Below are positions 1 to 64,000 of a stretch of DNA of 64,000 bases, piece after piece. A program made the translations under genes and the position numbers. The stretch comes from Phapecoctavirus 536P1: the sequence record OZ035728.1; one strand, given 5' to 3'. The notes beneath the pieces were generated by a model that saw nothing but the letters and a program-made list of their open reading frames with translations, did not search any database and was not told where the DNA came from. How positions within the stretch are numbered: the stretch's first letter is position 1; each line of letters starts with the position of its first letter.

Positions 1-2
1 GT

Positions 3-2345
3 TTGTTAGATGATGAGGTGGCTTACGCAACAGCAGGTCAATCGTTAACAGGGATTAAAGCTCTGTATGATCCAGTAGCACAGTCTTCCTACACATTACC
101 TCCTAACATCACAGGAACTTTAACATCCTTGTCTGTTTCTGGAGTAATGACTTATTCTGGGGGGTCTGTAGATCTTTCTGCACTAGCTGTTGAACGTGGA
201 CAGTTTGTTCATTTGCCTACAAGCTTTGGTAATAACGTAACTCTGACAGCTAAAAATCAAACGATTGGACGTGGTGCTGGTCGTTATCGTTGGGCTGGAA
301 GTTTACCAAAAAGTATTTTGGCCTCCGATACATTGGAGACAAGCGGTGGATTAGGTCCAAATGCATGGGTTCTGACCAATACAGAAGGACTGTTAACCCC
401 TCGTGGTGGAACATACAACGATTTATTCGATGTTGTCTACTTGTCAGAATTTGCTAACAACACAACAACATATACCACACCAGAGGCAGCTTTCCAAGCG
501 GCACTGTTAGCAGCAAAAGCTTCGAAAAGCAAGATTCTCGATGCTTACGGTTGCGATATGACTTTCACGACAAGCTCTTTTGATATTCAAGGTATCACTT
601 TGCGTGGGGGTGTGTTCCGTGGTCAACGCGACTATCGTGTGCAAAATGCTACAGTAGAAGGCACAACTTTCCGTAACTCTCGTGTTATGTATTGGGGTGG
701 TGCTGTGCGCATGTTCGATTGTTTGTGGGACGGTGCTCCTCGCGCAGGTCAAGTTGGTAGCTTGGTATTCCAAGGCAACCCAATATCAGGTACTTTTGAA
801 ATTGATAACTGTACTTTTAAAAACGGGTTGTATGGCATCCTTCAACAAGGAACAGGGGAACCAGTAACACGTGGTGTCTTCCGTAACCTTACCTTCATGG
901 ACATGCAAGGTGATGCAATAGAACTGAACGTCATCAATAAACATTATGACGATGGTTGTGTGATTGAGAATATTTACCTGTCTAATATCGATGGGACTAA
1001 CGCTCCTATTCCTCTGTCCAACTGGGGTATCGGTATCGGTGTAGCTGGTAAAGGACCATATGGTTACGGAATCCCTGATGATCAATATTGCAAGAATATT
1101 ACAATTCGTAACGTTTTTGCAAAACGTTGTCGTCAGATTGTCCACGTAGAAGTTGGTCGTAATATCTCTATCGAAAACATTCATGGCGATCCAGACCAGA
1201 CCGTATCTGTTGGGACAGGTTTGGCAACTGGCGCAGTTGTAATGTATGGAAGTAAAGATTTTACGATTGACGGTGTTTACGGAGAGCCTAAAACAGACGG
1301 TAGCACACTTGCAAGTAATATCCGTATGATTTATTTGGAGTGGGGAACTAACGCAGTTCTGGACGGAGAGGGTAATCCGGTAGTTCCGGCACAGGGCAGA
1401 CCTTCAAATCCATGCTTTAACTATTCTGTTCGTAACATTCACACCAAAACTGGGCGTGTTTTTGCAGGAGTTTCCGCTGGGCCAGGTTATGAAAACAGAG
1501 TTAGCTTTGAAAATATTCGTTGCGCTGCATTGCAGTTGTTCGGTATAGCTTCTTGGCTTTCAATGTCTAACATCACCTGTAATATCTTCGATTGTGTTGG
1601 TCAACCTGAATCTGGTCCAGGGACATTTTATGATGGATTCTTCCGTAGAGAAAAATCTGTTCTTGAAATGGTTAACGTAAACTGTTACCCAGATGGCAAG
1701 ACGATGGTTACTGGTCGTCCACAGTGGAGCCGTTGCCGTTACTCGGATATTCATCGTGTCAACTGTAATGTTGAAGCTAATATGTATACCAATATCGCAG
1801 GTGGTATTGGAGCTATTGTAGGGACAACGGGCAAAGTTTATTACTTAGAGCCTAATCCTAGTCGAAACATTGATGGAATGCATTTCCCAACAGGGAAAGA
1901 GTTTGACAAAGGTGATATGATAGTCAAGGCGGATAATACGTTCTTCCTTGTAACAACAAGTGGGGCATATATTCCAGATATCCCAGCTTTCGGTATTCGA
2001 GCTACACAGGCAGGAGATACCTTCCTGACACAGAACTTGACTCCTAACGGGACAGCAACAAATGCTTCTTGGTTGTATCATTACCCTCTATCAGCAGGGA
2101 CACGTATCCGTATTCCTGGTGCTGGCGTAGGTGGAGCAGATTTGGACACAGTTATTACTCGTGCACCTTATCAAGATAATGATACGTGGACTAACCCAGT
2201 TAAAATAGACATTGCAGATCCAATTGTAACGCCTACAAGTGCTGGAGTTAGAATTAAAACCATACCTAATGATTCCAGTAATGTTTCTGTAGGTAATACT
2301 GCGGTTATTCGCCCAACGCCAGTAGTAGATGTGCCAACAACCTAA
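3..2345 (+). CDS. tail fibre / tailspike protein, 5' end cut by window edge
   Basis: 780-codon ORF open to window start; Gly/Thr/Asn-rich with beta-helix-like repeats; first of three consecutive fibre-like genes. Confidence 0.6.
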   Translation: MLDDEVAYATAGQSLTGIKALYDPVAQSSYTLPPNITGTLTSLSVSGVMTYSGGSVDLSALAVERGQFVHLPTSFGNNVTLTAKNQTIGRGAGRYRWAGSLPKSILASDTLETSGGLGPNAWVLTNTEGLLTPRGGTYNDLFDVVYLSEFANNTTTYTTPEAAFQAALLAAKASKSKILDAYGCDMTFTTSSFDIQGITLRGGVFRGQRDYRVQNATVEGTTFRNSRVMYWGGAVRMFDCLWDGAPRAGQVGSLVFQGNPISGTFEIDNCTFKNGLYGILQQGTGEPVTRGVFRNLTFMDMQGDAIELNVINKHYDDGCVIENIYLSNIDGTNAPIPLSNWGIGIGVAGKGPYGYGIPDDQYCKNITIRNVFAKRCRQIVHVEVGRNISIENIHGDPDQTVSVGTGLATGAVVMYGSKDFTIDGVYGEPKTDGSTLASNIRMIYLEWGTNAVLDGEGNPVVPAQGRPSNPCFNYSVRNIHTKTGRVFAGVSAGPGYENRVSFENIRCAALQLFGIASWLSMSNITCNIFDCVGQPESGPGTFYDGFFRREKSVLEMVNVNCYPDGKTMVTGRPQWSRCRYSDIHRVNCNVEANMYTNIAGGIGAIVGTTGKVYYLEPNPSRNIDGMHFPTGKEFDKGDMIVKADNTFFLVTTSGAYIPDIPAFGIRATQAGDTFLTQNLTPNGTATNASWLYHYPLSAGTRIRIPGAGVGGADLDTVITRAPYQDNDTWTNPVKIDIADPIVTPTSAGVRIKTIPNDSSNVSVGNTAVIRPTPVVDVPTT

Positions 2346-2351
2346 TGGAAT

Positions 2352-2376
2352 AGAGGGGGATTCCCCCTCTTCTTCC
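2352..2376 (+). terminator. GC hairpin AGAGGGGGA-TT-CCCCCTCT after fibre gene 1, weak T tract
   Basis: 9-bp inverted repeat directly after stop codon; near-identical palindrome recurs at 21546. Confidence 0.4.
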
Positions 2377-2406
2377 AATAGAATGGTCTAATGATAGGAG
2401 AGATAA

Positions 2407-4431
2407 ATGAATTTAACAAGACCTAATAGTGCGATAGCCGATCTGGTAGAAGCTACTTATCGAAAACGTCGCAGCTTTGAGGCAGGTTTTACATTACGTA
2501 ATTCCCGTGAAGTTTTGCTGTTAGCAGCAGAAGGGAATTATTACCAATGGAAAGGAACTTTTCCTAAAGTAGTTCCAGCAAACTCTACGCCAGCCACCAC
2601 AGGTGGTATTTCTTCCCTTGCATGGCAAAGTGTTGGGACCGCTGATGATATAGCAATTATCAATGCCAAGTTTACGGCAATGCAGCAACAGATTGATGAT
2701 CTGTCGGAAACAATACCTGAAGCTGGTAAATCGGCTTATCAGATCGCACTTGATAATGGTTTTGTTGGAACAGAAGCACAATGGCTTGCTTCTTTGAAAG
2801 GGGACACTGGTGCTCAACTTAATATTAAAGGATCATTAGCAAGCACTAGTGAACTACCATCCACAGGTAACGTTGCAGGGGATGGTTATATCGTAGGTGA
2901 TGTAATCTACGCTTGGGATGGTTCTGTTTGGAAACTTATTTCTTCTCTTGGACCAGAAGGGAAATCAGCTTATGAGGTATGGTTGGCAGATGGTAATACA
3001 GGATCTGTTTATGATTTTCTTACCTCTATAAAAGGTGATAAAGGTGATGTTGGTCCTACAGGGCCACAGGGAGCACCTGGTGTTAACGCCAACGGTTTTG
3101 ATTATCGTGGGGATTTGCCTTCTACAAGTAACTTACCACAACCTAACTCTGAAAACGTAAGCCAAGCTTATTCTATCAATGGTAATCTTTATGTCTCTAA
3201 CGGGACAGCTTGGGTCAACATGGGTAATATTGTTGGTCCTCAAGGTCCACAAGGTGAGGCAGGTAAAGACGGTCTTGATGGAACAGATGGAGATGAAGGG
3301 AAATCTGCATATCAAAGTTGGCTGGATGCTGGTAATGAAGGGACAGAAGTAGATTTTATTGCCTCACTTAAAGGTCCAAAAGGAGACAAGGGTGATCAAG
3401 GAGAGCGAGGTCCACAAGGTGAACTAGGTCCACAAGGACCAGTGGGTGCAACAGGATCAGGCTTAGAGATTATCGGGGTTCTGAACAGTGAAGCTGAACT
3501 TCCTCCTACTGGAGAAGTAGGCGATGCATATAAAATTAATAATGATTTGTATGTTTGGGTTCAAGATGCTACGGAATGGATGAATGTTGGCAGTCTTGGA
3601 GGAACATCAATTACAGCTAAAGGTCATGTTCCGAACAGTGAAGCTCTCCCTGTTTACAATAACTATGGCGATGCCTACTTAACTGAAGACACCAGTAATC
3701 TTTACATCTATACCTACGATCAAGACACCAATTCCGCATCTTTTGTTGACATGGGAAGTATTAAAGGCGACAAAGGTGAAAAAGGGGATAAAGGAGATAA
3801 GGGTGATCCTGGAACAAACGGAACCAACGGTACTGATGGAACCAACGGTAAGGACGGCGCACAGTGGTTTGTAGCAACAACTAATCCAGTCGCAGGTGAT
3901 GGTGTTATCAATGATTACGCTTTCAATACTACCACTGGAGCAGTGTTTAAGAAAACAGATTCTTCTGCATGGACACTTATAGGAACTCTTCCTAGTATAC
4001 CAGAAGCACCTCAAGACGGCTTGACGTATGGTCGTTCTGATGGGAACTGGATCGAAATATCAGGATCAGATCCTACAGAAGCTATAACACCAACTAGAGT
4101 TACAGCAGGTTTCATGGAACTTGAAACAACTACTGCCAACTCTGGAGCATCTTGGACTCCTTCTGGAACTTCCAATATGTATGTTGTTACAGTAACTGAC
4201 GCTCTGACAGTTGGAGCATGGCCTGGTGTCACTGGATCTACAAAACCTAAAGCATTTTCAGCAATGATTTATTTGATTCAAGATACAACGGGACACACGG
4301 TTACACTAGATGCGTCTTATGGAGCACTGAATGATACAGAAATAGCAACTACTGCTAACGCAGTAACAATTTTGCAATTAACGTATCCTGGTGTGGGTAA
4401 TATCGTGGACATGGTTGTTGTAACACGATAA
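2407..4431 (+). CDS. tail fibre protein with collagen-like G-X-Y repeats
   Basis: 674 aa; runs such as GDKGDVGPTGPQGAPG, GPKGDKGDQGERGPQGELGPQGPVG, GDKGEKGDKGDKGDPGTNGTNGTDG; SD AGGAGAG upstream of ATG. Confidence 0.75.
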   Translation: MNLTRPNSAIADLVEATYRKRRSFEAGFTLRNSREVLLLAAEGNYYQWKGTFPKVVPANSTPATTGGISSLAWQSVGTADDIAIINAKFTAMQQQIDDLSETIPEAGKSAYQIALDNGFVGTEAQWLASLKGDTGAQLNIKGSLASTSELPSTGNVAGDGYIVGDVIYAWDGSVWKLISSLGPEGKSAYEVWLADGNTGSVYDFLTSIKGDKGDVGPTGPQGAPGVNANGFDYRGDLPSTSNLPQPNSENVSQAYSINGNLYVSNGTAWVNMGNIVGPQGPQGEAGKDGLDGTDGDEGKSAYQSWLDAGNEGTEVDFIASLKGPKGDKGDQGERGPQGELGPQGPVGATGSGLEIIGVLNSEAELPPTGEVGDAYKINNDLYVWVQDATEWMNVGSLGGTSITAKGHVPNSEALPVYNNYGDAYLTEDTSNLYIYTYDQDTNSASFVDMGSIKGDKGEKGDKGDKGDPGTNGTNGTDGTNGKDGAQWFVATTNPVAGDGVINDYAFNTTTGAVFKKTDSSAWTLIGTLPSIPEAPQDGLTYGRSDGNWIEISGSDPTEAITPTRVTAGFMELETTTANSGASWTPSGTSNMYVVTVTDALTVGAWPGVTGSTKPKAFSAMIYLIQDTTGHTVTLDASYGALNDTEIATTANAVTILQLTYPGVGNIVDMVVVTR

Positions 4432-4435
4432 CAGA

Positions 4436-4459
4436 AGCCCCGAAAGGGGCTTTCTTTTT
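4436..4459 (+). terminator. intrinsic terminator
   Basis: AGCCCC-GAAA-GGGGCT hairpin followed by TTTCTTTTT immediately after stop of collagen-like fibre gene. Confidence 0.75.
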
Positions 4460-4472
4460 ATGGAGGGTTTAA

Positions 4473-7145
4473 ATGTTTCCAATTCCAATATTTACTATTA
4501 TGACCAGCACTGGTGTCGTTCCTCTGCCAGCAGGTATTGTTAAAAAAGTAATTACTTTAGATTACCCAGATAATGCTGGTAATTCTAACAGTAGTTTAGC
4601 AATTTTGCTTAATGATGGTAGATTGTTTACTCAAGGCGCAAACCTCTTTGGTGAGATTGCAGATGGAACTCGTAGTGCACGATTCAATAATTTCCACTTA
4701 GCTTCTACTGTAGTAGCGGATGTGTTTACCGCAGATCGTTGTTTTGTTATTAAAACTAACAGTGGGGGATGGCAATATTCAGGATTGACAGCAGGGTTGG
4801 TAGGATCTATAGCAGCAGGTGGTACGGATGCATGTGTAACTACTTGGACCAGCTTTCCATCTGTAATAACAGGGACTATTTCTTTAGCCAATCTTAAAGA
4901 GGTTAAAGGAGGGTATAACAATACTCTCTGGTTAATGAATAGCGGTGTTCTTTATGGATCGGGTCAAAACACAGTAGGCAGTTTAGGTGCAAGCACTACT
5001 AACGAAGTTTCTACTCCTCGTCAGATAACAAGCGCAGCAGTTGCTTTTGATGCAGGTTACAACCAATGCTCTTATGTCAACAATGTGGGAACCTTGCGTG
5101 TTTGTGGAGCTAGTAAAGGTTTAGCAGGTAATAATAACACAACAACCGCTTTTGTCAATGCCAAGATATCCACTACTGAAACAGTGTATGTCAAAGATTA
5201 CATCAATACAGTTTCCCAGACAATAGTTGTAGGAGATACCTCCGGTGGTACGGGTACGGTAAACTACTTGTATGTTAGGTCTAATACAGAAACAACCTAC
5301 ACTAAACTGGATACCTTTGCAGCAGGTTTCTCAACATGGAAGTTTCCACCAAGCCGCCACTCTTTTTTCGTTGGTATTAATAATTCCTTGTGGGCTATTG
5401 GTAAGAACTATACGGCAAACTTAGGTTTGGGGTATGATTCTGCGAGCGGAGATCCACTTCAAGTGGGAAAACCAGTTAAACCTGAAGGAGTGGGTTCCTG
5501 GGATATAAACAAGCTCACAAGCGTTCATACGCTGAATATGGATGTTACTAACCAATTAGGTTATCAAGGAACCTTTTTCGTTTATAATGGAGATATGTAT
5601 TATTCCGGTATTTGGAAAGATGGGAAAGCCTCGTATCTGTTCAATAGTGGTCTAAACTATAATAAATTCACACCAATAGCAAGCTCCGTGATTACGGGTG
5701 ATATTCTGGCAACTGGCTTAACTACAGATTCTTTAGGAATTTGTATTGTAGGTGGAACTAAACAGTTGACACATTCTGTTAGCCCAGAAGGAGGTAAACT
5801 TTTCAATATTAAATACACTTCTTCTGCCCCTGCAAACATGACAATATCATCTACTGGTTTAATGACTTTCCATGCAGAAGGTGGTTTTGATGCAGGTATG
5901 ACAGCCTTAAACGCTGAAGGAACAACTTTATCAGATACCTCTGGAGGATATGCTTCAACATTGAGTGTTTACACCCCTAGCTTATCTGCGATGGATGTAG
6001 GAACAACACAAACAATGGTAGCAGAAATAACGCCAACAGGAGCAGCAAGCTTACCTGGTATGGTTGTTGAGTATACAACTACAGATCCTAATGTTGCTAC
6101 AGTAGATCCTACAACTGGTGTAATAACTGGTGTTGGTGATGGTGGTTGTAGAATTGGTTGCACAGCTACGTATCAAGGTGTTGTTACCGCTTCTGATAGT
6201 TCTTATTTAACGGTGAATGCTGTTGCGGGAAAGGAGTTAGCTCCATCTCCGAGTAGTAGCTTAACGGTTCTAAACGGATATTTCAACCACTCGGCAGATG
6301 GGGCAATTACATTCCCAATTTTATCGGGTACTGTCACACCAGCTAACTTTGTAGTTAAGGTGGATGACGTTGTAATACCTTCAAATAAAGTAATATTTAG
6401 AAATAAAGCTTTCTCTACAGTGGATAGTTATCCAGCAGGAGAATATAGACTGGCTATTGAATTTGCAAGTGCTTCAGTAGTGAATAGTGTTGATGTGTCT
6501 ATGGAAGCAAATCCAGATCTTTTAGAATTATGGGGCGGCAACAGAATTGGTTATTCTACAAGCCCAGCCTCACAATTCTTAAAAGGTTGTGCTAACTTAA
6601 GACGAATAACTTCTGATTGTTTTAGTAACACATCTTACACCGGAACATCTATAAGTGGTATCTTCTCTGGCTGTACAAGTTTGACAGCTATCCCTGAAGG
6701 ATTATTCAGTGATGCTTTATTTCCTTCAATGACAACAATGTCAAGCACGTTTGAAGGCTGTACATCTTTAACATCTATTCCTTCAGATTTATTTAAGAAT
6801 CTATCAAAAGTTACAAGATATTCTTACACCTTTAAAGATTGCACCTCTCTTGCAGAAGTTCCAGCAGGAATGTTTGATAATATTCCAACGAAAGTGACCT
6901 CCTTAACAGCTACATTCCAAGGTTGTTTAGCACTTACAGATTTTAATAAAATCTTTAATGACAATCCAGGGTTAACTGTTTGTGGTAAACGTGGAGCATT
7001 ATCTTCTTTCTTTAGTGGATGCACAAATCTTACAGGAACAGGAACAACATTAACAAATACATTAGGCGGAGTAGCTAATAGTTACCTATTCAGGTATTGC
7101 ACAAAACTTTCTGATTATAACAACATTCCTTCGGGTTATAAATAA
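4473..7145 (+). CDS. tail fibre / receptor-binding protein with Ig-like (Big_2-type) domain and C-terminal BspA-type leucine-rich repeats
   Basis: 890 aa; Ig-like segment (TTDPNVATVDPTTGVITGVGDGG) and repeated GCTSLTxIP units near C-terminus; SD GGAGGG upstream. Confidence 0.6.
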   Translation: MFPIPIFTIMTSTGVVPLPAGIVKKVITLDYPDNAGNSNSSLAILLNDGRLFTQGANLFGEIADGTRSARFNNFHLASTVVADVFTADRCFVIKTNSGGWQYSGLTAGLVGSIAAGGTDACVTTWTSFPSVITGTISLANLKEVKGGYNNTLWLMNSGVLYGSGQNTVGSLGASTTNEVSTPRQITSAAVAFDAGYNQCSYVNNVGTLRVCGASKGLAGNNNTTTAFVNAKISTTETVYVKDYINTVSQTIVVGDTSGGTGTVNYLYVRSNTETTYTKLDTFAAGFSTWKFPPSRHSFFVGINNSLWAIGKNYTANLGLGYDSASGDPLQVGKPVKPEGVGSWDINKLTSVHTLNMDVTNQLGYQGTFFVYNGDMYYSGIWKDGKASYLFNSGLNYNKFTPIASSVITGDILATGLTTDSLGICIVGGTKQLTHSVSPEGGKLFNIKYTSSAPANMTISSTGLMTFHAEGGFDAGMTALNAEGTTLSDTSGGYASTLSVYTPSLSAMDVGTTQTMVAEITPTGAASLPGMVVEYTTTDPNVATVDPTTGVITGVGDGGCRIGCTATYQGVVTASDSSYLTVNAVAGKELAPSPSSSLTVLNGYFNHSADGAITFPILSGTVTPANFVVKVDDVVIPSNKVIFRNKAFSTVDSYPAGEYRLAIEFASASVVNSVDVSMEANPDLLELWGGNRIGYSTSPASQFLKGCANLRRITSDCFSNTSYTGTSISGIFSGCTSLTAIPEGLFSDALFPSMTTMSSTFEGCTSLTSIPSDLFKNLSKVTRYSYTFKDCTSLAEVPAGMFDNIPTKVTSLTATFQGCLALTDFNKIFNDNPGLTVCGKRGALSSFFSGCTNLTGTGTTLTNTLGGVANSYLFRYCTKLSDYNNIPSGYK

Positions 7146-7147
7146 GA

Positions 7148-7174
7148 AAAGGAGCCATTTGGCTCCTTTCTTTT
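7148..7174 (+). terminator. intrinsic terminator, probably bidirectional (ends fibre operon; faces end of minus-strand block)
   Basis: AAAGGAGCC-ATTT-GGCTCCTTT hairpin with TTCTTTTATT tail. Confidence 0.7.
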
Positions 7175-7209
7175 ATTCAGCGTTCAACCTCACACACTTG
7201 AAACAAACC

Positions 7210-8142
7210 TTAGAAGCAATGCAGGAAGTTTCGACCATATTGCAGTCCAATAGGAGCAAATGGAATATCATCGTCGAAGTCCATTGGAGGTTCTTCTTGA
7301 TTACTTGGAGTTGGTTCTGGTTGTGGTTCAGGCTTCTTAACTTCTTTCTTCTCTTCTTTCTTAGGTTGTTCTGCGGAACCACGAATGGCAGCAGCAACTT
7401 TATCAGACAGAGCCAGAACTTTACGAGCAGAATCAATCAGATCTTCTACAGAGACAGTCTTAATGGTATGGTCTTTACAAGCATTGAGAATAGCGTGACC
7501 AACAGATGCCCCAAGATCATAATCATTAATATCAACGCCACGAGATTCAGCAATTTCCGATTTCAGCGTGACAGTTGCAGATTGAACAACCCCAGCGATA
7601 TCGAAAGCATCGCCTTTAACACCATTACGAATCAGTTCCAGTGCACCATTTACTGCGTGACCAGTTTCCAGACCTACAGTATCACGTTTTTTATAGGGTT
7701 GCTTAGGAGCAGCATCGTTGGAACCCTTATTGCCAGAAGCTTTGTTAGACTTCTGAACACCATCGGTAGACAATACTGTAATACGAGATTTTTTAGTATT
7801 GTAGTAAGTTTTACCGCCTTTATTGTCAACGCGATCAATATCAATACTTACTTCTACACCTTTTTCAATAGTGATCCAGTTATCACCTTCTTTGACTTGC
7901 AGGTTTTCATAACCCTCTTTCAGTTCAATGTCACCAAGAGAAATCCAAACACCTTTCTCCTCTGGTTTAGCACCTTTCTCTTTCAGAACAAGAGAAGCTC
8001 GGTGAGTTGAAACAATCGTTTTTCCTTCCCAATGAAAAGTTTTAGGTTCAGCGAATTTATCCAGTTTAACGTAGTCTACGATACCAGTTGCATAAGTTAC
8101 GGTTTTGCCTTTACGATCAGTTTCAGTATTAATTACGGACAT
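7210..8142 (-). CDS. ssb: single-stranded DNA-binding protein with E. coli SSB-like acidic C-terminal tip (DFDDDIPF)
   Basis: 310 aa; C-terminus ...PMDFDDDIPF matches SSB C-terminal tip; Pro/Glu/Lys-rich linker; SD GAGGAG. Confidence 0.6.
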   Translation of the reverse strand: MSVINTETDRKGKTVTYATGIVDYVKLDKFAEPKTFHWEGKTIVSTHRASLVLKEKGAKPEEKGVWISLGDIELKEGYENLQVKEGDNWITIEKGVEVSIDIDRVDNKGGKTYYNTKKSRITVLSTDGVQKSNKASGNKGSNDAAPKQPYKKRDTVGLETGHAVNGALELIRNGVKGDAFDIAGVVQSATVTLKSEIAESRGVDINDYDLGASVGHAILNACKDHTIKTVSVEDLIDSARKVLALSDKVAAAIRGSAEQPKKEEKKEVKKPEPQPEPTPSNQEEPPMDFDDDIPFAPIGLQYGRNFLHCF

Positions 8143-8158
8143 TATTATCTCCTCTATA

Positions 8159-8551
8159 TTACATTAATTTTGCACAGAAAGAGCGGAGTCTTTCCATATC
8201 ATCTTGCTCTAACAGGTATTTACCTTTACCTATTCCAACTCCAATTTCACCGTTAGGGAAATGAACTATTTGCACTGGGAAACCTCCGAGTTTAATTGTG
8301 GCAGCTTTGCCTTCTTCGTCTATAACGTTTCGGATTGTATCTTGCAGTGAAATGAATTCTTTGTTTGTAACAGTGGTTTCAATTATTTCAGATGTTTCGA
8401 CACGAGCAGTTAGCTTCTTGTTTCCACCTTGAATAACCAAAATTTGAAAATAAAAAGAGTTGTCAAGACCTACAACATTTTTCTCAACTAGTGTCAAACT
8501 GGTATAGTTTCCATAAACAGTTTCAACAGCTATCTTAGAACGTTCAGTCAT
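8159..8551 (-). CDS. hypothetical protein
   Basis: 130-aa ORF in operon frame between ssb and nucleotidyltransferase; no motif recognised. Confidence 0.55.
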   Translation of the reverse strand: MTERSKIAVETVYGNYTSLTLVEKNVVGLDNSFYFQILVIQGGNKKLTARVETSEIIETTVTNKEFISLQDTIRNVIDEEGKAATIKLGGFPVQIVHFPNGEIGVGIGKGKYLLEQDDMERLRSFCAKLM

Positions 8552-8596
8552 TGAATGCTATCCTATCATAAAATGTTTAATATTGTCAAGCTTTAA

Positions 8597-9190
8597 TTAC
8601 CAAGGAATATCATCTTCTTCCAATCTGGTATCTACTTGAGGTGGACGTGGAACCTTAACCTCTTTCACAAAACGAAGATATGGGAAACGTGTAGCAATTT
8701 TAATAACATGTTTGGCATCTTCTCTAACATCTTTGTGCAAGAAGCAGATCCCTGTTTCCAAGGTTGTTTCAAAATCTTTAGAATAATAACAGTCCTTCCC
8801 ATCAAATGCAGCCTGGCAGATGGACAGATCGAACTCATTTAGAAAGGTTGTCATTACGCTTGGTTCCATAATCATAAGGTTGCAAAGCTGACCATCACGT
8901 TCAAACTCAAAAACGTGTTTAAGACCAGTAACACCTTCATAATTGTCAGAAGCCTCTTTGTTTCCTAGTTTACGAATATTGGTTCCCATTAAAGCAGATG
9001 CAATTAATCCTTGTATTTGTTCTTCAGTCCGATGTGCAGGAAGGGACGTATAGAAATCCAGATCACGTCCAGCAATATCAAGAATACGCCAATCACGAAC
9101 AGCACCGCCAGCCAAGACAGAATTAGGATCAGCGATCTTTAATACGGTAAGAATTTCTTTGGCAATATTGATTTGTTTTGATTTAGTCAT
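8597..9190 (-). CDS. minimal nucleotidyltransferase (Pol-beta superfamily, tRNA CCA-adding-enzyme head-like) with SSB-tip-like C-terminus
   Basis: 197 aa; motif LAGGAVRDW...DIAGRDLDF (G[SG]xVRD ... DxD); C-terminus ...LEEDDIPW resembles SSB tip. Confidence 0.55.
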   Translation of the reverse strand: MTKSKQINIAKEILTVLKIADPNSVLAGGAVRDWRILDIAGRDLDFYTSLPAHRTEEQIQGLIASALMGTNIRKLGNKEASDNYEGVTGLKHVFEFERDGQLCNLMIMEPSVMTTFLNEFDLSICQAAFDGKDCYYSKDFETTLETGICFLHKDVREDAKHVIKIATRFPYLRFVKEVKVPRPPQVDTRLEEDDIPW

Positions 9191-9401
9191 TGATACGCTC
9201 CACAGTTACTTTTACAACATCGTCCATATTAATCTCATCCCCCAAGACCTCAATAACACCTTCCTCATAAAGTCGAGCACATTCTTCCCACACTTCAGCT
9301 TCCGTCATTCCACCTGCAATCTTATTTGCAAGACCTTTAATAACATCTTCATTTTGTTCATCAACAAGAATTGAAACATTAAAGCTCACTAATTTACGCA
9401 T
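9183..9401 (-). CDS. hypothetical small acidic protein
   Basis: 72 aa, SD AAGGAG 6 nt upstream of ATG. Confidence 0.55.
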   Translation of the reverse strand: MRKLVSFNVSILVDEQNEDVIKGLANKIAGGMTEAEVWEECARLYEEGVIEVLGDEINMDDVVKVTVERIND

Positions 9402-9411
9402 TGTTTTCTCC

Positions 9412-9579
9412 TTATACTTCTAAACGGAAAGTTTCTTTAGATACAAAATCGTATCCACCTTTTTCAAGCCAATCATTGTAAACCTCATCAGCTTGAGACT
9501 CTATCATAAAATACCGAGTGGTAACTTCGTCTCCGACAATACGCACAATTTTATAGCAAATCATGATACCATTTCCCAT
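9412..9579 (-). CDS. hypothetical small protein (55 aa)
   Basis: ATG overlaps stop of upstream gene (TAATG); ends just before SD of next gene; below ORF-track size cutoff. Confidence 0.35.
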   Translation of the reverse strand: MGNGIMICYKIVRIVGDEVTTRYFMIESQADEVYNDWLEKGGYDFVSKETFRLEV

Positions 9580-9770
9580 TAATCTTCCTCCAGATCAATT
9601 TCATTATAACAATGTATACAGAAACCATCATTGTGCATATGTTGTTCATAAGACATATCTTTACCACAAGACCAACAACGGATATCCCCATCGTCCCATT
9701 CACGTTCTTCTTCGCCTTCAAATTCATTTGGTAGGTAAGGCATACCAAAATAATCTAAATCGTAACTCAT
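9579..9770 (-). CDS. small acidic zinc-ribbon-like protein
   Basis: CWSCG...CIHC pattern; start placed at internal ATG with SD AGGAG (track ORF begins at upstream GTG 9791). Confidence 0.5.
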   Translation of the reverse strand: MSYDLDYFGMPYLPNEFEGEEEREWDDGDIRCWSCGKDMSYEQHMHNDGFCIHCYNEIDLEED

Positions 9771-9778
9771 ATCTTCTC

Positions 9779-10357
9779 CTACCGAGTCCACTCCTTACGT
9801 TGTTCAATATGTTCAAGCATATCGTTATACAATGTTTTAAGATGTGGAACAACTCTTTGATCTTCTGTTTCAAAAAACTTTGTAAGCTGTTCTGCTTTAG
9901 CTTTCAACCAACAAAGATGTGCTTGGAGTTCCGTATCGAAACGACCGAGTGTTATGATACGTCCTCCGATTTTAATATGGGCCTTATACTTCTTACGATC
10001 CTTCTCATAATTACATCCTACCATTTGACCTGACTTCTTTCTGTAGGCTAAAAACTTATTAAGATTTCCAGAAATCATTAAGCAAGTATCAGGGGAGTAG
10101 ACTCCCCCTCCCATAAGATCCTTATCGAGTTCCGAGTTTTCCCAGTCGTCCCAAGTTTCCAACCAAGAGTAGAAGTTGGAAAACAGCTTCCACTCTTCAC
10201 AAACCGTCACTCCATGATAAACGACATCTCTTGCCTGTTGGCAAGATGAATAACACCTTCCCAACATTGCCATCCATTTCATATAAGCAGGGTGCATAAC
10301 CCCTTCAGGAGATCTTGCAGTAATGCTCCCATCAAAAACACCGTGACCATAAACCAT
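9779..10357 (-). CDS. HNH-family homing endonuclease-like protein with AP2-like DNA-binding domain
   Basis: 192 aa; YMKWMAMLGRCYSS...YHGVTVCEEWKLFSNF pattern typical of phage HNH_3 endonucleases; C-terminal KAHIKIGGRIITLGRFDTELQA resembles AP2; lies directly downstream of DNA polymerase. Confidence 0.5.
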   Translation of the reverse strand: MVYGHGVFDGSITARSPEGVMHPAYMKWMAMLGRCYSSCQQARDVVYHGVTVCEEWKLFSNFYSWLETWDDWENSELDKDLMGGGVYSPDTCLMISGNLNKFLAYRKKSGQMVGCNYEKDRKKYKAHIKIGGRIITLGRFDTELQAHLCWLKAKAEQLTKFFETEDQRVVPHLKTLYNDMLEHIEQRKEWTR

Positions 10358-10386
10358 AAAAACTCCTTAATAAGTAATAGGTTAGA

Positions 10387-13300
10387 CTAATGGCAACTGG
10401 CCCAGGAATTCCCTACATCATATCCAGCAGTAAGCTGAACATTAAGATTGTAAAATTCTCCAGCCTTAGTAACAGCTAAGGCAGCAAGTTCACCTGCCCG
10501 ACTATAGGCTGTAAACCATCCACCTTTGGGAGATTCATGAATGTTAGCCCAAATTTGCCCTGTCTCTTTTTCCTTATTATGCTTCCATTCTTCGACTTTA
10601 GCAAGGCATTCTTTATCAATTTTCTTTTGTTCTTCAGGATCGTCTACTTTCTTCCAACCTAATGATTCAGGTGAAAACCATTTAAATTCTACAAGGTTAC
10701 GAGAAACTTCAAGCTGGGCTTCATCGTGATATGCAATCATTTGTTGCACGAAATCTTTATTCTTCCAGTCATCTTTAAAGAAGTCAACACTTAGTCCTTC
10801 TTCTTCGATCATGTCGTCATAAATAACCATTGCACGTTTAGCACAGATAACCCCACCACTTTGGAACAGAGAGTTAAGAATCGCGTGAGCAGAACGAGTA
10901 GGAACCTTACGACCGTCAATACCCAAAACATATTGTTTACCAGTCTTAACCCAAAAGTCGTTTAAACGTTCTTTAAGACGCGCCAATGGGAATGCAGCTT
11001 CCCAGAAAGCATCAAACACCAATTGACCTGTAAACTTATCGCTACCAATTGTTTTAGCAACCTTGTCGGCTTGTGCACCATAGGTAATACCATACTTAAC
11101 AGATTTAGCAGGACTACGTTCAAATTTACGTCCAATAGTTTCAGTGATACGTTTTGCCATCATTGTGTGAACATCGTTAGGTTTCTCTAACAACAGAGCG
11201 TTACAATACTCGTGTGGCTCCGGCTCGTACCGCCAACAGTTTCCTGTGATGGTAATGCAGTCTTTCTGACGCATGACCCACGTACCAAGTTCTGTTTGTG
11301 GACACCAAACATCCTCTACACCCCACTCTTCAATAGTCAAACTTTGAACAGGAATGTGAGAGCGGTTAGTCAATGTTGCCACTTTTACTTTCTGCTCTTT
11401 TGTATTGAAAGCTACAGAGATATTGCCTCCATGCACCAGGTACGAGGCAGTTAAAGCTGCTTCAAAAAGTTCACCTGGGTTCTGCGCCCAACGCCAAACA
11501 GGTTTTTGTTTATGTTCATGCCAGTAACCATCTGCAATCAAGAAACCTTCCAAGAAAGCTACACGCTCGGCATGAGACATATTAACTACACGCTCTACCC
11601 ACGGAACATCCCATTTACCTTGTTGAACAGAAGTTAAACTATTTACCTGATCTTGTTCCATGTTAAATGGAGCATTACAAATAATATTATCTCCTGTGCA
11701 AAGCTCGGCAGTTGTTCTGACTTTAGGCACATAAGTATTCCCTTTACTACGGGTATTAACATACCAACGGTGATCTGCTGTTGCACGGTAAGTGTGTGAT
11801 TTCCCTTTAATCTCAAACGTCTTACTATTTTTATAGAAGACCTTACCTTTTACTTTAGTCCATTCTTTCATACCTGTTTCAGCATTGTACCCTAAAATCT
11901 CATCCCCTTCCTTCAGGTCGTGATATCCTACCCAACCTTTACGAGTCAAAGCTTGAGCATCCATCGGCACACAGTAATGCGACTCAATCTTTGCTTCCAA
12001 AGAGTCGAAGTCATAACCGATCTGGAAGTATTTAGGAACTTCTACACCAAACAAGTTACGCATCTCCCATCCAAACAAAGATGTGACACGAGGAATATTA
12101 GCTACAGATCTATGCTTCATACGAGAGGTTGCAGCATCACATGTAGCGGCTGGGGTAGGAATACGCCCATCAGCCCTTACTGCGGCTAAGAAACCTTTAT
12201 CGTATTCTTGATCTTCTTCATCTTCTTCCCAATCAGCACCGCCACCTAAAATAGAGTTCCTACGATGCTTATACGTTAAGTATTCTACAATCTGTGTAGC
12301 ATAAGGAAACTTCTCACCCAAAGCTTGCAGGTTAGGACAAATTTCTTTTTCCTGACCTTTGGTAAAACACGGGTTAGTCAATACTTTAAGACCGCGACCT
12401 TTACCTTTTGCTATACGCTCTTGAATCTTCCTTTCCAAGGTTTCCGGTGTGCACTCCAGATGATCACAACGATCCTGACAAAAATTAGAAGATAGAGTTT
12501 GCTCAACGTAAGCTCGAATACCTTTCTGAAGTTCTTCCTCGCTCTTTTTAATTTTGGTGCCAGATTTAAGCGTCAAGTCTTTATCTTTATATTCAGACGG
12601 TACCCAACCTAATCCTACAAGCCAGTTTTTAATATGGGTTGTATCGTTCAATGTTGCAGGGATATTAGGATCACATAGAGGCTCATCTGCTGCAACTGGC
12701 AGTTTCCACTCTTTCCCCAACATAACTAACCACCAATCGCCATCCCTCTCTTCCAAATGACCATCATGTTTCTTAGCAAAATTGATCATATGGTTAGTTG
12801 GCTCTAAGTTCTTTTTAATTTGCAACTTAGGTGGAATAAAAGCTTTAAGATAACCTTTTGTTGCTGGTTTAGGTGGCAAAATAGGCTCAACGAGTAAACG
12901 AAGACGCTCCATTTCTGCATCCAAAAAAGCAAGGTTCTCTTCTGCTTGTTTCATGTTAAAAGCAAACCCACGGTGTTCCTGGCGTGTAATAATGTCTGCT
13001 ACACGTTGTTCAAGTTCAAATGGACCTTCCCATTTATCATAATCACCCCATTCTTCCATAAGGTAATTATATACGCTCGTATTGGCTTTGTTGTCATAGA
13101 TACAGTAATAAAGCATATCCGCAGCAAAAGTCTTAAATCGATCTTCTTCTGGAATCTCTTTACGGAAATCTATTTTTACATCACCACCTGCTTTTCGAGA
13201 AAGTGCTGCCAAGCTATGTCCTGATTTGCCCTCAATCTTTCGATCTGGGTTTAACACTTTACTCAAAATCAAGGAGTCAATAAGTTTTACCTTATTTTTG

Positions 13301-13719
13301 CCCCACGTATTATATTTAACACTGTAATCTAATCCATAAAACAGTTTTGTAGCCAACCAGTCGTAGTTGATACCGTTGTGAGCCACAGCCATTTCAACCA
13401 GATATTCAGGCTTGTCTTTAAAATAACCTTCATGATTAATAAAATCTGGGAAATCTTTTAGTTGAAAATGTGTGTAATCTTGCGCCACATACTCTTTAAG
13501 AACATATGTGTATTTACCATCTGACTCTTCATAAGGACGCCCATCAAAGATGTATTTAGGGCCATCGTGGAAAGCTACTATTTCTCCTGTTTCATGGTTC
13601 TCTAAGACAATACAGTGCATTTGAAATGTGTCTTTGAGACGATAAGGACTAGCTAAATAATCAATAGTGTCATTATTCAACAATCCGTTTGCTTCAATAT
13701 CCCATGTAAACTTACTCAC
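10387..13719 (-). CDS. DNA polymerase, family A, with 3'-5' exonuclease domain, interrupted by an in-frame intein
   Basis: 1110 aa; exo motif WDIEANGL; pol motif A DFDSLEAKIESHY, motif B RSPAKSVKYGITYG, motif C YHDEAQLEV; GTG start with SD AGGAGG. Confidence 0.85.
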   Translation of the reverse strand: MSKFTWDIEANGLLNNDTIDYLASPYRLKDTFQMHCIVLENHETGEIVAFHDGPKYIFDGRPYEESDGKYTYVLKEYVAQDYTHFQLKDFPDFINHEGYFKDKPEYLVEMAVAHNGINYDWLATKLFYGLDYSVKYNTWGKNKVKLIDSLILSKVLNPDRKIEGKSGHSLAALSRKAGGDVKIDFRKEIPEEDRFKTFAADMLYYCIYDNKANTSVYNYLMEEWGDYDKWEGPFELEQRVADIITRQEHRGFAFNMKQAEENLAFLDAEMERLRLLVEPILPPKPATKGYLKAFIPPKLQIKKNLEPTNHMINFAKKHDGHLEERDGDWWLVMLGKEWKLPVAADEPLCDPNIPATLNDTTHIKNWLVGLGWVPSEYKDKDLTLKSGTKIKKSEEELQKGIRAYVEQTLSSNFCQDRCDHLECTPETLERKIQERIAKGKGRGLKVLTNPCFTKGQEKEICPNLQALGEKFPYATQIVEYLTYKHRRNSILGGGADWEEDEEDQEYDKGFLAAVRADGRIPTPAATCDAATSRMKHRSVANIPRVTSLFGWEMRNLFGVEVPKYFQIGYDFDSLEAKIESHYCVPMDAQALTRKGWVGYHDLKEGDEILGYNAETGMKEWTKVKGKVFYKNSKTFEIKGKSHTYRATADHRWYVNTRSKGNTYVPKVRTTAELCTGDNIICNAPFNMEQDQVNSLTSVQQGKWDVPWVERVVNMSHAERVAFLEGFLIADGYWHEHKQKPVWRWAQNPGELFEAALTASYLVHGGNISVAFNTKEQKVKVATLTNRSHIPVQSLTIEEWGVEDVWCPQTELGTWVMRQKDCITITGNCWRYEPEPHEYCNALLLEKPNDVHTMMAKRITETIGRKFERSPAKSVKYGITYGAQADKVAKTIGSDKFTGQLVFDAFWEAAFPLARLKERLNDFWVKTGKQYVLGIDGRKVPTRSAHAILNSLFQSGGVICAKRAMVIYDDMIEEEGLSVDFFKDDWKNKDFVQQMIAYHDEAQLEVSRNLVEFKWFSPESLGWKKVDDPEEQKKIDKECLAKVEEWKHNKEKETGQIWANIHESPKGGWFTAYSRAGELAALAVTKAGEFYNLNVQLTAGYDVGNSWASCH
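11239..11973 (-). mobile_element. intein with degenerate LAGLIDADG homing-endonuclease block inside DNA polymerase (residues about 583-827)
   Basis: 245-aa insertion directly after pol motif A; begins with Cys, ends ...ITITGN followed by Cys; internal block ERVAFLEGFLIADGY resembles LAGLIDADG; extein without insert about 865 aa. Confidence 0.6.
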
Positions 13720-14513
13720 TATTCCTCCTTTCTAATGTTCTCCAGAACCCACTGAAGTTCTTTTAAACTTAAACTTCTTACTCCCGCAGTTTTACTAGCT
13801 TCAGCTTTAAGTAACGGGTAAGCCTCAATGATACGCGTTTTAAGATCAGAAGTCAAGGCTTTTAAAAAATAGGTGGATGCTTCAGATAAAGAATCTTCTT
13901 CTGATAACACTTTACCTGCACTTGCTCCCGCTCTCCTAACGGCTATATCGTAGTCTTTACTGTTACCTAATACGAATAGTCGATTCTCTCCTAAAACAAC
14001 GGGAGAACGCTTCTCATTGCGTTTAATCCATATCTGGAATACACAAGGAACATCCCAAGGTTCTCCATGAAGAATAAAAGATCCTTTTGGACATTCTTCT
14101 TCGTAAAGAAGATGCATGTGGGGATTTAGTTTGTGTGCAAAAAAGATTTTTTGAAATGTGCGAGGCAAGATAAAACAAATACCACCTTCGTTATCCAACA
14201 TTTCAGCACAATGGTTAAAGAACTTAATGGCAAGACTAGCATTTTTTCCAAATGGAGGATTACCGACAAAAGCAGTTACACTACCAACAGACTCAACAGA
14301 TTGAGCTAAAAAATCTGCCTCAATACAATCTTCAAACTTAGGGTCAATATCAAAAGAAGTTATGTTTTTAAAACAAGAAGAGAAAGCTCCTTCTCCCGCA
14401 GATGGTTCTACGTAGTTAGCTTCCTCTCCAAAAATTTCTTTGATCTTATCACATAAGAACCCCGCATAAGCGGGGTTAGTGTAATATTGATCAAGTGTGT
14501 TCAACTTGCTCAA
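13719..14513 (-). CDS. DNA N6-adenine (or N4-cytosine) methyltransferase
   Basis: 264 aa; AdoMet motif EPSAGEGAF and catalytic VGNPPFG; TTG start with SD AAGGAGG. Confidence 0.7.
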   Translation of the reverse strand: MSKLNTLDQYYTNPAYAGFLCDKIKEIFGEEANYVEPSAGEGAFSSCFKNITSFDIDPKFEDCIEADFLAQSVESVGSVTAFVGNPPFGKNASLAIKFFNHCAEMLDNEGGICFILPRTFQKIFFAHKLNPHMHLLYEEECPKGSFILHGEPWDVPCVFQIWIKRNEKRSPVVLGENRLFVLGNSKDYDIAVRRAGASAGKVLSEEDSLSEASTYFLKALTSDLKTRIIEAYPLLKAEASKTAGVRSLSLKELQWVLENIRKEE

Positions 14514-14522
14514 TAGTCCTCC

Positions 14523-14954
14523 TTAGTTGTTAGCGAACTCAATAGTGAGGTCAACTTTACCATCATCAGAAATAACCATGTTTTTAGTATTTTTAAAGAT
14601 GATATCTACTTTACCTTCACTTACACGACAGAAGGCAACACCATCTGCAACTTTATCGATATAATATTTGTAAGAAAGAATACCCACTTTACTACGACCA
14701 GCACCTTTTGTGAAAGAAGGGCTTACATCGAAACGGAAACCTTTAGAAGAAACAACACGGTAAGAACGTCCAGTTGGGATATGTTCAATAACAGAAACAT
14801 TGTTCTCAACAACTTTTACAGCAAACTCTTCAGGATGATCCTCAACAATCATATGTGGGATGGCAAATGCCAACGCTTGTTTGTGTTTAATAACACCAGC
14901 ACCCAGAGCACCAGCAGCTTTAACTTTTGCATTCAGATCGATTGTCATACGCAT
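14523..14954 (-). CDS. hypothetical protein
   Basis: 143 aa; SD GAGGAG; first gene after terminator that ends primase gene. Confidence 0.55.
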   Translation of the reverse strand: MRMTIDLNAKVKAAGALGAGVIKHKQALAFAIPHMIVEDHPEEFAVKVVENNVSVIEHIPTGRSYRVVSSKGFRFDVSPSFTKGAGRSKVGILSYKYYIDKVADGVAFCRVSEGKVDIIFKNTKNMVISDDGKVDLTIEFANN

Positions 14955-15021
14955 TTTTACTTCTCCTCTTGTTTGGTTGATGAGACAAGTATAAGTCCCT
15001 TCCGCAAAGTTGTCAACAGGT

Positions 15022-15048
15022 ATTTTTAATAAAAGGGCCGAAGCCCTT
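15022..15048 (-). terminator. intrinsic terminator after primase-helicase
   Basis: minus-strand reads stop codon then GGGCTTCGGCCC hairpin followed by TTTTATTAAAAATA. Confidence 0.7.
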
Positions 15049-16825
15049 AATAGTTGCTATCCGTAGGCAAATTAGCAGGATTGTTGAAATACTGCTCTTT
15101 GTCATGCAGAGTTGCAGTTCTAATATCATAGTAAAACTGCCCTGCTGGACCAGTTTCCGAGAACTCACGGTTTTTTAGGATAAAGCAATGAGTCGTATTG
15201 CGTTCTACAGGGTCTTCAGCGGCTTTATCTCGTTCCAAAGCCAAGGTAATACCAGCACCTTTAGCCAAGAAACTACTACCCATTGCATCGTCCTCTGTTA
15301 AGTGTTCATTGCCACCATTAGCCGATTTCTTAACGTGTGAGATGACGATAATAGTTATAGCATACTCTTTCATAATGCGCTTCAACCATGTTGCTAACTC
15401 TTCTTGGGCTTGAACATCCATACCAGAAAGCAAATCAGAATAAGGGTCGATAACAAGAATTGTTACTCCAAAATAGATGATCATTTCCAAAACTTTTTCT
15501 TTAATAGACTCCACATCTGCTCCACGATCATCACATACATAAAAACGTGGTGATCCATCTTCTCTTTCGTAAAAATCTAGGATTTTTTCTTTATTCTCTT
15601 CCAAGATTTGAAATTTCTCTTCCGGTGTTTTCCTGTGTAGAGGAATATGCAGGAACGAGGACAACAGGTTACGAGAATATTTCTTATAAGTTGCTTCCAA
15701 GGACAGGATACCTAGGGTATGTTCTGGGTGCGCAACAATAATATGTTTGGTGATCTCGTTCACCATCAAAGTTTTACCGATACTGGTCTTTGCCAGGATG
15801 ACTGTAATCTCTTCCTCTACTAAACCACCACCCAGCATGTTTGCAGCTACACGCATAAAAGGAGGCAAGGTAATCATCTTGGATTCCAAGCATTCTAATG
15901 CAGCTTCATACAAGACATTAGAAGCATAAACACCTGCTGGGGTGTATAGACGAGCACTCCAAAAAGCTTTTACGAAATCTTTTGCACGACCTTCTTCCAG
16001 ATATTGATTGGCATCCTTAAGATCCATCTGCATACGGTAGACTTTGTTACGAGGCAGCACCTTAACAATATTTTCAAATGCCTCATTACCTGCTTTATCA
16101 TTATCCATGCAAACAATAATCTTCTTAAATTTTTCAAAGAAAGGATATTGTGCCTGAACTTGTTTATACATACTGGTTTCACCAGTTGTGCCACTAACTA
16201 CTGCTGGAAGTTCATATTTGTTGTCCAAGTTTTCAGACAGCATTTGATAAGCTGCCAGAGCATCGTGTTCACCACCTGTAATTACCACAGTATGAGAACG
16301 GTCTGCAAAACGAATTTGTCCAAAAAGATCTACATCTTTACCTACTTGACCAATAGGTTTACTGAAATCTTTAGGATGAATACGACGCTTAAAACCAACC
16401 AATTCTTTACCGATAGTAGTTGGATATAAACAACTTTCTACTACCATCTGATCCCCTTCCTGACGGTATTCATAACGAACACCATAGAAAGATGAAACTT
16501 TTTCTTTAATGCCTCGATAACCACGTGGGTTGGTTGATGTTTCTTGAACAATTTTACGATGAATCTGTTTATTAAATTCCGAACCCACAATCTCCTCCTC
16601 TTCTTCTAAAACTTCACCATTTTCTCGTAACCATTCTACACTAGGAATAGTATATTCACACGCAAAGCACTTAGCACCTTTATGCTCTCCATTAGAATCT
16701 AATCCATAAACCATCAGGTTATTACGAGAGCGATCCTTGCCATTTTTCATGCAGCGCGGACAACCTGTATGTCCTTCCTTGCTAAGATCAACATCAAATC
16801 CATATTTAGTTATAATGTGCGACAC
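15047..16825 (-). CDS. T7 gp4-like primase-helicase
   Basis: 592 aa; N-terminal Zn-finger (CPRC...CFAC), TOPRIM motif IIVCMDNDKAGNEA, helicase Walker A AKTSIGKT; GTG start with SD AGGAG. Confidence 0.85.
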   Translation of the reverse strand: MSHIITKYGFDVDLSKEGHTGCPRCMKNGKDRSRNNLMVYGLDSNGEHKGAKCFACEYTIPSVEWLRENGEVLEEEEEIVGSEFNKQIHRKIVQETSTNPRGYRGIKEKVSSFYGVRYEYRQEGDQMVVESCLYPTTIGKELVGFKRRIHPKDFSKPIGQVGKDVDLFGQIRFADRSHTVVITGGEHDALAAYQMLSENLDNKYELPAVVSGTTGETSMYKQVQAQYPFFEKFKKIIVCMDNDKAGNEAFENIVKVLPRNKVYRMQMDLKDANQYLEEGRAKDFVKAFWSARLYTPAGVYASNVLYEAALECLESKMITLPPFMRVAANMLGGGLVEEEITVILAKTSIGKTLMVNEITKHIIVAHPEHTLGILSLEATYKKYSRNLLSSFLHIPLHRKTPEEKFQILEENKEKILDFYEREDGSPRFYVCDDRGADVESIKEKVLEMIIYFGVTILVIDPYSDLLSGMDVQAQEELATWLKRIMKEYAITIIVISHVKKSANGGNEHLTEDDAMGSSFLAKGAGITLALERDKAAEDPVERNTTHCFILKNREFSETGPAGQFYYDIRTATLHDKEQYFNNPANLPTDSNY

Positions 16826-16837
16826 TTTGTTCTCCTG

Positions 16838-17116
16838 TTAAAATGGTTCGTTAGTCTCCATCATATATTCTGCTTCTAGTTCTTCCATGTGCTTTCTAAA
16901 TTGGAAAGCAATTTCTGCTACAGTTACATTTAAATCTTTTTCAAAAACTTCTGTAGATCCTTCATAAAAACGAATACCGTCAATTAAAAGCCCTCCGTGG
17001 TAATCCCAATCGCTTTCACGAGAAAGTGGATTAGGTTCTTCATAATAGTAATCCACCTCCACGACCAAGGCTTTCCCGTTACGAGTGGTGTATTCAAAAT
17101 CAAAAGTGTTAATCAT
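16838..17116 (-). CDS. hypothetical protein
   Basis: 92 aa; SD GAGGAG; stop overlaps next start. Confidence 0.55.
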   Translation of the reverse strand: MINTFDFEYTTRNGKALVVEVDYYYEEPNPLSRESDWDYHGGLLIDGIRFYEGSTEVFEKDLNVTVAEIAFQFRKHMEELEAEYMMETNEPF

Positions 17117-18060
17117 TATAGCTCCTCAAATAAAAGTCTACGACGCTCATTCAACACATCAATGTGATAATGAGTCCTGACATACTTAGCTAATGCTAAT
17201 CCTTTCTCCATGCAAACATCGGGAGCACTTAATAAGTATTCCGTAATATCTTTCCACTCGGAAGGTGTTTCAGCAAAGAATAACAAATCTTTAAACTCTT
17301 GTGTATGATAATTCTCACGAGGAGAGCAGATTAAAGGTAAACCCTTAGCACCTGCCTCAAGAATTTTAAGATTGCTTTTTGCATTATTAAACACGTTATC
17401 GATCAATGGTGCAAGACTGATTTGATGACCATCGTAAGATTCCATGTAGTTGGCATATGGTCTTACACCTTCATAAACACAAGTTGGTGCTACATTTTCT
17501 CTGATTAAAGACCATTCACGACTACTTAAAACTTCAGAATCCCTACGAAAACCACATATTGTAAGATCTTTACCAAAATCGGGTAAGATAGCCAAATCTT
17601 GTTTATGTGTTTCACTTCCAGCCCAGACTAATGGAGTTTTGGAGTAGCGATCACGGGTCAACACAAATTGACCTTCATCGTAAGGAAGTCCATTAGGGAT
17701 TATGTGCACATTATCATTGTATTGTGAAAGTTCAACTTGCAAGGCAGGTGTCGTAGTTGTAACAAGATCACTGTGCTCTAAAAACCATTTTAAATGTTCA
17801 CGAATACCTGATTCAAAAATACCTTCTAACATGTGTCCTTTTGGAATAACTAAAGAGTCATCCAAATCCATAACCATTTTAAAGCCTAGGTTTTTAAGGG
17901 CTAAAAAGCCCTCTTTACCTTTTGTTGGCACTCCGTTAAAAACGAAAACGTTGTGTTTAGGTTGTGAAGAGAACTGCCTTGAGTAAGGCAGCACTACCCT
18001 ATGGAAATCGCAGACACTATAATTGATTCCGTTACGATTGTCAAGAATTATTTGTCCCAT
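17116..18060 (-). CDS. glycosyltransferase-like protein (GT-B-type C-terminal motif), paralogue of 18068..19015
   Basis: 314 aa; conserved KSNLKILEAGAKGLPLICS and VWAG blocks shared with neighbouring paralogue. Confidence 0.5.
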   Translation of the reverse strand: MGQIILDNRNGINYSVCDFHRVVLPYSRQFSSQPKHNVFVFNGVPTKGKEGFLALKNLGFKMVMDLDDSLVIPKGHMLEGIFESGIREHLKWFLEHSDLVTTTTPALQVELSQYNDNVHIIPNGLPYDEGQFVLTRDRYSKTPLVWAGSETHKQDLAILPDFGKDLTICGFRRDSEVLSSREWSLIRENVAPTCVYEGVRPYANYMESYDGHQISLAPLIDNVFNNAKSNLKILEAGAKGLPLICSPRENYHTQEFKDLLFFAETPSEWKDITEYLLSAPDVCMEKGLALAKYVRTHYHIDVLNERRRLLFEEL

Positions 18061-18067
18061 ACTTCAC

Positions 18068-19015
18068 CTACAAACTTTCAATAACCTGGCGTCGCAATTC
18101 GTTTGCATCTGCCAGATTATAATGTGTTCGAACATGTTCCGCTAAGAACAAGCCGCGATCTTCCCGATAGTTCGGATTGCGAAGAAGCTTAACAATTTCG
18201 TAATGCCATTCTGCTTTATTCTCTGCATAAGCAACAGCGCGAGCATCTACAGGGTTAAAATAAGGTAATACCTTAGAACAAACAATCGGAATACCTTTTG
18301 CCCCAGCTTCAAGGATTTTGAGATTACTTTTACAATTATTAAAATCATTATCTACCAAAGGAGCTATAGCAATAGCATGACTTTCGTAAACACTCATGTA
18401 ATTATCTAAATCTTTTACAGCAGCTTTATATTTGGCGTTTGGTAAATTTCTACGGATCTTAATCCACTCTTGACCTGTGATACTCTGCGATGCTTCATAT
18501 CCTGCAATAGTAAGAAGTTCATCATCGAAAGTATTAGAGACTAGTCGTAAATCGGGTTCGTGACTAGCACCGCCAGCCCATACAACAGGGGTACCGGATG
18601 AACGATCATTTGACAAAGTGAATTGTCCGCTATCAAAAGGAAGTGCATTTCGGATCACAACAACATTTCTATTTAAATGACGGATTTTATATGCCAAATA
18701 TTCCGTAGTCACAATGACCACATCAGCAAGCTTAACCATAGCCACAATAGCGTGAGTGTTTGACTCATATAAACTTGCTAAATAATGTTCTGGATTAAGT
18801 TGGTAGAAATCATCTAAATCTACAACAATCTTAACACCTTGACGTTTCAGGGACAGAACATATTCTGCACCTTTAGAATGAATACGGTTAAACACGACAA
18901 CATCTTTCTTAGGCTGAAAATTATTGTTGTTAAATGGCATAACAATACGATGATAATCACAACCACTGTGAGGTTTTGCATCAATTTTCAGTTTAGTCCA
19001 TTTTTTATTTGACAT
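18068..19015 (-). CDS. glycosyltransferase-like protein, paralogue of 17116..18060
   Basis: start placed at internal ATG with SD GAGGAGG (track ORF extends to 19054); shares CDYHRIV, VWAG, KSNLKILEAGAKGIPIVCS, HVRTHY blocks with paralogue. Confidence 0.5.
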   Translation of the reverse strand: MSNKKWTKLKIDAKPHSGCDYHRIVMPFNNNNFQPKKDVVVFNRIHSKGAEYVLSLKRQGVKIVVDLDDFYQLNPEHYLASLYESNTHAIVAMVKLADVVIVTTEYLAYKIRHLNRNVVVIRNALPFDSGQFTLSNDRSSGTPVVWAGGASHEPDLRLVSNTFDDELLTIAGYEASQSITGQEWIKIRRNLPNAKYKAAVKDLDNYMSVYESHAIAIAPLVDNDFNNCKSNLKILEAGAKGIPIVCSKVLPYFNPVDARAVAYAENKAEWHYEIVKLLRNPNYREDRGLFLAEHVRTHYNLADANELRRQVIESL

Positions 19016-19688
19016 GTGCCAGTGCCTCCTCATAAGAAATTCGGATTTTCCCATTTTTAATATCTTCTAAAGACGCTTTATATTCTTCCCAGTTAATGCC
19101 AATAGCAGCTTCTTTCTCTTCTTTTGTCAGATTAGCAAAAGGCATAGGATTGTTTCCAAAAACATCGTCTGGGTGGATATAAGCCATGATACGAAGTGGA
19201 CAAGGTATTGCCTGAATACCCTGATTCAAACCAGCAGCTTTCAAACGGTGTACCCATTCAGCATCTTCAAAACCATAGCCGTGAGTGTAAGGGCGGAAAT
19301 AACCCATCTTCTCAACAACGGCACGAGAATACATTGCAAATTGACACATTGCAAGTTCCCAGAGAATAACTTCTCCTTTACTCCCAACAACTTTATCTTT
19401 GAAATACTCCGGCATACCAAAGAAATCCCATCCTCCAGAGACAGCTTGATCTACAAAATATGTTTCCCATCCCTCCATGATTGGGTAGCAATCGTCGTCA
19501 AAAATAAACCAATAATCATAACCTTCTTCATAAAACTGGTGCATAAGTTCATTCCTGGCGTAAGCTACACCTTTACGATCTGGATCGTTGAATACTCGAA
19601 AATCTGCACGTGGATCTGTTACAAGGTAATCTTTAAGTGGACGGACACCTACAGTGATAACACCAACTCCGATTTTAATATTTTCCAT
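19005..19688 (-). CDS. glycosyltransferase (GT-A-like, DxD-type)
   Basis: 227 aa; acidic DDD in WFIFDDDCYP; SD AGGAGAG. Confidence 0.45.
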   Translation of the reverse strand: MENIKIGVGVITVGVRPLKDYLVTDPRADFRVFNDPDRKGVAYARNELMHQFYEEGYDYWFIFDDDCYPIMEGWETYFVDQAVSGGWDFFGMPEYFKDKVVGSKGEVILWELAMCQFAMYSRAVVEKMGYFRPYTHGYGFEDAEWVHRLKAAGLNQGIQAIPCPLRIMAYIHPDDVFGNNPMPFANLTKEEKEAAIGINWEEYKASLEDIKNGKIRISYEEALAHVK

Positions 19689-19696
19689 TTTCTCTC

Positions 19697-20260
19697 CTAA
19701 ATAGTTTTACTGTGATCATGACAGTGTAATAAATGATGTATAGACCGTTGAGGATTTGTTTGACCTAATCTGTAAATGTGAAACAGATACATTCCCCGCA
19801 TCAATCCTAACCTCTTTCCTTTTTCATGTAAAGTGCGAGAGAAAATTAAGTCGAATTGGATAGATTTTTCTTCGAAAGGAATTTCATTCCACAATGATTT
19901 TCTAAAAAGCAAAAAGAAACCTGCCAGAGGTATTCCGAAAGGAACTTCTTCAACACTCACTTTATGATGTTCTCTTGCAACCTTAGCATATTCTATATGA
20001 TTTAGAATATCTGGGTCATCGTTAATTTGGTTAGAGAAAAGCTGATAACCACTACCTAACCTGTTACAAGTTGCACCTATTACATCAAAAGGTGGGTTTG
20101 ACATAACAAGTTCTTCAAGCATAGATGGTTGATCAGGCAGAAGGAACATTGTATCGGTATCTCTTAAACACACCCAACTATCATCTGGAAGAACGGCAAT
20201 AGCTTCATTGATAGCCTTGCCGATATTTCCTGTCAGATAGGGAGTAATATAATAAATCAT
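19697..20260 (-). CDS. glycosyltransferase-like protein (GT-A-like)
   Basis: 187 aa; CLRDTDTMF DxD-like motif; SD GGAGGGGGA. Confidence 0.4.
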   Translation of the reverse strand: MIYYITPYLTGNIGKAINEAIAVLPDDSWVCLRDTDTMFLLPDQPSMLEELVMSNPPFDVIGATCNRLGSGYQLFSNQINDDPDILNHIEYAKVAREHHKVSVEEVPFGIPLAGFFLLFRKSLWNEIPFEEKSIQFDLIFSRTLHEKGKRLGLMRGMYLFHIYRLGQTNPQRSIHHLLHCHDHSKTI

Positions 20261-20277
20261 TCTCCCCCTCCGTCATA

Positions 20278-20469
20278 TTAGCTGTCGGCTACAATTCCAC
20301 GTTTAATCATTTCTTGTTGGATCTGAATGACACGATCTCGTGCTTCCATATATTCTTTAAAAGATTCTTGGAGATGGTCACGAGCTACATCTCGTAGTTT
20401 AATCAGTTTGTCGTTTGTCACTTCTTGAAGAGAGATTTCGCCAGTTTCATTGGTCCCAAGCGTTTTCAT
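20278..20469 (-). CDS. hypothetical small protein
   Basis: 63 aa ORF in operon. Confidence 0.45.
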   Translation of the reverse strand: MKTLGTNETGEISLQEVTNDKLIKLRDVARDHLQESFKEYMEARDRVIQIQQEMIKRGIVADS

Positions 20470-20677
20470 TTACAACCTCCTTAATAGCTACTGCACAGTT
20501 CTTACAGATACATTGACCTTTGTTCTTAGAAATTTCAATGTAAGGTTCATTTTCGTTTTCCCCGCGTCGTGAGTCGTATATTACCGTATTGAAGCAGACA
20601 ACGCAAATGTTTTTAATAACGACATATTTTTGCACTTTTTGTTTAGTGCGAAAATTAACTTCAATGATTTCTCCCAT
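20447..20677 (-). CDS. hypothetical small Cys-rich protein
   Basis: start at internal ATG overlapping upstream stop; contains CVVCF...CICKNC. Confidence 0.45.
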   Translation of the reverse strand: MGEIIEVNFRTKQKVQKYVVIKNICVVCFNTVIYDSRRGENENEPYIEISKNKGQCICKNCAVAIKEVVNENAWDQ

Positions 20678-20961
20678 CAGTGAATCTCCCCTAAAATGTT
20701 GTTTTGAGACATTACTGCGGAGCATTCTACAGCATCATGAGTTCTTGCAAAACGCTCCCACAACACAGCATCTACTTTAAGAACCATACAAGGATAAATA
20801 CTATCGTTGATCATATCAATACTATATTTATCTACATCTTTTTCATCTTCCATAAACAAAGTAGCGTATGCTTCCAAATGCTTACGGGTGTAGTATACGT
20901 CCTCTTCGGTAAGACCAACAACCAGGTAACTTGCTACAACAACAGTATTATCTTCTTGCAT
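20677..20961 (-). CDS. hypothetical protein
   Basis: 94 aa from internal ATG with SD AGGGGAG. Confidence 0.5.
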   Translation of the reverse strand: MQEDNTVVVASYLVVGLTEEDVYYTRKHLEAYATLFMEDEKDVDKYSIDMINDSIYPCMVLKVDAVLWERFARTHDAVECSAVMSQNNILGEIH

Positions 20962-20962
20962 T

Positions 20963-21484
20963 TTAACTCCCCTTTGGTAGATAGAAACCATGCACTTTAT
21001 CTCGGTAAACAAGACGCATATCACGTTCCCAGTGTGTCCTTATATTCCGTTTCTTGAAGTATAGAGCACCTTTAGTAACATCTAAAACAGACCGCAATTC
21101 AGGAAAATGTTTCTCTAAATAAAGTAAACGTTCCGCTATTGCTTTTGCTTCCTGCCACTTATCTTTCTCTGTCACGTTAAAAGTTTTCGCATATGAAAAT
21201 TGCCCTTTCTGGAGCAAGACTCCCCTGACTGTGTTAGGGAAGTAGGCATCATTTCTTCTGTTGATTACCACATTCCCAACGGCATTCATTCCTTTTTTAC
21301 CCAGACCGCGACCTTCTGCGTAAATTGCACAAGCTAATAGAATTTTATCATTATATTGCTTTGTACATTTGTGAACTACTTTAGCGGTTTTTACGTTTGC
21401 AGCTTCGGCTTTCGCCACAACAGGTGTAAATGTAAAAGCAGTTAAGGATAGTAACGCAACTGTTACAAAGTTTTTTATCAGCAA
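20963..21484 (-). CDS. secreted cell-wall hydrolase (SleB/Hydrolase_2-like), possible lysis enzyme
   Basis: 173 aa; N-terminal signal-like hydrophobic segment ending AKAEA; TTG start with SD AGGAGG. Confidence 0.45.
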   Translation of the reverse strand: MLIKNFVTVALLSLTAFTFTPVVAKAEAANVKTAKVVHKCTKQYNDKILLACAIYAEGRGLGKKGMNAVGNVVINRRNDAYFPNTVRGVLLQKGQFSYAKTFNVTEKDKWQEAKAIAERLLYLEKHFPELRSVLDVTKGALYFKKRNIRTHWERDMRLVYRDKVHGFYLPKGS

Positions 21485-21545
21485 ATTTTGCCTCCTTTTT
21501 AAGTTAACGAACTTCTAGTATAACACGATAGAGGCTTTATTGCAA

Positions 21546-21565
21546 GAGGGGGATTTCTCCCCCTC
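21546..21565 (-). other. GC palindrome GAGGGGGA-TTTC-TCCCCCTC between terD and hydrolase gene (no U-tract)
   Basis: perfect 8-bp arms; same core as hairpin at 2352. Confidence 0.4.
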
Positions 21566-21583
21566 AAAATCATTTGTTAATTA

Positions 21584-22186
21584 TTATGGACATTCATACC
21601 ATTCTTTTTTACCACCGAAGGCCATCACCACATCACAAATATCCAGACCAGCTTTACCTACACCATATGCTTTCAGCTTCCATTCCCCATCTTCACGAAC
21701 CAAGGAAGCCACGTGGCAGATTGTGTTGCCAGCTACTTCAGGAGCCAGGAAGTCAAAATCCAGAATTTCCACATTACGCTCGGAGTCGAAGATTTTAAGC
21801 ATACCTTCAGAAGCATGACCGAAACGTTTCAGACCTGTATCATCATCAATAGTCAGAACAAAGGCAATCTCTTGTGCATCAGGAGAGATTTTAGCCAGAG
21901 TAATATCAATCTGCTCCATGCTGCCAGTTCCATCACGAACATCGTCACCAGCGAAGGTAGAACGTTCAGGATCAAACTTGTTAGCATAGCAAACCAGATG
22001 ACGTGCAGACAGCATTTCAGGATTGCCAGCGGCATTGTGACGACAAACCAGTGCACTTACATCCAGATCCAGTTTAGAATCAGATTTCCAAGAGAACTCC
22101 AGGCGTAGTTCTTTCAGAGCCGGAGCAACTTTCTTCAGGGAAATTTTTTCGCTAGAGCCTTTTTTCAGGGAAATTTTATCAGTCAT
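21584..22186 (-). CDS. terD: TerD-family protein
   Basis: 200 aa; N-terminal ISLKKG...ISLKK repeat, DLDVSAL, GDDVRDGTG, EWKLKAYGVGKAGL blocks match E. coli TerD layout. Confidence 0.8.
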   Translation of the reverse strand: MTDKISLKKGSSEKISLKKVAPALKELRLEFSWKSDSKLDLDVSALVCRHNAAGNPEMLSARHLVCYANKFDPERSTFAGDDVRDGTGSMEQIDITLAKISPDAQEIAFVLTIDDDTGLKRFGHASEGMLKIFDSERNVEILDFDFLAPEVAGNTICHVASLVREDGEWKLKAYGVGKAGLDICDVVMAFGGKKEWYECP

Positions 22187-22201
22187 CTTTTGTCTCCTCT
22201 A

Positions 22202-22471
22202 TTATTTAAGTGTAATACCAGTTACAGTCAATTCTACTTCCAAAAGCTTAGATGTGTTTTGGATTGATACTAATTGTGCATGATGGTTTAGTTCTACAGC
22301 AGAATAATCATTTTCCCCATCATCTACTTTTAAATAAACAATGATTTCACTAAGGTCTAAACCATTTTCGTCAAATGCATTTTCATAGACGAAAGTATCT
22401 CCTACATCCAAATCTTTAATGGTAAGGCATCGTTTATTTACTTTTTGCTCATCAATTTCGAAGTTTAACAC
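22202..22471 (-). CDS. hypothetical protein, paralogue of 23493..23771
   Basis: 89 aa; GTG start with SD AGGAGG; shares DVGDTF and VTGITLK-type blocks with paralogue. Confidence 0.5.
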   Translation of the reverse strand: MLNFEIDEQKVNKRCLTIKDLDVGDTFVYENAFDENGLDLSEIIVYLKVDDGENDYSAVELNHHAQLVSIQNTSKLLEVELTVTGITLK

Positions 22472-22700
22472 TTCTTCCTCCTAATATTATCTCCGGTTTA
22501 TATATACGAAGAATTATAGCATTTTCATTTTCTTTGTCAACCCATTCTTCATAATCAGGCCATACATGAATCTCTACTCTACTTACAATATCTTCCATTC
22601 GCACAGTCCCAATGAAATACTCTTTGAGACTGCACATAATGAAAGCTTCTCTCTCGCGCCAATAATTTTCTATGACTTGAGAGGCAAGCTCGTCGATCAT
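22452..22700 (-). CDS. hypothetical protein
   Basis: 82 aa; start overlaps stop of vWA gene (ATGA). Confidence 0.45.
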   Translation of the reverse strand: MIDELASQVIENYWREREAFIMCSLKEYFIGTVRMEDIVSRVEIHVWPDYEEWVDKENENAIILRIYKPEIILGGRSVKLRN

Positions 22701-23491
22701 TTTTTAGCACCTACTTTAACAACCCACTCTCCGAACTCTTCAGATAAGAGTTTGTCATAAAGCTCTGAATCTGTCAAGTCTAAATCTTTAATGCCAATAA
22801 AACCAACATTATCATAAGCATTTGCCAGTTCTTTCAGGAAGCCAAACTTCTCATTACCAACGCCAACCATGAACCAATAAATAGGTTTATTCTTATTCTC
22901 TTCAATAAGACGACGAACAGCACTAGGATCACCATTCTCACCATCCGTCTGGAAGAATACAACACCAGGGGTAACGTCAGCACCTGGTTCAGACACAGCT
23001 ACAACCTTTTCACGCTCTACAGATACTGTTTCAGTTTTACCAAGCAGACGATTAAAGAAGCCTTTCTTTGGAGCCTCTTCTTGTACCACTTGTTTAGTGG
23101 TAATATATTTGGTAACAGTGCCAAAATACTCATCGTAGATATCTGCCATTACAGGGGCGTAATTTGTTCCACCTCCGATACGAACATTACGCATACATTT
23201 ACCAACATAGTCATCGTAAACGTCTGCTGTTGCTGGAGTAAGCTCTTGGGAACTCGTATTGAAGGCCCACATATCAATTTGTTGATTATCGTCGAACAGC
23301 ATACCAAAAGGAAGCAGTTTACCTACAAAATCACTCACTACCCCACTAGAATATAGACCATGCATACTACCAGAAATATCTAGAGCACATGCTACACGAA
23401 GAACAATCTTACCTTCATTCAGGTTCTTATTCTTTTTCAGAGAGAAAGCAAGGTTTTCTTGACGTTTTTTCAGGCTGATTTTATCGGACAT
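22697..23491 (-). CDS. von Willebrand factor A domain protein (TerY-like)
   Basis: 264 aa; MIDAS motif DISGSM; N-terminus SDKISLKK echoes TerD N-terminus; SD AGAAGGAG. Confidence 0.7.
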   Translation of the reverse strand: MSDKISLKKRQENLAFSLKKNKNLNEGKIVLRVACALDISGSMHGLYSSGVVSDFVGKLLPFGMLFDDNQQIDMWAFNTSSQELTPATADVYDDYVGKCMRNVRIGGGTNYAPVMADIYDEYFGTVTKYITTKQVVQEEAPKKGFFNRLLGKTETVSVEREKVVAVSEPGADVTPGVVFFQTDGENGDPSAVRRLIEENKNKPIYWFMVGVGNEKFGFLKELANAYDNVGFIGIKDLDLTDSELYDKLLSEEFGEWVVKVGAKK

Positions 23492-23492
23492 A

Positions 23493-23771
23493 TTATTTCT
23501 CCTTCTTAAGTGTAATGTTGGTAACTTCTAAATCTACTTCCACCACGTTTGTATCTGGTGCGATACAATGTGTATAACCTCGTTGTGCCATTCCCCCATT
23601 CATGCAGATTGCGCTATTTAGGGAACTTTTAATGAATACTAAATGAACGTAAGGGTCCAATCCTGCGTCTTGATAGGCAGCATAATACATAAATGTGTCC
23701 CCTACATCAAGATATTCAAAAGGAACAAATAAATCTTGACACTTTTCTTCTTGAATATTGAATCTAAACAC
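23493..23771 (-). CDS. hypothetical protein, paralogue of 22202..22471
   Basis: GTG start with SD GAGGAGG chosen (track ORF extends to 23837). Confidence 0.45.
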   Translation of the reverse strand: MFRFNIQEEKCQDLFVPFEYLDVGDTFMYYAAYQDAGLDPYVHLVFIKSSLNSAICMNGGMAQRGYTHCIAPDTNVVEVDLEVTNITLKKEK

Positions 23772-24327
23772 GCATACCTCCTCTACCAATTTTGAAGCCC
23801 AAATCGTAAGCTTCCTTAGTGATCTTTTGTAACTCACTTATAGGAAGTGTTACAAGAGGATCATCTTCTTCAATTTCCATCTTGTCATCTTCTGTTTCAA
23901 TGAGAGTATTATGCACTTTGTGATAAGGGTTGTCAACACGTTTAAACTTATTCTTTTCTGTGCTGAAAAAACAATCTGGATCTTCTTCACCATCACCCCA
24001 ACCTTGGTTAGGATCTCCGTCAGATTGTTCTGTAGGGATTTCACCTGTAAAGTACTCTTCCAGCACCATAGCGATACCGTCCCTTGGATTTGAGGAATGC
24101 ATCAAATCACAAACCTTACCCCAATCCATAGCCCATTCGAACCGTTCACGAACGCCATTTTCATCCTCTTTTCCAGAGAAAACACAACCATAACTATCAT
24201 AGTTGCCATACATCTCTTCAATAACAACACCGTCTTTCAAAAGAAAGAGGTAGCAAGGTGATCCGTCGAAAGAAGTAGAAAGGGCAGCTTTGCCCGATTC
24301 TTTGCACAAAAAACTAAAACAACCCAT
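23764..24327 (-). CDS. hypothetical acidic protein
   Basis: 187 aa; SD AGGAGGG. Confidence 0.55.
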   Translation of the reverse strand: MGCFSFLCKESGKAALSTSFDGSPCYLFLLKDGVVIEEMYGNYDSYGCVFSGKEDENGVRERFEWAMDWGKVCDLMHSSNPRDGIAMVLEEYFTGEIPTEQSDGDPNQGWGDGEEDPDCFFSTEKNKFKRVDNPYHKVHNTLIETEDDKMEIEEDDPLVTLPISELQKITKEAYDLGFKIGRGGMRV

Positions 24328-24530
24328 TACAAACCCTCCTTCAGATTATCAAGAGCTACAGTGGTTTCACAAAATTCTCCATAAGCTTTATGATGTTCCA
24401 GAAAAGCTTCGGGTCCACCCCAGTCATTATCTTGTGTATTCCAACCATCAATAAAAGCATCTTCAATGATTGTGATCAGTTCTTGTCGGGTTAACTGGAT
24501 AATATTAGGATCGTTATCGTAGTTAAACAT
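24327..24530 (-). CDS. hypothetical small protein
   Basis: 67 aa; SD GAGGAGG. Confidence 0.5.
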   Translation of the reverse strand: MFNYDNDPNIIQLTRQELITIIEDAFIDGWNTQDNDWGGPEAFLEHHKAYGEFCETTVALDNLKEGL

Positions 24531-24696
24531 CTTCTTCCTCCTCTAAAATATGAAACCCGTAATTACAATAGTCCTGAAAGGTTTCGTGCGCAAGATCTTC
24601 TATATCCTCTTGAGACATATCATCTTCAATTTCGATATCCACAACCTCATTGCATCCACACCAAGCAGTTTCAATATTCACTCGTAATATTTTCAT
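24526..24696 (-). CDS. hypothetical small Cys-containing protein (56 aa)
   Basis: SD GAGGAGG; start overlaps upstream stop and stop overlaps downstream start. Confidence 0.4.
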
Positions 24697-24890
24697 TACT
24701 CCTCCTCATTGAAGTCAATATCTGCAAGGAGTTGGAATTTACGGAAGTTACGACAACCTTCATAAATATAACAATCACGACAAACTGCTAGAACACTTGG
24801 GGGATATATGCCTCCCATCGGTGCGAATCGTTTTTCGTCATCATAACGGACACCAATGTCTTCATCAATTATATAGATACGGATTCTCAT
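24696..24890 (-). CDS. hypothetical small protein
   Basis: 64 aa; start overlaps stop of TelA-like gene. Confidence 0.45.
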   Translation of the reverse strand: MRIRIYIIDEDIGVRYDDEKRFAPMGGIYPPSVLAVCRDCYIYEGCRNFRKFQLLADIDFNEEE

Positions 24891-25999
24891 TTACCAAGCC
24901 CTCGTTTCACAGCAGCTACCATCCCGTCTTCCAGAGATTGAACTTCATTAATATAATCAACACGAGCAGCACGGGCTTCCGTATTGATGCGGTTAGTTTC
25001 TTCTAACATCTTAACCAAGTTTTCCTGATCGTGACGCAGAGTTTCAATATCGAGCACTTGACGGTTAGCCAGGGCTGCTGCTTCGATCTGATTCTGTGTG
25101 GCAAGATCGCTACCCAGTTTAATTGCCAGGTTAAATTCATCAAGAACGTTATTCTGCGTCTCTGCTGCTTTCATTTGACGTAAGCTCTCGATATACATTG
25201 AGAAGTTAGCAGAGTAAGCAGGAATAACATTATTTACTATGTTACGCGCAGATCGCATTAAGCTTGCAGAAACTTTTTGCATACCTTGTACACGCGGTCC
25301 CATTTGGACACACAGTAGGCGCAATGCCTTTAAATCTGCAATACGAATCTCCAGAAGATCCAAAGTGTCTCGGATCACTTGTCGCTGTTCTACTGCATCT
25401 TCTGGAAGAGCAGCCAAAGCTTGTTCTTCTTTTTCATAGGTTGCTGTTAGAAGCTGCATATCTCGGTTCAAACTTGCAGCATATTGTCCAATAGCTTGAT
25501 GTAGTTTTTCAAGATATACCAAGGAATCTTCTTCTTTGCGAATATCCGTTTGAAGGTTCTTTACCAACTCTTCAATACGGTTATTAACATTATCAAACTC
25601 CCCAAACAGGTCTTCTTTCATACCCATAACTTTTTTAATGAGTTTAGTAATACCTTTGCTTTGTTTAATAGAGTTTGGATCAAGTTGTTTTGCCTGTTTA
25701 ATCAAAGCTGTGAGTCGTTCACTCATCTGATCGCCTTGATTACTACGTTGATGTTTTAATACCTCGGCATTCAAGGAACGCAAGGTTGTTCCTGCCTCTG
25801 CCCCAATCTCTTCGATCTCTTGTCGGGTCATAGAAGGTAAAACTGGAACTTCTTGCGGTGCTGCTGGTGCATAAACAGGACTGGCATCTAACACGCTTGG
25901 AGCGAATACAGATTTACTTGCATCTGTTGTTGCAGCAAATACGCTCATTTCAGGCTTCTTCTGACCACCAGTAGCTGCTTTTAAAAATGGACTTGTCAT
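24887..25999 (-). CDS. TelA-like (toxic anion resistance family) coiled-coil protein, tentative
   Basis: 370 aa, long heptad-like helical segments; size and context beside TerD/vWA/TerC; assignment by context, not by a clear motif. Confidence 0.4.
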   Translation of the reverse strand: MTSPFLKAATGGQKKPEMSVFAATTDASKSVFAPSVLDASPVYAPAAPQEVPVLPSMTRQEIEEIGAEAGTTLRSLNAEVLKHQRSNQGDQMSERLTALIKQAKQLDPNSIKQSKGITKLIKKVMGMKEDLFGEFDNVNNRIEELVKNLQTDIRKEEDSLVYLEKLHQAIGQYAASLNRDMQLLTATYEKEEQALAALPEDAVEQRQVIRDTLDLLEIRIADLKALRLLCVQMGPRVQGMQKVSASLMRSARNIVNNVIPAYSANFSMYIESLRQMKAAETQNNVLDEFNLAIKLGSDLATQNQIEAAALANRQVLDIETLRHDQENLVKMLEETNRINTEARAARVDYINEVQSLEDGMVAAVKRGLGK

Positions 26000-26586
26000 T
26001 CTTCATTCTCCTCTTCTGCATCTCTTATATATGGTGAAACACCGTACTCTTTAGCTACTTTAACCCAATCATCCCATTTATACAACCATAATTTTCCTTC
26101 AGTTCCTTCTTTATCTGATTTCAACCACATATTAGGTTGCTTACCTGGGTACATGCGATTAGGTTTACGATTATAACCTCTAACACATCTTGTCGCAAAC
26201 CTATCTACCAGAACAAGAACATATTTATACTCGTGGTTCAACGGCTCTTTGGAAGTGGCTTTAGGATTAGCCCCTAACTCTGCTGCCAGTTTTTGCCAAT
26301 GAGCACCGTGCCTACTAAACTTACCCATACAACCATCAATAGCATGAGCAATTTCGTGCTTCATTGTATCCACGATCATATCTCTTGTAGAGTTCTTATG
26401 CAAGTGCCAATTTACAACAACAATTTTATCTCGGTAGTTGCACCAACCGAAAGAGTTATTAACTTTGTTTCTAACACAAGCTTTATATCCTGCTTCACGT
26501 AACATGTTGTAGTAAACAGGAAAATCTTCTTTTATTTCCTGCATCACTTCCCACCACAAGAGTTGCAAGTCTCTCTCGGTATACAT
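25996..26586 (-). CDS. SprT-like zinc metallopeptidase domain protein
   Basis: 196 aa; HEIAH...HGAHW (HExxH plus third His). Confidence 0.5.
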   Translation of the reverse strand: MYTERDLQLLWWEVMQEIKEDFPVYYNMLREAGYKACVRNKVNNSFGWCNYRDKIVVVNWHLHKNSTRDMIVDTMKHEIAHAIDGCMGKFSRHGAHWQKLAAELGANPKATSKEPLNHEYKYVLVLVDRFATRCVRGYNRKPNRMYPGKQPNMWLKSDKEGTEGKLWLYKWDDWVKVAKEYGVSPYIRDAEEENEE

Positions 26587-26589
26587 AAC

Positions 26590-27183
26590 TTACACCTTAA
26601 AAGTGAAATGCGTGGTCGTGGCTTCAAAATCAAGGCCAGATAAACGTGCACTGAAATCTGAAATATTTGTAATTAAAAAGCTTTTATGCATACCTAACAC
26701 AGCCACGCTTTCAATATCTTCTACTAACATTTCAATCATGTTAGAAACATGGCTGAACGTAGAGTTTTGTTTTTTGATGGTGTAGAAAGAAAGATTCCCA
26801 CCTGCTGTATAAGATACCTCTTCAAAATCTTTAATCGTATATTGTGTGCCATCAGTAAAGAAAATGGTAGCTTTATTAGTAGCACGTTTCTTGTTTTTTG
26901 GTCCTTTTTTACGTTTACTGCGAGTAGGCAAACCGTTTGGAAATACCGTAGCTACAAATTCTTCAGGAGAAACCTCCTTACCGAAATCATAACCGTAAGA
27001 AACAGCGTCTATAAACTCGTCGTCTTCATTTTTAAAATAATGAAAATAGGGCCAATTTGAGAGATTATCGAGCATCTTATGCTCATCCACAGCAGAGAAC
27101 GTATCCCTCAAAGCACGTGTGATTTGCAAAGCATTAGGCAAACTTTTAACACCTGTAATGGAAGTACGAATAGAAATTGTCAT
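26590..27183 (-). CDS. hypothetical protein
   Basis: 197 aa; SD AAGGAG. Confidence 0.55.
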   Translation of the reverse strand: MTISIRTSITGVKSLPNALQITRALRDTFSAVDEHKMLDNLSNWPYFHYFKNEDDEFIDAVSYGYDFGKEVSPEEFVATVFPNGLPTRSKRKKGPKNKKRATNKATIFFTDGTQYTIKDFEEVSYTAGGNLSFYTIKKQNSTFSHVSNMIEMLVEDIESVAVLGMHKSFLITNISDFSARLSGLDFEATTTHFTFKV

Positions 27184-27197
27184 TGTTTTTCTCCTTA

Positions 27198-27635
27198 TTA
27201 ACGTCGCTTGCTACGAGATGAACTCTTTTTACTTAAAGGGCTATTGTAAGATTTACGAGTTGTATAGCTACTATTTGTTTTAAAAGTTTGTCTCGGCTTT
27301 TCATAAGTTTTTATCTCTTGTTTAGGCTTACTATAAAAATTAGTTTTCGGTTTAGGTGTATTATAATGCTTATTAATAATCGTTCTGTTATCGTTATAAT
27401 CCCCACTGCTACGATTACTACCGCCACTCATCATATGCCCTAACAACATACCTGTAGCAAACTCACCAACACCGCTACTACTAGAACCGCCACCATTGTT
27501 GATAATAGTTGTATCTCCGTCAGATCCTTGTTGAGCGTATTGTTGAGGAGGTTGTTGGTATTGTGCAGGATTTGTTTCATCCTCGCAAGCTGTTAAAAAG
27601 ATACAACCAATTAAAATCAGGGCTAGTTTTTTCAT
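27198..27635 (-). CDS. lipoprotein with Gly/Ser-rich and basic C-terminal regions
   Basis: start at internal ATG giving MKKLALILIGCIFLTAC lipobox signal. Confidence 0.55.
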   Translation of the reverse strand: MKKLALILIGCIFLTACEDETNPAQYQQPPQQYAQQGSDGDTTIINNGGGSSSSGVGEFATGMLLGHMMSGGSNRSSGDYNDNRTIINKHYNTPKPKTNFYSKPKQEIKTYEKPRQTFKTNSSYTTRKSYNSPLSKKSSSRSKRR

Positions 27636-27818
27636 ATTTGCTTTCCTCGTTTTGGCTATTAATACATCTGTGTTTGAAATCTCCAGAGAAGCAATAAAGT
27701 TGCTCTCCATCTCGGTATAAACTCACTTTACTGCCGTTGATTACGCTTGTCAATACAAAAATTACAACAAACAACCCTATTGCAAAACAAATATTTTCAA
27801 ACACAACCAACAAGTATT

Positions 27819-28169
27819 TCATTTTAAAAATACCTCATCATCAGTTTCATTATCCCAGAAGAACAAGTCCCAACCATTCGGATCATTCCATTTAGCTGCT
27901 GGAGAAGTCCATATTTGCTCGATATCAATATTCAAAACTTCACCGTTTCGTTTTGAAACAGCTTTAGTTAATTCCCAACGGGATACAGGCTCCACTTCCC
28001 CTGAACCACTCCCACAACAAGCTACCACATTAGGAGGCAAATTAATTGGATCTTTGGTCACAATCATAACGCTTACCCCAGGGTAAACTTTTGAAAGATA
28101 ATCTGAAACGTAATCAACATCATCAGGTAAATCCCAAACAAGTTTTTGAATTTCATCAAAATTACTCAT
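27819..28169 (-). CDS. hypothetical acidic protein
   Basis: 116 aa; SD AGGAGAG. Confidence 0.55.
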   Translation of the reverse strand: MSNFDEIQKLVWDLPDDVDYVSDYLSKVYPGVSVMIVTKDPINLPPNVVACCGSGSGEVEPVSRWELTKAVSKRNGEVLNIDIEQIWTSPAAKWNDPNGWDLFFWDNETDDEVFLK

Positions 28170-28211
28170 AAGTCTCTCCTATAAAATAGCCTCCCGAAGG
28201 AGGCTCATCTA

Positions 28212-29186
28212 TTAAACAGCAGCTTCTTCTTTTTCAGGGAAGATAAAGCTTGCAATAACACCAAGAGCTAATGTGCCTAGAACAATCATCAGACTTACGT
28301 TAGGGGAAATATCATGCGGGAGGAATGACCACTTGGCATGAAGTGTTTCACCGAACGGGTGATACATAAGTTTAGCACCAACAAACACCAGAACCACAGC
28401 AACAGCTTTCTCTAAGTGAACCAGATATTTCACAGCTACACTTAACACAAAGAAAAGTGCACGTAAACCAAGAACAGCCATCAGCATTGCAGAATAAACT
28501 AGCAGAGGTTCTTGTGTCACACCAATAACAGCCGGAACTGAATCAAAAGAGAACACAATATCTGTAAGCTCAATAACAAACACACAAAGAAGAGCAGGAG
28601 TTGCATATTTAATACCATTCTTAATGGTAATGAACTTTTCACCATCCAGTGCGTTGTGCACAGGCAGAACTTTACCTACTAAACGAACAGCCCAATGTTT
28701 AGAGTAATCAATATCTTCTTCTTCGTCACCACCTTTGATAATAGCAACGGCAGACCAAGCTACAATCAGACCGAACAACACTTGGACCGACCAATGCAGG
28801 TTAAACAAAGCTGTCCCTGCTGCAACAAAAACACCTCGGAAGACAATGGCACCTGCAATACCCCAAAGTAAAATCTTATGTTGGAGATGTGTGCTCTTAA
28901 TTCCAAAGCTTGCAAAAATTGCCATGAACACCATTAGGTTATCTACAGAAAGACTCTTTTCCAACACATATCCACTTAGGAAAAGTGCGGCAAACTCTTT
29001 ACCATGCTCTACCCAAATGAATGCGTAATATCCTAAAGCTAAAGCAATCCAAAAAACAGACCAAAGCAAAGCAGATTTAATTCCAATTTCTTTATTCTCT
29101 TTATGACCAAAGAAATCGATACCAATAGACAATGCCAAAATACCAACTAAAACAACTACATCAATAATTGGGAAACCGAGTTGCAT
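28212..29186 (-). CDS. terC: TerC-family integral membrane protein
   Basis: 324 aa, multiple TM segments; duplicated TerC motifs VLEKSLSVDNLMVF and IELTDIVFSFDSVPAV. Confidence 0.8.
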   Translation of the reverse strand: MQLGFPIIDVVVLVGILALSIGIDFFGHKENKEIGIKSALLWSVFWIALALGYYAFIWVEHGKEFAALFLSGYVLEKSLSVDNLMVFMAIFASFGIKSTHLQHKILLWGIAGAIVFRGVFVAAGTALFNLHWSVQVLFGLIVAWSAVAIIKGGDEEEDIDYSKHWAVRLVGKVLPVHNALDGEKFITIKNGIKYATPALLCVFVIELTDIVFSFDSVPAVIGVTQEPLLVYSAMLMAVLGLRALFFVLSVAVKYLVHLEKAVAVVLVFVGAKLMYHPFGETLHAKWSFLPHDISPNVSLMIVLGTLALGVIASFIFPEKEEAAV

Positions 29187-29213
29187 TCTTTTCTCCTCTC
29201 TTTGCGGGGAACT

Positions 29214-29262
29214 ATTCCCCGCTTCATGTGATATATCTTACTCTTTTTAAGAACTATGTCAA
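29214..29262 (-). promoter_or_regulatory. promoter-hairpin cassette upstream of terC (same architecture as the 51-60 kb array)
   Basis: minus strand reads TTGACA-N16-TAAGAT, then GCGGGGAA-TAG-TTCCCCGC stem-loop, then AAAGAGAGGAG leader and terC ATG. Confidence 0.6.
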
Positions 29263-29265
29263 CAC

Positions 29266-29487
29266 TTATTTTGTTGAATGAGAGGAAAAGATTCCTCGTA
29301 ATACCGCCAGAATAAACGAAACACAAACCACGGTCCAGAAGGTTACTGGGACAGTGATATCTGCATGACCCATAACTTCAGCAACATAGTTGTAAGCCAG
29401 CAACAGTAACCAAGCTGGAATCAAACTAAGCATAAAAGCAATAACAAAAAAGCTTACCACTGCAACAATACCTGCAAAAACACCCAT
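29266..29487 (-). CDS. small membrane protein
   Basis: 73 aa, two hydrophobic helices; SD AGAGGAG. Confidence 0.55.
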   Translation of the reverse strand: MGVFAGIVAVVSFFVIAFMLSLIPAWLLLLAYNYVAEVMGHADITVPVTFWTVVCVSFILAVLRGIFSSHSTK

Positions 29488-29499
29488 ACTAATCTCCTC

Positions 29500-29973
29500 T
29501 TAAAGTTTATAAATAGTCACATCGTGACCTGTTTTTACTAAAGTTTCTTCAATCATCACTTGGATGATAGCCCAATTACCTCCAGCATATCCAGCGCCAA
29601 TCATAGGTAAGCCGATCTTACATTTTTGGTCACGGAGAAGCAAATCATTAGCCATAGCTATTAGTGCATCGTAAAGTGCATCATAGTCCAACTGACGACC
29701 TTTAGCATTGTATCCGTAACGGTATTGTCCGTATAGATTATATACCAAAGGGTCTGATTGTTCGTCTGGCACCCCTAAACTAAAAGAACCTAACTTACTT
29801 TGATCACCAGCCATTGTGTCTAAATCTGCCGCATATGCATAAGGGAATGCTCGTTTAATTTGCGGAGCAATTCCTGCTCCCATATTACACATACAATTGC
29901 AACAATGAGCAATAACAGTTACTTCTCCTGCTTTAGCGGCATCAATAAGATTACCTGTTTTCATTTTAAGCAT
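29500..29973 (-). CDS. macro domain protein (ADP-ribose binding/processing)
   Basis: start at internal ATG with SD AAGGAG (track ORF extends to 30078); VIAHCCNCMCNMGAGIA and LPMIGAGYAGG macro-like blocks. Confidence 0.55.
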   Translation of the reverse strand: MLKMKTGNLIDAAKAGEVTVIAHCCNCMCNMGAGIAPQIKRAFPYAYAADLDTMAGDQSKLGSFSLGVPDEQSDPLVYNLYGQYRYGYNAKGRQLDYDALYDALIAMANDLLLRDQKCKIGLPMIGAGYAGGNWAIIQVMIEETLVKTGHDVTIYKL

Positions 29974-29986
29974 TTTTAGCTCCTTA

Positions 29987-30814
29987 TTACAGAATATGTT
30001 GTTTTGTGTAACGATCCAAGAATTCAAAGTTTTCAGCATACTTTGAAATTCGGTTGTAACCTTCTCCCAAACATCCAAAGAAAAGTTGCTCTACATAGTA
30101 GTGTGGCAATTGGCTAAGAATGATTTTGAAGTCTTCGTGATTTTGGCCCATAAGATACTTAATAGGACGAACAAGGCACTGTGCATCACGTTCTTCATTA
30201 ATCATTTTAACAAACGCTTCTGGTGTATTAATGTAGTTAAAATTCAGTTTAGCTTCGGTATCTGCTTGATTACCTTCGTATTTTGCAAAATACAAGAAGT
30301 AAACATCATTTTTAACTTGATTTTCATCAAGGATCTCAATCAGTTTGTCTTCATGCGTTCCAGTGATATTTACATCATCAATGAATACAAGCTTCTTATC
30401 ACCCCAGAATTCTTTGTTGCAGTAGAATGTATCACCATCAATAAGTTTCTTACGACTAGCTTTATCCAAGAAACCATAATCGTTGATATAGCTAACTTTA
30501 CGATGAATAATGTCCAGTTCTGCTGAACGACCTTGATCATATTGTGATTGCAACATATTAAAATAATTAATAAAATGATCTGTCATCATTGTTGCAGCAT
30601 TATGCACATGGTTATAAGGAGAAGGAATGATAACAAATTGTTCCCCAATATGTTTCATTGCCACTTGAGCAAAAAACTGAAGTGCCAATTCTTTACCCAT
30701 ACGACGCGCAGCCTGGTTACTACCAAATTTCAATTTTGAATAATCTTGGATATCAAAAGTAGCAGTTTCCAAGTCATCAAATTTATTTGCAAAAATTTGA
30801 GTTTGATTACGCAT
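29987..30814 (-). CDS. type I phosphoribosyltransferase-family protein
   Basis: 275 aa; PRPP-binding-like KKLVFIDDVNITGTH; SD GAGGAG. Confidence 0.55.
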   Translation of the reverse strand: MRNQTQIFANKFDDLETATFDIQDYSKLKFGSNQAARRMGKELALQFFAQVAMKHIGEQFVIIPSPYNHVHNAATMMTDHFINYFNMLQSQYDQGRSAELDIIHRKVSYINDYGFLDKASRKKLIDGDTFYCNKEFWGDKKLVFIDDVNITGTHEDKLIEILDENQVKNDVYFLYFAKYEGNQADTEAKLNFNYINTPEAFVKMINEERDAQCLVRPIKYLMGQNHEDFKIILSQLPHYYVEQLFFGCLGEGYNRISKYAENFEFLDRYTKQHIL

Positions 30815-31463
30815 TTACAATTTCTCCTCTTTTAAGTTTCTCTAGTAAGTCGTTAGGGTTCTTAATATGACAAAAGTTAAATCCTAAGTCAACACATTTT
30901 CCATCATATTCTTCACTATCGCCTACGTGCAACACTTCGTGCCCTAATAGAGGGATCGGAGAATACGTGAGCGTGCGAGCAAAGAATCGCGGGTCTGGTT
31001 TACAAAGTAAAGCTTCATCCGAGAAATGGGTGAACTCAAAACAATTCCAACTATCAAACTTACAAGCACGACGCAGGATATCCCCTGATATGAAGTTGGT
31101 GTTGCTCTTAATACTCAAATCATAACGCCCCGAAAGATACAGCAAGTACATCGGCAGATCTACGGCTACGTGTGGTGGAAACTTAAGGAACCACTGTTCA
31201 CACTCGAAACGAAGCTTTGCAGACTTCCAAGGCGTTATCCCAAGTTCAGAACCAAGTCTTTCCCAGGCGTATGCTGCACACTCGGCTTTGCCTTGAAGTG
31301 CTGCATTATCCAGTTCCTTTTTGATCTTTTTATAAGCTGCTCTTGCTTCCACTTCCGTAATATCTCCATATTTTGCGATAGTCCAGGCTCGCATGTCTGC
31401 GTAATTGGAGTTTGCTGTGATCAGTGTGTTCCATACATCAAAAGAGATATGTTTAATAGTCAT
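30807..31463 (-). CDS. HAD-superfamily hydrolase/phosphatase-like protein
   Basis: 218 aa; motif I-like ISFDVWNTLI and motif IV-like HVGDSEEYD. Confidence 0.5.
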   Translation of the reverse strand: MTIKHISFDVWNTLITANSNYADMRAWTIAKYGDITEVEARAAYKKIKKELDNAALQGKAECAAYAWERLGSELGITPWKSAKLRFECEQWFLKFPPHVAVDLPMYLLYLSGRYDLSIKSNTNFISGDILRRACKFDSWNCFEFTHFSDEALLCKPDPRFFARTLTYSPIPLLGHEVLHVGDSEEYDGKCVDLGFNFCHIKNPNDLLEKLKRGEIVNA

Positions 31464-31464
31464 A

Positions 31465-32070
31465 TTAAGCCCACCATGCGTCTAAGTTAAGATTACTGTC
31501 CACTACTACTTGTTCTATGTGGTAGCCTTTTATCTGTATCCCACTGTTCAAGAGCATATCATACGCTTCATTGAAACGCAACTTATCTTCTGCGGAATAT
31601 AAGCGAGCATTATAAAATCGGTAATCAATTTCTTCAGCATTAGAAGAAATACGGAAGAAGTTTGTTTCTACTTCGGGATCACTTGCTGAAGTCTTAATGT
31701 GAACTTCTCCATAATTTTCTTTACTTAGATCCATGAAAAGAACACAGGCGACATGTTTAAACATTCGTTCCAGTTTGTAACGAACAACATTGAAACCTGC
31801 ATTCTCAAGTTTTTCTACACACTGCAACATTAAAGTAGTGTCGAGATCGCTTTGATATTTTGTTAACATACGATCACGTTGAGATTTTGTATCCCGATGT
31901 AAATCAATTGTTGTGCATTTGGCACCAATAATCTTAGCTGCTTTCATCAACTCTTCAGAACTAACGTTAGATAAAGTAAGATGAAAATGGGCTTTCCACA
32001 CTTTTTTAGCAGGGACACCAAAAGATTTATCCCCGCTATTTGGCATGTTAACTACTACACTATGTTGCAT
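31465..32070 (-). CDS. hypothetical protein
   Basis: start at ATG after SD GAGGAG (track begins at adjacent GTG). Confidence 0.55.
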   Translation of the reverse strand: MQHSVVVNMPNSGDKSFGVPAKKVWKAHFHLTLSNVSSEELMKAAKIIGAKCTTIDLHRDTKSQRDRMLTKYQSDLDTTLMLQCVEKLENAGFNVVRYKLERMFKHVACVLFMDLSKENYGEVHIKTSASDPEVETNFFRISSNAEEIDYRFYNARLYSAEDKLRFNEAYDMLLNSGIQIKGYHIEQVVVDSNLNLDAWWA

Positions 32071-32085
32071 CACTTATCTCCTCAC

Positions 32086-32277
32086 TTAAAATGGAAGTCT
32101 TTGAAGTTCATCTCCTCCGATATCAAGTAATTTAGCAACATCTCGATCAGAAAGCAACTCTTTTCTTTGTAAAATATCCACAAGGGTTGCAAGAATGTCC
32201 TTAACGTCCCGATCACTGTTCTTCAAAAGTTCTCCTGCCGTCCCTACTCTATCTCCTACAGCAAAATATGTAACCAT
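32086..32277 (-). CDS. hypothetical small protein
   Basis: start at internal ATG with SD AGGAGG (track ORF extends to 32310). Confidence 0.45.
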   Translation of the reverse strand: MVTYFAVGDRVGTAGELLKNSDRDVKDILATLVDILQRKELLSDRDVAKLLDIGGDELQRLPF

Positions 32278-32290
32278 GAAACCTCCTAAG

Positions 32291-32761
32291 TTAATCTGAT
32301 TGCCAACCACTTGCCGTTTTGGTCCATAATCTTTGATTATCTGACCCTCTGAAAGGTTTTGTAGTTGGATTGTTTATTTCATACTTTCCGTCTACAATAA
32401 TGTCAACAAGATTTTTAATATACAAAGGCACTTCCTCAAAAGTATATCCTGTATACACCATTATATCTTTGCTTGACCCATAAACGTCTCTAACCTTTTC
32501 TATAAGGTTTTTAACATTGTAAATATTCTGCGGATCTAATGGCTCTCCTCCTAAAATTGTTAAACCTTTTACAAACGGTCTTGACAAATCTTTTAAAACT
32601 TGCTCTACATTTTCGTGAGTAAATGGTTTCCCATAAGAATAAGACCAGGCTTTTTGGTTAAAACAGCCACGACAACCGTGGCTACAACCACTAACCCAGA
32701 GGGAGCACCTAACTCCCTCGCCATTAATAAGATCTACAGGTTCATATCCTGCAAAATTCAA
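32291..32761 (-). CDS. nrdG: anaerobic ribonucleotide reductase activating protein (radical SAM)
   Basis: 156 aa; YEPVDLINGEGVRCSLWVSGCSHGCRGCFN matches NrdG N-terminus with CxxxCxxC cluster; TTG start overlapping nrdD stop. Confidence 0.85.
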   Translation of the reverse strand: MNFAGYEPVDLINGEGVRCSLWVSGCSHGCRGCFNQKAWSYSYGKPFTHENVEQVLKDLSRPFVKGLTILGGEPLDPQNIYNVKNLIEKVRDVYGSSKDIMVYTGYTFEEVPLYIKNLVDIIVDGKYEINNPTTKPFRGSDNQRLWTKTASGWQSD

Positions 32762-33729
32762 AGATGTTTCTCCCTTTGCAAAACTTCCTGCATTTTACCT
32801 TTGTTGTAAGGGCGTGAATTAGGGGCAGAAAGATACCCTGACACACGTCTAACTACAGAAATAGTTTCTTCTTCATGGTTGCCACAATCAGGACACTCAA
32901 ACCCTTTAGCCGTTGCCTTAAATTCTCCATGAAAACCACACTTAAAGCATTGATCCACGGGCTGATTAATACCAAAATAGTGAATATGTTCATAAGCGTA
33001 GTCTACTAAAGTCTCCAAAGCTTCTAAGTTATTCTTTAAGTTTGGTGTTTCTACGTAACTTATGTTACCACCATTACTAATCTGTGCAAAACCTGCTTCA
33101 TAATCCCATTTTTCAAAAGGATTTGTTACCAACCATACAGGTTGATGAAAAGAGTTAGTAAGATAGTCTCTTTCTACCAAACCTGGGTATTTTTCATTTA
33201 AAGCTGTTGCAAACTTATAGCACAAGGATTCTGCTGGAGTTCCATAGAGACTAAACGCCAGCTTAGATCGCTCTTTAAACACAGCACACACATCTTTCAT
33301 ATGTTGCAGAATGTTTTTACCAAGTTCCTTTTTATCTTTTTCTTCTGGATAAAGGATTTCCAAAGCTTCAGCAAGACCTACATAACCAATACTAATAGAA
33401 GCATAACCACCTTCAAACAAAACACCAATTTCATCATTGGCATTTAAACGCGCTAAAGCCCCTTCCATGAAAAGAATAGGGTTTTCAGATGCTTTGGTAT
33501 GTCTGATACGGTTTACACGTAGCATGTGAGCATCGTAGGCTATCTCCATATGTTTATTAAGAAGATCGGTGAAAGATTCTCCTTTACTTCTCGCTTCCGC
33601 AGCAATCAGAGGCAAGTTGATAGAAACTACTCCAAGGTTGAATCGTCCATCATATTTTTCTCCTTGCTCTGTTGCATAGTATGACAAGAAACTTCTACAC
33701 ATTATGTTCAAAGTGGCTCGCAAGGCCAC
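32758..33729 (-). CDS. nrdD: anaerobic ribonucleoside-triphosphate reductase, C-terminal part (downstream exon/fragment)
   Basis: Zn-ribbon CFKCG...CPDCG and glycyl-radical motif RRVSGYL at C-terminus; first residues of the ORF are probably insertion-derived. Confidence 0.75.
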   Translation of the reverse strand: MALRATLNIMCRSFLSYYATEQGEKYDGRFNLGVVSINLPLIAAEARSKGESFTDLLNKHMEIAYDAHMLRVNRIRHTKASENPILFMEGALARLNANDEIGVLFEGGYASISIGYVGLAEALEILYPEEKDKKELGKNILQHMKDVCAVFKERSKLAFSLYGTPAESLCYKFATALNEKYPGLVERDYLTNSFHQPVWLVTNPFEKWDYEAGFAQISNGGNISYVETPNLKNNLEALETLVDYAYEHIHYFGINQPVDQCFKCGFHGEFKATAKGFECPDCGNHEEETISVVRRVSGYLSAPNSRPYNKGKMQEVLQREKHL

Positions 33730-34520
33730 TCCCGCACCATTACGTGCTGCTGCATGTCACCATGCAGATCAGACTATATCTTCATGCTTAAAGCATGTCT
33801 ACCATTTGGGGTGTCATAGGCTTACACCCTACGCTGCTACATTCATCACAGCTAGTCGTTAGGCATTTCGTAACAGAACTCATAATCATAATTATTTGGT
33901 GCTCCTTGTTTTAAGATTGCAGATATTCTTTTTCTGTCCAACCCTAAAGCGTCAGCACAACATCTCAGACTTTTAAAGTAAAAAACTTCACCAGTAGCCT
34001 TATGAGTAGCTTTTACACTGTGACACCTTGTGTAGAAAGCATAACAGTTATTATCGTAACCCTCTTGCGTGTTGTCTGGACAAGATCCCCACTCAAGATT
34101 GTATACACTGTTGTCTTTCCTATTGTCACCTTTATGCTTCACATAAGGTAAATTGTCTGGATTGGGTAAAAACGCTTCAGCTACAAGTCTGTGCACCCGA
34201 AAGCAAACAGTTTTCTTGTTTTTACGTATTCTGACAAGTTGGTATCCTGTGTTTATTTCTTCCCACGAGCGAAGGATTCTTTCATCCTTATACCTGGTAC
34301 AATAAACATTTCCAAGCTCGTCAATTTCATACCCTTCAAAATCACGAATTTGTTTTCTCATATCAGTACCCCCCTTCTTCTGTGTTGGGAGTTCTGTTAC
34401 GTTTAGCACGGGATTGTCTCTGTTGAGAGTTCCCCCGTTTAGGCAGATTTTACATGAGCAGTTATAGTTTACCCATACTCGTAACAGTGCCATCTGCTGA
34501 TCCCGTAACTTCTTTGTTCA
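33730..34520 (-). mobile_element. insertion splitting nrdD: putative group I intron carrying an HNH homing endonuclease ORF (boundaries approximate)
   Basis: nrdD reading frame broken into 293-aa and 323-aa pieces that together give about 600 aa; about 120 nt of GC-rich, hairpin-rich non-coding sequence lies between HNH stop and downstream nrdD piece. Confidence 0.45.
33852..34361 (-). CDS. HNH homing endonuclease (intron-encoded candidate)
   Basis: start at internal ATG (MRKQIRDFEGYEIDELGNVY); VHRLVAEAF and KHKGDNRKDNSVYNLEWGS HNH-type blocks. Confidence 0.6.
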   Translation of the reverse strand: MRKQIRDFEGYEIDELGNVYCTRYKDERILRSWEEINTGYQLVRIRKNKKTVCFRVHRLVAEAFLPNPDNLPYVKHKGDNRKDNSVYNLEWGSCPDNTQEGYDNNCYAFYTRCHSVKATHKATGEVFYFKSLRCCADALGLDRKRISAILKQGAPNNYDYEFCYEMPND

Positions 34521-35343
34521 AAGGAACAGAAATAAAATCTGGATAAATACGATCAGCACAACATGCCAAAGCTTGTTGCTTAAGGTCATAGTTAGGATCA
34601 CTAGGTTTCATGTTAACACCTTCTTGTAAAAAGAAAATAACTTTAGGGAATACAGGCGTTACATGATCTTTGCCTAGACCGTTACTATGCACTTTAAGAT
34701 AGTTAGCTGTAATCATTCTGCCAAAAACAGAGGTATCCAGACCCATACTGATTGTAATAAAAGGAGATTGTCCATTAACACTCATTAAAGTATTAACCTG
34801 ATACAAGAGAGTTTGCATAGCATCATATACATCTTGTTCGGTCATTTCTAGGGCTTCTTTCCTTGCATAACAACCGTAGCGACGTTTGGTTATCTCCATG
34901 TTTTTAAGGAAACTAGCTTCAACATAAGGACTAAGACCTTTATCAATGTGCGCACACGTCTGACCTCCATACTGACTGGAGGCAACAGCTTGGATAATTT
35001 GAGTTAGCACTGTGGTAGCTACCCCAATAGATTTTGGTTTTTCTATCTGTGCGGCTCCGATCTTAAAACCATTCTCTAACATATCTTGATAATTAACAAG
35101 ACAACAGTTTGTAAGAGGAGAGAGTAGATAATCCAAGTCGTGAATATGTCCAAAACCTTCTGTATGCCATTCTGACAAGTTTTTTGGCAGTATCTGTGTC
35201 ATTGCCATATGTTTGCTTAAAATCCCCGCCAAGAGATCCCTATGCGTGTTAACGAGGTGGGAAGGTTTGTTTGCATTCTCTCTAGTGTATGTTTCTGAAG
35301 TGCGATCTAAAAAAGAAAAAACATCTTGGTACAAATCTTTCAT
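34462..35343 (-). CDS. nrdD: anaerobic ribonucleoside-triphosphate reductase, N-terminal part (upstream exon/fragment; 3' end of ORF runs into insertion)
   Basis: 293-aa ORF upstream of and co-linear with C-terminal nrdD piece; SD AAGGA. Confidence 0.6.
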   Translation of the reverse strand: MKDLYQDVFSFLDRTSETYTRENANKPSHLVNTHRDLLAGILSKHMAMTQILPKNLSEWHTEGFGHIHDLDYLLSPLTNCCLVNYQDMLENGFKIGAAQIEKPKSIGVATTVLTQIIQAVASSQYGGQTCAHIDKGLSPYVEASFLKNMEITKRRYGCYARKEALEMTEQDVYDAMQTLLYQVNTLMSVNGQSPFITISMGLDTSVFGRMITANYLKVHSNGLGKDHVTPVFPKVIFFLQEGVNMKPSDPNYDLKQQALACCADRIYPDFISVPLNKEVTGSADGTVTSMGKL

Positions 35344-35418
35344 TATTAATCCTTATTTTGTGAGTAGAACTATTATTCTACCTCTTCCAACCGAAAAAAG
35401 CTTTGAGGAAAATCAAAA

Positions 35419-35439
35419 AAGGCGCAAAGTGCGCCTTTA
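35419..35439 (-). terminator. intrinsic terminator after the 448-aa gene
   Basis: AAAGGCGCACTTTGCGCCTTT hairpin followed by TTTTTGATTTT on minus strand. Confidence 0.6.
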
Positions 35440-35443
35440 AGTT

Positions 35444-36790
35444 TTATTGTTTGGAGAGGAATTGTCTTCCCATAATCTTACCGTTCTTTACAGCGGTCCC
35501 ATCATGTCCATTATAATCCCAAGTTCCGTCGATATTACGCAAGAAGCTATCACGAACAGTGTAGGCTTTACCGTTCTCTACTTTACTTTCTTCCACAATG
35601 ATCGCCATAACAAGCTTATTTTCAATTTCGGTAGTAACCGATTCTTTGATACCCTCTGTAACTTCACGATCATATTGGATATAAACTCGCTCCTCGGTTA
35701 CTTGCACGTCTACCACATTTTTAAATGTGTAGGTCTGTTGTGTAGTGTAGAGGACACGAACGACACTCTTCTTACCTACTGGCGGCTTCTGACGACGTTT
35801 GCGGTAACGTGGAGATGGGTTAAGTTTAATATAACCTACAATATCTGATCCATCTCCAGAGTGGCTCCAATAAAATGTCTCTGCCAAACCTTTTCCTTGG
35901 TCCCCATTTCGAAAAAGAACATTAACAGGACCATCACAAGGGCGTCTACCTCCGATGTGTGCTTGGTATTTTGCTGTTCTTGGGAGAACAAAATATTCTT
36001 CAATCTGCCATTCACTATCGTATTTCTCCCATTCGAAGTGGTTGGCTTTACATACTTCTAAAACACCATTTTTGTAACGGACTTGAACAAAGTCTTCACA
36101 AGGTTGAATACCTGTATTAGGAATATAGGTAGGCTCTGTGTCTTCTGGTTCAAAAGTCTCTTTTTGTTGTTCCACATCTTCCACTTTTCTTACATGCTTA
36201 GTATAAAACATATCTTTAAACTCCTGCGCTTCAACCTCAACTGCAAATTCATGTTCTCTGACAGCCGGAGGCACAAGGCTTCCACACTCAAGATGCAGCG
36301 CATCCAGACCTGCCATTTTATCGTAAAAGATAACTTTTCGATACTTCTTACCGTCTTCTGGAATAGCAGGGTCTACTCGTTTAAGACGGGAAGCATCGCT
36401 TTTAGTCCAAAAACTCTTCCCTGTTGTATTATTGAAAGTAGTAATCATTTCTTCAATTTCTTCTTCAGAAAGGTTACTAGTGTCTGTGTAAACATCTTCA
36501 ATTTTTAGCATTTTAGTTTTCTTAAGAATTAAATCTAGCATTGCATCTCCTGTAAAACGTAGCTCATTATCTCCTACTGTCGGCTCTCCAGAAAATTCAT
36601 TGGTCCCGACTGTATGACAGATGTATGGAAAATTTGTGCAACCGTGTAAAAGAGCATATTGTCCTGTAAGTTTAGGATCTGTCTCTTTAGTCCAACCATA
36701 TGCAATTTCAATAGCTTTGCAAAGCCTATCGAACAAGCCCCGATTGTTTGCCGCTGTTACCAAATCTTGCTTATGTGTATATACATTCAT
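35444..36790 (-). CDS. hypothetical protein (448 aa)
   Basis: long ORF with SD GAGGAGGG; no motif recognised. Confidence 0.65.
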   Translation of the reverse strand: MNVYTHKQDLVTAANNRGLFDRLCKAIEIAYGWTKETDPKLTGQYALLHGCTNFPYICHTVGTNEFSGEPTVGDNELRFTGDAMLDLILKKTKMLKIEDVYTDTSNLSEEEIEEMITTFNNTTGKSFWTKSDASRLKRVDPAIPEDGKKYRKVIFYDKMAGLDALHLECGSLVPPAVREHEFAVEVEAQEFKDMFYTKHVRKVEDVEQQKETFEPEDTEPTYIPNTGIQPCEDFVQVRYKNGVLEVCKANHFEWEKYDSEWQIEEYFVLPRTAKYQAHIGGRRPCDGPVNVLFRNGDQGKGLAETFYWSHSGDGSDIVGYIKLNPSPRYRKRRQKPPVGKKSVVRVLYTTQQTYTFKNVVDVQVTEERVYIQYDREVTEGIKESVTTEIENKLVMAIIVEESKVENGKAYTVRDSFLRNIDGTWDYNGHDGTAVKNGKIMGRQFLSKQ

Positions 36791-37341
36791 AATAACCCTC
36801 CTCGTTTTATTGCAATAGATGCCCTAGGCTCTGCGATACCAGTGGCGTATAAATACGGATGACCTTGTGGAGAAGTTCTCATCCCAAACGAACCTAATTC
36901 TAACCCATACATATCTTCCACGTCAAGACCAATATCTGTCTCTATGATTTGAGTTTGAACTTTGTAATACGTCCAAAAGAAATAGCGCATAGTTTCGGCA
37001 TATTCTTTGATGGATGCTCCTGGATAAAACTCAATAATTTCCAACTTCAAGAAAATGTTAAAATGAACATCATCTAACTCTTCTTCTGTTCGGTAGCAAG
37101 GTGTTAGAGCCATATAAGGATGATCTGTTGAAAATTCAAACCCGTCTTTCTCCATCTGGAGGAAAGACTGCTCTGCACTGGCTACGTAGAACTTACCATT
37201 AGGATGCCCCAAGGGGCAATCCTCTTTACCTTCTGGTAATGTATATGCAAGGATATCCGCATCTACAAGATAAGGGACTTCCAACATCTCCGCAAATCGC
37301 CCATAGTAATCAATAGCTTGAGCAATAACAGCTACGTTCAT
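36787..37341 (-). CDS. class II aminoacyl-tRNA synthetase-like / AsnA-like catalytic-core protein, tentative
   Basis: 184 aa; YVASAEQSF, ALTPCYRTEEE and GLELGSFGMR resemble class II aaRS motifs; SD GGAGGA. Confidence 0.35.
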   Translation of the reverse strand: MNVAVIAQAIDYYGRFAEMLEVPYLVDADILAYTLPEGKEDCPLGHPNGKFYVASAEQSFLQMEKDGFEFSTDHPYMALTPCYRTEEELDDVHFNIFLKLEIIEFYPGASIKEYAETMRYFFWTYYKVQTQIIETDIGLDVEDMYGLELGSFGMRTSPQGHPYLYATGIAEPRASIAIKRGGLL

Positions 37342-37589
37342 GATCTTCCTCCTGTGCGGAAAGCACGTTTAGTAATGTTGGACATAACGATTAAATCTTG
37401 TAAAGTCATGTCTGGGAACTGTTGTTCTAAAACTCCCTCAACAGCACCTATAATATCTGATAATTCAACAAGTTGCATTATTTTGCAATCCTGTTCAACA
37501 GCATCAAAAAGTTCTTCTACTTCCTCTTTAATCTTTTCTATGCTGCCATAAGGTTGTTTCTTAATGTCTGTTATGTGATACCCTGCCAT
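37338..37589 (-). CDS. MazG-like nucleotide pyrophosphohydrolase, tentative
   Basis: 83 aa all-helical; EEVEELFDAV...ELSD pattern; start abuts helicase stop. Confidence 0.35.
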   Translation of the reverse strand: MAGYHITDIKKQPYGSIEKIKEEVEELFDAVEQDCKIMQLVELSDIIGAVEGVLEQQFPDMTLQDLIVMSNITKRAFRTGGRS

Positions 37590-39182
37590 TTAACGATCCT
37601 CTCTGATTTGATTAATCTTACGAGCAAGGGCAGCTATAAGTTTATCTTCTTCGGATATAGGAGCCGTGCTCTTACCTAAACGATGCATGTCTAGAATCTC
37701 TTGAACAGTCCGGTTCCATTGTAGACATTTAATACAACGTGTATGTGCAACATACAGAAGATTTCGTTCTGATTCTTCAAGACCTACCCACTCACCCTTC
37801 TTATCATAATTAGAAGGAAAGTCATTTGCAACAATAACCTGATCCCACTCCAAACCTTTTGATTTATGGGCCGTAGTTAAAGTAACTTTAGCCGTTGGAG
37901 AGTTACGGTGCATACGTAAAGTGTATGCAATATTATTAGCTTTACCAGAAACAACAATGTTTAAAAGTCGTTTTGCATCAGGATCTGATTCTGCACACTC
38001 TACAAATTCTTCCCAAGAAGTGTAAGGTAGAACTGTCTCATGCTTAACTTTGTCCAAATCACCTCTACGTAAAGCATTAACACTATCAACCATAGAAATG
38101 AAATCTTTGGTATCTACGTTAATAATAATCTCTTCTCCGTTAGCGATTCGGTCCATAGCTTCGAGCAACAGGGTCAAATTCTTACGGAAAATAATGGTGT
38201 AAGGTTTACTATAATCTACCACATCAGAATGAAAACTTCCAGTGACAGTATCATAACCTTTCCCTACCAGCGGATGCTTCAGAGGTGAGCGATCAGAAAG
38301 GATCGCATTAGCAATGTCCGCAACTTTAGGACCAAAGCGAAAACAAGCTGTCAGAGGCAACTCAACCCCATATGTAGCCGTTTGCTTCATCATGTTCTGG
38401 CTTCCACGGAACTGATAAATACTCTGAAACTCATCACCCACAACAACAATACGTTTAGCCGATTTAGCATTGCGAAGGATAGACAGGAATGCAGGGTTAA
38501 CATCCTGGAATTCATCTCCAAAAATAATATCGTATCCTAAATCTTCTTTACTCAATTCAAAGAGTTTCACATAGGTGTCATGAGTCATAATGGTTTCTGA
38601 TTTAGGATCAATACGCTCACGCCAAAGTTGCTTCGCATATTTAACAACTTCGTTAATAAGTTTTTGTTCGTTGATGTTCTTACGTTTAAGATCTGACATA
38701 TGCACTTTAGGAAAATGTTTATGTCCAATATGTTCATCGTCAGAAAACTCGTATTTAGCTAAAGTTTGTTTTACCATTAACCCGATCATTGCACGAGTCA
38801 GTAGCACTTTACCATTCTTATCAATCAAGTTCTGAATCTTGAATTTTTTGGCAATCTCACTACCAGTTCCAGCTACGTTAACATATTGACCTTCTGGACG
38901 AGACAATTTGTGTCGAAGGTTTTGTGGAAGACGCTGGTAACAGATTGAATGTAGCGTTCGGCACATAACATTAGGCGGCATTTTACGTCGAGCTTCCTCT
39001 GCCATACTTTTGTTAAACGCCAAGTATAGAATACTATCATTTGTGCCATTAGCCAACATATACAGTGTTGACGTTTTACCTGATCCAGATTTAGCTTGAA
39101 TTGTAACGAAACGATTTTCTTGATACCCACTTTCAATAGCGTATTGTTCATCGGTAGGTGTAAAACTCAATTGTGTAGACAC
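37590..39182 (-). CDS. UvrD/PcrA-like superfamily 1 DNA helicase
   Basis: 530 aa; Walker A QAKSGSGKTSTL and DExQ-type box IIFGDEFQD; GTG start with SD AGAGGAG. Confidence 0.8.
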   Translation of the reverse strand: MSTQLSFTPTDEQYAIESGYQENRFVTIQAKSGSGKTSTLYMLANGTNDSILYLAFNKSMAEEARRKMPPNVMCRTLHSICYQRLPQNLRHKLSRPEGQYVNVAGTGSEIAKKFKIQNLIDKNGKVLLTRAMIGLMVKQTLAKYEFSDDEHIGHKHFPKVHMSDLKRKNINEQKLINEVVKYAKQLWRERIDPKSETIMTHDTYVKLFELSKEDLGYDIIFGDEFQDVNPAFLSILRNAKSAKRIVVVGDEFQSIYQFRGSQNMMKQTATYGVELPLTACFRFGPKVADIANAILSDRSPLKHPLVGKGYDTVTGSFHSDVVDYSKPYTIIFRKNLTLLLEAMDRIANGEEIIINVDTKDFISMVDSVNALRRGDLDKVKHETVLPYTSWEEFVECAESDPDAKRLLNIVVSGKANNIAYTLRMHRNSPTAKVTLTTAHKSKGLEWDQVIVANDFPSNYDKKGEWVGLEESERNLLYVAHTRCIKCLQWNRTVQEILDMHRLGKSTAPISEEDKLIAALARKINQIREDR

Positions 39183-39196
39183 GTATTTCTCCTCTC

Positions 39197-39706
39197 TTAA
39201 TAAAAACTCTTGACAATCCTCATCATTTCCTTAGCTCTGCTGGCGTAAGGTTCTTTTAGATTAGGTGGCAAATGTGCATTAATGTACCCCATTTGTTTTT
39301 CCCATGTCCACTTATCTTTAAATCTTGGCATGGTGTCTCCTGCTAAACTGTTTTCTTTTCGTGTTTGAATAATCCAATTACATGGAAAATGCACACCACC
39401 TTTACGGAAGGGAATATAATGTCCCAATGTGAATGCCTTATTATTCTTTAAACGTCCAGCTAAATTAAGATTAACAATAAGACTACGAAACACGTAGTAT
39501 TGATAAAGATTGTCAACAGTATATACAGAGTAGTATGCTCTAAGTGCATTATCTCGACTAAGATTACCAACATCCAAACTGCACCAGTTTAAATTACTTG
39601 GATCGTAGTTGTGATTATCAATCCATTCTTCTCTTTCCTCAAATTCTGCATTAACAGCAGACTGCCCTGCTGTAGATACAAAAAGAGAATTTGCATCAAA
39701 GAACAT
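39197..39706 (-). CDS. hypothetical protein
   Basis: start at ATG after SD AAGGGGGA (track begins at GTG 39712). Confidence 0.55.
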   Translation of the reverse strand: MFFDANSLFVSTAGQSAVNAEFEEREEWIDNHNYDPSNLNWCSLDVGNLSRDNALRAYYSVYTVDNLYQYYVFRSLIVNLNLAGRLKNNKAFTLGHYIPFRKGGVHFPCNWIIQTRKENSLAGDTMPRFKDKWTWEKQMGYINAHLPPNLKEPYASRAKEMMRIVKSFY

Positions 39707-39719
39707 ACTCACTCCCCCT

Positions 39720-40073
39720 TTAGTTTACATCGTTTAGAGCATTACCAATCTTTAAGATAATAACATCGTTAAGAGCTTCTTCTCCATTAAGGCCAGAGAA
39801 AGCAGGAGTAACGAAAGTTACCATGTAATAATGGTCTTCTTGTAGGATTGCGATAACGCCGTCTAGTTTAACATCTCCTGTGAAACGAAAAACTTTCAAC
39901 TTTTGTTCTAAAGGAAGATCTCCTTCAACATTTAAAACCATATCTCCAACACCAAACTTTTCTGCCCCGATGTAGATGTAAGCTTGGTCCTCTTTTTTAT
40001 GATAATACAGTGTTGCTTGTTTGTCTTGTAGTGTTGTGATACCAAACACATCTACATCAATAATATTTTTCAA
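39720..40073 (-). CDS. hypothetical protein
   Basis: 117-aa ORF. Confidence 0.5.
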   Translation of the reverse strand: MKNIIDVDVFGITTLQDKQATLYYHKKEDQAYIYIGAEKFGVGDMVLNVEGDLPLEQKLKVFRFTGDVKLDGVIAILQEDHYYMVTFVTPAFSGLNGEEALNDVIILKIGNALNDVN

Positions 40074-40085
40074 AAAATTCTCCTC

Positions 40086-40628
40086 TTATTTTGTGTTGAC
40101 CTTATTTCGCATTAACCTGTGGGATACAGAGTTGCGAGATCTGTTTAGAACCTTACCAATCCCTGCATGACTATACCCTTCACTATTTAACTTTTCAAGA
40201 ATCTGGTCTTCTTCCTCTGTCCAGTAGCGGCGTTTAGCTTGTCTATCATCCACACCATACATGATAGGTTGCTTTACATCCATCACTTTTAGCAATCTGA
40301 CAGCCTCTTCCGCTTTCTCTTTTTTGAAACGGAGATAAGGGATTAAATTCTCAAGCAATCTTATCACACTTTCTCTGCTGCTAACATTGATATTATACAT
40401 CAAATTATCATATTTTTCAGCCCAAGCTACGCGCGATGTGAAAGAGACAGTATATCCATAACTTTCCAACTCTTTAGCCAAATCGGTCATTTCTTCTGCC
40501 GATCTCTCGTGTTGTGTAAGGTTTACTGTGTAGGAGTCTGAAGTCTCCCTGTTTCTGCTTATAATAGACCCATCACAATCTATGCAACCTGCGTAGTAAG
40601 CATAAAACAGTTGTTCTTTTATGTCCAC
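40086..40628 (-). CDS. LAGLIDADG-like domain protein fused to C-terminal helix-turn-helix
   Basis: YYAGCIDCDGSI resembles LAGLIDADG; C-terminal WTEEEDQIL...GKVLNRSRNSV HTH-like; GTG start. Confidence 0.45.
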   Translation of the reverse strand: MDIKEQLFYAYYAGCIDCDGSIISRNRETSDSYTVNLTQHERSAEEMTDLAKELESYGYTVSFTSRVAWAEKYDNLMYNINVSSRESVIRLLENLIPYLRFKKEKAEEAVRLLKVMDVKQPIMYGVDDRQAKRRYWTEEEDQILEKLNSEGYSHAGIGKVLNRSRNSVSHRLMRNKVNTK

Positions 40629-40632
40629 AATA

Positions 40633-40995
40633 TTAACCTAAACACATACGTGCGATCAGACCCTGGATGAGTTTATCTGCTTCTTCACGATCATAGTCGG
40701 TATCTTCTATACCACCATCTTCGTCACGATAAACTTTACCTTCCAGGTACCCAGCATCGATCAAACCAATAATCAAATCGAACTGCCAGCAAGAGTTACC
40801 GAAAGGGCGTTTTCCACTGAAACTATCTTCTTCTTCCCAAAGTGTAGAGAGCAGTCGTCTGAAATATTCACGCACAGTAACAGTGCCAAGATCATCGTCT
40901 TCAAAAACAACATCTAAAGCGTCTGGTTCAGCTTTCTCTACAACAGGTACATAACGTTGACCATTAATAACAACATCTACAATCGTTTCTCTCAT
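40633..40995 (-). CDS. hypothetical acidic protein
   Basis: 120-aa ORF, start overlaps upstream stop. Confidence 0.5.
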   Translation of the reverse strand: MRETIVDVVINGQRYVPVVEKAEPDALDVVFEDDDLGTVTVREYFRRLLSTLWEEEDSFSGKRPFGNSCWQFDLIIGLIDAGYLEGKVYRDEDGGIEDTDYDREEADKLIQGLIARMCLG

Positions 40996-41354
40996 TTTTC
41001 CTCCTTCTTGTATTCTAAGAACATGTCAACTTCATAAGCTGTCCGTTCATTAAATTTACTAGGATCTACTAAAATAAAAAGTTGTTTATTTATATCTTGA
41101 AACTCTTTTACTACAATGTAAAGGTGTTTCTTACAAGAGAAGCCTGTTGCTTGATAAGCATCGCCCCAATCATCCACACCTTTTAATGTTTCTACATACT
41201 TACATTTTATTTTATCTTTACCGTCTTGGTAAAGTGCTTCACCTCCGAACCATGTGAAGAACTTAGTGCGATCTGCCCCAACCTTAAAGCCGTCACGAGC
41301 AAAAACACCAGTAGAGGCTAATAACAGCAAGGCAAACAGCACTTTTCTCATCAC
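40992..41354 (-). CDS. secreted/periplasmic protein
   Basis: signal peptide MMRKVLFALLLLASTGVFA. Confidence 0.55.
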   Translation of the reverse strand: MMRKVLFALLLLASTGVFARDGFKVGADRTKFFTWFGGEALYQDGKDKIKCKYVETLKGVDDWGDAYQATGFSCKKHLYIVVKEFQDINKQLFILVDPSKFNERTAYEVDMFLEYKKEEK

Positions 41355-41659
41355 ATCTCCTCGTCGGACTTCAAGGCTTTAGAGAATACTACATTAAACA
41401 TTTCACCGCAACCATTATTAACATAATACATGATGTAATTATCATCTTCGTCTACAGGCGCACGATACTCCAATTCATAACTATATAGATTAGAATTACT
41501 TGTGCAACCTTGTGGAAACCAAAAGTAAAGTTCACCACAAGATTCTACCCATTTAAGACCAGTCCGATCTTCAAATACTAATGTAGATGGATTTTCTGAA
41601 TCTTTTACAGCTTCTTCGTAATACTGGTGCACCGTAACTGCTAATGATAATGTACTCAT
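41351..41659 (-). CDS. hypothetical protein
   Basis: start at ATG after SD GGAGG (track begins at adjacent GTG 41662). Confidence 0.5.
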   Translation of the reverse strand: MSTLSLAVTVHQYYEEAVKDSENPSTLVFEDRTGLKWVESCGELYFWFPQGCTSNSNLYSYELEYRAPVDEDDNYIMYYVNNGCGEMFNVVFSKALKSDEEM

Positions 41660-41832
41660 CACGCCTCCAAATAGTGTTTACAAATGACAAAACGCCATGT
41701 TTGTTTATAATAGTCTCTTTTTTCAAGAGCCTCTTTGTAAGAGGGTATACGTTGCGACAGAAGCATCCATTCACAATCTGCACCCATTCTTCCATAAAGC
41801 GCGTAACGGATGTTACTTTGTTTATCTCCCAT
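41659..41832 (-). CDS. hypothetical small protein (57 aa)
   Basis: strong SD AAGGAGG 5 nt before ATG; stop overlaps next start; replaces out-of-frame track ORF 41571..41795. Confidence 0.4.
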   Translation of the reverse strand: MGDKQSNIRYALYGRMGADCEWMLLSQRIPSYKEALEKRDYYKQTWRFVICKHYLEA

Positions 41833-41875
41833 AAATGCCTCCTTAATCTTGTTTACAAGTATACCCTCTAATTAG

Positions 41876-42073
41876 TTACACTTTTTCCCAAGTACCAAAA
41901 GCACAGGAAGGGTAGATCCCAACTTGAGGGTTTCCGTTATCATCTTTGAAAGTAAAACTGTTGTTGTCTTTATCAAGAACTGTAGAATAAATCTTACCAA
42001 CAGTAACGCAGTTGGAAGCTTGACCCAGTTCAGTGAGAGTAAGACATTTCATTTTCTGTTTCTTTGTAGCCAT
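41876..42073 (-). CDS. hypothetical small protein
   Basis: 65 aa; SD AAGGAG; promoter upstream. Confidence 0.55.
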   Translation of the reverse strand: MATKKQKMKCLTLTELGQASNCVTVGKIYSTVLDKDNNSFTFKDDNGNPQVGIYPSCAFGTWEKV

Positions 42074-42103
42074 TTATAAAATCTCCTTAGTAAGTGAATC
42101 TTT

Positions 42104-42133
42104 ATTCTACACAAAGAGCTTTGCACATGTCAA
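42104..42133 (-). promoter_or_regulatory. sigma70-like promoter (TTGACA-N18-TAGAAT)
   Basis: consensus hexamers about 25 nt upstream of ATG 42073; -35 embedded in an inverted repeat. Confidence 0.5.
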
Positions 42134-42155
42134 GTAGCTCTTTATCAGATTAGTC

Positions 42156-42425
42156 TTAATGATTGGTGATGTTGATGACAATCTTAGTTTCAACCTTAGC
42201 CCAACAGGAGTCTGCTTCATTAAAACGACTATTCACAATGTATTCTCCTGCACGAGAACCTGTTAAGCACACTGCACCTGTATCTGTAGCCAAATAGTAT
42301 TCCCGTTCTTGTTCATCTACTTCTGCAATGTAATAGTAGAAAACAGACATAGGTTCAATTTCAGATAAACGGTATAACTTTGGAACAGGGGATTTCTCGA
42401 TAAACTCAACAGAAGTTTTACTCAT
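42156..42425 (-). CDS. hypothetical protein
   Basis: 89 aa; SD AGGAG; ATGA overlap with upstream gene. Confidence 0.55.
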   Translation of the reverse strand: MSKTSVEFIEKSPVPKLYRLSEIEPMSVFYYYIAEVDEQEREYYLATDTGAVCLTGSRAGEYIVNSRFNEADSCWAKVETKIVINITNH

Positions 42426-42619
42426 TTGTTTTCTCCTAGATCTAAACTAATTAAGAAGTCACGAAGGATGATCATTTGTTCTGTAGACAATGATAATACA
42501 CCTTCTCCATAAATATCACCAGACCATTCAGCAGTAAGATCTAACACACCAGTACCAGGGAACCAGTCTACTGTGATCTGATTACCATTAGAATCAGGTA
42601 GTACACCATTAACTAACAT
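42422..42619 (-). CDS. hypothetical small protein
   Basis: start moved to internal ATG with SD AGGAGAG because a TTGTTC-N17-TAAGAT promoter lies inside the longer track ORF. Confidence 0.45.
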   Translation of the reverse strand: MLVNGVLPDSNGNQITVDWFPGTGVLDLTAEWSGDIYGEGVLSLSTEQMIILRDFLISLDLGENK

Positions 42620-42645
42620 AACACACTCTCCTATTATTGTTCTTG

Positions 42646-42674
42646 ATCTTACGATCATCTACCGATAAGAACAA
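42646..42674 (-). promoter_or_regulatory. sigma70-like promoter (TTGTTC-N17-TAAGAT)
   Basis: hexamers positioned about 25 nt upstream of revised ATG 42619. Confidence 0.4.
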
Positions 42675-42795
42675 GTACTTAAATCTCTGTTCTTCGAACA
42701 TCTGACGATAGAGATTAATCTATTACATAATCTATACTCGCTATCGCTCGACCCTTCGGGGTTAGGGTAGCATATTTTTTGAAAAAAGTCAACAC

Positions 42796-43146
42796 TTATT
42801 TTTTGGTAAGTAGATAAATCAATTGTTCACCTGCTTCTGGTGCATATAGTGCTTTAGTATCGAAGTCAAAGAAGTGAGTGACTCCTGTTACTTTGGATGT
42901 ATGAATAGATAATCGTGCAAGCTTAAGCAGATTATCCATTTCCGCAATCTTTGCACGAAATACTGCACGTGTAGCGTCAAAAGCTGCATGTGGCATGTAT
43001 TTACGATTTAGACTACTACGTTTAAATTTACGATAATCTGCAATGATCCTGTTACGTTCTTTGTTCAAGTGCTTTACCAGTGCAGTATATACATGTGGTT
43101 CTTTGTTAGCCATTGTTAATCTCCTCTTCATATATTGGTAGTGCAT
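42796..43146 (-). CDS. hypothetical basic protein
   Basis: 116-aa ORF. Confidence 0.5.
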   Translation of the reverse strand: MHYQYMKRRLTMANKEPHVYTALVKHLNKERNRIIADYRKFKRSSLNRKYMPHAAFDATRAVFRAKIAEMDNLLKLARLSIHTSKVTGVTHFFDFDTKALYAPEAGEQLIYLLTKK

Positions 43147-43318
43147 GGTATGCGATCACAGGTGCCAAGTCAAAATAAAAATGACCATTGATAACAGCTA
43201 TCGTGCCATTGCGTGTTTTGTTAACTTCACAGAATCCCTTCTTGCCGTTTGCCATGATTACAAGCCACTCTCCGATAGGAACATCCTCGGTACCAGATAC
43301 TTTAATCCATCCACTCAC
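43106..43318 (-). CDS. hypothetical small protein
   Basis: 70-aa ORF overlapping neighbours at both ends. Confidence 0.4.
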   Translation of the reverse strand: MSGWIKVSGTEDVPIGEWLVIMANGKKGFCEVNKTRNGTIAVINGHFYFDLAPVIAYHALPIYEEEINNG

Positions 43319-43575
43319 TTTACTTCCCCTTTGTAATCGGACACTATACCAGGTCTTACTTTTGCCTTAAGATGTTTCAACTCTGCCATAGGAGTTGCCA
43401 CTTGTATAAGGTTAATAATTTCAACCTCGTAGATAGTATACTCATAACCCGCATACTTCCCAATGGAATGCAGGTATTTGATAGCATGTTCAGGTGAATC
43501 TGCTTCAACATACCCCAAATCTTTTGTAGTGCGGCCTTCACAGTCGCCTTCTGTAGTTACGTGATAAAGTGTCAT
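43315..43575 (-). CDS. hypothetical protein
   Basis: 86 aa; SD GAGGAGG. Confidence 0.55.
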   Translation of the reverse strand: MTLYHVTTEGDCEGRTTKDLGYVEADSPEHAIKYLHSIGKYAGYEYTIYEVEIINLIQVATPMAELKHLKAKVRPGIVSDYKGEVK

Positions 43576-43721
43576 AAAACCTCCTCATAGTAAGGTAAAG
43601 CCTTGATCAGTTGTTCTGAAGTGCCATTTTGCACCCACGTAACACCCTTGTCAAGAGAAACATACCCTTTCTTATTGATAAATTTACGGAGACAACCAGT
43701 GAACTTGTTTTTGTAGATCAT
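43572..43721 (-). CDS. hypothetical small basic protein (49 aa)
   Basis: ATGA overlaps at both ends link it translationally to neighbours. Confidence 0.35.
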   Translation of the reverse strand: MIYKNKFTGCLRKFINKKGYVSLDKGVTWVQNGTSEQLIKALPYYEEVL

Positions 43722-44152
43722 TTCTTCTTTCCTTTCTTTAATTTGTTGTGACCTTTACCCTTATAAAGCTTGTGATTACGAGCAGACGGGTTATTTTGGT
43801 TCTCCAGACGGCTAACAGGTGTATTCCAAAGGTTTCCTACTACAAAAGATGCTGCCACAAGTTCTTCCAGGTATACAAAATCCAAAGCAGGTATCTTTGT
43901 TTCCCTCATCTCGCGTTCTACATTAGACAACACGCCTTCTTCCTTACTGTCTTCTTTTTCAATTACAGACCAACCCTCTTCCTGCCAAGCTTCCCCTCTG
44001 AACCAAGTTTCCATGTTATAACCTTGTTCGTCGAGAATAACACCATCTCGCATCTCAAACCATTCGCCACCACAAAAATGGCGGTGCTCAACACGTCTAC
44101 CTTCCTTCATTGCTTCTTTAGCTTCGGGCCAAGTCAGTTTGATGTTTTGCAT
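43718..44152 (-). CDS. hypothetical protein, first gene of minus-strand block
   Basis: 144 aa; SD AAGGAG; promoter immediately upstream. Confidence 0.6.
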   Translation of the reverse strand: MQNIKLTWPEAKEAMKEGRRVEHRHFCGGEWFEMRDGVILDEQGYNMETWFRGEAWQEEGWSVIEKEDSKEEGVLSNVEREMRETKIPALDFVYLEELVAASFVVGNLWNTPVSRLENQNNPSARNHKLYKGKGHNKLKKGKKK

Positions 44153-44182
44153 TTGTTTTCTCCTTTTGTTTGGTAGGAGTTG

Positions 44183-44210
44183 ATCTTAACAAGATTAAAA
44201 AGTATGTCAA
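44183..44210 (-). promoter_or_regulatory. sigma70-like promoter (TTGACA-N16-TAAGAT) for minus-strand block
   Basis: consensus -35 with recurrent TAAGAT -10 about 30 nt upstream of ATG 44152. Confidence 0.55.
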
Positions 44211-44213
44211 TAC

Positions 44214-44241
44214 TTGATCTGAAATTATTTTCAGGTATCAT
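44214..44241 (+). promoter_or_regulatory. divergent sigma70-like promoter (TTGATC-N16-TATCAT) for plus-strand early genes
   Basis: back-to-back with minus-strand promoter; about 25 nt upstream of ATG 44267. Confidence 0.45.
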
Positions 44242-44266
44242 GTATGAACATTAACAAGAGAGGTAG

Positions 44267-44560
44267 ATGATGAACATTACTTTAGCAACTAAGAATATTT
44301 CTGAAACAATTAACGGTTTTGGTGTGATTGTAGCCTTGCACGGTAACAATGAGAAATGGTTGGCTTCTTTTGAAGAGGATCGTCAACACAACATTATTTT
44401 AGATGCCCCTATAAAAGTTATGCATATCGTTGGTGAAAGCAAAGTGCTCACTTCCTCCCGTTCAAAAGAACAAATTACAAATGAATTAGTAAAACTGCTT
44501 GACAATGTTCTTAACATGTTTGATAATGCACCCATCGATACAAAACGTGTCTTAATGTGA
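44267..44560 (+). CDS. hypothetical protein
   Basis: 97 aa; SD AAGAGAGG. Confidence 0.55.
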   Translation: MMNITLATKNISETINGFGVIVALHGNNEKWLASFEEDRQHNIILDAPIKVMHIVGESKVLTSSRSKEQITNELVKLLDNVLNMFDNAPIDTKRVLM

Positions 44561-44572
44561 GAGGAGAACAAA

Positions 44573-44710
44573 ATGTACTATTCACAAGACGAAGTAGCAA
44601 ACATTAAACTGGCAGTGGGAGATCTTATTGTGTCACCTAACTACTATTGGGATAACAGAGATTTGGTTGAAGTAGTAACCCATGTTGGAGTTGAAGGTAT
44701 TGTGCTCTAG
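44573..44710 (+). CDS. hypothetical small protein (45 aa)
   Basis: SD GAGGAG 7 nt before ATG. Confidence 0.4.
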   Translation: MYYSQDEVANIKLAVGDLIVSPNYYWDNRDLVEVVTHVGVEGIVL

Positions 44711-44856
44711 ATACTAGGTGGAGGTGTTGTTGGGGAAATGGAACGTTATACGACAACGAAGAAACTGGTAAGCTCTTATCACATGTTTTTACACCAAGGT
44801 TCGGAAGAGTATACAGCTTTCTTGTTGAAATTAGATGCAGATCGGGAGAAGGCACG

Positions 44857-45213
44857 ATGAAAATTGTACACGATGAAATTCAAATAGAAGAAAGTGACCT
44901 GATGGATTTGGATGCAGTTTTGGGGGAGGTAATCTATGCAGGAATTAAAGCCTTCCGTGAGAAGGCAAACAATAGCACGTTTGTCATGATCCCCACTAAA
45001 CTGATGCGTGTTTTGTATCCAAATAGAAGTGCGCCGTATACAGATGAAGAAGAGGAGACAGGTAGAAGAGAGTGGTTAAATATTTTAGAAAAGATGGAGA
45101 ATGCTTTTATTGATAGTGGTAATCCAGAAATCGTGTATGCTGAAGATCAAAGGAAGGCACGGTTAGAGGGCCGTCTTTTATTCGCTAGTTATTTTGATAA
45201 TCTTTGGAGCTAA
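44857..45213 (+). CDS. hypothetical acidic protein
   Basis: 118-aa ORF. Confidence 0.55.
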   Translation: MKIVHDEIQIEESDLMDLDAVLGEVIYAGIKAFREKANNSTFVMIPTKLMRVLYPNRSAPYTDEEEETGRREWLNILEKMENAFIDSGNPEIVYAEDQRKARLEGRLLFASYFDNLWS

Positions 45214-45215
45214 AT

Positions 45216-45392
45216 ATGTCTGAATTCTTCACAATGGCTTTCTTAGGGATCTATCTGATTATTAGTGCTGTTGGCTTAATCATGTCTCTAATAGAGGAAA
45301 TGGGAATTAAGTGGAATTGTGCATTCGGTATAGCTCTTATGCTCACTCCAGTTTGGATCTACATTTGCAAATCGGTTGAACTAATTGGTTAA
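45216..45392 (+). CDS. small membrane protein
   Basis: 58 aa from internal ATG with SD GGAG; two hydrophobic segments. Confidence 0.5.
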   Translation: MSEFFTMAFLGIYLIISAVGLIMSLIEEMGIKWNCAFGIALMLTPVWIYICKSVELIG

Positions 45393-45402
45393 TGGAGGTA
45401 AT

Positions 45403-45741
45403 ATGTTTAGTAAAGAAATGAGAGAGGTGATCGCTACTCTGGTAGTTGATCATGGTGTTGAAGTTGAGCGTCACGTTTGGAAAGACGAGCCTCCTTTCTT
45501 TGATTTGGCATCACGGGCTAAAAGTCACATGTATCTCCTTGAAGATGATAAGGATTTTATTCTGCGTATGCGTTATGATCGAGAGTTTAGAATTCCTCTT
45601 GACACAGATCCTGATGATGTAGTATTGTGGTTGGCAGAGCATTTCGCATTTAACGCTCTACATGGAAGAAGTTTTGGTAATGAACGTTGGGATACCATTT
45701 GTCGTAAACATAATATTGAACCAGAATACGGGAGTATGTAA
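45403..45741 (+). CDS. hypothetical protein
   Basis: start at ATG after SD GGAGG. Confidence 0.55.
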   Translation: MFSKEMREVIATLVVDHGVEVERHVWKDEPPFFDLASRAKSHMYLLEDDKDFILRMRYDREFRIPLDTDPDDVVLWLAEHFAFNALHGRSFGNERWDTICRKHNIEPEYGSM

Positions 45742-45992
45742 TGTTAAGTATCAAACCTAAAATGATTACTGAAGATCAAAAAGATTACATTTATAAATGT
45801 GGTCGGGTGTGGAAAGAATACACTAAAGGTAATGAAGTTATTGTAGTTACGGAACATGCTATTTCTTTATCAGATCTTTTTGGTGATTATTTGCAAGTCA
45901 TTAAAATTGGTATTGACAGAGGTTTGGTGCAGGTGTTAACATTATCCCAAGTTGAAGCAGAACACTTAGACAAAATCATTGTCGAGTTCTAA
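45741..45992 (+). CDS. hypothetical protein
   Basis: 83 aa; TAATG overlap with upstream gene. Confidence 0.55.
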   Translation: MLSIKPKMITEDQKDYIYKCGRVWKEYTKGNEVIVVTEHAISLSDLFGDYLQVIKIGIDRGLVQVLTLSQVEAEHLDKIIVEF

Positions 45993-46005
45993 GAGGAGAA
46001 AGAAT

Positions 46006-46170
46006 ATGATCTCTTTAGAATCAATAGCTTTTAAGAAAGGGTATACCGCAGGGTTCAAGTTTGGTATGTTTAATAAAGTAAATCCATATTGTCCAATGAC
46101 ACACAAAAAGGAATTCGAAGAATGGGAAGATGGATTTTCTAAAGGCTATCAGGCAAAGGGTTGGTTGTAA
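46006..46170 (+). CDS. hypothetical small protein
   Basis: 54 aa from ATG after SD GAGGAG. Confidence 0.45.
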   Translation: MISLESIAFKKGYTAGFKFGMFNKVNPYCPMTHKKEFEEWEDGFSKGYQAKGWL

Positions 46171-46179
46171 GGAGAGAAT

Positions 46180-46344
46180 ATGATTTTAAACTTCATCATC
46201 AACTTGTGTTTGACATTGGGACTACTTTGTGCAATAGTATCTCCTTTGGTTGGTGAATATTGTTCTGAATTGGCGATGTTTATAGTTCTTGGTGCGGCTA
46301 TTGCTAATATGTTTGTCGCTGCGATTTGTATGTTGTGGGAATAG
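46180..46344 (+). CDS. small hydrophobic membrane peptide (54 aa)
   Basis: SD AAGGAGAG; two predicted TM helices. Confidence 0.45.
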   Translation: MILNFIINLCLTLGLLCAIVSPLVGEYCSELAMFIVLGAAIANMFVAAICMLWE

Positions 46345-46355
46345 GAGGGAAGTTT

Positions 46356-46712
46356 ATGAAAAAATTAATCTTAGCCACATTGCTGGCTACCGTAAGCTTC
46401 ACCACTTACGCTCAAAAATTTGTAGCAGTTAAAACGAATATTGGTAAAGATGTTGTGATCACAGGCAACAAGTTTTACTATACACTTGGGAATGGTGTTC
46501 TAGAAGAGTGCAAAGATGTTGAGGCATATACAGGAAAAGAAGATAACACGGAACGTCCTTTTTATTCGATTATAGCTACTTGCAAAAATGAAATAGTAGC
46601 TATTAAACAATACAAAGATGCACCTGGAGGAGAGTACTTATTAATCAAGAATATTAAGAGTGAAAAAACTGCAAAGTTTACAGTAATTATTTTAAAAGGA
46701 GAAACGTTCTAA
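46356..46712 (+). CDS. secreted protein
   Basis: start at ATG after SD AGGAGG; signal peptide MKKLILATLLATVSFTTYA. Confidence 0.6.
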   Translation: MKKLILATLLATVSFTTYAQKFVAVKTNIGKDVVITGNKFYYTLGNGVLEECKDVEAYTGKEDNTERPFYSIIATCKNEIVAIKQYKDAPGGEYLLIKNIKSEKTAKFTVIILKGETF

Positions 46713-47851
46713 TGAAATACACTATTTTTGGAGATGTGGCTGTTGTAAATAAGGAATATGGTGTTGAAGCTAATAAACTTCCTGCTGGAGTTTGGGTTGT
46801 CAACTGCGATCCGCACGGTAACTACTCTTTAGTGCGTGGCGAAAGTTTCTCTCTTCCAAACACTCTTTATGGGGAAACTAAAGACCGCGCCGCACATGTT
46901 ATTAAAACATTTGCTCGTCGTAGCAAAGAAGGTAAAAATACTGGAGTGTTACTGACAGGGACAAAGGGCAGTGGTAAGACGATGTTAGCTAAACTGATTA
47001 GCATGTCCCTAATGTCCACAGAAGGTTTAGGTATTCCAACCATTTTGGTGACACAGCCTTACACAGATGCTGGATTCTTAGAATTTATGAGTAAAATTAC
47101 AGATCGTGCTGTTGTTTTATTTGACGAGTTTGATAAAGTGTACGCTAAGAAAGAAGATCAGGAAGCACTGTTGACCTTGTTGGATGGAACAGGAAGTGGA
47201 AATAAACTTTACATCCTCACTAAAAATAGCGGCTATATCTCGGAATATTTTGTAAACCGTCCTAGTCGTATCTATTACAGTTTCAATTACGATAAACTGT
47301 CTAGTGAAACTATGTTAGATTACTTGGATAAGAACTTGGTAAATAAAAAACACGTAGATAACTTCCAACGTTTATGGGATGTTAGCACAGAGTTGTCTTT
47401 CGATGTTATTCAAGGCATTGTAGAAGAATTGAATTTCTATCCAAAAATGACTTTTAAAGAATGCCTTGAAATGATGGGTATTTCTTTAGGCAATGATGCT
47501 AAATGGAATGTGGCTTCTATCGTAGCTAATGGCAAAACTCTGAAGGTGAATTGGATCAATAACTGGCACGACTTCACCCCTACTAAGTTTTTGTCGGGTG
47601 CTTGTTCCTTGAACATCTATCTGCAAAGCTTGAAAGATGATGAAGTTGAAGCAATGGAAACCAACAGTTATGTTATCCTGGATGAAGATGGTGATCCACA
47701 TATTGATCTATGTGCAACGACGGATGGTCTAACTTGTGATCTGATTGAAGGTGGTAAGATTCTGGTTATGAGCACCACACCAGGAAACACTCTGCGAGTG
47801 GTGCTGGAGCCTGTAACACAACGTTCCACCACACTAGGTAGCGTGTTCTAA
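46712..47851 (+). CDS. AAA+ family ATPase
   Basis: 379 aa; Walker A GTKGSGKT, Walker B VVLFDEFDK. Confidence 0.7.
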   Translation: MKYTIFGDVAVVNKEYGVEANKLPAGVWVVNCDPHGNYSLVRGESFSLPNTLYGETKDRAAHVIKTFARRSKEGKNTGVLLTGTKGSGKTMLAKLISMSLMSTEGLGIPTILVTQPYTDAGFLEFMSKITDRAVVLFDEFDKVYAKKEDQEALLTLLDGTGSGNKLYILTKNSGYISEYFVNRPSRIYYSFNYDKLSSETMLDYLDKNLVNKKHVDNFQRLWDVSTELSFDVIQGIVEELNFYPKMTFKECLEMMGISLGNDAKWNVASIVANGKTLKVNWINNWHDFTPTKFLSGACSLNIYLQSLKDDEVEAMETNSYVILDEDGDPHIDLCATTDGLTCDLIEGGKILVMSTTPGNTLRVVLEPVTQRSTTLGSVF

Positions 47852-47866
47852 TAAGGCTCCCTTATT

Positions 47867-47890
47867 AAACCCGCTTCGGCGGGTTTTGTT
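47867..47890 (+). terminator. intrinsic terminator
   Basis: AAACCCGC-TTCG-GCGGGTTT hairpin followed by TGTT after ATPase gene. Confidence 0.65.
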
Positions 47891-47928
47891 ATATTGATTT
47901 CAGTTTAATAGGAAGAGAATTGTTAGAT

Positions 47929-48921
47929 ATGCCAGTAAAGAAGAGTATTGAAACATATATGGAAGAATGTAAGCCGATAGCTGAGGCTAAAGGGATTACC
48001 ATTCTCGGCACGTATGGAGAAGATAAAGGTGTGCATACGAAGATGATCAATCGTTGTGAACATGGTCATGAATGGAACACTACAACCTTTAATAAATTTA
48101 AGTCTGGTCGTGGTTGCCCTGTTTGTAGGTATGAGAGAGCAGGACAAGCTAAAACTATTCCAGATGATCAGCACATACAAGATTTTATGAATACAGGCAA
48201 GTTTAAACCTGGGACTATCTTCACTAATACAGGAAAACGAGCTAAAGGAGGGCGCAATATTTTATGGTGTGTAGAGTGTCCTGTTTGTAGTGTTGATGAA
48301 TATGTTCAAGCGGGTGTCTGCAATGGTAAATTTTACTCTACAGGGAGTAGCCTTAAAAAAGGGCAAACCCCTTGCCGTTGTGCAACTAACTATCACCACA
48401 CAGAAGAACAGATCACCTACAGAACAAAGAAGGAAGTAGAGAGTAAAGGATACATTTGGATAGGATGGATCGGGAAACCTTTTGCACATGGTAAGTTTAA
48501 ATATGGATGTAAGGAGCACGGAGAGCAGATAGGACGTGCAAGGGATTTATTACACCAGGGTAGTGGTTGTCCTGGTTGCGCTGGCAAGAATCAACAACAG
48601 GCATACATTAACAACGTCTATGATGAACAAGGTGTTCTTTGTGCATTGAAGTTTGGCATTGCCAATAATAGCGATCAGCGTATTAAGATCCAGAACTACA
48701 ACAATGTGTTTACGATGAAACAAACCCAAGTGTGGCGCTTCCCTACTGTGAAGCAATGCAAAGATGCAGAAAAGCGTTGTAAGCGTGTCCTTCACACGGA
48801 AGCAGTGAGCAAATATTCTATGCCAGATGGCTACACAGAGACAGTGGAGTTATCTTGCATGGCATCAATACAAAATATTTATAAACTTTATGGTGGAACA
48901 TTACAGGAGGAAACATGTTAG
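47929..48921 (+). CDS. zinc-ribbon repeat protein (possible nucleic-acid-binding / endonuclease-like)
   Basis: 330 aa; three spaced CxxC-type clusters (GCPVC, ECPVC, GCPGC), each preceded by His-rich segment. Confidence 0.5.
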   Translation: MPVKKSIETYMEECKPIAEAKGITILGTYGEDKGVHTKMINRCEHGHEWNTTTFNKFKSGRGCPVCRYERAGQAKTIPDDQHIQDFMNTGKFKPGTIFTNTGKRAKGGRNILWCVECPVCSVDEYVQAGVCNGKFYSTGSSLKKGQTPCRCATNYHHTEEQITYRTKKEVESKGYIWIGWIGKPFAHGKFKYGCKEHGEQIGRARDLLHQGSGCPGCAGKNQQQAYINNVYDEQGVLCALKFGIANNSDQRIKIQNYNNVFTMKQTQVWRFPTVKQCKDAEKRCKRVLHTEAVSKYSMPDGYTETVELSCMASIQNIYKLYGGTLQEETC

Positions 48922-49280
48922 TTGACGTTCAAATTATGCGCAACGAAAGAATGGACTTCTTTGAAGCAGTAGAGAAACATCTGATCCGATGGGACTATGA
49001 ATTTGTTCCTGCTGGATGTGGACCAGTAGAGCATTTAGCGGAAGACGACGATGTATACATGATCATTCGTCAAGCGTACCAGACAGACCAGTGTGAAGAA
49101 ACTCCCGAACTGATTTTGTTTGAGTGTAAAGATCTTGCAAAATATTTTGACTATGGTGGAAAAGAGGGTCATAATCTCTCCAGATACAATAAACGTCTAC
49201 TTATCTTAGACTACATGCGGAACAACAAACACAAACTCATCGACGCAGACGCAGTTTATGGCTACTGGTGGATGGACTAA
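48915..49280 (+). CDS. hypothetical acidic protein
   Basis: 121 aa; SD AGGAGG. Confidence 0.55.
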   Translation: MLVDVQIMRNERMDFFEAVEKHLIRWDYEFVPAGCGPVEHLAEDDDVYMIIRQAYQTDQCEETPELILFECKDLAKYFDYGGKEGHNLSRYNKRLLILDYMRNNKHKLIDADAVYGYWWMD

Positions 49281-49293
49281 CAAAGGAGAAACT

Positions 49294-49473
49294 ATGGCAC
49301 GTTTAGCAGACCATGAAATCTTTAAACCTATTCTGAACCACTATGATGAACTTAAGGCAGTGTTGGATTGTTATAGAGAGGATGAAGAACGTTTGGAAGT
49401 GAATCTTAAGATAGTTCTGATGAAAGCTTTTCAAGACGGGCAAGCTGAAGTCTTAGGAGGCATGAAAAAATGA
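49294..49473 (+). CDS. hypothetical small protein
   Basis: 59 aa from ATG after SD AAGGAG. Confidence 0.45.
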   Translation: MARLADHEIFKPILNHYDELKAVLDCYREDEERLEVNLKIVLMKAFQDGQAEVLGGMKK

Positions 49474-50012
49474 GAATAACTGATGAATATGTATTCTTCT
49501 TTTCACATAAAGATGTGTTTAGTAATTGGTATATTGCACCCTTTACAGAAACCGAACCAGGTTACAATCAGACATTTAATTGTGTCGAACAATACATGAT
49601 GTGGCGTAAAGCTTTGCTTTTTAATGACCACAACACGGCACAGGCTATTCTGACTCATAGTTTGATACGAAAAGATGAGAAGATCCAAGCTTATTACAAA
49701 CGTATGGGTAGGGCAGTGTCGGATTTTGATAACAACGTATGGGAAGAGAACCGTGAGCGTATTGTTATGCGAGGTTTATGTTTGAAATATGTACAGAATC
49801 CAGATTTGTATGCAGACTTACACCTTTACCAATACAAAACGTTTGTTGAAGCAAGCCCTTACGATAAGGTTTACGGAATTGGAATGGGGATGTATGAACC
49901 AGGGGTGCTAAACCCTGCTACCTGGAAAGGGCAGAATCTTTTAGGCAAATATCATAATAAACTGATCGAAATACTTTTCCCAGACAAAATACCGCAAAGA
50001 CGATATTTGTGA
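49470..50012 (+). CDS. NADAR-domain protein (YbiA-like N-glycosidase family)
   Basis: 180 aa; FFFSHKDVFSNWY and EQYMMWRKALLF blocks parallel E. coli YbiA FYS...FSNF and EHYFQAxKF; SD AGGAGG. Confidence 0.65.
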   Translation: MRITDEYVFFFSHKDVFSNWYIAPFTETEPGYNQTFNCVEQYMMWRKALLFNDHNTAQAILTHSLIRKDEKIQAYYKRMGRAVSDFDNNVWEENRERIVMRGLCLKYVQNPDLYADLHLYQYKTFVEASPYDKVYGIGMGMYEPGVLNPATWKGQNLLGKYHNKLIEILFPDKIPQRRYL

Positions 50013-50066
50013 TATTTTAACTTTTTTCATTTTTAGAACAAAGGTGTCACTTTGTAGCACAGAAAT

Positions 50067-50103
50067 AAGGCTCCTACAGCACCGTAGAGAGCCTATTATT
50101 TTG
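50067..50103 (+). terminator. probable intrinsic terminator after NADAR gene
   Basis: imperfect GGCTCCTAC...GTAGAGAGCC hairpin followed by TATTATTTTG. Confidence 0.45.
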
Positions 50104-50255
50104 TCCTATACAAACACTTGTCTTTTTCAGTTGGCATTGCTAGGATTCGATCTGGGTGGGTTCCTGAAGGTCTACCAATAAGATTAAAGGTTATCTCAAA
50201 TTCCCACTACCTGTTATCTCAAAAATCCCTCAAATTATTTAAACTTTTTAAGAAT

Positions 50256-50302
50256 TTACAAAAGTGAAAGTTGAAAACCAAAATTTAAAGTTTAGGAAAA
50301 TT
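50256..50302. repeat. 47-bp A-rich direct repeat, copy 1
   Basis: TTACAAAAGTGAAAGTTGAAAACCAAAATTTAAAGTTTAGGAAAATT; about 42/47 identical to copy 2. Confidence 0.6.
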
Positions 50303-50393
50303 ATCTTAAAATGTTAGATACAAAACAAAACTCAAAAGTCAAGGAAAATTTTAAAAATTTTGCGCGCCCACAGTATTTAAAGTTTTTTTGCTT

Positions 50394-50440
50394 TTACAAA
50401 AATGAAAGTACAAAAGCAAAATTTAAAGTTTACAAAAATT
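50394..50440. repeat. 47-bp A-rich direct repeat, copy 2
   Basis: TTACAAAAATGAAAGTACAAAAGCAAAATTTAAAGTTTACAAAAATT. Confidence 0.6.
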
Positions 50441-50455
50441 TTTATGCAGGTGAGA

Positions 50456-50472
50456 ATGAGAAGAGTTCTCAT
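50456..50472. promoter_or_regulatory. perfect palindrome ATGAGAAGAGTTCTCAT (operator-like)
   Basis: 7-bp arms around GAG; shares TTCTCAT half-site with Fur-box-like sites. Confidence 0.4.
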
Positions 50473-50480
50473 GTGGAAAT

Positions 50481-50503
50481 GCAAATGATAATGATTCGCA
50501 TTT
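50481..50503. promoter_or_regulatory. Fur-box-like site (weaker)
   Basis: AAATGATAATGATTCGCATTT; shares TGATAAT core with Fur consensus GATAATGATAATCATTATC. Confidence 0.3.
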
Positions 50504-50540
50504 AAGTTTATAAATGAGATTGATTCTTATTCAATAAGGT

Positions 50541-50569
50541 AAATGATAATCATTCTCATTTAGAGAATG
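50541..50569. promoter_or_regulatory. Fur-box-like palindromic operator
   Basis: TGATAATCATTCTC matches Fur consensus core TGATAATCATTATC at 13/14; continues into palindrome TCATTCTCATTTAGAGAATGA. Confidence 0.45.
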
Positions 50570-50819
50570 ACGCGCAGGGGTGGTGTTTATCTCGCGCTCC
50601 CGTGTCCCCTCGCCATGTAATAAGAATAACAGATCCAGCCAGGAAAGCAAGCGATTATTTTTATCTTTACATTTCTTTACAAATTTATTTTAGACGAGCT
50701 ACCGGCGATCAACCTTCCAACCAGCGCCCTGGTATGTTAGCCCCGCCTTTACGCCGTGGGGTGGCGCTTCCTCTTCTGTATGTAAAACAGTATAAGCCCG
50801 ATCCCTGGGCTTGTCAAGA

Positions 50820-51086
50820 TTATTTTTTGTTTTCTTGCCAGGATAGGACACCTAACCAAAAATGCATATCGCCCCGCGCCCCTGGTGGGATCTTGCTTTC
50901 CCCGCCGCCACTGCAAGCCCATAAATAACCATCAGCGAACGGATCAAAGTTTTCTATTTCTTCCACCTTATGATCGCCCAGGTTGAGAACTGTTTCAGCC
51001 TTTAAGCCCGTTGCGCTTGCTACCTGGTGCACCGTGCCGCCTTGCCAGCCCAATGAGTGCATAAGGTGTAATGTAGTATTTGTCAT
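50820..51086 (-). CDS. hypothetical protein in GC-rich island
   Basis: 88-aa ORF with GC-rich codon usage unlike surrounding genes; weak SD. Confidence 0.35.
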   Translation of the reverse strand: MTNTTLHLMHSLGWQGGTVHQVASATGLKAETVLNLGDHKVEEIENFDPFADGYLWACSGGGESKIPPGARGDMHFWLGVLSWQENKK

Positions 51087-51195
51087 GGTGTCGCCCTTTC
51101 TTTGTTGTGCGCCCTGGTTGGCGCGGTAGAAAGATGATAGCCTTTTCCTTTATATATAGCAAGCAAAAAGAAAATAAAAAAGATTGAAAAAGTGG

Positions 51196-51224
51196 TTGAC
51201 GTTCCTCACCTGGTAGCGTAGTAT
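51196..51224 (+). promoter_or_regulatory. sigma70-like promoter (TTGACG-N17-TAGTAT) heading the cassette array
   Basis: hexamers about 135 nt upstream of ATG 51360. Confidence 0.45.
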
Positions 51225-51359
51225 TCATCTTGTCGAGGGGGGCGAGGCACAACGACAATAAACAACAGGAGGGCGCAATGTAGGACGGGCAAAGGTGAGG
51301 ATCTCCATAATCCACCGTCAACCAACAAAAAACATCATTCATCACCTGGAGTTAAAATC

Positions 51360-51557
51360 ATGGCAACATTGCACATTGTGGCGAAAGCTGGACAAATCAA
51401 CGTAATAGTAAACGGTTTTACTGAGTTCAGTCATCCCCAGGATGATCATGAAACGGTTTTATCTTTCATTGATTCCCTGTTAGAAATGGGAGTCATTACA
51501 GAAGACCAGCACGCTACAAAATGCAAGCGCGTTAATCAAATTGCAGGAATAGAATAA
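51360..51557 (+). CDS. hypothetical small protein
   Basis: 65 aa; first ORF of array. Confidence 0.55.
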   Translation: MATLHIVAKAGQINVIVNGFTEFSHPQDDHETVLSFIDSLLEMGVITEDQHATKCKRVNQIAGIE

Positions 51558-51563
51558 AAACTA

Positions 51564-51626
51564 TTGACAACAAACAACAACCTGATAAGATGTGTCACAT
51601 AGGGCGGCGGAATGGTCCAGCCGCTC
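51564..51626 (+). promoter_or_regulatory. promoter-hairpin cassette A
   Basis: TTGACA-N16-TGaTAAGAT then GGGCGGCGGAATGGTCCAGCCGCTC stem-loop starting about 3 nt after predicted +1. Confidence 0.6.
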
Positions 51627-51649
51627 ACAACAGAAGAGAGATTATAATC

Positions 51650-51922
51650 ATGGCATCATATAGCGCAACAATGATCGTAGCTGGCACCACTGGTAAACCT
51701 ATGAGCGGTGGCGGATCTTTCGCAAATATCAACATTGACGGGCGTTTATCCCTGGACGCAGCGATCACCGTGGCGCGGGAAACATTTAAGAAAGAATGTA
51801 AATTCAATAAACAAGATTATCTCGGTTTTGCTATTGAAAAAACCGCGCGCTTTGTTGATTATAAAAGCCCGAAAATGGTTGATACTACACTAAAAGCGCA
51901 AGATGTAGCGTTTTTGCTTTAA
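51650..51922 (+). CDS. hypothetical small protein
   Basis: 90 aa from ATG after purine-rich leader AGAAGAGAG. Confidence 0.6.
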   Translation: MASYSATMIVAGTTGKPMSGGGSFANINIDGRLSLDAAITVARETFKKECKFNKQDYLGFAIEKTARFVDYKSPKMVDTTLKAQDVAFLL

Positions 51923-51925
51923 GGC

Positions 51926-51980
51926 TTGACATTAACGAATAATTTGTTAATATGTTACATAAAGCGGGAATAGTTCCCGC
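51926..51980 (+). promoter_or_regulatory. promoter-hairpin cassette B
   Basis: TTGACA-N16-TAATAT then GCGGGAA-TAG-TTCCCGC. Confidence 0.6.
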
Positions 51981-51998
51981 TATTTGTAAGGTGGTAGA

Positions 51999-52256
51999 AT
52001 GTTTTACATCAAATTAAAAGGTCACGTGATCGCGTTCAAAGATAACGCTTTTTACAGATTAGCAAAATATGCGTTAATACATCCCCACTATGTTTATATA
52101 AGGGGGCGTGATGAAATAAATATCTTTGATCAAACAACATGCGAGAACATCGAGATCCGCAAGGTTGGCGTACGTGATTATCGTACATCTTTCTACCCTT
52201 GCAAGGATTCAGCAAGTCTTTTTAAAGTATGCCAATTGTTGAAAAAAGGTGGTTAA
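51999..52256 (+). CDS. hypothetical small protein
   Basis: 85 aa. Confidence 0.6.
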   Translation: MFYIKLKGHVIAFKDNAFYRLAKYALIHPHYVYIRGRDEINIFDQTTCENIEIRKVGVRDYRTSFYPCKDSASLFKVCQLLKKGG

Positions 52257-52257
52257 T

Positions 52258-52815
52258 ATGGGCCGCGAATATGTGATCCAGTCTTGGGTAAAACATGAAG
52301 CAGATGATCCGCGCATCATTCCCGATCATCTTATCGATGAATCCACGGGATATAGCGGTGAGCAAATAGGTAACAGATTAGCACGTAGTAACGGCAACGT
52401 AAAAGCGCGTTATGTGCGCCCTGGCTGGCTGGCAAATGGTAACGCTGATTTATCCAGTGCGGAAGATGCGAGCGACGGCGCGAAAGATAATCCTTTGTAC
52501 AAAATTGATCCGGCTTTTCGTGTCCTGGATGAATACCCCAGCAAGATAGCGGCGCTCGATCAGGCCCTGGAAAGTAAGCGCATCACCTGGACCGCTTACA
52601 ACATGGCAAAAAACGTACTTGATGGTAAATTGATTCAAGCTGAAAGGAAATTAGCCAAAATTGCAGCCATAGCCCAGGAGGAAGACGAGGAGACAACGGA
52701 AGAGGAAGAGTACGAAGAGATCCCGCCGTTGTTGTGTGTTGATGCTTTTCCTGATTATCAGCCGACAGAGGAAGAAAAAAGGATTGCACTAGAAAACTTT
52801 GAAAATAGTCTTTGA
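52258..52815 (+). CDS. hypothetical protein with acidic C-terminus
   Basis: 185 aa from ATG after SD AGGTGG. Confidence 0.6.
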   Translation: MGREYVIQSWVKHEADDPRIIPDHLIDESTGYSGEQIGNRLARSNGNVKARYVRPGWLANGNADLSSAEDASDGAKDNPLYKIDPAFRVLDEYPSKIAALDQALESKRITWTAYNMAKNVLDGKLIQAERKLAKIAAIAQEEDEETTEEEEYEEIPPLLCVDAFPDYQPTEEEKRIALENFENSL

Positions 52816-52869
52816 CATATCGCCGCCACTGGCATAATATTTACCACGTAGGGCGGCAATGGTGCCGCT
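52812..52869 (+). promoter_or_regulatory. promoter-hairpin cassette C
   Basis: TTGACA-N17-TAATAT then GGCGGCA-ATGG-TGCCGCT. Confidence 0.6.
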
Positions 52870-52897
52870 CATAGTGAAATTATGCAAGAGGTTTACA

Positions 52898-52993
52898 ATG
52901 ATTAATAAAGAAAATAGCTTGACGGTTGGAACGATTAACGCTATCATTTTCGCCGTTCCATTTTGGGTTGTAGTAGCGGCTATTATTTTCTAA
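52898..52993 (+). CDS. small hydrophobic peptide (31 aa)
   Basis: SD AGAGG; single predicted TM helix. Confidence 0.4.
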   Translation: MINKENSLTVGTINAIIFAVPFWVVVAAIIF

Positions 52994-53002
52994 AAAATAT
53001 TC

Positions 53003-53063
53003 TTGACAACGTTTTTTAATCTGATAAGATGTGTCACATAGGGCGGCGGAATACTTCCCCGCC
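53003..53063 (+). promoter_or_regulatory. promoter-hairpin cassette D
   Basis: TTGACA-N16-TGaTAAGAT then GGCGGCGGAATACTTCCCCGCC. Confidence 0.6.
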
Positions 53064-53084
53064 AAAACAAAAAAGGGTAACACA

Positions 53085-53447
53085 ATGAGCAAGCAAATCA
53101 ATACTATCATGTTTAATCTGGTATCTTTCCGCGATGATATGAAAAATTTACCACGTGAAACGGTTGATATTCATGTTTCAGCTTATCGCGCCCTTATTGA
53201 TATGTTACCGCTAAAACGTGATCAACATGCCGCTAATATGATGCTTAATGCTATGCTTAAAAAGATGATTCAAACGGATCTCACCCTGGCGTATGAGTAT
53301 CAAGGGCGCTTATATGCAACTTACAACAAGGCGGTACCTGGTCTGGGAAGTACCGAAGAGTTGCACGGCTTAAACCTGGATCAAAACACTTGGGATAGTA
53401 TGCGCCGCGTTATGATATGGGCCGAAAGCGGTAAAATTTACGAATAA
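53085..53447 (+). CDS. hypothetical protein
   Basis: 120 aa from ATG after leader AAAAAAGGG. Confidence 0.6.
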   Translation: MSKQINTIMFNLVSFRDDMKNLPRETVDIHVSAYRALIDMLPLKRDQHAANMMLNAMLKKMIQTDLTLAYEYQGRLYATYNKAVPGLGSTEELHGLNLDQNTWDSMRRVMIWAESGKIYE

Positions 53448-53452
53448 AAACG

Positions 53453-53512
53453 GTTGACACTGTTTAAACTTCTGGTATAGTTTACCACATAGGGCGGGAA
53501 GTGGTTTCCCGC
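53453..53512 (+). promoter_or_regulatory. promoter-hairpin cassette E
   Basis: TTGACA-N16-TGgTATAGT then GGCGGGAA-GTGG-TTTCCCGCC. Confidence 0.6.
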
Positions 53513-53535
53513 CAACAATGAAAAAGGTTATCATC

Positions 53536-53901
53536 ATGGCTATTAATATTAATGTTTCCGCTTATGCTACCCTGGCTAACACGGCTAAAATTGAATTATC
53601 CAGCATTGAGGCGGTGCATATTAGCGCCCGTCGCTGGTTTCAACGGTCCTACGGTAACACATATTTTTCTTTAATGGTTGACGTTGAGATCGGCGGTAAA
53701 CTGATCGAGGTGGTTAACGTTCCGTTTCAATATGGCTATGGTGATCATTTTGATACCGTCGCCCTGGAAGAGTTTAGCAAGGTTATCAACCTGGAAGGTA
53801 AAGAGTTTTCAAATTATGCCTACCTTTCCCGTTTTTGCCGTGACAATGGGATCACTGTATACAGTCATGCAAGCGATGTTAAACGTAAAAAAGATCTATA
53901 A
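53536..53901 (+). CDS. hypothetical protein
   Basis: 121 aa from ATG after AAAAAGG leader. Confidence 0.55.
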   Translation: MAININVSAYATLANTAKIELSSIEAVHISARRWFQRSYGNTYFSLMVDVEIGGKLIEVVNVPFQYGYGDHFDTVALEEFSKVINLEGKEFSNYAYLSRFCRDNGITVYSHASDVKRKKDL

Positions 53902-53907
53902 AAAGCA

Positions 53908-53969
53908 TTGACAGCACGAATAAAAAGAGTAAACTGTATTACATAGAGAGCGGGAATACTTCCCGCCTC
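53908..53969 (+). promoter_or_regulatory. promoter-hairpin cassette F
   Basis: TTGACA-N16-TAAACT then GCGGGAA-TAC-TTCCCGC. Confidence 0.55.
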
Positions 53970-53990
53970 ACTGAAAAAGAGATTAATATC

Positions 53991-54230
53991 ATGGCTAAAT
54001 CAAAAATGTTCTTAGGTCACAAAAATAAAACCCATTGGAATGTAAGCCTCTGGATTAATAACGATGAATCATTATATCGGTTGGCGAAAGAATTTATCGC
54101 CGCTAATACTAATCGTAATGATGCTGCGCGGGATATGATGCTTTTTCTGGAACAAACTGGACAAGATAAAACGCCAGACGGTTTCAAATATAGCACTACT
54201 GCGATCCGTGCCGCGATGGTTGGAATGTAA
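53991..54230 (+). CDS. hypothetical small protein
   Basis: 79 aa. Confidence 0.6.
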   Translation: MAKSKMFLGHKNKTHWNVSLWINNDESLYRLAKEFIAANTNRNDAARDMMLFLEQTGQDKTPDGFKYSTTAIRAAMVGM

Positions 54231-54239
54231 TAAAAACAG

Positions 54240-54299
54240 TTGACAACGTTTAAAATTAGTGTAAGATGTATCATATAGGGCGGGAAGTGGTTTCCCGCC
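54240..54299 (+). promoter_or_regulatory. promoter-hairpin cassette G
   Basis: TTGACA-N16-TGTAAGAT then GGCGGGAA-GTGG-TTTCCCGCC. Confidence 0.6.
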
Positions 54300-54320
54300 A
54301 AAACAGAGAGATTAAAGATT

Positions 54321-54548
54321 ATGGCTATCAATATTGTTCGCGTATCCGGCACCGTTGGCACTTCCCAGGTTATTGCAGTTGTAACAAACAAAAAGATTAA
54401 TGATGTATGTGAGATCTTGAATAAGTGGGCTGTTGCTAATTTTGGGGAATATGCAAGCGTCGAGTACATCGAATCCTACCAGGTGCCAACCATCAGCCTA
54501 ACCGATCTCAACGTTGATCGCCTGTTATGCCTGGATGAATTAATCTGA
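54321..54548 (+). CDS. hypothetical small protein
   Basis: 75 aa. Confidence 0.6.
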   Translation: MAINIVRVSGTVGTSQVIAVVTNKKINDVCEILNKWAVANFGEYASVEYIESYQVPTISLTDLNVDRLLCLDELI

Positions 54549-54557
54549 AAAAGATTG

Positions 54558-54620
54558 TTGACACGGGAAAGAAAAAGAGTAAACTGTATTACATCAAGGC
54601 GGCGGAATGGTCCACCGCCT
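54558..54620 (+). promoter_or_regulatory. promoter-hairpin cassette H
   Basis: TTGACA-N16-TAAACT then GGCGGCGGAATGGTCCACCGCC. Confidence 0.55.
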
Positions 54621-54643
54621 AACAAAGAGAAGAGGAAAACACC

Positions 54644-54811
54644 ATGATCACTTTCGCTACCCGTGAAGCCGCTCGCAATGTTGCCCGTAAAGTTAACGCC
54701 GCCAACCTGGGTGCTACGTTTAAAGCACCTGTAAAAGATGAATCAGGAAAATGGATCTTCCCTGGTCTGCGTCACGCTGATAAGCTAGGCACTTTAAGCC
54801 TTAAAAAATAA
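54644..54811 (+). CDS. hypothetical small protein (55 aa), N-terminus MITFA shared with next gene
   Basis: SD-like AGAGAAGAGG leader. Confidence 0.45.
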   Translation: MITFATREAARNVARKVNAANLGATFKAPVKDESGKWIFPGLRHADKLGTLSLKK

Positions 54812-54814
54812 TCG

Positions 54815-54854
54815 TTGACTTTTCGTTATAGCGCCCATCATAAGGCGCTATAGA
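54815..54854 (+). promoter_or_regulatory. atypical cassette I (TTGACT then ATAGCGCC-loop-GGCGCTAT palindrome)
   Basis: -35-like hexamer but hairpin sits where -10 is expected; different stem sequence. Confidence 0.35.
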
Positions 54855-54885
54855 GAAGAGAAACCACTACTAACAAGGAAACATC

Positions 54886-55107
54886 ATGATCACTTTCGCT
54901 ATTGTCGCCGTTGTTGCTGGTCAGGTTTACATAAACGATACATTCACCACAGAAGACAAGGCCGCAGGAGACATAACCGCCGTTTACAATGAGTGCAAGG
55001 CAGTAGAAAGGATGTTAGCGCCTTGTATGCTAATGAGTGAACGCCAGGACGGGATAACAGTATTTACTAACATTGAAACAGGGTACCAAATGGTAGTAAC
55101 AAAATAA
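54886..55107 (+). CDS. hypothetical small protein
   Basis: 73 aa. Confidence 0.55.
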   Translation: MITFAIVAVVAGQVYINDTFTTEDKAAGDITAVYNECKAVERMLAPCMLMSERQDGITVFTNIETGYQMVVTK

Positions 55108-55110
55108 AGC

Positions 55111-55167
55111 TTGACACGGATTTAATTTTCAGTAAACTGTTACACGTAGGGCGGGAATAGTTCCCGC
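55111..55167 (+). promoter_or_regulatory. promoter-hairpin cassette J
   Basis: TTGACA-N16-TAAACT then GCGGGAA-TAG-TTCCCGC. Confidence 0.6.
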
Positions 55168-55185
55168 TAAAAAGAGAGAAAGACC

Positions 55186-55539
55186 ATGAAAGCACAAAAT
55201 ACAATTAAAGAGTACATCCTTGCCGCTATCGATTTTAATGATTATGGTATTACAACCGAAAAAGAGAAGATCGCGGAATTGATGCGCCGTTTTAATTCCG
55301 AGTACTGGTACCCTGATAACCAATCACGTTTTAATTATAGTATTGTTAAAGCACTTGCATCATGGTTACAAGGTTTGCCATCAGATATCAATATCGCTTT
55401 CGAATATTGGGAAATTGATCGCTTGTTAACATCCTGGGGATACATTAAAGAGAATAGCAGCGATGATAAAATCCAACGAGAAAGGGAAAATTATTGGCTT
55501 TATATTGCAGGAGTGATCCTTGCTTGCTCTTATGAATGA
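55186..55539 (+). CDS. hypothetical protein
   Basis: 117 aa. Confidence 0.6.
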   Translation: MKAQNTIKEYILAAIDFNDYGITTEKEKIAELMRRFNSEYWYPDNQSRFNYSIVKALASWLQGLPSDINIAFEYWEIDRLLTSWGYIKENSSDDKIQRERENYWLYIAGVILACSYE

Positions 55540-55545
55540 TAAACC

Positions 55546-55600
55546 TTGACAATTTTACAAAACAGTTTAAATTAACAATATAGCGGCAATGGTGCCGCTC
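55546..55600 (+). promoter_or_regulatory. promoter-hairpin cassette K
   Basis: TTGACA-N16-TAAATT then GCGGCA-ATGG-TGCCGC. Confidence 0.5.
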
Positions 55601-55618
55601 ATATGAAGAGGAAACAAA

Positions 55619-55765
55619 ATGAAGACATCTAATCGCGCAGAAAAAATTCAATCTTCCAAGATCCGCAAGGCCTGGAACGAGGAAGTGATCCGCAAAGGCG
55701 ACAAGCGCAATAAAACAAAGCGCGGGAAGAGTGACAAATATAATTGGATGGATTTAGAGGATTAA
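55619..55765 (+). CDS. small basic protein (48 aa)
   Basis: Lys/Arg-rich; followed directly by terminator. Confidence 0.45.
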   Translation: MKTSNRAEKIQSSKIRKAWNEEVIRKGDKRNKTKRGKSDKYNWMDLED

Positions 55766-55772
55766 CATAACA

Positions 55773-55799
55773 AGGGCGCACCAAGCGCCCTTTCTTTTT
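55773..55799 (+). terminator. intrinsic terminator (GGGCGC-ACCAA-GCGCCC + T tract), copy 1
   Basis: identical hairpin and T tract recur at 60792. Confidence 0.75.
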
Positions 55800-55820
55800 A
55801 TATGTAGAGGATAAACAAAG

Positions 55821-56006
55821 ATGACTTTAAGCGAGCTTAAAACAGCCTACAACGCAACATTAAAAATAGCCGTGCGTTACCGTGATGCGTATGGTTTTAT
55901 CGCGCAGGGCGTGATCCTGGGCTTTTCTGACGATGGTTTGATCTATGTTGATGCACATCATAACAAGGTAAAACCTGAAAACGTCATTAGCATAAAATAT
56001 CTTTAA
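55821..56006 (+). CDS. hypothetical small protein
   Basis: 61 aa; SD GAGGA. Confidence 0.55.
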   Translation: MTLSELKTAYNATLKIAVRYRDAYGFIAQGVILGFSDDGLIYVDAHHNKVKPENVISIKYL

Positions 56007-56012
56007 AAGTGG

Positions 56013-56072
56013 TTGACACCATAACCGGACCTGTTAAACTGTATTACATCAGGCGGGGAATAGTTCCCCACC
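56013..56072 (+). promoter_or_regulatory. promoter-hairpin cassette L
   Basis: TTGACA-N16-TAAACT then GGCGGGGAA-TAG-TTCCCCACC. Confidence 0.55.
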
Positions 56073-56091
56073 ATACAAAAAGGTAAATATT

Positions 56092-56298
56092 ATGATCACC
56101 GCAAAACAAGAGAAAATCATTATCGACGTTGCAGCCGTTGCCGCTATTGCTATTATTGGATCTTATTATGATACCCGTTTCCCGTCGGCTATGCATGAGG
56201 TCGCCGCCGTTGCATCAGTTGGCGTACTGTTTTACGTTGGTAAACGCTATTTATCACCAATGATTAACAAGCTGACACCGTGGAAAAATAAAGGTTGA
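56092..56298 (+). CDS. small membrane protein
   Basis: 68 aa with hydrophobic segment. Confidence 0.55.
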   Translation: MITAKQEKIIIDVAAVAAIAIIGSYYDTRFPSAMHEVAAVASVGVLFYVGKRYLSPMINKLTPWKNKG

Positions 56299-56353
56299 TC
56301 CTGTTTTATATTGTGTTATAGTTATCGTGTAGGGCGGCAATGGTGCCGCGCCC
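56295..56353 (+). promoter_or_regulatory. promoter-hairpin cassette M
   Basis: TTGATC-N16-TATAGT then GGCGGCA-ATGG-TGCCGCG. Confidence 0.5.
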
Positions 56354-56369
56354 CTTTGAGGATGCAATC

Positions 56370-56654
56370 ATGAGTAAAGCTAACACCGTGCTAATGTTTT
56401 CCCTGATTAATGATCCCGCTTACTTGTCCAACATGACGCAGGAGGGTAACACATTAACGGCAACATTCACCAATAAGCTTGACCGAGTGATCATCATCTC
56501 ACTGAAAACAGTTAGTAAAGGCTTTTACTCGTTAGCTTATCATTGGATCACCGATACCGATGAGACAAGCCAGGACTATAGCGCCCCTTTCCCTGAATCA
56601 ATGGCACGGGAGATCATCGCCGCCGTTGTAAATGATGGTTTGTTTACTGAATAA
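56370..56654 (+). CDS. hypothetical protein
   Basis: 94 aa from ATG after SD GAGGA. Confidence 0.55.
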   Translation: MSKANTVLMFSLINDPAYLSNMTQEGNTLTATFTNKLDRVIIISLKTVSKGFYSLAYHWITDTDETSQDYSAPFPESMAREIIAAVVNDGLFTE

Positions 56655-56672
56655 AATAATTTAGAAAAAGGC

Positions 56673-56729
56673 TTGCAATCATTTTGAGATAGTGTATATT
56701 TAATTCATAGGGCGGCGGGAATAGTTCCC
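56673..56729 (+). promoter_or_regulatory. promoter-hairpin cassette N
   Basis: TTGCAA-N16-TATATT then GGCGGCGGGAA-TAG-TTCCC. Confidence 0.5.
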
Positions 56730-56752
56730 AAAGCAAACGAGAGGATTACACG

Positions 56753-56872
56753 ATGAGCAAGTACACAGTAGAATACACGGTAGAAAATCCGGCAGTATCC
56801 GAAGGTAAAAAGATGACATTTGCCATCAATATAATCGCTTTCGTTGTCACTATCTTATCAATCATCTTATAA
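56753..56872 (+). CDS. small hydrophobic peptide (39 aa)
   Basis: SD GAGAGGA; C-terminal TM helix. Confidence 0.45.
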   Translation: MSKYTVEYTVENPAVSEGKKMTFAINIIAFVVTILSIIL

Positions 56873-56882
56873 GGTGCACACC

Positions 56883-57044
56883 ATGAAAACAACAGATATT
56901 ATCAAAGAGATCGCCCTTGCCGCTGGCGTTGAGATCGAGGAAGTGATCGCGCTCAATCTTACAGAAAACGATCTGCGCAACTATGAAGCGGAAAGCGTGA
57001 AAGCAAGCGGCGCGGTCCTGGTATATGATCCGGCTAACAAGTAA
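56883..57044 (+). CDS. hypothetical small protein (53 aa)
   Basis: ATG 10 nt after stop of preceding peptide gene. Confidence 0.45.
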   Translation: MKTTDIIKEIALAAGVEIEEVIALNLTENDLRNYEAESVKASGAVLVYDPANK

Positions 57045-57053
57045 GGGGATAAC

Positions 57054-57203
57054 ATGAATCCGAAAGATATGCAAGCATGGAAAGGGTACGACGATCTAAG
57101 CGCCTTGCGCAATAAGTCAAGCCGTAACTTTAGACGGTTGGAAGCAAAGAAAAAGAAAAATAGTTTGACAAGTCCGCCTAGTCTGATAATATATATCTTG
57201 TAG
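57054..57203 (+). CDS. hypothetical small basic protein (49 aa)
   Basis: SD AAGGGGA; 3' end overlaps cassette O promoter. Confidence 0.35.
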   Translation: MNPKDMQAWKGYDDLSALRNKSSRNFRRLEAKKKKNSLTSPPSLIIYIL

Positions 57204-57222
57204 GGCGGCAATGGTGCCGCTC
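57165..57222 (+). promoter_or_regulatory. promoter-hairpin cassette O
   Basis: TTGACA-N16-TGaTAATAT then GGCGGCA-ATGG-TGCCGCT. Confidence 0.6.
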
Positions 57223-57241
57223 ACAAGAAGAGAGAAAAATC

Positions 57242-57526
57242 ATGAAAATCACAAAAAGCCTAACTAATTATGCAGCACGTCGCGGATTATGTTTAACCGT
57301 TGAAAACTTAGGGAAAGAAGACTTTTTGTGTTTTTGGGAGCTTGAAAATGATTGCGAGTGGATGTTTTCTTATTCTATCTGCGAAGATCAAAACGGTTGT
57401 TTGTTAACCTGGCGCGGTAATATCTGTTTACCGGAAGAAATTAAAGAAGAGTTACCAGGTACGATCATGACAGAGAGACAGCTTAAGGAAGTGATCAATT
57501 TTGTAGGGCAAAACATTAAAAAATAA
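57242..57526 (+). CDS. hypothetical Cys-containing protein
   Basis: 94 aa. Confidence 0.6.
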   Translation: MKITKSLTNYAARRGLCLTVENLGKEDFLCFWELENDCEWMFSYSICEDQNGCLLTWRGNICLPEEIKEELPGTIMTERQLKEVINFVGQNIKK

Positions 57527-57527
57527 T

Positions 57528-57590
57528 TTGACAGTAGGCAAACAACGTAGTAAAGTTTATTACATAGAGCGGCGGAATGGTCCACCGCTC
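57528..57590 (+). promoter_or_regulatory. promoter-hairpin cassette P
   Basis: TTGACA-N17-TAAAGT then GCGGCGGAATGGTCCACCGC. Confidence 0.55.
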
Positions 57591-57611
57591 ACAACAGAAG
57601 AGAAACAAATC

Positions 57612-57782
57612 ATGATCCCGACTATGTTTTATGTATCGCGCAAAGGTCACAATATTTTTTGGTCTGAAGATTTAAATGAAGCTATGACGTTTGCCCGTGA
57701 TCGTGTTGCTATCGGTGGCGTTAACATCACCGTAACCGATGAAAATGGCATTGAATACTATAACGGCGACGATGAAGAATAA
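57612..57782 (+). CDS. hypothetical small protein (56 aa)
   Basis: ATG after leader AGAAGAGAAACAAATC. Confidence 0.5.
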   Translation: MIPTMFYVSRKGHNIFWSEDLNEAMTFARDRVAIGGVNITVTDENGIEYYNGDDEE

Positions 57783-57788
57783 TTAATG

Positions 57789-57813
57789 AGGCGGGGGGAG
57801 TATTCCCCGCCGT
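57789..57813 (+). promoter_or_regulatory. leader stem-loop Q without recognisable promoter
   Basis: GGCGGGGGGAG-TAT-TCCCCGCC directly upstream of SD of gene 57831. Confidence 0.4.
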
Positions 57814-57830
57814 CAATAAAGAGGTAAATC

Positions 57831-58100
57831 ATGAAAATATCATTGGACGTTGCAATCAAGGCCATCGAATCCGGTTACATCCTGGTAAAAGATGATAAGG
57901 CTAAAATAGTGCATCATGTTAACAAGGAAACAGGCGAAAGCATGATCACATATAAAGCCGCCTACTTTCTCCAATCAGTAGCAGATCCGCGCGTACAACG
58001 CCAGGTTACGGCGGCTATTGCTAAAAAATTATGTGCTTTACAGGGTGCAAGTTTTAACGAGATTGCCCCGTGTTTTGAGTGGTCAAGCTTGAAAAAATAA
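57831..58100 (+). CDS. hypothetical protein
   Basis: 89 aa; SD AGAGG. Confidence 0.6.
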   Translation: MKISLDVAIKAIESGYILVKDDKAKIVHHVNKETGESMITYKAAYFLQSVADPRVQRQVTAAIAKKLCALQGASFNEIAPCFEWSSLKK

Positions 58101-58101
58101 T

Positions 58102-58163
58102 TTGACAACAATTATAAATCGGGTAGAATGTATTTCGTAGGGCGGGGCAATAAGGCAACGCCC
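58102..58163 (+). promoter_or_regulatory. promoter-hairpin cassette R
   Basis: TTGACA-N16-TAGAAT then GGGCG...CGCCC stem with long loop. Confidence 0.5.
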
Positions 58164-58181
58164 ATTAATGAGGGTAGAATC

Positions 58182-58286
58182 ATGTTAGAGAAAATTTTCA
58201 CGGTCGTAGTAGTGGGCCTGGCGTTATCGGTTGGAGTAGTTGCAACTATGGCTAATATGATCCTATCTTCCCACGGTATCGGCTAA
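58182..58286 (+). CDS. small hydrophobic peptide (34 aa)
   Basis: SD GAGGG; single TM helix. Confidence 0.4.
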   Translation: MLEKIFTVVVVGLALSVGVVATMANMILSSHGIG

Positions 58287-58300
58287 AAGAGAGACACAAC

Positions 58301-58687
58301 ATGAAAACAGAAATCATTATTGAAATCATCAACGGCTATAAAGAAGCCTTTATTTTTGCTGAATCAGCAAGGGATCATGAAGGTAATTTTATTGATAACT
58401 TAGACGATTATGATTTTTCTCCTAGCGCGGACGAACGGATCGCCCAGGATGTAACAGCCTTTATTAATGCTAATCTTGCCGCTATCTCTGAGGCAATGAG
58501 CGACGGCGCAACAGCCATCCAGATCGGGAGTGATTTACATTTTACCCGTAACGGTCACGGCATAGGCTTTTGGAATCGCCCTGAAATATACACTACTAAC
58601 ACGGCGAACCGCCTAACAAATGCCGCTAAGTTTATGCCTATTGTGTCGGCTTACATTGGTGAAGATAATTTGATTTATATTGAATAA
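58301..58687 (+). CDS. hypothetical acidic protein
   Basis: 128 aa; leader AAAGAGAGACACAAC. Confidence 0.6.
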   Translation: MKTEIIIEIINGYKEAFIFAESARDHEGNFIDNLDDYDFSPSADERIAQDVTAFINANLAAISEAMSDGATAIQIGSDLHFTRNGHGIGFWNRPEIYTTNTANRLTNAAKFMPIVSAYIGEDNLIYIE

Positions 58688-58693
58688 AAAGTA

Positions 58694-58751
58694 TTGACAC
58701 AGATCGCCAGTGTGCTAATATTTACCACGTAGGGCGGCAATGGTGCCGCTC
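58694..58751 (+). promoter_or_regulatory. promoter-hairpin cassette S
   Basis: TTGACA-N16-TGcTAATAT then GGCGGCA-ATGG-TGCCGCT. Confidence 0.6.
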
Positions 58752-58770
58752 ACTGTAAAAGGTAAACATT

Positions 58771-58962
58771 ATGAAAACTATCACCTATCTGGAATCTAAT
58801 AACATGTTTTTCGCCCCCGTTGATGAAATCATCGAAGCATTAAACAACGAGGAAGGGATCAAAGGTTTATCTTATAGCCAACTTTTAGGAATGGTTGCAG
58901 CAAATGAGGAGCTTGCTTACTATATTGAAAATTTTGATGAAGCTGTAATCTTTACAAAATAA
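58771..58962 (+). CDS. hypothetical small acidic protein
   Basis: 63 aa. Confidence 0.55.
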   Translation: MKTITYLESNNMFFAPVDEIIEALNNEEGIKGLSYSQLLGMVAANEELAYYIENFDEAVIFTK

Positions 58963-58964
58963 TC

Positions 58965-59021
58965 CTTGATCTAATCTCTCAGATAACTTATATTTAATGC
59001 GTAGGGCGGCAATGGTGCCGC
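58965..59021 (+). promoter_or_regulatory. promoter-hairpin cassette T
   Basis: TTGATC-N16-TATATT then GGCGGCA-ATGG-TGCCGCC. Confidence 0.5.
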
Positions 59022-59040
59022 CGATAATGAGGAAAACAAA

Positions 59041-59340
59041 ATGGAAACTATCGCTATTGTTACCGTAGAAAAACTGGTTGTTGGTGATGTATTCGCGTTA
59101 ATGGTGCCTAACAGCAGCAAGCTGGGCGCTTATGAAGTAATGGATCATAAAAATGAATCATTTGGCGACGGTTGCACAATGGCGGTAAAATCTTTAAAGG
59201 ATGGAATCATCCGCCAGGCTAACTGGCACAAAGGGAATCAAGTCGGTTTAATATCAGCTAATTTCTTGCCAGAAGAGCAAACATTAGATCAACTATCAGG
59301 CGGTAAGACGTTAGCCGAACTACTGGAAACAGCGATCTAA
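59041..59340 (+). CDS. hypothetical protein
   Basis: 99 aa. Confidence 0.6.
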   Translation: METIAIVTVEKLVVGDVFALMVPNSSKLGAYEVMDHKNESFGDGCTMAVKSLKDGIIRQANWHKGNQVGLISANFLPEEQTLDQLSGGKTLAELLETAI

Positions 59341-59347
59341 TCGACAA

Positions 59348-59364
59348 GGGGCGGCAACGCCCCC
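59348..59364 (+). promoter_or_regulatory. leader stem-loop U (GGGGCG-GCAA-CGCCCC, GNRA-type loop)
   Basis: hairpin 30 nt upstream of ATG 59394; no promoter hexamers seen. Confidence 0.4.
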
Positions 59365-59393
59365 ATTAAACGCAATAGGAAGAGGATAGACAC

Positions 59394-59678
59394 ATGAAAA
59401 AGACGATCGCAGTAGTTGCCCTGGTTGTTGGTATTAACGCGCCTGTAATGGCGAAAGAGTTGCCAGAATCCATCACGTTAACCGATATTAACGCAGTGAA
59501 CCGGATCGGTGTTAATTATCGCCTATGCCTTGCCGCTAAAACTTTCCAGGACGGCACAACAGAGTACTACGGATTCGAGGGTGTTCGGTGCGGTGAGCTT
59601 GCACGCGACCTTAAGGAAGATCCAGACCTTGAGGCCATACCGATGACCGTAAACGGTAAAGCCCAGGTAAACCGCTAA
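59394..59678 (+). CDS. secreted/periplasmic protein
   Basis: signal peptide MKKTIAVVALVVGINAPVMA; SD AGGAAGAGGA. Confidence 0.6.
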   Translation: MKKTIAVVALVVGINAPVMAKELPESITLTDINAVNRIGVNYRLCLAAKTFQDGTTEYYGFEGVRCGELARDLKEDPDLEAIPMTVNGKAQVNR

Positions 59679-59680
59679 CC

Positions 59681-59815
59681 ATGAGAAAGGTAATCATCAC
59701 AATGGGGATCGTAGTAGCAACGCTGGCGCTTATTCCCTTCCTGGTTGAATATGTGCTGATTAATGTTGTCCTAGTAGTCAGTGACCTATTGGAAACGGTT
59801 GGCACCTGGTTTTAA
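59681..59815 (+). CDS. small membrane peptide (44 aa)
   Basis: ATG 2 nt after upstream stop; two hydrophobic stretches. Confidence 0.4.
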   Translation: MRKVIITMGIVVATLALIPFLVEYVLINVVLVVSDLLETVGTWF

Positions 59816-59823
59816 AAATAAAT

Positions 59824-59853
59824 AAACAGGACTTGTTTTTGTCCTGTTTTTTG
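59824..59853 (+). terminator. intrinsic terminator
   Basis: ACAGGAC-loop-GTCCTGT hairpin followed by TTTTTTG. Confidence 0.65.
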
Positions 59854-59991
59854 TTATACTTATTAAACGGGCGGCACTTGGGAGCAGGTGAAGATAATCA
59901 CCGGAAGATCCCGCTATATATCGATAGCTAATACCTATCAAACAACAAAACATCAAAGAGATAAACTATTAAATCTTTACAATCCTACATA

Positions 59992-60020
59992 TTGACCGAT
60001 AAATCACAACAGTTTAATAT
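59992..60020 (+). promoter_or_regulatory. sigma70-like promoter (TTGACC-N17-TAATAT), no leader hairpin
   Basis: about 50 nt upstream of ATG 60069. Confidence 0.45.
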
Positions 60021-60068
60021 TGTTTTCAGAGGTTAAAATATTCCCCAAACGAAAACAGGAAAAAGAAA

Positions 60069-60305
60069 ATGAAAGAAGTTATGATCCTCAAAAAATCACC
60101 TATTTTACGTGGTGGCTTTATCGCTTACTCTGATGATCTGTTAATTGCAACAGTTGCAAAAATACTAAAATCAGAAGATGACAGTAAAAACGGCGTTTAT
60201 CGTATCTGTTTCACCCGTGGAAAATTACAAGGTAAGATCGCTTATGCCTTTGACTTACAAGATGTAAACGATAAAATATGCGCTGTTATTGATTATGCAA
60301 AATAG
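60069..60305 (+). CDS. hypothetical small protein
   Basis: 78 aa; A-rich SD. Confidence 0.55.
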   Translation: MKEVMILKKSPILRGGFIAYSDDLLIATVAKILKSEDDSKNGVYRICFTRGKLQGKIAYAFDLQDVNDKICAVIDYAK

Positions 60306-60317
60306 TTAATTTTCTTA

Positions 60318-60358
60318 TTGACACCGGATCACGCTTGCATTATTATTTATCACGTAGG
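60318..60358 (+). promoter_or_regulatory. cassette V: promoter with degenerate leader (CACGTAGGGC retained, stem lost)
   Basis: TTGACA-N17-TATTAT then CACGTAGGGCAAATCATTTT. Confidence 0.45.
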
Positions 60359-60392
60359 GCAAATCATTTTAAACGGTAAACGAGGAATCACC

Positions 60393-60776
60393 ATGAGCAA
60401 TATCATCAACCTGGCAGCGACTGTAAACGGTAAAGACTTTAACGGCGCTGTAGACCGTGATCCTATGTGGTGCTTATCAGTGTTTAAAGGCGACCTGGTT
60501 GAAGTTAGAACAACCGAAGGGTATAGCGATGATTATAAATGTGAGATCCATTTGCATAACTGGTACACGGGTAAAACTTATGCGCTGAATCACGCGTTTA
60601 TCGGAAAAATCGAATATTGTGAGATGATTGACGAAGAAACGGGGCAAGATTTTAGCGAAAACGTTTATATTCGTTCAGAAACATTAGCCGAACGTTTGAT
60701 CGAGAAAATGAAAGCAAAAAATAAAATTAATTTATCTCATTGGATTGATATAACAAACGATCCAGCTTATCAATAA
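60393..60776 (+). CDS. hypothetical protein
   Basis: 127 aa from ATG after SD GAGGAA. Confidence 0.6.
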   Translation: MSNIINLAATVNGKDFNGAVDRDPMWCLSVFKGDLVEVRTTEGYSDDYKCEIHLHNWYTGKTYALNHAFIGKIEYCEMIDEETGQDFSENVYIRSETLAERLIEKMKAKNKINLSHWIDITNDPAYQ

Positions 60777-60791
60777 ATAACATTTCACACC

Positions 60792-60818
60792 AGGGCGCAC
60801 CAAGCGCCCTTTCTTTTT
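60792..60818 (+). terminator. intrinsic terminator (GGGCGC-ACCAA-GCGCCC + T tract), copy 2; closes cassette array
   Basis: identical to terminator at 55773. Confidence 0.75.
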
Positions 60819-60959
60819 GCCCGAACAATGTTGATAGCTTTCGCCTATGAAAAACCGACACAGAACAAAATTGAATAAATAGCGGTATCAAGCTAATCAA
60901 CCATTAAACGAATAACCATACCTCCCAGGGTAACAGGCTGTTAGAGAGCCATTTATAGC

Positions 60960-61320
60960 GGTTAAAATCGATCAACAACCAACAACAAACCATCAAAAAC
61001 ACCTTTTTACCTCCTTTCTAGTGCAATGATAACCATTATCATCTACCCATGATTATCTATGCAATATAAGCGCATAACTATAATGTTGATAATAGTTCGC
61101 AACAACTAACCAACAAACAACATAAAACAATAAGCAAACTAATCATAATCAAAGGAATAATAGCAAGATGATTGATAACGACAAACAATCAAACCATGAT
61201 AAATACTAAGCAAAATAACGATAACACGACAAAACAACCAACTAACGAACAATAACAAACGAAACCATTAAAATAATAACTATTAGCAAAATAGTGCATG
61301 AATGAAATCATTACAAAACG
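60960..61320. repeat. A/C-rich, G- and T-poor low-complexity tract without ORFs
   Basis: runs such as CAACAACCAACAACAAACCATCAAAAACACC and AACAACATAAAACAATAAGCAAACTAATCATAATC; strong strand asymmetry. Confidence 0.6.
61026..61043. promoter_or_regulatory. Fur-box-like site
   Basis: TGATAACCATTATCATC resembles 3' two-thirds of Fur consensus. Confidence 0.3.
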
Positions 61321-61882
61321 AATCATTCACAGAGTCATCATTAGCACGCTACGCCGGACACGTAGCGAGCTAATAATAAGCCAACTACACCCCAACAATC
61401 ATAACCATCGGTGACGGTTATTTCTTGTTACTGCGTAGCTTGCAATAATTGCAAGCGTAATGACGCTTACACTTATTGCGCTGGCTTATTATTAGCATTA
61501 TATGTAATTACCAAGATCATAACATTAGCGCAATAACAATAATCATTGTGGTAATTACAAGAGTTATCACTATCGTTCAGTGTGATCATCATTAGCAGGA
61601 TGAATAATTGCACGTAGCAACATGAGCGAATAGCGACAGGTTGCATAGTGTGCACATAGTGTATAAACATACAAGAAAATAAAGGCTAATCTTTTGGGGG
61701 CGAATACTATCGCGTAGCGATATGTTGAGCACTAAGAGAAGAGATAAACCTTAATCATGGGGGCGTAAATATCCGCAGGATTGCCAACGGCGATCCGGTA
61801 GGATGTTGAGCACCTTCTCTTAAACGTAAATAAAATCAGAAAATTCTTGATTTATTTTAGTTTTTATGTTAATAAACGTTTA

Positions 61883-61900
61883 AATAATAATCATTCTCAT
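61883..61900. promoter_or_regulatory. Fur-box-like site
   Basis: AATAATAATCATTCTCAT; 12/14 to TGATAATCATTATC core. Confidence 0.4.
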
Positions 61901-62061
61901 ATAAATAATAGTCCGTCTGTCATGAGCGGGATCAGTTGACAATGTTCCGTCATATGATGAAGTTGCCAAACCATTGATAAATAAGTGTTTGTGTGATTTA
62001 TAATCAGGTGGCCCACCTTGTCGCTATGTTGGCATGAGCCTTGCATAAGTCATTGAATACG

Positions 62062-62085
62062 AATGATAATTATTCTCATTCTCAT
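62062..62085. promoter_or_regulatory. Fur-box-like site
   Basis: AATGATAATTATTCTCATTCTCAT; 12/14 to Fur core with duplicated TTCTCAT. Confidence 0.4.
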
Positions 62086-62421
62086 GATATTTGGGAATTG
62101 TCGCTGCGTGGACCTGACGGCCCGAAAATTCGCGTTAAGCACTTCTTACGTATGCGCCATGATTTTTGCCATATCATATTGATTCTATTAGATATTCTTG
62201 CCATGATTGCCATGAAACAGGGTGTCCCGAAATAATCTCTCCCCGTAGATATTTTGGGTTACTTTTTATACAAGAGCGGGGTGTCAAAAATAATCGGTAT
62301 ATATGGGATAATTGATAGGAATCCCCTATGATAATTCGATTGTAATTCCCTAAGATTGATCGTATGATGTTGGTGATTGATGATTGCCATGAAAGATGGC
62401 TAACGATGAGAGGAGATTGTC

Positions 62422-62766
62422 ATGCAAGAGAGTAAAAATGTTCCGTTGAGTAGTTTACGTCTAATGAAGTTTTACAAAGCTTGGCTTGCTGGTGAGGTAG
62501 AAGGTCACACAACGAGTGGCTTGTGCATATGTTTGATTAAGTATGTAGAGGGAACATATCCTGATGAACTGTTACCTCGTCTACAACAGGAGATGAAATC
62601 ACAGTTTATTGGTGCAGGACTGGATTACAATTTCCCGTTTAATGAAGGTGGTTATGAGGAATACACCTTCGAACATAAAAAACATATTTGCCATAAAAAC
62701 AAACATCGTATACAATGGGTGCTAGATAGAATTCAAGATTACGAAGGAGAGAAAAATGACAAATAG
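62422..62766 (+). CDS. hypothetical protein, paralogue of 62756..63124
   Basis: 114 aa; SD GAGAGGAG; shares SSLRLMKFYKAWLA...TTSGLCICL pattern with next gene. Confidence 0.6.
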   Translation: MQESKNVPLSSLRLMKFYKAWLAGEVEGHTTSGLCICLIKYVEGTYPDELLPRLQQEMKSQFIGAGLDYNFPFNEGGYEEYTFEHKKHICHKNKHRIQWVLDRIQDYEGEKNDK

Positions 62767-63124
62767 TATTCCGTTGAGCAGTGCAACATTGCTTCGCTTC
62801 TATAAAGCATGGATTGCCAACTATCCTGCAATGAATCGCACAACGAGTGGCTTATGTGGTTGTCTGGTAGATTATGTAGATGATTTTGTTGGTGAGACAA
62901 CTAGAGAAGAAGATAGAAGATGGCGGGATAGTTTGTTGGACCGTTTGAAATATGAAATGAGGAAACAATTTACATGTGCAGGGCTGGACTATAATCTTCC
63001 GTTCAATGCAGATTGCATGGATTACCTTTCAGAGTGTATAAACTTGGCGTGTCATACCAACACGTTACGTCTTCAATGGGTGAAAGACAGAATTGAAGAT
63101 GCAAATAATGCTTGCATTGAATAA
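62756..63124 (+). CDS. hypothetical protein, paralogue of 62422..62766
   Basis: 122 aa; SD AGGAGAG; SSATLLRFYKAWIA...TTSGLCGCL. Confidence 0.6.
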   Translation: MTNSIPLSSATLLRFYKAWIANYPAMNRTTSGLCGCLVDYVDDFVGETTREEDRRWRDSLLDRLKYEMRKQFTCAGLDYNLPFNADCMDYLSECINLACHTNTLRLQWVKDRIEDANNACIE

Positions 63125-63173
63125 AAATGTCTGTATAGTGGATGACATAACAGATAGCCAATGAGGAGATGAA

Positions 63174-63383
63174 ATGAAGAATTTGAAAACTGTCACAATG
63201 TTCTTGACTGATCCTACACGTGTGCAAGCACTGGCTAAAGCCAGCCGTGTAGCTGTAGAATTCCAAAACTTTAAGCCGTCCGTTGTGACAGGCAGTGAAA
63301 CGTGTGTTATCGATTTCATTAACGAATACTTCCGAGGGAATCCGGTTAGTCGTTACTTCATTAAGGGTCTGAAGGATGCATAA
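63174..63383 (+). CDS. hypothetical small protein
   Basis: 69 aa; SD GAGGAG. Confidence 0.55.
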   Translation: MKNLKTVTMFLTDPTRVQALAKASRVAVEFQNFKPSVVTGSETCVIDFINEYFRGNPVSRYFIKGLKDA

Positions 63384-63384
63384 T

Positions 63385-63606
63385 ATGAAACGCATGAAAA
63401 TTCGTATTGAGAATGATGGTGGTTATAAAGGATTGGCACATGCAAAATTTCCACTTGTGTTGGAAGCTACGGTGGAATACAGTGGGCTTGCTCATGTGCG
63501 ATTCTCGAAGATGATGGAAGTGCAGGAATGGTTTTGGGACGAGATAGATGCACGAGAAGGAGAAGATTATGTTTTCTTTCCTCACGAATATAACATTGTC
63601 TATTAA
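63385..63606 (+). CDS. hypothetical small protein
   Basis: 73 aa from ATG after SD AAGGA. Confidence 0.5.
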   Translation: MKRMKIRIENDGGYKGLAHAKFPLVLEATVEYSGLAHVRFSKMMEVQEWFWDEIDAREGEDYVFFPHEYNIVY

Positions 63607-63618
63607 AGGTTGTGTGCA

Positions 63619-63858
63619 ATGATCACACCACAACAGAATGAAGCCGCAATGGATCTTCTTGATAGTTTGTATTTCGATAATTGGTACTCTGAATGTGAAT
63701 GGATGAATATGCAAACTCTGAAAGAGAAGACAAAAGCGTTGATTACAGTAGATCAATTTCTTGCAGAGACGGAAAGAATGAATTATGATATGGCATCTCG
63801 CGCACGACGCGTTTCCATTTTCAATAAAATGTTAGCATTATGGGGAGGTAGAAAATGA
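63619..63858 (+). CDS. hypothetical small protein
   Basis: 79 aa from internal ATG. Confidence 0.5.
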   Translation: MITPQQNEAAMDLLDSLYFDNWYSECEWMNMQTLKEKTKALITVDQFLAETERMNYDMASRARRVSIFNKMLALWGGRK

Positions 63859-64000
63859 GACAATTCACTATACTGGCAGCTTATGTGCAATGTGTTCACG
63901 ATTATGTTAGTGCTCATACAGGTTTGCTGGAAGTTACCAGTAAAATTGAAGGTAATATGGGTACTGTCTGTGTGCAACATACTTTATCCAATGTGCCGTT
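63855..64000 (+). CDS. hypothetical protein, 3' end beyond window
   Basis: ATGA overlap with upstream stop, SD GGGGAGG; ORF open to window end. Confidence 0.45.
   Translation, partial: MRQFTILAAYVQCVHDYVSAHTGLLEVTSKIEGNMGTVCVQHTLSNVP

Follow-up and report, generated by a model that had tools for sequence, protein, structure and literature searches.

A phage module that joins a minimal SerRS-derived class II catalytic core to a HisE/MazG-type partner

Introduction

What does a phage do with the catalytic core of a class II aminoacyl-tRNA synthetase (aaRS) that has no domain for binding tRNA and is encoded beside a small MazG-like protein? The question is raised by a phAPEC8-like E. coli myovirus, Phapecoctavirus 536P1 (OZ035728.1), in a 64-kb stretch of the genome referred to here as the window, where ORF B (83 aa) lies upstream of ORF A (184 aa) on the minus strand and shares an ATGA with it. 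The aaRS resemblance of A is not new, as the family already bears aaRS-type labels in PHROGs and GenBank, PHROG 4806 being named histidyl-tRNA synthetase / HisZ. In hundreds of phage genomes, the A-family gene is called ‘seryl-’ or ‘histidyl-tRNA synthetase’ and its partner B is left ‘hypothetical’. The new observation is that A and B almost always occur together, as a near-obligate module. Our literature searches on the A–B family, and a search within a jumbo-phage survey, turned up no description of it.

Results

Locus organization

The features of the locus are collected in Table 1. A co-oriented block consisting of a helicase gene, B, A, and a 448-aa ORF is closed by a terminator-like hairpin, and B and A are translationally coupled. 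The 448-aa ORF is also coupled to A, yet it is lineage-specific and matched nothing in Pfam, the PDB or PADLOC; it was not counted as a member of the module.

Table 1. Coordinates of genes, conserved motifs, and coupling signals in the window
Feature	Position	Strand	Basis
Gene B, 83 aa, HisE/MazG-type all-α NTP pyrophosphohydrolase-like	37338..37589	-	ORF, AF2, Foldseek, Pfam, PDB profile
GYH motif near the N-terminus of B, with Y4 and H5 the same in all 54 diverse B domains; matches HisE SY(T) segment	37575..37583	-	
B EExxE (E22, E23, E26 invariant), first half of the all-α NTP-PPase Mg2+-binding signature	37512..37526	-	
B ExxD (E42, D45 invariant; S44 variable, A or C in relatives)	37455..37466	-	
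B-to-A coupling: Shine-Dalgarno GGAGGA (37347-37352) within the 3' end of B and ATGA stop/start overlap (37338-37341)	37338..37352	-	
Gene A, 184 aa, minimal SerRS-like class II aaRS catalytic core, motifs 1, 2, 3 only	36787..37341	-	
A motif 1 strand VPYLV, P23 98% conserved; same VPYLV in E. coli SerRS	37264..37278	-	hhalign
A SAEQSF loop, S55 and E57 100% conserved; counterpart of SerRS ‘TAE’ loop	37162..37179	-	
A motif 2, TPCYRxE ... FLKLE; R84, F97 100%; K99, E101 99%	37039..37110	-	
A ELGSFGxR strand; E148 99%, S151 100%, G153 98%	36877..36900	-	conservation
A motif 3, Y-G/A-T-G-L/I-A-E-P-R-x-S; T167, P172, R173 99%	36817..36849	-	conservation + model
Coupling of A to 448-aa ORF: GAGGAGGG (36796-36803) and ATGA overlap (36787-36790)	36787..36803	-	
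Terminator-like hairpin and T-run, end of block helicase-B-A-ORF448	35418..35438	-	

Gene A is a minimal SerRS-like core

A is a stand-alone, SerRS-derived class II catalytic core cut down to motifs 1–3. Its predicted structure contains the antiparallel β-sheet between helices typical of the class II aaRS superfamily, in the form of a complete six-stranded core, and carries motifs 1, 2, and 3, the last recognized through structure only. Structural superposition assigns all 184 residues to this core, leaving neither a coiled-coil arm nor an anticodon-binding domain, and hhalign pairs residue 14 onward with SerRS residue 186 onward, placing the start of A at motif 1. The original prediction of a class II aaRS catalytic core devoid of an anticodon-binding domain is upheld by predicted structure, profile search, and hhalign, which agree; fold comparison returned a class II aaRS fold with SerRS nearest, and not an unrelated fold. 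The same prediction had offered AsnA as an alternative to an aaRS, and only the aaRS half stands: A is not closest to AspRS/AsnRS-type class IIb cores, and SerRS is its nearest relative by both sequence profile and structure.

As a single sequence, A matched nothing in Pfam, NCBIfam, or the PDB, so its homology to aaRSs is visible only through profiles and structure. The profile search of the PDB matched SerRS, AspRS, PylRS, and AsnRS, but neither HisRS nor HisZ, and A gave no HisRS match in Pfam or NCBIfam. HisRS and HisZ stand directly beneath SerRS in the structural ranking; the combination of histidine-binding motifs with HisRS as the closest relative is not found in A.

The C-terminal half, motif 3 included, gave no significant sequence alignment with SerRS and yielded no aaRS match when searched alone against the PDB. 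Two alignment methods agree on the register of motif 3 with SerRS GSGLAVGR, each non-significant by itself; an hhalign run chose this register at E=0.19, and in local alignment 234 of 500 shuffles scored equally well. The model places a strand at residues 162–171 and a helix from residue 173. Upstream of motif 3, the ELGSFGxR segment is what we take, from structural superposition, to be the E-x-x-S Mg2+/ATP-binding strand of SerRS, the sequence alignment at this point not being significant. The loop of motif 2 has six residues fewer than its counterpart in E. coli SerRS.

In 195 sequences (median identity 37%), the catalytic-type residues of A are 98–100% conserved, a near-invariance in keeping with a catalyst and not with a pseudoenzyme. 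Both A and B are under strong purifying selection. These data bear on the possibility that A is a non-catalytic regulatory paralogue that steers the pyrophosphatase B by sensing an amino acid, in the manner of HisZ for HisG. We regard this as distinctly unlikely. As expected of an ATP-using catalyst, 99–100% conservation is seen for the arginines of motifs 2 and 3, for the Phe that stacks on adenine, and for E148/S151; HisZ is HisRS-derived and non-catalytic, whereas the profiles of A match SerRS; HisZ and HisE are not known as a physical pair or a fusion; and no HisG-like gene recurs near the module in 80 loci.

Gene B is a HisE/MazG-like domain

B is a predicted HisE/MazG-type, Mg2+-dependent NTP pyrophosphohydrolase domain. 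Its AF2 model (pLDDT 89) consists of three helices (residues 17–32, 36–57, and 63–79), and the helical bundle carries the metal-binding EExxE...ExxD signature of the MazG/HisE superfamily, in which E22, E23, E26, E42, and D45 are invariant among 54 diverse B domains. The best Foldseek matches are HisE (2a7w/1yvw) and MazG (3cra/2yxh/1vmg), at weak E-values of 0.6–5. Pfam PRA-PH is matched by 39 of the 54 members (best E 2.8e-5) and MazG by four. The B of the window scores 17.0 bits against PRA-PH (PF01503; E=0.0079), under the gathering threshold of 21.3 bits, which makes it a superfamily-level relative and not a member of the curated family. A profile search of the PDB recovered 1vmg (MazG) and 2a7w (HisE) with the motifs in register; a match to L10 came from a long fusion (L003) in the profile and was discarded as spurious. 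The predicted MazG-like neighbor is confirmed by Foldseek, Pfam PRA-PH, and the PDB profile. B could nonetheless be a structural or regulatory subunit rather than a hydrolase.

Another arrangement, with a precedent in Bll0957 and Atu2573, would make A–B an amino acid:[carrier-protein] ligase system in which B is a carrier of ~80 aa that receives the amino acid on a phosphopantetheine arm. These ligases are, like A, stand-alone SerRS-like cores; unlike A, they have ~300 aa and descend from methanogen-type SerRS, and their partner is a phosphopantetheinylated carrier, whereas the partner of A is an NTP-pyrophosphatase-fold protein without an invariant serine. Many B domains have Ala or Cys in place of S44, a variability incompatible with an essential phosphopantetheinyl-serine. 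Carrier proteins are absent from the fold matches of B, which point to HisE, MazG, and PRA-PH, and no PPTase recurs near the module in the 80 loci. The carrier-protein assignment of B was rejected on the variable S44 and the missing fold match, and the reading as a whole is extremely improbable.

A and B are a near-obligate pair

A and B are inherited together and coupled in translation, and they have fused repeatedly, in either order. Of 80 diverse phage loci, 78 have B beside A or fused to it, on the same strand every time, and one further viral locus of the 80 retains a remnant of B; among loci from metagenome-assembled genomes (MAGs), B is adjacent or fused in 13 of 15. A–B fusions were seen in P0152, P0158, P0162, P0170, P0175, P0185, P0200, P0209, P0215, and P0216, the reverse order B–A in P0212, and a tandem B–B in L101. 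The two families are alike in size (1,587 and 1,753 clusters), and nearly all of their members come from phages. The A-family gene occurs in 272 cultured-phage records, among them phages of E. coli and Acinetobacter that are candidates for therapy, Caulobacter phiCbK-like phages, and Microcystis Ma-LMM01.

It could be argued that A is a degenerate aaRS fragment and B an independent house-cleaning MazG that merely happens to lie nearby, since large phages commonly carry scattered MazG-like genes (PMC7824862). We give this almost no credence: the pair stays together although identity in A among the phages that carry it is only 28–82%, both proteins are under strong purifying selection, and the A–B and B–A fusions already contradict it. 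Near-obligate adjacency and fusion in two orders strongly support the earlier suggestion that the pairing has functional meaning.

No third conserved partner emerged, the biggest non-A/B neighbor cluster being present in 9 of the 80 loci. A cupin-like domain (phrog_4784) was dismissed as a candidate, as it is fused to B in four loci only and absent elsewhere (iteration 2 of this search was ignored, contaminated by the B moiety), and so was an R2K ATP-grasp found in 1 of 80 loci. PADLOC defence models matched neither A, B, nor the fusions, and PurZ and DatZ were not noted among the ORFs examined.

tRNA and RNA-repair genes as neighbors

With moderate frequency, the module has tRNA arrays and tRNA-repair genes as neighbors. 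As raw counts without a matched control, tRNA genes lie within 8 kb of it in 14 of 50 loci, and RlaP, Rnl1, or a CCA-adding enzyme in its vicinity in 15 of 80; in L041, L049, L061, and L065, the module is located within or beside a tRNA array. RlaP has been shown experimentally to be a tRNA 3'-end repair nucleotidyltransferase (PMC12776372). The 64-kb window contains neither tRNA nor RNA-repair genes. The original prediction also suggested that such a pair may ligate an amino acid to a non-tRNA substrate or modify a nucleotide or metabolite; genomic context leans at least equally toward tRNA and RNA 3'-end biology.

This context gives some weight to the idea that A is a genuine minimal SerRS, charging host or phage tRNA(Ser) or acceptor stems, while B stands in for the tRNA-binding arm that A lacks, or removes PPi. 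SerRS is its closest relative in sequence and structure, the catalytic residues are conserved, several lineages have the module in or beside tRNA arrays, and engineered class II urzymes of 120–145 aa keep activation activity (PMC3060492). Against this, bacterial-type SerRS has ~430 aa, A under half of that, with all insertions trimmed. The N-terminal coiled-coil arm of SerRS, long in the canonical enzyme, binds the variable arm of tRNA(Ser), and A has no such arm; the motif 2 loop, which contacts the acceptor end, is the one shortened by six residues. B, an acidic protein, has the fold of an NTP pyrophosphatase instead of an RNA-binding one, although net charge is uninformative as a test of RNA binding, as SerRS itself is acidic. 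SerRS is not known to have a HisE/MazG-like partner, whereas A regularly does; the window is devoid of tRNA genes, and the host already possesses a SerRS. We therefore consider a true minimal SerRS unlikely, and A–B does not appear to be a SerRS or HisRS of the canonical kind.

Discussion

Our tentative proposal is that A and B are two subunits of one phage enzyme, in which the activation of an amino acid is coupled to pyrophosphate chemistry with a nucleotide-type molecule as acceptor. A would bind ATP and a small polar, serine-like amino acid to form an aminoacyl-adenylate; the serine-like preference is suggested only by conserved positions shared with SerRS. The EExxE/ExxD–Mg2+ site of B would hold an NTP, or else a nucleotide or RNA end that is pyrophosphorylated, and cleave or position it. 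Free nucleotides or tRNA 3' ends may be the likeliest targets, within a phage toolkit for nucleotide and tRNA maintenance.

The pairing logic has a parallel in the MazZ–PurZ system of Z-genome phages, in which a MazG-like NTP pyrophosphatase works with an amino-acid-ligating enzyme in nucleotide metabolism. PurZ is an adenylosuccinate-synthetase homologue that is not aaRS-like, and it is not known to be fused or obligatorily adjacent to MazZ as A is to B.

It is possible, if doubtful, that A–B represents a previously unrecognized class of heteromeric ‘aminoacyl-nucleotide’ or tRNA-3'-end enzyme in which A, a natural near-urzyme core, makes an aminoacyl-adenylate and B supplies or processes an acceptor that bears a tri- or pyrophosphate. 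Such an enzyme might aminoacylate nucleotides, or strip a 3'-pyrophosphate from toxin-modified tRNA prior to recharging, and large phages might use it to counter host attack on the tRNA or nucleotide pool. If so, A would rank as the smallest class II synthetase core to function in nature.

Minimal class II cores with motifs 1–2, with or without motif 3, are known from urzymes (engineered HisRS of 119–145 aa) and GlyRS-α-derived ORFs, and the urzymes among them keep amino-acid activation (PMC3060492, PMC11602164). A resembles them as a minimal core; they are engineered excerpts or isolated database ORFs, whereas A is a large natural family of ~1,600 clusters under purifying selection, whose core keeps all six strands and which has a partner subunit of its own. 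At ~40–60 residues above the engineered urzymes, the A family offers a natural test of the minimum functional size of a class II synthetase.

A 184-aa core without a tRNA-binding domain does not justify the name of a tRNA synthetase, and the ‘seryl-’ and ‘histidyl-tRNA synthetase’ labels are unsupported. Widespread and tightly coupled, and often found near tRNA arrays, tRNA-repair genes, and nucleotide-metabolism genes, the A–B module probably carries out an uncharacterized step by which phages control the pool of nucleotides or tRNAs, and it may take part in counter-defence.

Pairing of A and B

A, the class II synthetase-like protein, and B, the HisE/MazG-like protein, are a single functional unit, and this unity is the main result beyond the original prediction, which had noted the two side by side. 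By exhaustive profile search, the A family comprises 1,587 clusters at 50% identity (1,021 below 1e-30), nearly all members being 173–204 residues long; the longer ones include ten A-B fusions (260–274 residues) and one B-linker-A fusion (P0212). The B family is of comparable size, with 1,753 clusters. In 78 of 80 diverse IMG/VR loci (A identity 28–82%, largest contig 578 kb), B lies next to A or is fused to it, invariably on the same strand; of the other two loci, one retains a B remnant and only one lacks B. The usual position of B is upstream of A with a 4-nt overlap; about 12 loci have it downstream, and 5 have it fused. A Vibrio jumbo phage (349 kb) keeps the pair at 54% (B) and 45% (A) identity. 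Pairing recurs in 13 of 15 matches in GTDB genomes, where three A-B fusions and one tandem B-B were seen; all but one of these matches lie in metagenome bins, the exception being a 775-bp contig. The pair has no conserved third partner: the most frequent other neighbour cluster occurs in 9 of the 80 loci. The reading of A and B as independent genes is contradicted by this near-obligate co-occurrence, with fusions in both orders, and deserves practically no credence.

A is a minimal SerRS-like core

As a single sequence, A matches nothing in Pfam, NCBIfam, or the PDB. It belongs to phrog_4806, labelled 'histidyl tRNA synthetase', and GenBank names it 'putative seryl-tRNA synthetase', 'histidyl tRNA synthetase', or hypothetical. 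A 38-sequence profile of A retrieved only class II synthetases from the PDB, with SerRS at the top (2dq3, E=8.8e-5), and hhalign placed A residues 14–108 on residues 186–298 of E. coli SerRS (E=2e-6). In this alignment, motif 1 (VPYLV) is identical in the two proteins, SAEQ falls on TAEV, TPCYRTE on TPCFRSE, and FLKLE on FDKVE; the motif 2 loop of A is six residues shorter. The C-terminal half gave no significant alignment with SerRS from sequence alone. Both alignment methods chose the same motif 3 register, neither significantly, and the model of A has the strand-then-helix topology there, with R173 starting the helix. A is a minimal SerRS-like class II core. The original prediction of a class II synthetase- or AsnA-like core held for the class, with SerRS rather than AsnA nearest; its motif 2 is borne out by alignment, and its motif 3 is assigned from structure. 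The anticodon-binding domain is absent, as had been proposed, and so is the coiled-coil arm: the whole protein is core.

Across 195 family members (median identity 37% to the query), S55, E57, R84, F97, K99, E101, D140, E148, S151, T167, P172, and R173 are 98–100% conserved, R84 and R173 being the motif 2 and motif 3 arginines. We take E57 to be the Glu of the SerRS TAE loop, R84 the arginine that binds the α-phosphate and carboxylate, F97 the adenine-stacking Phe, and E101 the serine-binding Glu; E148 and S151 are presumably the Mg/ATP-binding pair, T167 the Thr/Ser that touches the serine hydroxyl, and R173 the γ-phosphate-binding arginine. Judged from this conservation, A looks catalytically competent. 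Some A proteins end in lineage-specific Cys-rich tails, which we read as zinc-ribbon-like from their CxxC spacing.

SerRS is closest to A by ancestry, whereas by architecture the closest are stand-alone class II paralogues (amino acid:carrier-protein ligases, HisZ, AsnA, EpmA). A is not a canonical SerRS because the tRNA-binding arm is absent, and a true mini-SerRS that charges tRNA seems unlikely. Nor is A a HisRS or HisZ, since its sequence affinity is to SerRS; a HisZ-like regulatory subunit acting over a HisE-like enzyme, as B would be, is distinctly unlikely.

B is a predicted HisE/MazG-type domain

In the window, B falls short of the Pfam cutoff for PRA-PH (E=0.008). Of 54 diverse B domains, 39 match PRA-PH on their own (best E 2.8e-5), and 4 match MazG. 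Y4, H5, I9, K19, E22, E23, E26, E42, and D45 are invariant across the 54 and include the EExxE...ExxD metal-binding signature. The best PDB matches of the B profile are archaeal MazG 1vmg and HisE 2a7w, with EExxE/ExxD in register and the HisE N-terminal SY...KG...KK aligned on GYH..I.KG...SK. The AF2 model (three helices, pLDDT 89) most resembles HisE (prob 0.98) and MazG (prob 0.93), with weak E-values, as expected at 83 residues. Profile and model agree at the level of fold and motif with a HisE/MazG-type all-α NTP pyrophosphatase domain, in keeping with the small MazG-like neighbour first proposed.

An acyl or peptidyl carrier protein was also considered for B, as the partner of A in a carrier-protein ligase system. 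Many members have Ala or Cys in place of S44, and the structural matches of the model include no carrier fold. This system is contradicted because B has no invariant serine, and its probability is negligible.

In four jumbo-phage loci, a cupin-like domain of ~200 residues with an HxH...H pattern precedes B. It corresponds to phrog_4784 (function unassigned in PHROGs), weakly matches a 'cysteine dioxygenase' PHROG, and may be a lineage-specific third activity on the module. Acinetobacter-type loci carry B with uncharacterised C-terminal extensions, another lineage-specific addition. A MAG locus (L101) encodes two B domains in 166 residues upstream of A, consistent with B acting as a dimer by analogy to MazG-type enzymes.

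Locus and genomic neighbourhood

Features of the window and of other loci carrying A
Feature	Sequence	Coordinates	Strand	Remark
UvrD-type helicase gene	window	37590..39182	minus	co-oriented with B and A
B	window	37338..37589	minus	83-aa ORF
A	window	36787..37341	minus	184-aa ORF
448-aa ORF	window	35444..36790	minus	co-oriented, after A
Hairpin/T-run	window	35418-35438		terminator-like, end of helicase-B-A-448-aa ORF block
Split nrdD	window	33852..35343	minus	anaerobic ribonucleotide reductase
nrdD N-terminal fragment	window	34462..35343		293 aa
213-aa ORF	window	33852..34493		overlaps and follows nrdD fragment
180-aa ORF	window	40086..40628	minus	
Cupin-B protein	L071	7070-8017		
Cupin-B protein	L052	6953-7858		
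Cupin-B protein	L045	7175-8002		
Cupin-B protein	L038	8567-9436		
Tandem B-B	L101	339-839		
CUA-anticodon tRNA	L049	1980-2053		ARAGORN
CUA-anticodon tRNA	L052	967-1123		ARAGORN
CUA-anticodon tRNA	L054	12950-13024		ARAGORN
tmRNA	L061	6111-6503		
B-then-A module	L103	7751-8838		

The window phage is a phAPEC8-like E. coli myovirus (Phapecoctavirus; genome ~150 kb), and across this region it shares 99.3% identity with vB_EcoM_ESCO37. The helicase, B, A, and the 448-aa ORF follow one another in this order: the B ATG directly abuts the helicase stop TAA, an ATGA overlap, with the Shine-Dalgarno GGAGGA within the B 3' end, couples B and A translationally, and a second ATGA, preceded by GAGGAGGG, joins A to the 448-aa ORF. 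The MazG-like gene is therefore transcribed before the synthetase-like one. PHROG 15930 and RefSeq name the 448-aa ORF 'ribonucleotide reductase', a label that looks doubtful; Pfam, PDB, and PADLOC searches gave no match, and the ORF, translationally coupled to A, is lineage-specific.

The nrdD fragment matches positions 1–263 of 562 in PF13597, and the 213-aa ORF resembles, by eye, an HNH-type homing endonuclease; the relative Mt1B1_P17 carries nrdD as a single intact gene of 1680 nt. The 180-aa ORF contains a CIDCDGSI-type segment and, towards its C-terminus, a helix-turn-helix-like region; on inspection it may be a LAGLIDADG-type homing endonuclease.

Neighbours were identified by Pfam and counted by HMM in the 80 loci. 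They include RlaP (9 loci), which adds nucleotides to damaged tRNA 3' ends (PMC12776372), T4-type RNA ligase 1 (Rnl1; 6), and CCA-adding enzyme (5), at least one of the three lying near A-B in 15 loci, as well as NMNAT-Nudix (6), Nampt, UvdE, and RNR alpha (5 each), and ThyA (4). Of 50 loci scanned for tRNA genes, 14 have them within 8 kb of the module; in L041, L049, L061, and L065 it sits within or next to large tRNA arrays, and in L051 it directly follows two tRNA-Gln genes. As raw counts without a matched control, these are moderately suggestive of an association with tRNA and RNA-repair genes. In the window, genes for tRNA, RlaP, Rnl1, CCA-adding enzyme, and NAD salvage are all absent, and the module has the helicase and anaerobic RNR genes for neighbours. 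A comparison with PADLOC defence models gave no match.

Near the module in jumbo-phage loci, ARAGORN reported several CUA-anticodon tRNAs as tRNA-Pyl (amber-suppressor-type), which could be a sign of stop-codon reassignment in those phages. In L061, a tmRNA (tag peptide ANDETFGETALAA) adjoins the tRNA array ~1.2 kb upstream of B-A. The L103 module lies on a 1,042,066-bp metagenomic contig (JGI 3300034072 Ga0310127_000002), in a 16-kb stretch of giant collagen-repeat proteins, 5'-3' exonuclease, Dam methylase, R2K ATP-grasp, and mostly unannotated genes that looks phage-like; if viral, the contig would represent a phage genome of exceptional size.

Novelty and proposed mechanism

The synthetase resemblance of A is not new, since database labels already carry it. 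Literature searches found no description of the A family or of its pairing with B, and the Carter-lab papers on urzymes, which show that minimal class II cores attract interest, contain no example from phages or from SerRS. What appears new is the obligate HisE/MazG-like partner, the fusions, the family's size and phage restriction, and the judgement that its present labels, 'seryl-' and 'histidyl-tRNA synthetase', are wrong.

We tentatively favour, at somewhat under even confidence, a mechanism in which A-B couples amino-acid activation to a nucleotide-type acceptor. A would use ATP to turn a small, polar, serine-like amino acid into an aminoacyl-adenylate; B would bind, through Mg2+, either a nucleoside triphosphate or a nucleotide or RNA end that carries pyrophosphate, and would hydrolyse or present it. 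Any one specific acceptor is proposed with far less confidence; the preferred candidate would be a free nucleotide or a tRNA 3' end, within phage nucleotide and tRNA maintenance.

Follow-up and report, generated by a model that had tools for sequence, protein, structure and literature searches.

The plus-strand gene at 49470..50012 (ATG start, 180 aa) probably codes for a NADAR ADP-ribosylglycohydrolase of the AdfN^Bas60 type that stands alone (“orphan antitoxin-like”) and would reverse DarT1 damage to phage DNA. Coordinates refer to the window, which is the whole 64,000-nucleotide stretch of DNA analyzed and belongs to a coliphage of the genus Phapecoctavirus resembling phAPEC8, ESCO5 and tuntematon. 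The initial annotation had proposed that a phage NADAR could counter DarT-type toxins that ADP-ribosylate guanine in DNA. This proposal now finds backing in a syntenic NADAR of phage Bas60 with 59% identity, so that it would rest on orthology, beyond family membership.

Domain content and predicted structure

The 180-aa protein matched the Pfam family NADAR (PF08719, DUF1768) with 124.2 bits (E = 7.8e-36; gathering cutoff: 35.1 bits) over residues 11-161 and profile positions 3-154 of 163. NADAR was its sole Pfam match at E-values up to 1, which makes it a single-domain protein. Further matches were obtained to TIGR02464 (ribofla_fusion, “riboflavin biosynthesis intermediates N-glycosidase”; 113.1 bits, curated cutoff: 73.7), to phrog_1017 (E = 5e-52) and, by sequence, to the solved NADAR structure 8BAU (E = 4e-15). 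The AlphaFold2 model (mean pLDDT 95.1, pTM 0.89) has the alpha+beta NADAR fold, in which small beta hairpins flank a helical core. Foldseek search of this model against the PDB gave significant matches only to 8BAU (E = 1e-9, TMq 0.78) and E. coli YbiA (2B3W; E = 2e-6, TMq 0.69). The matches lie far beyond chance and confirm that the ORF is real and encodes a NADAR-domain protein. The YbiA/NADAR fold signature named in the initial annotation is thus upheld by both profile scores (124.2 and 113.1 bits), the match to 8BAU and a model with a pLDDT of 95.1.

Public records label the gene “GTP cyclohydrolase II” (ESCO5 and others) or “hypothetical”. Identity as GTP cyclohydrolase II (RibA) was ruled out, as the protein has no cyclohydrolase domain and NADAR is its only Pfam match at E-values up to 1. 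Because the name given by JGI is “ribA/ribD-fused uncharacterized protein”, the label looks like a transfer from RibA-NADAR fusion proteins.

The same labels bear on a possible housekeeping role like that of YbiA, in which the protein would act as N-glycosidase on reactive intermediates of the riboflavin pathway. That reading would account for the TIGR02464 score (113 bits; cutoff: 73.7), the match of the model to the YbiA structure (TMq 0.69), the YbiA-type catalytic Glu (E127 in VEASPYD; VEHTEND in YbiA) and the public names “GTP cyclohydrolase II” and “putative YbiA-like N-glycosidase”. However, this Glu type is common to the general NADAR class and is therefore non-discriminating. YbiA and the P. 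nicotianae NADAR (8BAU) are the best solved structural matches, but they share 24-31% identity with the window protein (E. coli YbiA just 26-31%). YbiA is encoded on the chromosome, in the dinG/rhlE/ybiB region under LexA control, and has been connected with the cleavage of riboflavin intermediates, whereas no riboflavin-pathway gene was found among the neighbors of the phage gene and no RibA or RibD domain in its product. Johannesman et al. (2025, Nat Commun, PMC11825919) group AdfN^Bas60 with bacterial NADARs that are neither YbiA nor DarG1, and it rescued cells from DarT1 in vivo; no such protection was seen with YbiA (PMC11125620). We consider a YbiA-like role very unlikely.

Active-site residues

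Seven ADP-ribose-binding or catalytic residues have been named for PnNADAR: E43, K50, K75, R79, E125, D130 and W133 (Schuller et al. 2023, PMC11543638). Their equivalents in the window protein, determined via alignment to 8BAU, are E40, K47, K77, R81, E127, D132 and Y135. Six of the seven are kept, including ADP-ribose-contacting residues of 8BAU; W133 is replaced, conservatively, by Tyr (Y135), as in the Bas60 NADAR. In an alignment of 56 homologs, E40, K47, E127 and D132 were invariant and K77 and R81 were at least 90% conserved. For YbiA and T4 gp30.3, the E-x6-K motif was taken straight from the sequences, as MAFFT had misaligned it. As judged from these alignments, the active-site residues of the window protein are shown to be intact.

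Intact catalytic residues that are conserved across homologs indicate selection for catalysis. They argue against a non-catalytic ADP-ribose-binding inhibitor or decoy of another NAD+-dependent defense, for example a retron NADase effector. A non-enzymatic phage NADAR has a reported precedent with Retron-Eco1 (Carabias et al. 2024, as cited in PMC11825919). According to PMC11825919, however, AdfN proteins, unlike the Retron-Eco1 NADAR, need enzymatic activity, and the Bas60 ortholog acts on DarT1; we regard a decoy as even less probable than a YbiA-like enzyme.

Genomic context and transcription unit

A Shine-Dalgarno sequence (AGGAGG, 49455..49460, plus strand), read from the sequence, lies 9 nt 5' of the NADAR ATG. 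The ATG overlaps the stop codon of the preceding ORF (ATGA, 49470-49473), and this overlap suggests translational coupling of the two. The preceding small ORF (49258..49473, plus strand; phrog_22330, E = 1e-44) is 71 aa long in the ORF list, ~59 aa as annotated in relatives and a 180-nt CDS in ESCO5. Further upstream on the plus strand are an AAA-type ATPase gene that serves as synteny anchor (46712..47851; Pfam AAA; phrog_2376), a gene for a CapR-domain, treble-clef zinc-finger “endonuclease” (47920..48921; Pfam CapR, E = 1.5e-22; phrog_681, endonuclease) and a 121-aa ORF (48915..49280; phrog_24465, E = 3e-86; no Pfam match), the last being specific to the gene arrangement of Phapecoctavirus.

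Downstream of the NADAR gene, a terminator-like hairpin (GGCUCCUAC...GUAGAGAGCC) followed by UAUUAUUUUG occupies 50068..50104 (plus strand), and RNA folding of 50010-50110 gave -26.4 kcal/mol (z = -4.3). A simple terminator scan missed this hairpin, which was found by folding and through the phAPEC8 annotation, where it is listed as an ARNold terminator. It is almost invariant in four Phapecoctavirus genomes and is likely the 3' end of the transcription unit. An Rfam search of 49900-51700 returned chance-level matches only, and ARAGORN detected no tRNA in the window. The gene had been described as standing at the end of an early operon. This description is supported in part: the hairpin 3' of NADAR agrees with an end there, but a strong terminator-like hairpin 3' of the ATPase gene (47867-47886; terminator scan) divides the upstream gene string, and an early operon is unproven.

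No ART domain was detected by Pfam scan in the ten flanking ORFs. On that ground the window NADAR looks like an orphan antitoxin-like enzyme, and a toxin-antitoxin reading of the locus was rejected, there being no ART nearby among these ten ORFs. NADARs do act as antitoxins in DarT1-NADAR and YarT-YbiA pairs, and the protein might on that model serve as antidote within an ART/NADAR pair carried by the phage or reverse the phage's own ADP-ribosylation. Given the result for the ten ORFs and the absence of an annotated ART at the ESCO5, phAPEC8 and Bas60 loci, we rate this as the least probable of the explanations considered.

The counterpart in phage Bas60

Within the record of phage Bas60 (PaulScherrer), the window NADAR has a single match, bas60_0111 (QXV83846.1), with 59% identity over 172 aa (E = 1e-69) and no large indels. 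The gene order ATPase, CapR/endonuclease, NADAR is common to the window and Bas60, with 64% identity for the ATPase (bas60_0109) and 56% for the CapR/endonuclease (bas60_0110); the latter gene is the upstream neighbor of NADAR in both genera. Because Bas60-62 are phi92-like phages (Maffei et al., PMC8594841), the locus tag is bas60_0111 and each record has a single NADAR match, we infer that bas60_0111 is AdfN^Bas60, the anti-DarT factor NADAR assigned to these BASEL phages. Assignment of Bas60-62 to Vequintavirus, suggested by the term “Vequintavirinae” in PMC11825919, was rejected, as GenBank taxonomy and Maffei et al. (PMC8594841) place them in Justusliebigvirus. That genus is a sister of the window phage's genus in the same subfamily, Stephanstirmvirinae, and carries its NADAR at the same gene position.

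The two proteins are also near-equal in length (180 aa in the window, 183 aa in Bas60), agree at each of the seven active-site positions that were mapped, among them Y135 and the Glu-type second catalytic residue, and both match the PADLOC profile PDC-M42C. They differ in that the window protein lacks a 6-residue loop found after residue 34 in Bas60 and has a different C-terminal tail. The loci differ too, as the endonuclease and NADAR genes of the window have two additional small ORFs between them (48915-49280, 49258-49473); the first is absent from the Bas60 locus and the second has no counterpart between the corresponding Bas60 genes. Alignment and synteny together show the window NADAR to be the ortholog and positional counterpart of the Bas60 NADAR, and an identity of 59% leaves room for altered specificity.

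A NADAR protein with at least 80% identity is present in 70 phage records, and that of phage tuntematon (MN850618) is 100% identical to the window protein. Among Phapecoctavirus copies, the gene has a dN/dS of 0.03-0.15 and is under strong purifying selection; the estimate applies within this genus, as dS is saturated between Phapecoctavirus and Justusliebigvirus copies.

Phage NADARs and DarT1

The main biology is already published: the use of orphan NADARs by phages against DarT1 was reported in 2025, and the sister-genus ortholog is among the proteins tested. In that article (PMC11825919), anti-DarT action was shown experimentally for AdfN^T4, AdfN^Bas32 and AdfN^Bas60. In uninfected E. coli, AdfN^Bas60 neutralized DarT1; on DarTG1 hosts it restored plaquing of RB69, T5 and Bas25, and it did not counter DarTG2. 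These data come from ectopic expression, and the sections examined describe neither a deletion mutant of Bas60 nor a phenotype of the native phage. Glycohydrolase activity was reported there in vitro for AdfN^T4 and is implied for AdfN^Bas60 by DarT1 rescue.

The NADARs tested remove guanine-ADPr, the product of DarT1, and not thymidine-ADPr, the product of DarT2 (PMC11125620, PMC11825919). By analogy, the broad term “DarT-type” used in the initial annotation would hold for DarT1 and would not extend to DarT2. G-ADPr hydrolysis in vitro is common to all NADAR classes tested, whereas DarT1 rescue in vivo is not (PMC11125620). YbiA and T4 gp30.3 did not rescue uninfected cells from DarT1 (PMC11125620) despite G-ADPr hydrolysis, so NADAR activity is no guarantee of counter-defense. 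From the Bas60 ortholog we infer the enzymatic activity, natural substrate and infection role of the window NADAR.

In the mechanism we propose, infection of an E. coli host with a DarTG1-type toxin-antitoxin defense would release the DarT1 toxin, which would place ADP-ribose on guanines of replicating phage DNA and block replication. The phage NADAR would bind the ADP-ribose with K47, K77 and R81 at the diphosphate and with E40, E127 and D132 round the distal ribose. It would then hydrolyze the N-glycosidic ribose-guanine bond, leaving the DNA unmodified and allowing replication to resume. Since the protein would remove the lesion by catalysis instead of binding the toxin, it would be expected to work against any guanine-directed DNA ADP-ribosyltransferase.

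DarG1, the NADAR antitoxin associated with DarT1 (E. coli C7; G. lovleyi 8BAT), has the same fold and hydrolyzes guanine-N2-ADP-ribose (PMC11543638), the reaction predicted for the window protein. DarG1 works as an antidote of a type-IV-like, non-binding kind, and such a mode would be expected of the window protein. Unlike DarG1, the window NADAR adjoins no DarT, its neighbors being the AAA ATPase, the CapR/endonuclease and small ORFs. Where DarG1 proteins have an Asp (D171 in E. coli C7; PMC11543638), it has Glu127, and it is without the N-terminal extension of NADARs associated with DarT1 (PMC11543638, PMC11825919), the NADAR domain starting at residue 11.

AdfN^T4 (T4 gp30.3, the “phage NADAR” class) resembles the window protein in being a stand-alone phage NADAR, in its E-x6-K motif (E36/K43 in T4, E40/K47 in the window protein) and in its proposed role of stripping DarT1-made guanine-ADPr from phage DNA. 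The two proteins share 15-18% identity, however, and T4 has His at the position of Glu127. A T-even infection context is required for AdfN^T4, whereas NADARs of the Bas60 type work on their own (PMC11125620, PMC11825919), and T4-type NADAR leaves C-ADPr unremoved. In PMC11825919, T4-type and Bas60-type NADARs are considered separate acquisitions.

The Glu-type second catalytic residue (E127) would also suit an ADP-ribosylglycohydrolase whose main substrates are other than DarT1 lesions. These could be cytidine- or guanine-linked ADPr in RNA or DNA produced by other toxins (pierisin/ScARP-like enzymes, RNA-targeting ARTs) or soluble ADP-ribose-derived immune signals, and action on further ADP-ribosylating defenses is proposed by Johannesman et al. 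(PMC11825919). On the other side, that article shows the 59%-identical syntenic ortholog alone to be sufficient against DarT1 and DarTG1 in vivo, and the literature examined cites no anti-phage ART of E. coli that targets cytidine, or that targets RNA in a way NADAR could reverse. We consider such a main substrate unlikely; as broader specificity, this reading is compatible with the reversal of DarT1 lesions that we favor.

A putative second ADP-ribose-processing gene

The suggestion that the phage carries a second ADP-ribose-processing gene at 29500 is likewise favored by sequence comparison. The ORF at 29500..29973 (minus strand, 157 aa from an internal ATG), unlinked to NADAR, scored 22.7 bits against Pfam Macro (cutoff: 22). 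This score is borderline, so evidence from PDB, PHROG and PADLOC was needed to confirm the assignment. The ORF matched 5E3B (5e-13), TARG1 (2e-6) and the DarG macrodomain 5M31 (2e-6) in the PDB, phrog_335 (7e-55) and PADLOC DarG (1.3e-9; profile positions 3-144 of 329, the macro half only). From these comparisons, it is assigned to the stand-alone macrodomains of the DarG/TARG1/SCO6735 class. SCO6735, TARG1 and DarG2 are listed as T-ADPr hydrolases.

The closest phage parallel drawn is T4 Tk.4 (AdfM), with 37% identity over 124 aa (pairwise E = 1e-21). Both are stand-alone macrodomains of ~155 aa that resemble the DarG macrodomain, and a tk.4 knockout in T4 assigned Tk.4/AdfM an anti-DarTG2 role (HIDEN-SEQ preprint, 10.1101/2025.11.20.689424). 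The identity to Tk.4/AdfM makes a dual anti-DarT1/DarT2 kit plausible for the window phage. Unlike tk.4, however, the macrodomain gene adjoins genes for a ComF-like PRTase and TerC, and it could instead have a role in a ribosyl-metabolite pathway.

More tentatively, and with some doubt on our part, Phapecoctavirus may possess a two-enzyme anti-DarT kit gained independently of that of T4. It would combine a helper-free, Glu-type NADAR (unlike the His-type AdfN^T4), maybe removing guanine- and cytidine-ADPr from DNA and RNA, with an unlinked DarG-like macrodomain removing thymidine-ADPr.

Implications

The conceptual gain is small, as the window NADAR is, on the comparisons above, a further putative AdfN-class protein, and the initial annotation is correct but ordinary. 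What is added is that the AdfN^Bas60 type spans Stephanstirmvirinae at a conserved position, experiences strong purifying selection and co-occurs with an AdfM-like macrodomain. A predicted function is also provided for a gene labeled “hypothetical”, or wrongly “GTP cyclohydrolase II”, in ~70 deposited phAPEC8-like genomes.

Phages of this genus are frequently discussed as therapeutic agents for E. coli strains that are avian-pathogenic or multidrug-resistant. Knowledge of probable anti-DarTG1, and perhaps anti-DarTG2, factors would aid host-range prediction on strains that carry these defenses. If the two-enzyme kit is real, these phages would withstand DarTG1 as well as DarTG2, and perhaps further toxins that ADP-ribosylate nucleic acids.

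Protein family, fold and public annotation

The ORF at 49470-50012 (+) encodes a 180-aa protein (here the window NADAR), has an AGGAGG Shine-Dalgarno sequence 9 nt 5' of its ATG and, by that ATG, overlaps the stop codon of the preceding small ORF (ATGA). The Pfam NADAR profile PF08719 was matched over almost its full length (E=7.8e-36; 124 bits; gathering cutoff, 35). The NCBIfam model TIGR02464 scored 113 bits (cutoff, 73.7), and the protein falls in PHROGs family phrog_1017, labelled 'unknown function'. By sequence, the sole credible solved relative was 8BAU, a Phytophthora NADAR-ADP-ribose complex (E=4e-15). An AlphaFold2 model computed from an alignment of 56 homologs had a mean pLDDT of 95.1 and a pTM of 0.89, and its only significant PDB matches by Foldseek were 8BAU (TMq 0.78) and E. 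coli YbiA 2B3W (TMq 0.69). These concurring results bear out the initial annotation of a NADAR-domain protein here, with the ORF position exact.

The phage is a Phapecoctavirus coliphage of the phAPEC8/ESCO5/tuntematon-like type (Stephanstirmvirinae), and the 1.4 kb surrounding the NADAR gene is 95-98% identical to many Phapecoctavirus genomes. Phage tuntematon encodes a 100% identical NADAR, and the gene occurs in 70 phage records at a protein identity of at least 80%. It is under purifying selection (dN/dS, 0.03-0.15 among Phapecoctavirus copies). In the phage dw-ec record the gene lacks annotation, and this copy (record stretch 1501-2043) stops three codons early to give 177 rather than 180 aa. 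Near-identical phAPEC8-like and phi92-like genomes are filed as Klebsiella, Acinetobacter, Campylobacter, Pseudomonas, Serratia and Salmonella phages, names that reflect either a genuinely broad host range or isolates that were mislabelled or contaminated.

Public records name the protein 'hypothetical protein' or 'GTP cyclohydrolase II'. The latter is wrong for the window protein, since NADAR is its sole Pfam domain; the label seems to have been carried over from fusions of RibA/RibD with NADAR, because JGI calls relatives 'ribA/ribD-fused uncharacterized protein'.

Active-site residues and orthology to a tested factor

The ADP-ribose contacts of PnNADAR (E43, K50, K75, R79, E125, D130 and W133; Schuller et al. 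2023, PMC11543638) correspond, via the 8BAU alignment, to E40, K47, K77, R81, E127, D132 and Y135 of the window NADAR. E40, K47, E127 and D132 are invariant in the 56-sequence alignment, K77 and R81 are at least 90% conserved, and the W-to-Y change at Y135 is common to the active NADAR of phage Bas60. The E-x6-K motif is where the AdfN^T4 mutants E36A and K43A fall (PMC11825919). With these residues intact, it is highly improbable that the protein acts without catalysis, inhibiting some other NAD+-dependent defence in the way cited for Retron-Eco1.

Bas60-62 were described as phi92-like phages (PMC8594841); taxonomy now places them in Justusliebigvirus, sister to Phapecoctavirus. In the record of Bas60 (PaulScherrer), where locus tags take the form bas60_xxxx, the sole match to the window NADAR was bas60_0111, 'putative YbiA-like N-glycosidase' (59% identity over 172 residues, E=1e-69), which we infer to be the anti-DarTG1 factor AdfN^Bas60. 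Both NADARs match the PADLOC stand-alone NADAR candidate model PDC-M42C. Upstream, an AAA ATPase (64% identity to the Bas60 ortholog) and a CapR-domain 'endonuclease' (56%) lie in like order in both phages, the sole difference being two additional small ORFs between endonuclease and NADAR in Phapecoctavirus. This identity and gene order indicate that the window gene is orthologous, and equivalent in position, to one whose anti-DarT1 action has been validated by experiment. In contrast, the window NADAR is 15-18% identical to AdfN^T4 and 26-31% to YbiA. A YbiA-like riboflavin N-glycosidase, the activity that the bas60_0111 label evokes, is judged very unlikely.

For the window NADAR, the analysis shows the family and fold, catalytic residues that are intact, orthology to and synteny with a tested protein, and purifying selection. 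The annotation is correct but unsurprising, because proteins of this kind are known and one of those tested is a close ortholog.

Proposed role

Guanine-linked ADP-ribose (G-ADPr) made by DarT1 is hydrolysed by NADARs (Schuller et al. 2023, PMC11543638). In vitro, G-ADPr was hydrolysed by every E. coli NADAR class and by T4 gp30.3, and neither YbiA nor gp30.3 rescued cells from DarT1 (Cihlova et al. 2024, PMC11125620). According to Johannesman et al. 2025 (PMC11825919), gp30.3 (AdfN^T4) gives T-even phages protection against DarTG1, and two unrelated phage NADARs, AdfN^Bas32 and AdfN^Bas60, each neutralise DarT1 unaided, allow RB69, T5 and Bas25 to form plaques again on DarTG1 hosts and do not counter DarTG2.

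The window NADAR is probably an active ADP-ribosylglycohydrolase, selected to clear phage DNA of DarT1-type guanine ADP-ribosylation in the course of infection; its target would be the lesion, not the toxin. We infer its catalysis, substrate range and infection phenotype. Its second catalytic position is Glu, the YbiA/general-NADAR state, whereas DarG1 has Asp and T4-type phage NADARs have His; a wider substrate range is possible for this Glu-type protein. Broader or other ADP-ribosylated substrates are rather unlikely as the explanation, but overlap and are compatible with guanine de-ADP-ribosylation.

Transcriptional context and downstream stretch

No ADP-ribosyltransferase (ART) domain was found by Pfam scan in the ten flanking ORFs, so the NADAR looks like an orphan and not like half of a toxin-antitoxin pair; an antidote to a phage-borne ART is the least probable alternative.

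A stable, terminator-like hairpin (50068-50094; fold z = -4.3), followed by UAUUAUUUUG, lies 56 nt past the NADAR stop, at the site of a terminator annotated in phAPEC8, and is near-invariant in four genomes, so that it is reasonable to place NADAR last in a transcription unit. Directly 3' of the ATPase gene, a strong intrinsic-terminator-like hairpin (47867-47886, +; AAACCCGC-TTCG-GCGGGTTT, then a T-rich tail) parts it from the CapR gene. With the + strand gene string split at this point, NADAR may lie in a shorter 4-gene unit. Promoter matches were consensus-level only. Of the proposed 'end of an early operon', 'end' is therefore plausible and 'early' conjectural. The CapR gene (47920-48921, +) encodes CapR-homology and treble-clef zinc-finger repeats; its product varies in length, from 333 aa in the window through 394 aa (phAPEC8) and 402 aa (ESCO5) to 467 aa (Bas60), and comparison with Bas60 reveals an internal repeat.

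The ~1.3 kb past the NADAR terminator (about 50100-51360) contains no convincing + strand ORF and gave no Rfam match. An AT-rich block (25-32% GC) precedes a GC-rich one (46-52% GC). Within the AT-rich block lie a direct repeat of 72 nt (50231 and 50369), three or four AATGAnAnnGATTCnnATT units spaced at 29 nt (50455-50562) and an inverted repeat of 21 nt (50511-50531/50542-50562). Because the whole stretch shows 93% identity across 4 Phapecoctavirus genomes yet has 1-2-nt indels, it is probably a conserved non-coding element, with an iteron-like origin and a regulatory element or ncRNA as candidates. An ~86-nt insertion at about 51237-51335, just upstream of the ORF at 51360, is missing from ESCO5, phAPEC8 and Schickermooser.

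Macrodomain gene

The macro gene (29500-29973, -) encodes 157 aa from an internal ATG (29973), the likelier start because the TTG start in the ORF list (30078) overlaps the upstream gene. The ORF is real; its Pfam score barely passes (22.7 bits; cutoff, 22), but the protein matches SCO6735 (5E3B; 5e-13), TARG1 and the T. aquaticus DarG macrodomain (5M31; each ~2e-6), phrog_335 (7e-55) and the macrodomain half of the PADLOC DarG model (1.3e-9), and is 37% identical to T4 Tk.4 (pairwise E=1e-21). By these matches it classes as a stand-alone DarG/TARG1/SCO6735-type macrodomain.

The gene lies in a cluster (28212-31463, -) between a TerC-family membrane protein (28212-29186, -) and a ComF-like PRTase (PF15610; 29987-30814, -), with a further 218-aa ORF (30807-31463, -). 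Given these flanks, its role could be metabolic instead. Aravind's group reportedly noted PRTase/TerC pairing in 'Ter' nucleoside-like-metabolite gene sets; if that pairing holds here, the substrate of the macrodomain might be a ribosyl metabolite, not DNA adducts.

Tk.4 was named AdfM, the T4 anti-DarTG2 factor, by transposon screen and clean knockout (2025 preprint, 10.1101/2025.11.20.689424), and SCO6735, TARG1 and DarG2 are listed as removers of DarT2-made thymidine-ADPr. Together with the macrodomain matches, these roles support the suggestion that the phage may carry two ADP-ribose-processing activities. The T4 AdfN and AdfM pair is paralleled by the window NADAR and macro gene. Tentatively, and with some doubt, the phage may hold an independently assembled dual anti-DarT1/DarT2 kit, in which the NADAR would be helper-independent and possibly active on both guanine- and cytidine-linked ADP-ribose.

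Follow-up and report, generated by a model that had tools for sequence, protein, structure and literature searches.

Introduction

The replication origin of phage lambda consists of four O-protein sites and an AT-rich region and is activated by transcription from pR. In the T4 origins oriE, oriF and oriG, a promoter and its transcript are combined with an unwinding element further downstream; oriE has an iteron array and needs RepEB. Large phages related to rV5, phi92 and phAPEC8 are frequent isolates and have been proposed for therapy. In the literature on these phages, we found no account of a replication origin, early control regions, a transcription map, small RNAs or the non-coding cassette described below. 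A different type of cis-acting site has been suggested in phage T5, whose 'repeat region 3' was proposed to be an injection-stop signal, iss (Davison, bioRxiv 10.1101/866236); a corresponding region is present in the T5-like phage chee24.

Here, we analyzed 64,000 nucleotides of Phapecoctavirus 536P1 (OZ035728.1; the whole of this stretch is referred to as the window), in which a preliminary description had reported a pair of direct repeats near 50.3 kb. What had seemed a local oddity could be defined as a cis-element made up of lineage-specific repeats, invariant Fur-like boxes and a conserved promoter. Compared with the iteron origins of lambda, plasmids and P1, it likewise has direct repeats of the same orientation in AT-rich, easily melted non-coding DNA, a repeat sequence that is specific to the lineage with the layout kept, and a strong promoter aimed at the region. 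It differs from them in its bipartite units of 65–80 bp, which are much larger and wider spaced than classical iterons (17–22 bp at ∼22-bp spacing) and count against an origin, in having neither an initiator gene that contains or adjoins the array nor DnaA or IHF sites, and in that its origin role is that of a candidate. With the T4 origins it shares the order of promoter, transcribed stretch and repeats or easily unwound stretch; unlike in T4, no repE-like genes were recognized here, Fur-like boxes are interposed, and the transcript entering the array would be U-rich and thus a poor R-loop former.

Results

Structure of the repeat array

The two 47-bp repeats were found at positions 50256–50302 and 50394–50440, 138 bp apart. 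They agree at 41 of 47 positions, that is, 87% rather than the ∼89% initially given. The repeat is also longer than first noted, as 59 of 72 nucleotides (82%) are identical between 50231–50302 and 50369–50440. When this AT-rich region was shuffled 500 times with its dinucleotides preserved, the best match reached at most 33 positions for 47-mers (mean 27) and 43 for 72-mers (mean 36–37), and the real repeat exceeded composition-matched shuffles with z = 10–16.

The two repeats are real but do not form a simple pair: as judged from the alignment of their sequences, they are the outer two, well preserved, of three units that form an array of putative bipartite DNA sites. Unit 1 (50231–50302, plus strand) has box A at 50232–50249 (AAATTATTTAAACTTTTT) and box B at 50274–50294 (AAAACCAAAATTTAAAGTTTA), and unit 3 (50369–50440, plus strand) has box A at 50370–50387 and box B at 50412–50432. 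The unit between them (50297–50368, plus strand) aligns with the others with a 20-nt deletion; it carries a weak box A (AAAATTATCTTAAAATG) and a box B-like segment at 50322–50350 (AAAACAAAACTCAAAAGTCAAGGAAAATT), where a partial third copy of the distal half of the repeat is found (79%). Only a pair was seen at first because this middle unit is degenerate and rearranged in the window, whereas the outer two are intact.

The layout of a unit is box A (AATTATTTAAAsTTTTT), a 24-nt spacer and box B (AAAAsCAAAATTTAAAnTTT), often with an AnTn tract at the end. Fifteen units from six Stephanstirmvirinae lineages (the window, phiWec186, phi92, KP2025, KP13-26 and one IMG/VR contig) could be aligned almost without indels, with a single 1-nt gap. 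The boxes were conserved, and the spacer of ∼24 nt between them was fixed in length and free in sequence. Three full units at a spacing of 66–77 bp are present in four of the five relatives. phi92, KP2025 and the IMG/VR contig have three clear units spaced by 66–68 and 75–77 bp. In KP13-26, inspection by eye showed three units, of which the box search recovered two, at a distance of 75 bp. phiWec186/188 show two clear copies at a distance of 139 bp. Three or more regularly spaced direct repeats of the same orientation, as is typical of iterons, are thus found in the window as well, with the middle one degenerate.

Both motifs reported earlier, TTTACA and ATTTAAAGTTT, are present in the repeats. 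Within the 64-kb window, exact ATTTAAAGTTT occurs at this locus only, and the four copies of ATTTAAAsTTT that lie here within 200 bp are all the exact copies of that motif. TTTACA proved to be conserved in Phapecoctavirus and phiWec phages only and not beyond. Two TTATCTCAA motifs are located to the left of the array (50192–50221, plus strand), with a weaker third one at 50300. They recur in the cassettes of phiWec, SalP219 and rV5-like phages; with three mismatches to the DnaA box, they were rejected as DnaA boxes. Of all 200-bp segments in the window, positions 50232–50431 have the lowest stability (79% A+T), a feature that is weaker in GC-richer relatives, such as CR9.

The array lies within a 1.35-kb stretch without convincing genes, which is bordered on the left by the stop codon of a NADAR-domain gene (49470–50012; Pfam E = 8e-36) and on the right by the start, at 51360, of a long series of small early genes read rightward. 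The earlier statement that the repeats occupy an ORF-free stretch holds in substance. Mechanical ORFs do cross them, for example one of 64 aa at 50311–50505, but a 2-nt indel in phAPEC8 and anhysbys breaks this frame, and the stretch is therefore regarded as non-coding. Further right, an 88-aa ORF (50820–51086, minus strand; PHROG 19316, a predicted protein without assigned function) is variable and falls outside the conserved cassette; it is missing or swapped for other sequence in KP2025, CR9 and SalP219. Two genes upstream, the length of a gene with a CapR domain or HNH-type endonuclease (47920–48921) varies and the gene is missing from phiWec188, which suggests a mobile insert resembling a homing endonuclease.

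Conservation and uniqueness

The window represents a phAPEC8-like Phapecoctavirus (Stephanstirmvirinae). The 2 kb around the repeats are 93–97% identical to those of ∼70 phAPEC8-like phages, the closest match being vB_EcoM-P3322 (97.2%). A search for further copies, as proposed in the preliminary description, found none beyond the locus: in each of 71 phage records, the 72-nt unit 1 query had exactly two matches, and identity was ⩾99% in 61 of these records. Unit 1 was 100% identical in more than 50 phage records, although their genomes differ by 3–7%.

Among seven phapecoctaviruses, variable sites made up 5.1% of the repeat array, compared with 17.5% of the spacer to its left, 18.8% of the NADAR gene and 23.2% of the Fur-like box array. 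The array is the best-conserved non-coding stretch of its surroundings. The few changes in these seven phages were mostly in the middle unit and avoided the boxes of the outer units except in Phapecoctavirus DIJ07P1, and unit 3 was invariant. In DIJ07P1, unit 1 carries the unit 3 sequence at exactly the four positions that differ between the units, one of them in box B, a pattern that points to gene conversion between repeat units. No chromosomal counterpart was detected in 5,426 E. coli genomes, and the plasmid search gave one weak match, on a 137.6-kb record filed as a plasmid, which is about as large as the genomes of rV5-like phages.

A cassette shared by two subfamilies

We compared 12 lineages of large phages of E. 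coli, Klebsiella and Salmonella, six from Stephanstirmvirinae and six from Vequintavirinae (CR9-like, SalP219, rV5-like and Av-05-like). The repeats are kept in these relatives: all 12 lineages contain two clear copies or three units at the equivalent position, with a unit spacing of 63–78 bp. All six Vequintavirinae lineages have three units, spaced by 74–78 and 63–67 bp, whose sequence (GGnTCTCGATCGannTTTCaatTTCnAnATCGTATT) is unrelated to that of the Stephanstirmvirinae units. The adjacent Fur-like boxes and a 220-bp element stay alike although the array units differ. The genes flanking the Vequintavirinae cassette have no homologues in the window, and the cassette is therefore better conserved than its neighbors. 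On the basis of these alignments, the array is considered an ancient part of a non-coding cassette common to both subfamilies.

The cassette is ∼0.75 kb long and consists in all 12 lineages, from left to right, of GATATTT motifs, a GC-rich hairpin, the array, the Fur-like boxes, the 220-bp element and a leftward promoter, P_L. At its left edge, two GATATTT motifs overlap the stop codon of the NADAR gene (50002–50017, plus strand). In 12 out of 12 lineages, one to five copies in the same orientation were found where the upstream gene ends or directly behind it, and that gene differs between the subfamilies. The hairpin at 50069–50103 (GGCTCCTAC...GTAGAGAGCC, read from the sequence) is flanked by A/T runs and is invariant apart from four sites among the seven phapecoctaviruses. 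An ARNold terminator is annotated at the corresponding place in phAPEC8. The hairpin is the predicted terminator of the NADAR operon and probably also terminates the leftward transcript from P_L.

Immediately to the right of the array, four Fur-like palindromic boxes occupy 50455–50560 (starts at 50455, 50484, 50513 and 50542), with an exact period of 29 bp. Such palindromes (AATGAKAATNATTMTCATT) had seven matches in the 64-kb window, versus 0.37 expected, and were confined to two loci: the four beside the array, and three in or near the equivalent of the terminal repeat (61025–61043, 61883–61901 and 62062–62080, the latter two within it). Between one and six of them, of the same type throughout, are present to the right of the array in every one of the 12 lineages. 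Since their sequence is the same in every lineage and the hosts are all enterobacterial, the Fur-like boxes are probably host-factor sites. The array units are read as sites of a phage protein because their number, spacing and geometry are kept while the sequence is replaced between subfamilies.

The conserved, GC-rich 220-bp element (50563–50782, minus strand) lies downstream of P_L and, if P_L is active, would be transcribed leftward toward the Fur-like boxes and the array. It occurs once per genome, as measured with an nhmmer profile, and aligns across 11 lineages with 1- and 2-nt indels, which argue that it is not coding. P_L (50789–50817, minus strand; TTGACA-N17-TATACT) is a near-consensus sigma-70 promoter with 11 out of 12 matches that faces the 220-bp element and, beyond it, the Fur-like boxes and the array. 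All 12 lineages retain its hexamers, and the sequence of its spacer varies.

Early genes and physical genome ends

The rightward small early genes that extend to the genome end are opened by a promoter at 51196–51224 (plus strand; TTGACG-N17-TAGTAT). Between this promoter and the first early gene, ∼90 bp (window ∼51225–51320) are missing in phAPEC8, tuntematon and others, which have a GGGCGGC hairpin motif in their place; BLAST alignments come in two pieces because of this absent segment. Within the early-gene block, there are six copies of a conserved motif that forms a hairpin, TAGGGCGGCAATGGTGCCGCTCAC (52849, 55579, 56330, 57201, 58730 and 59002, plus strand). In phAPEC8, where this motif carries a PHIRE 'promoter' annotation of its own, it comes immediately after the early sigma-70 promoters of the annotation. 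It has the look of a 5' stem-loop common to early transcripts.

A counterpart of the 329-bp direct terminal repeat, which marks the physical genome ends, was located at 61809–62137, 11.4–11.7 kb to the right of the array. The Schickermooser record begins and ends with the same 329 bp, which map to these positions; a terminal repeat has been reported (PMC6563267). The phi92 record annotates its right terminal repeat at 148270–148612. The least stable 100 bp of the entire window (61813–61912) are inside the terminal-repeat equivalent. In the window, phi92 and Schickermooser, the distance from the cassette to the right physical end is 11.4–14.3 kb, or 7.7–9.5% of the genome, and only small early genes lie between them. 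A role of the array as a genome terminus or pac site was rejected on the basis of the position of the Schickermooser terminal repeat. The phi92 right terminal repeat is likewise 11.5 kb off, and the end of the phiWec186 record maps to ∼44525.

Discussion

A candidate origin of replication

The array is best read as acting at the DNA level, as one component of the ∼0.75-kb cis-acting cassette. We favor this reading because the RNA is unstructured, the motif is not a genome-wide promoter motif and the sigma-70-like hexamers are not kept in relatives. Our main proposal is that the repeats form a phage-protein binding array in a cis-acting cassette that is most likely an origin, to which we assign a probability of roughly 0.45; origin function taken by itself, although the leading candidate, is somewhat less probable. 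The array is most likely bound by a sequence-specific, co-evolving phage-encoded protein. We infer this binding and the identity of the binder, as well as origin activity and any role of Fur. The previous suggestion of an iteron-like binding array gains support from the uniqueness of the array, its local conservation, the fixed geometry of its boxes and the replacement of its units in Vequintavirinae.

According to this proposal, the cassette would be a transcription-activated origin of phage DNA replication. The AT-rich array would be the place where a complex assembles and the duplex opens, and leftward transcription from P_L may activate or prime the candidate origin. Host Fur, bound between P_L and the array, could gate this transcription. 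An AT-rich unwinding element, as expected for an origin, coincides with the least stable 200 bp at 50232–50431. On the other hand, neither Pfam nor PHROGs recognized an initiator or DNA-binding gene among the neighbor genes scanned, which were an AAA ATPase, the CapR/HNH-type endonuclease, NADAR and small proteins without assigned function. The DnaA box TTWTNCACA is absent from both the array and the rest of the window's cassette, and the array has no DnaA or IHF consensus sites. WATCAANNNNTTR was found in none of the 12 lineages, and single TTATACACA matches in three Vequintavirinae lineages are inside the 220-bp element. GC skew gave no origin signal at 50.3 kb, where the shift is opposite to that expected of a bidirectional origin; the minimum in the window, at ∼44 kb, tracks the switch of coding strand. 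If the cassette is an origin, it would provide a handle for engineering and replication studies.

A more speculative and quite unlikely extension is that the cassette is an undescribed iron-responsive control point of rV5-like, phi92/phAPEC8-like and, in part, T5-like phages. Host Fur bound to the boxes, between a constitutive promoter and an iteron array, would then gate origin firing or stepwise entry according to host iron, and replicating boxes would titrate Fur.

Possible tandem sigma-70 promoters

The best surviving alternative, although an unlikely one, is that the repeats are tandem host sigma-70 promoters, in which box A would serve as an UP element, TTTACA as the −35 hexamer and CAAAAT, inside box B, as the −10 hexamer, firing rightward into the Fur-like operators and repressed by Fur. 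The usual position of an UP element matches that of box A. A promoter scan found TTTACA-N18-CAAAAT in both outer units (50255–50284 in unit 1 and 50393–50422 in unit 3), together with TTTAAA-N17-TAAAAT and TTTACA-N17-GAGAAT, the −10 hexamer of the latter overlapping the first Fur-like box. Altogether, there were 12 promoter-like sites in 1.6 kb, compared with 3.9 expected. However, the TTTACA-N18-CAAAAT candidates have only 9 out of 12 matches and a non-optimal 18-nt spacer, and hexamers at 16–18 bp are not conserved among relatives. The −35 hexamer is not kept in the units of phi92, KP2025, KP13-26 and UViG53, phi92 has a G in place of the critical last T of the −10 hexamer, the sigma-70-like hexamers degrade in phiWec phages, and the Vequintavirinae units, read by eye from the unit alignment, have no sigma-70 match. 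Moreover, no conserved gene follows, the next 800 bp being non-coding or on the opposite strand, and the real early promoters of the phage are different (TTGACA-N17-TAnnAT, then the GGGCGGC hairpin). An antisense RNA read rightward across the Fur-like boxes may nevertheless exist.

The same picture emerges from comparison with known tandem promoters. The Phapecoctavirus outer units resemble T7 A1/A2/A3 and rrn P1 in having an A/T-rich upstream block and −35/−10-like hexamers, whereas the array differs from them in that its hexamers are lost in sister genera, it has no downstream gene, and the phage's own early promoters have a different and much better consensus. As far as the sequences indicate, the array is plausible as a promoter in Phapecoctavirus only, and the motifs are probably incidental or specific to that genus. 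A phage-specific middle or late promoter motif was rejected, as neither the window nor related genomes contain the motif at any other place.

Resemblance to the proposed T5 injection-stop region

It is very unlikely, in our estimate, that the cassette is a counterpart of T5 iss, that is, a cis site bordering the terminal early-gene block on its inner side, where DNA entry or end processing would be paused or organized, with repeats and palindromes as protein anchors. In T5-like phages, BLAST matches to the Fur-like box stretch fall close to the inner boundary of the long terminal repeat, and chee24 has six of the same Fur-like palindromes directly beside eight direct repeats of its own lineage. 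Both regions are large, conserved and untranslated, with Fur-like palindromes next to lineage-specific direct repeats. In the window, phi92 and Schickermooser, such a repeat region lies at the inner edge of the terminal early-gene block, with nothing but small early genes from there to the right end, and its fractional distance from that end is similar to the 7.9% of the genome transferred in the first step in T5. The only other Fur-like boxes of the window are those in or near the terminal repeat.

These points are opposed by several differences. The T5 repeats (TGTGCRAATCCGACA, 8–9 copies) are irregularly spaced and unrelated to the array units. The T5 region has DnaA boxes and is inside a 10-kb terminal repeat, whereas the window cassette lacks DnaA boxes and the terminal repeat of its group is only 329–343 bp; in chee24, the region also has a LexA box, absent from the window cassette as well. 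The paired DnaA boxes and large inverted repeats (IRD'/IRC') of iss were not found in the cassette, where the only inverted repeats are the Fur-like palindromes. The likeness to T5 does not go beyond the Fur-like boxes and a single 20-nt motif, and homology of the T5 region to the 220-bp element was rejected because this motif is all they have in common. To our knowledge, two-step injection is not known for these myoviruses, and the iss mechanism itself is unproven in T5. By this comparison, the relation of the cassette to iss appears to be one of resemblance, not membership. If the cassette does parallel iss, it would connect an old T5 puzzle with a far larger group of phages.

A possible role as RNA

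An equally improbable explanation is that the repeats act as RNA, as binding motifs within a non-coding leftward transcript of ∼0.7 kb that runs from P_L to the hairpin at 50069–50093 and works like a sponge or decoy. It is consistent with this idea that P_L is conserved and faces the array, that the hairpin, with U-rich flanks on the minus strand, lies ∼130 bp past the array, and that no clear canonical terminator intervenes; the one weak minus-strand site (50571–50549), with three G-C pairs, is itself a Fur-like palindrome. However, the array is not more structured than shuffled sequences (z = +1.4 for the minus strand and +0.3 for the plus strand), its RNA would be U-rich and of low complexity, and two direct boxes held at a constant distance are seen more typically in DNA sites. 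Fur, when bound, would presumably also block read-through. Rfam gave no matches at the gathering score, only weak ones at chance level, and no tRNA was found.

It is extremely improbable that the repeats are functionless and neutral, left over from a duplication event within the AT-rich spacer. A/T-rich DNA of low complexity is readily duplicated and one isolate (DIJ07P1) shows gene conversion between copies, but the conservation data already contradict this reading, given the best-conserved non-coding stretch of the locus, the identity of unit 1 in more than 50 isolates whose genomes differ by 3–7%, and an architecture kept across two subfamilies.

The 220-bp element

The 220-bp element with its own P_L (window 50563–50817, minus strand) is a curiosity in its own right, as its strong conservation has no explanation in coding, Rfam or folding. 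No Rfam family matched the element, its RNA was not more stable than shuffles (z = +1.9), and RNAalifold gave only three compensatory pairs, with a covariation term of −0.15.

The element contains an invariant 20-nt motif, TTTGTAAAGAANNGTAAAGA (window 50654–50683), which was also detected in T5 and dozens of T5-sized contigs (∼104–121 kb). The motif often occurs twice per contig in the latter, which suggests that it sits in their terminal repeats, and multiple copies were found in a few unrelated viral contigs (for example, L073 and L017). In addition, the rV5-like genome L027 (4320–4418), as well as L093 and L059, has a partial second copy of the 3' half of the element ∼7 kb away; this copy lies where a gene ends, and one Fur-like box comes after it.
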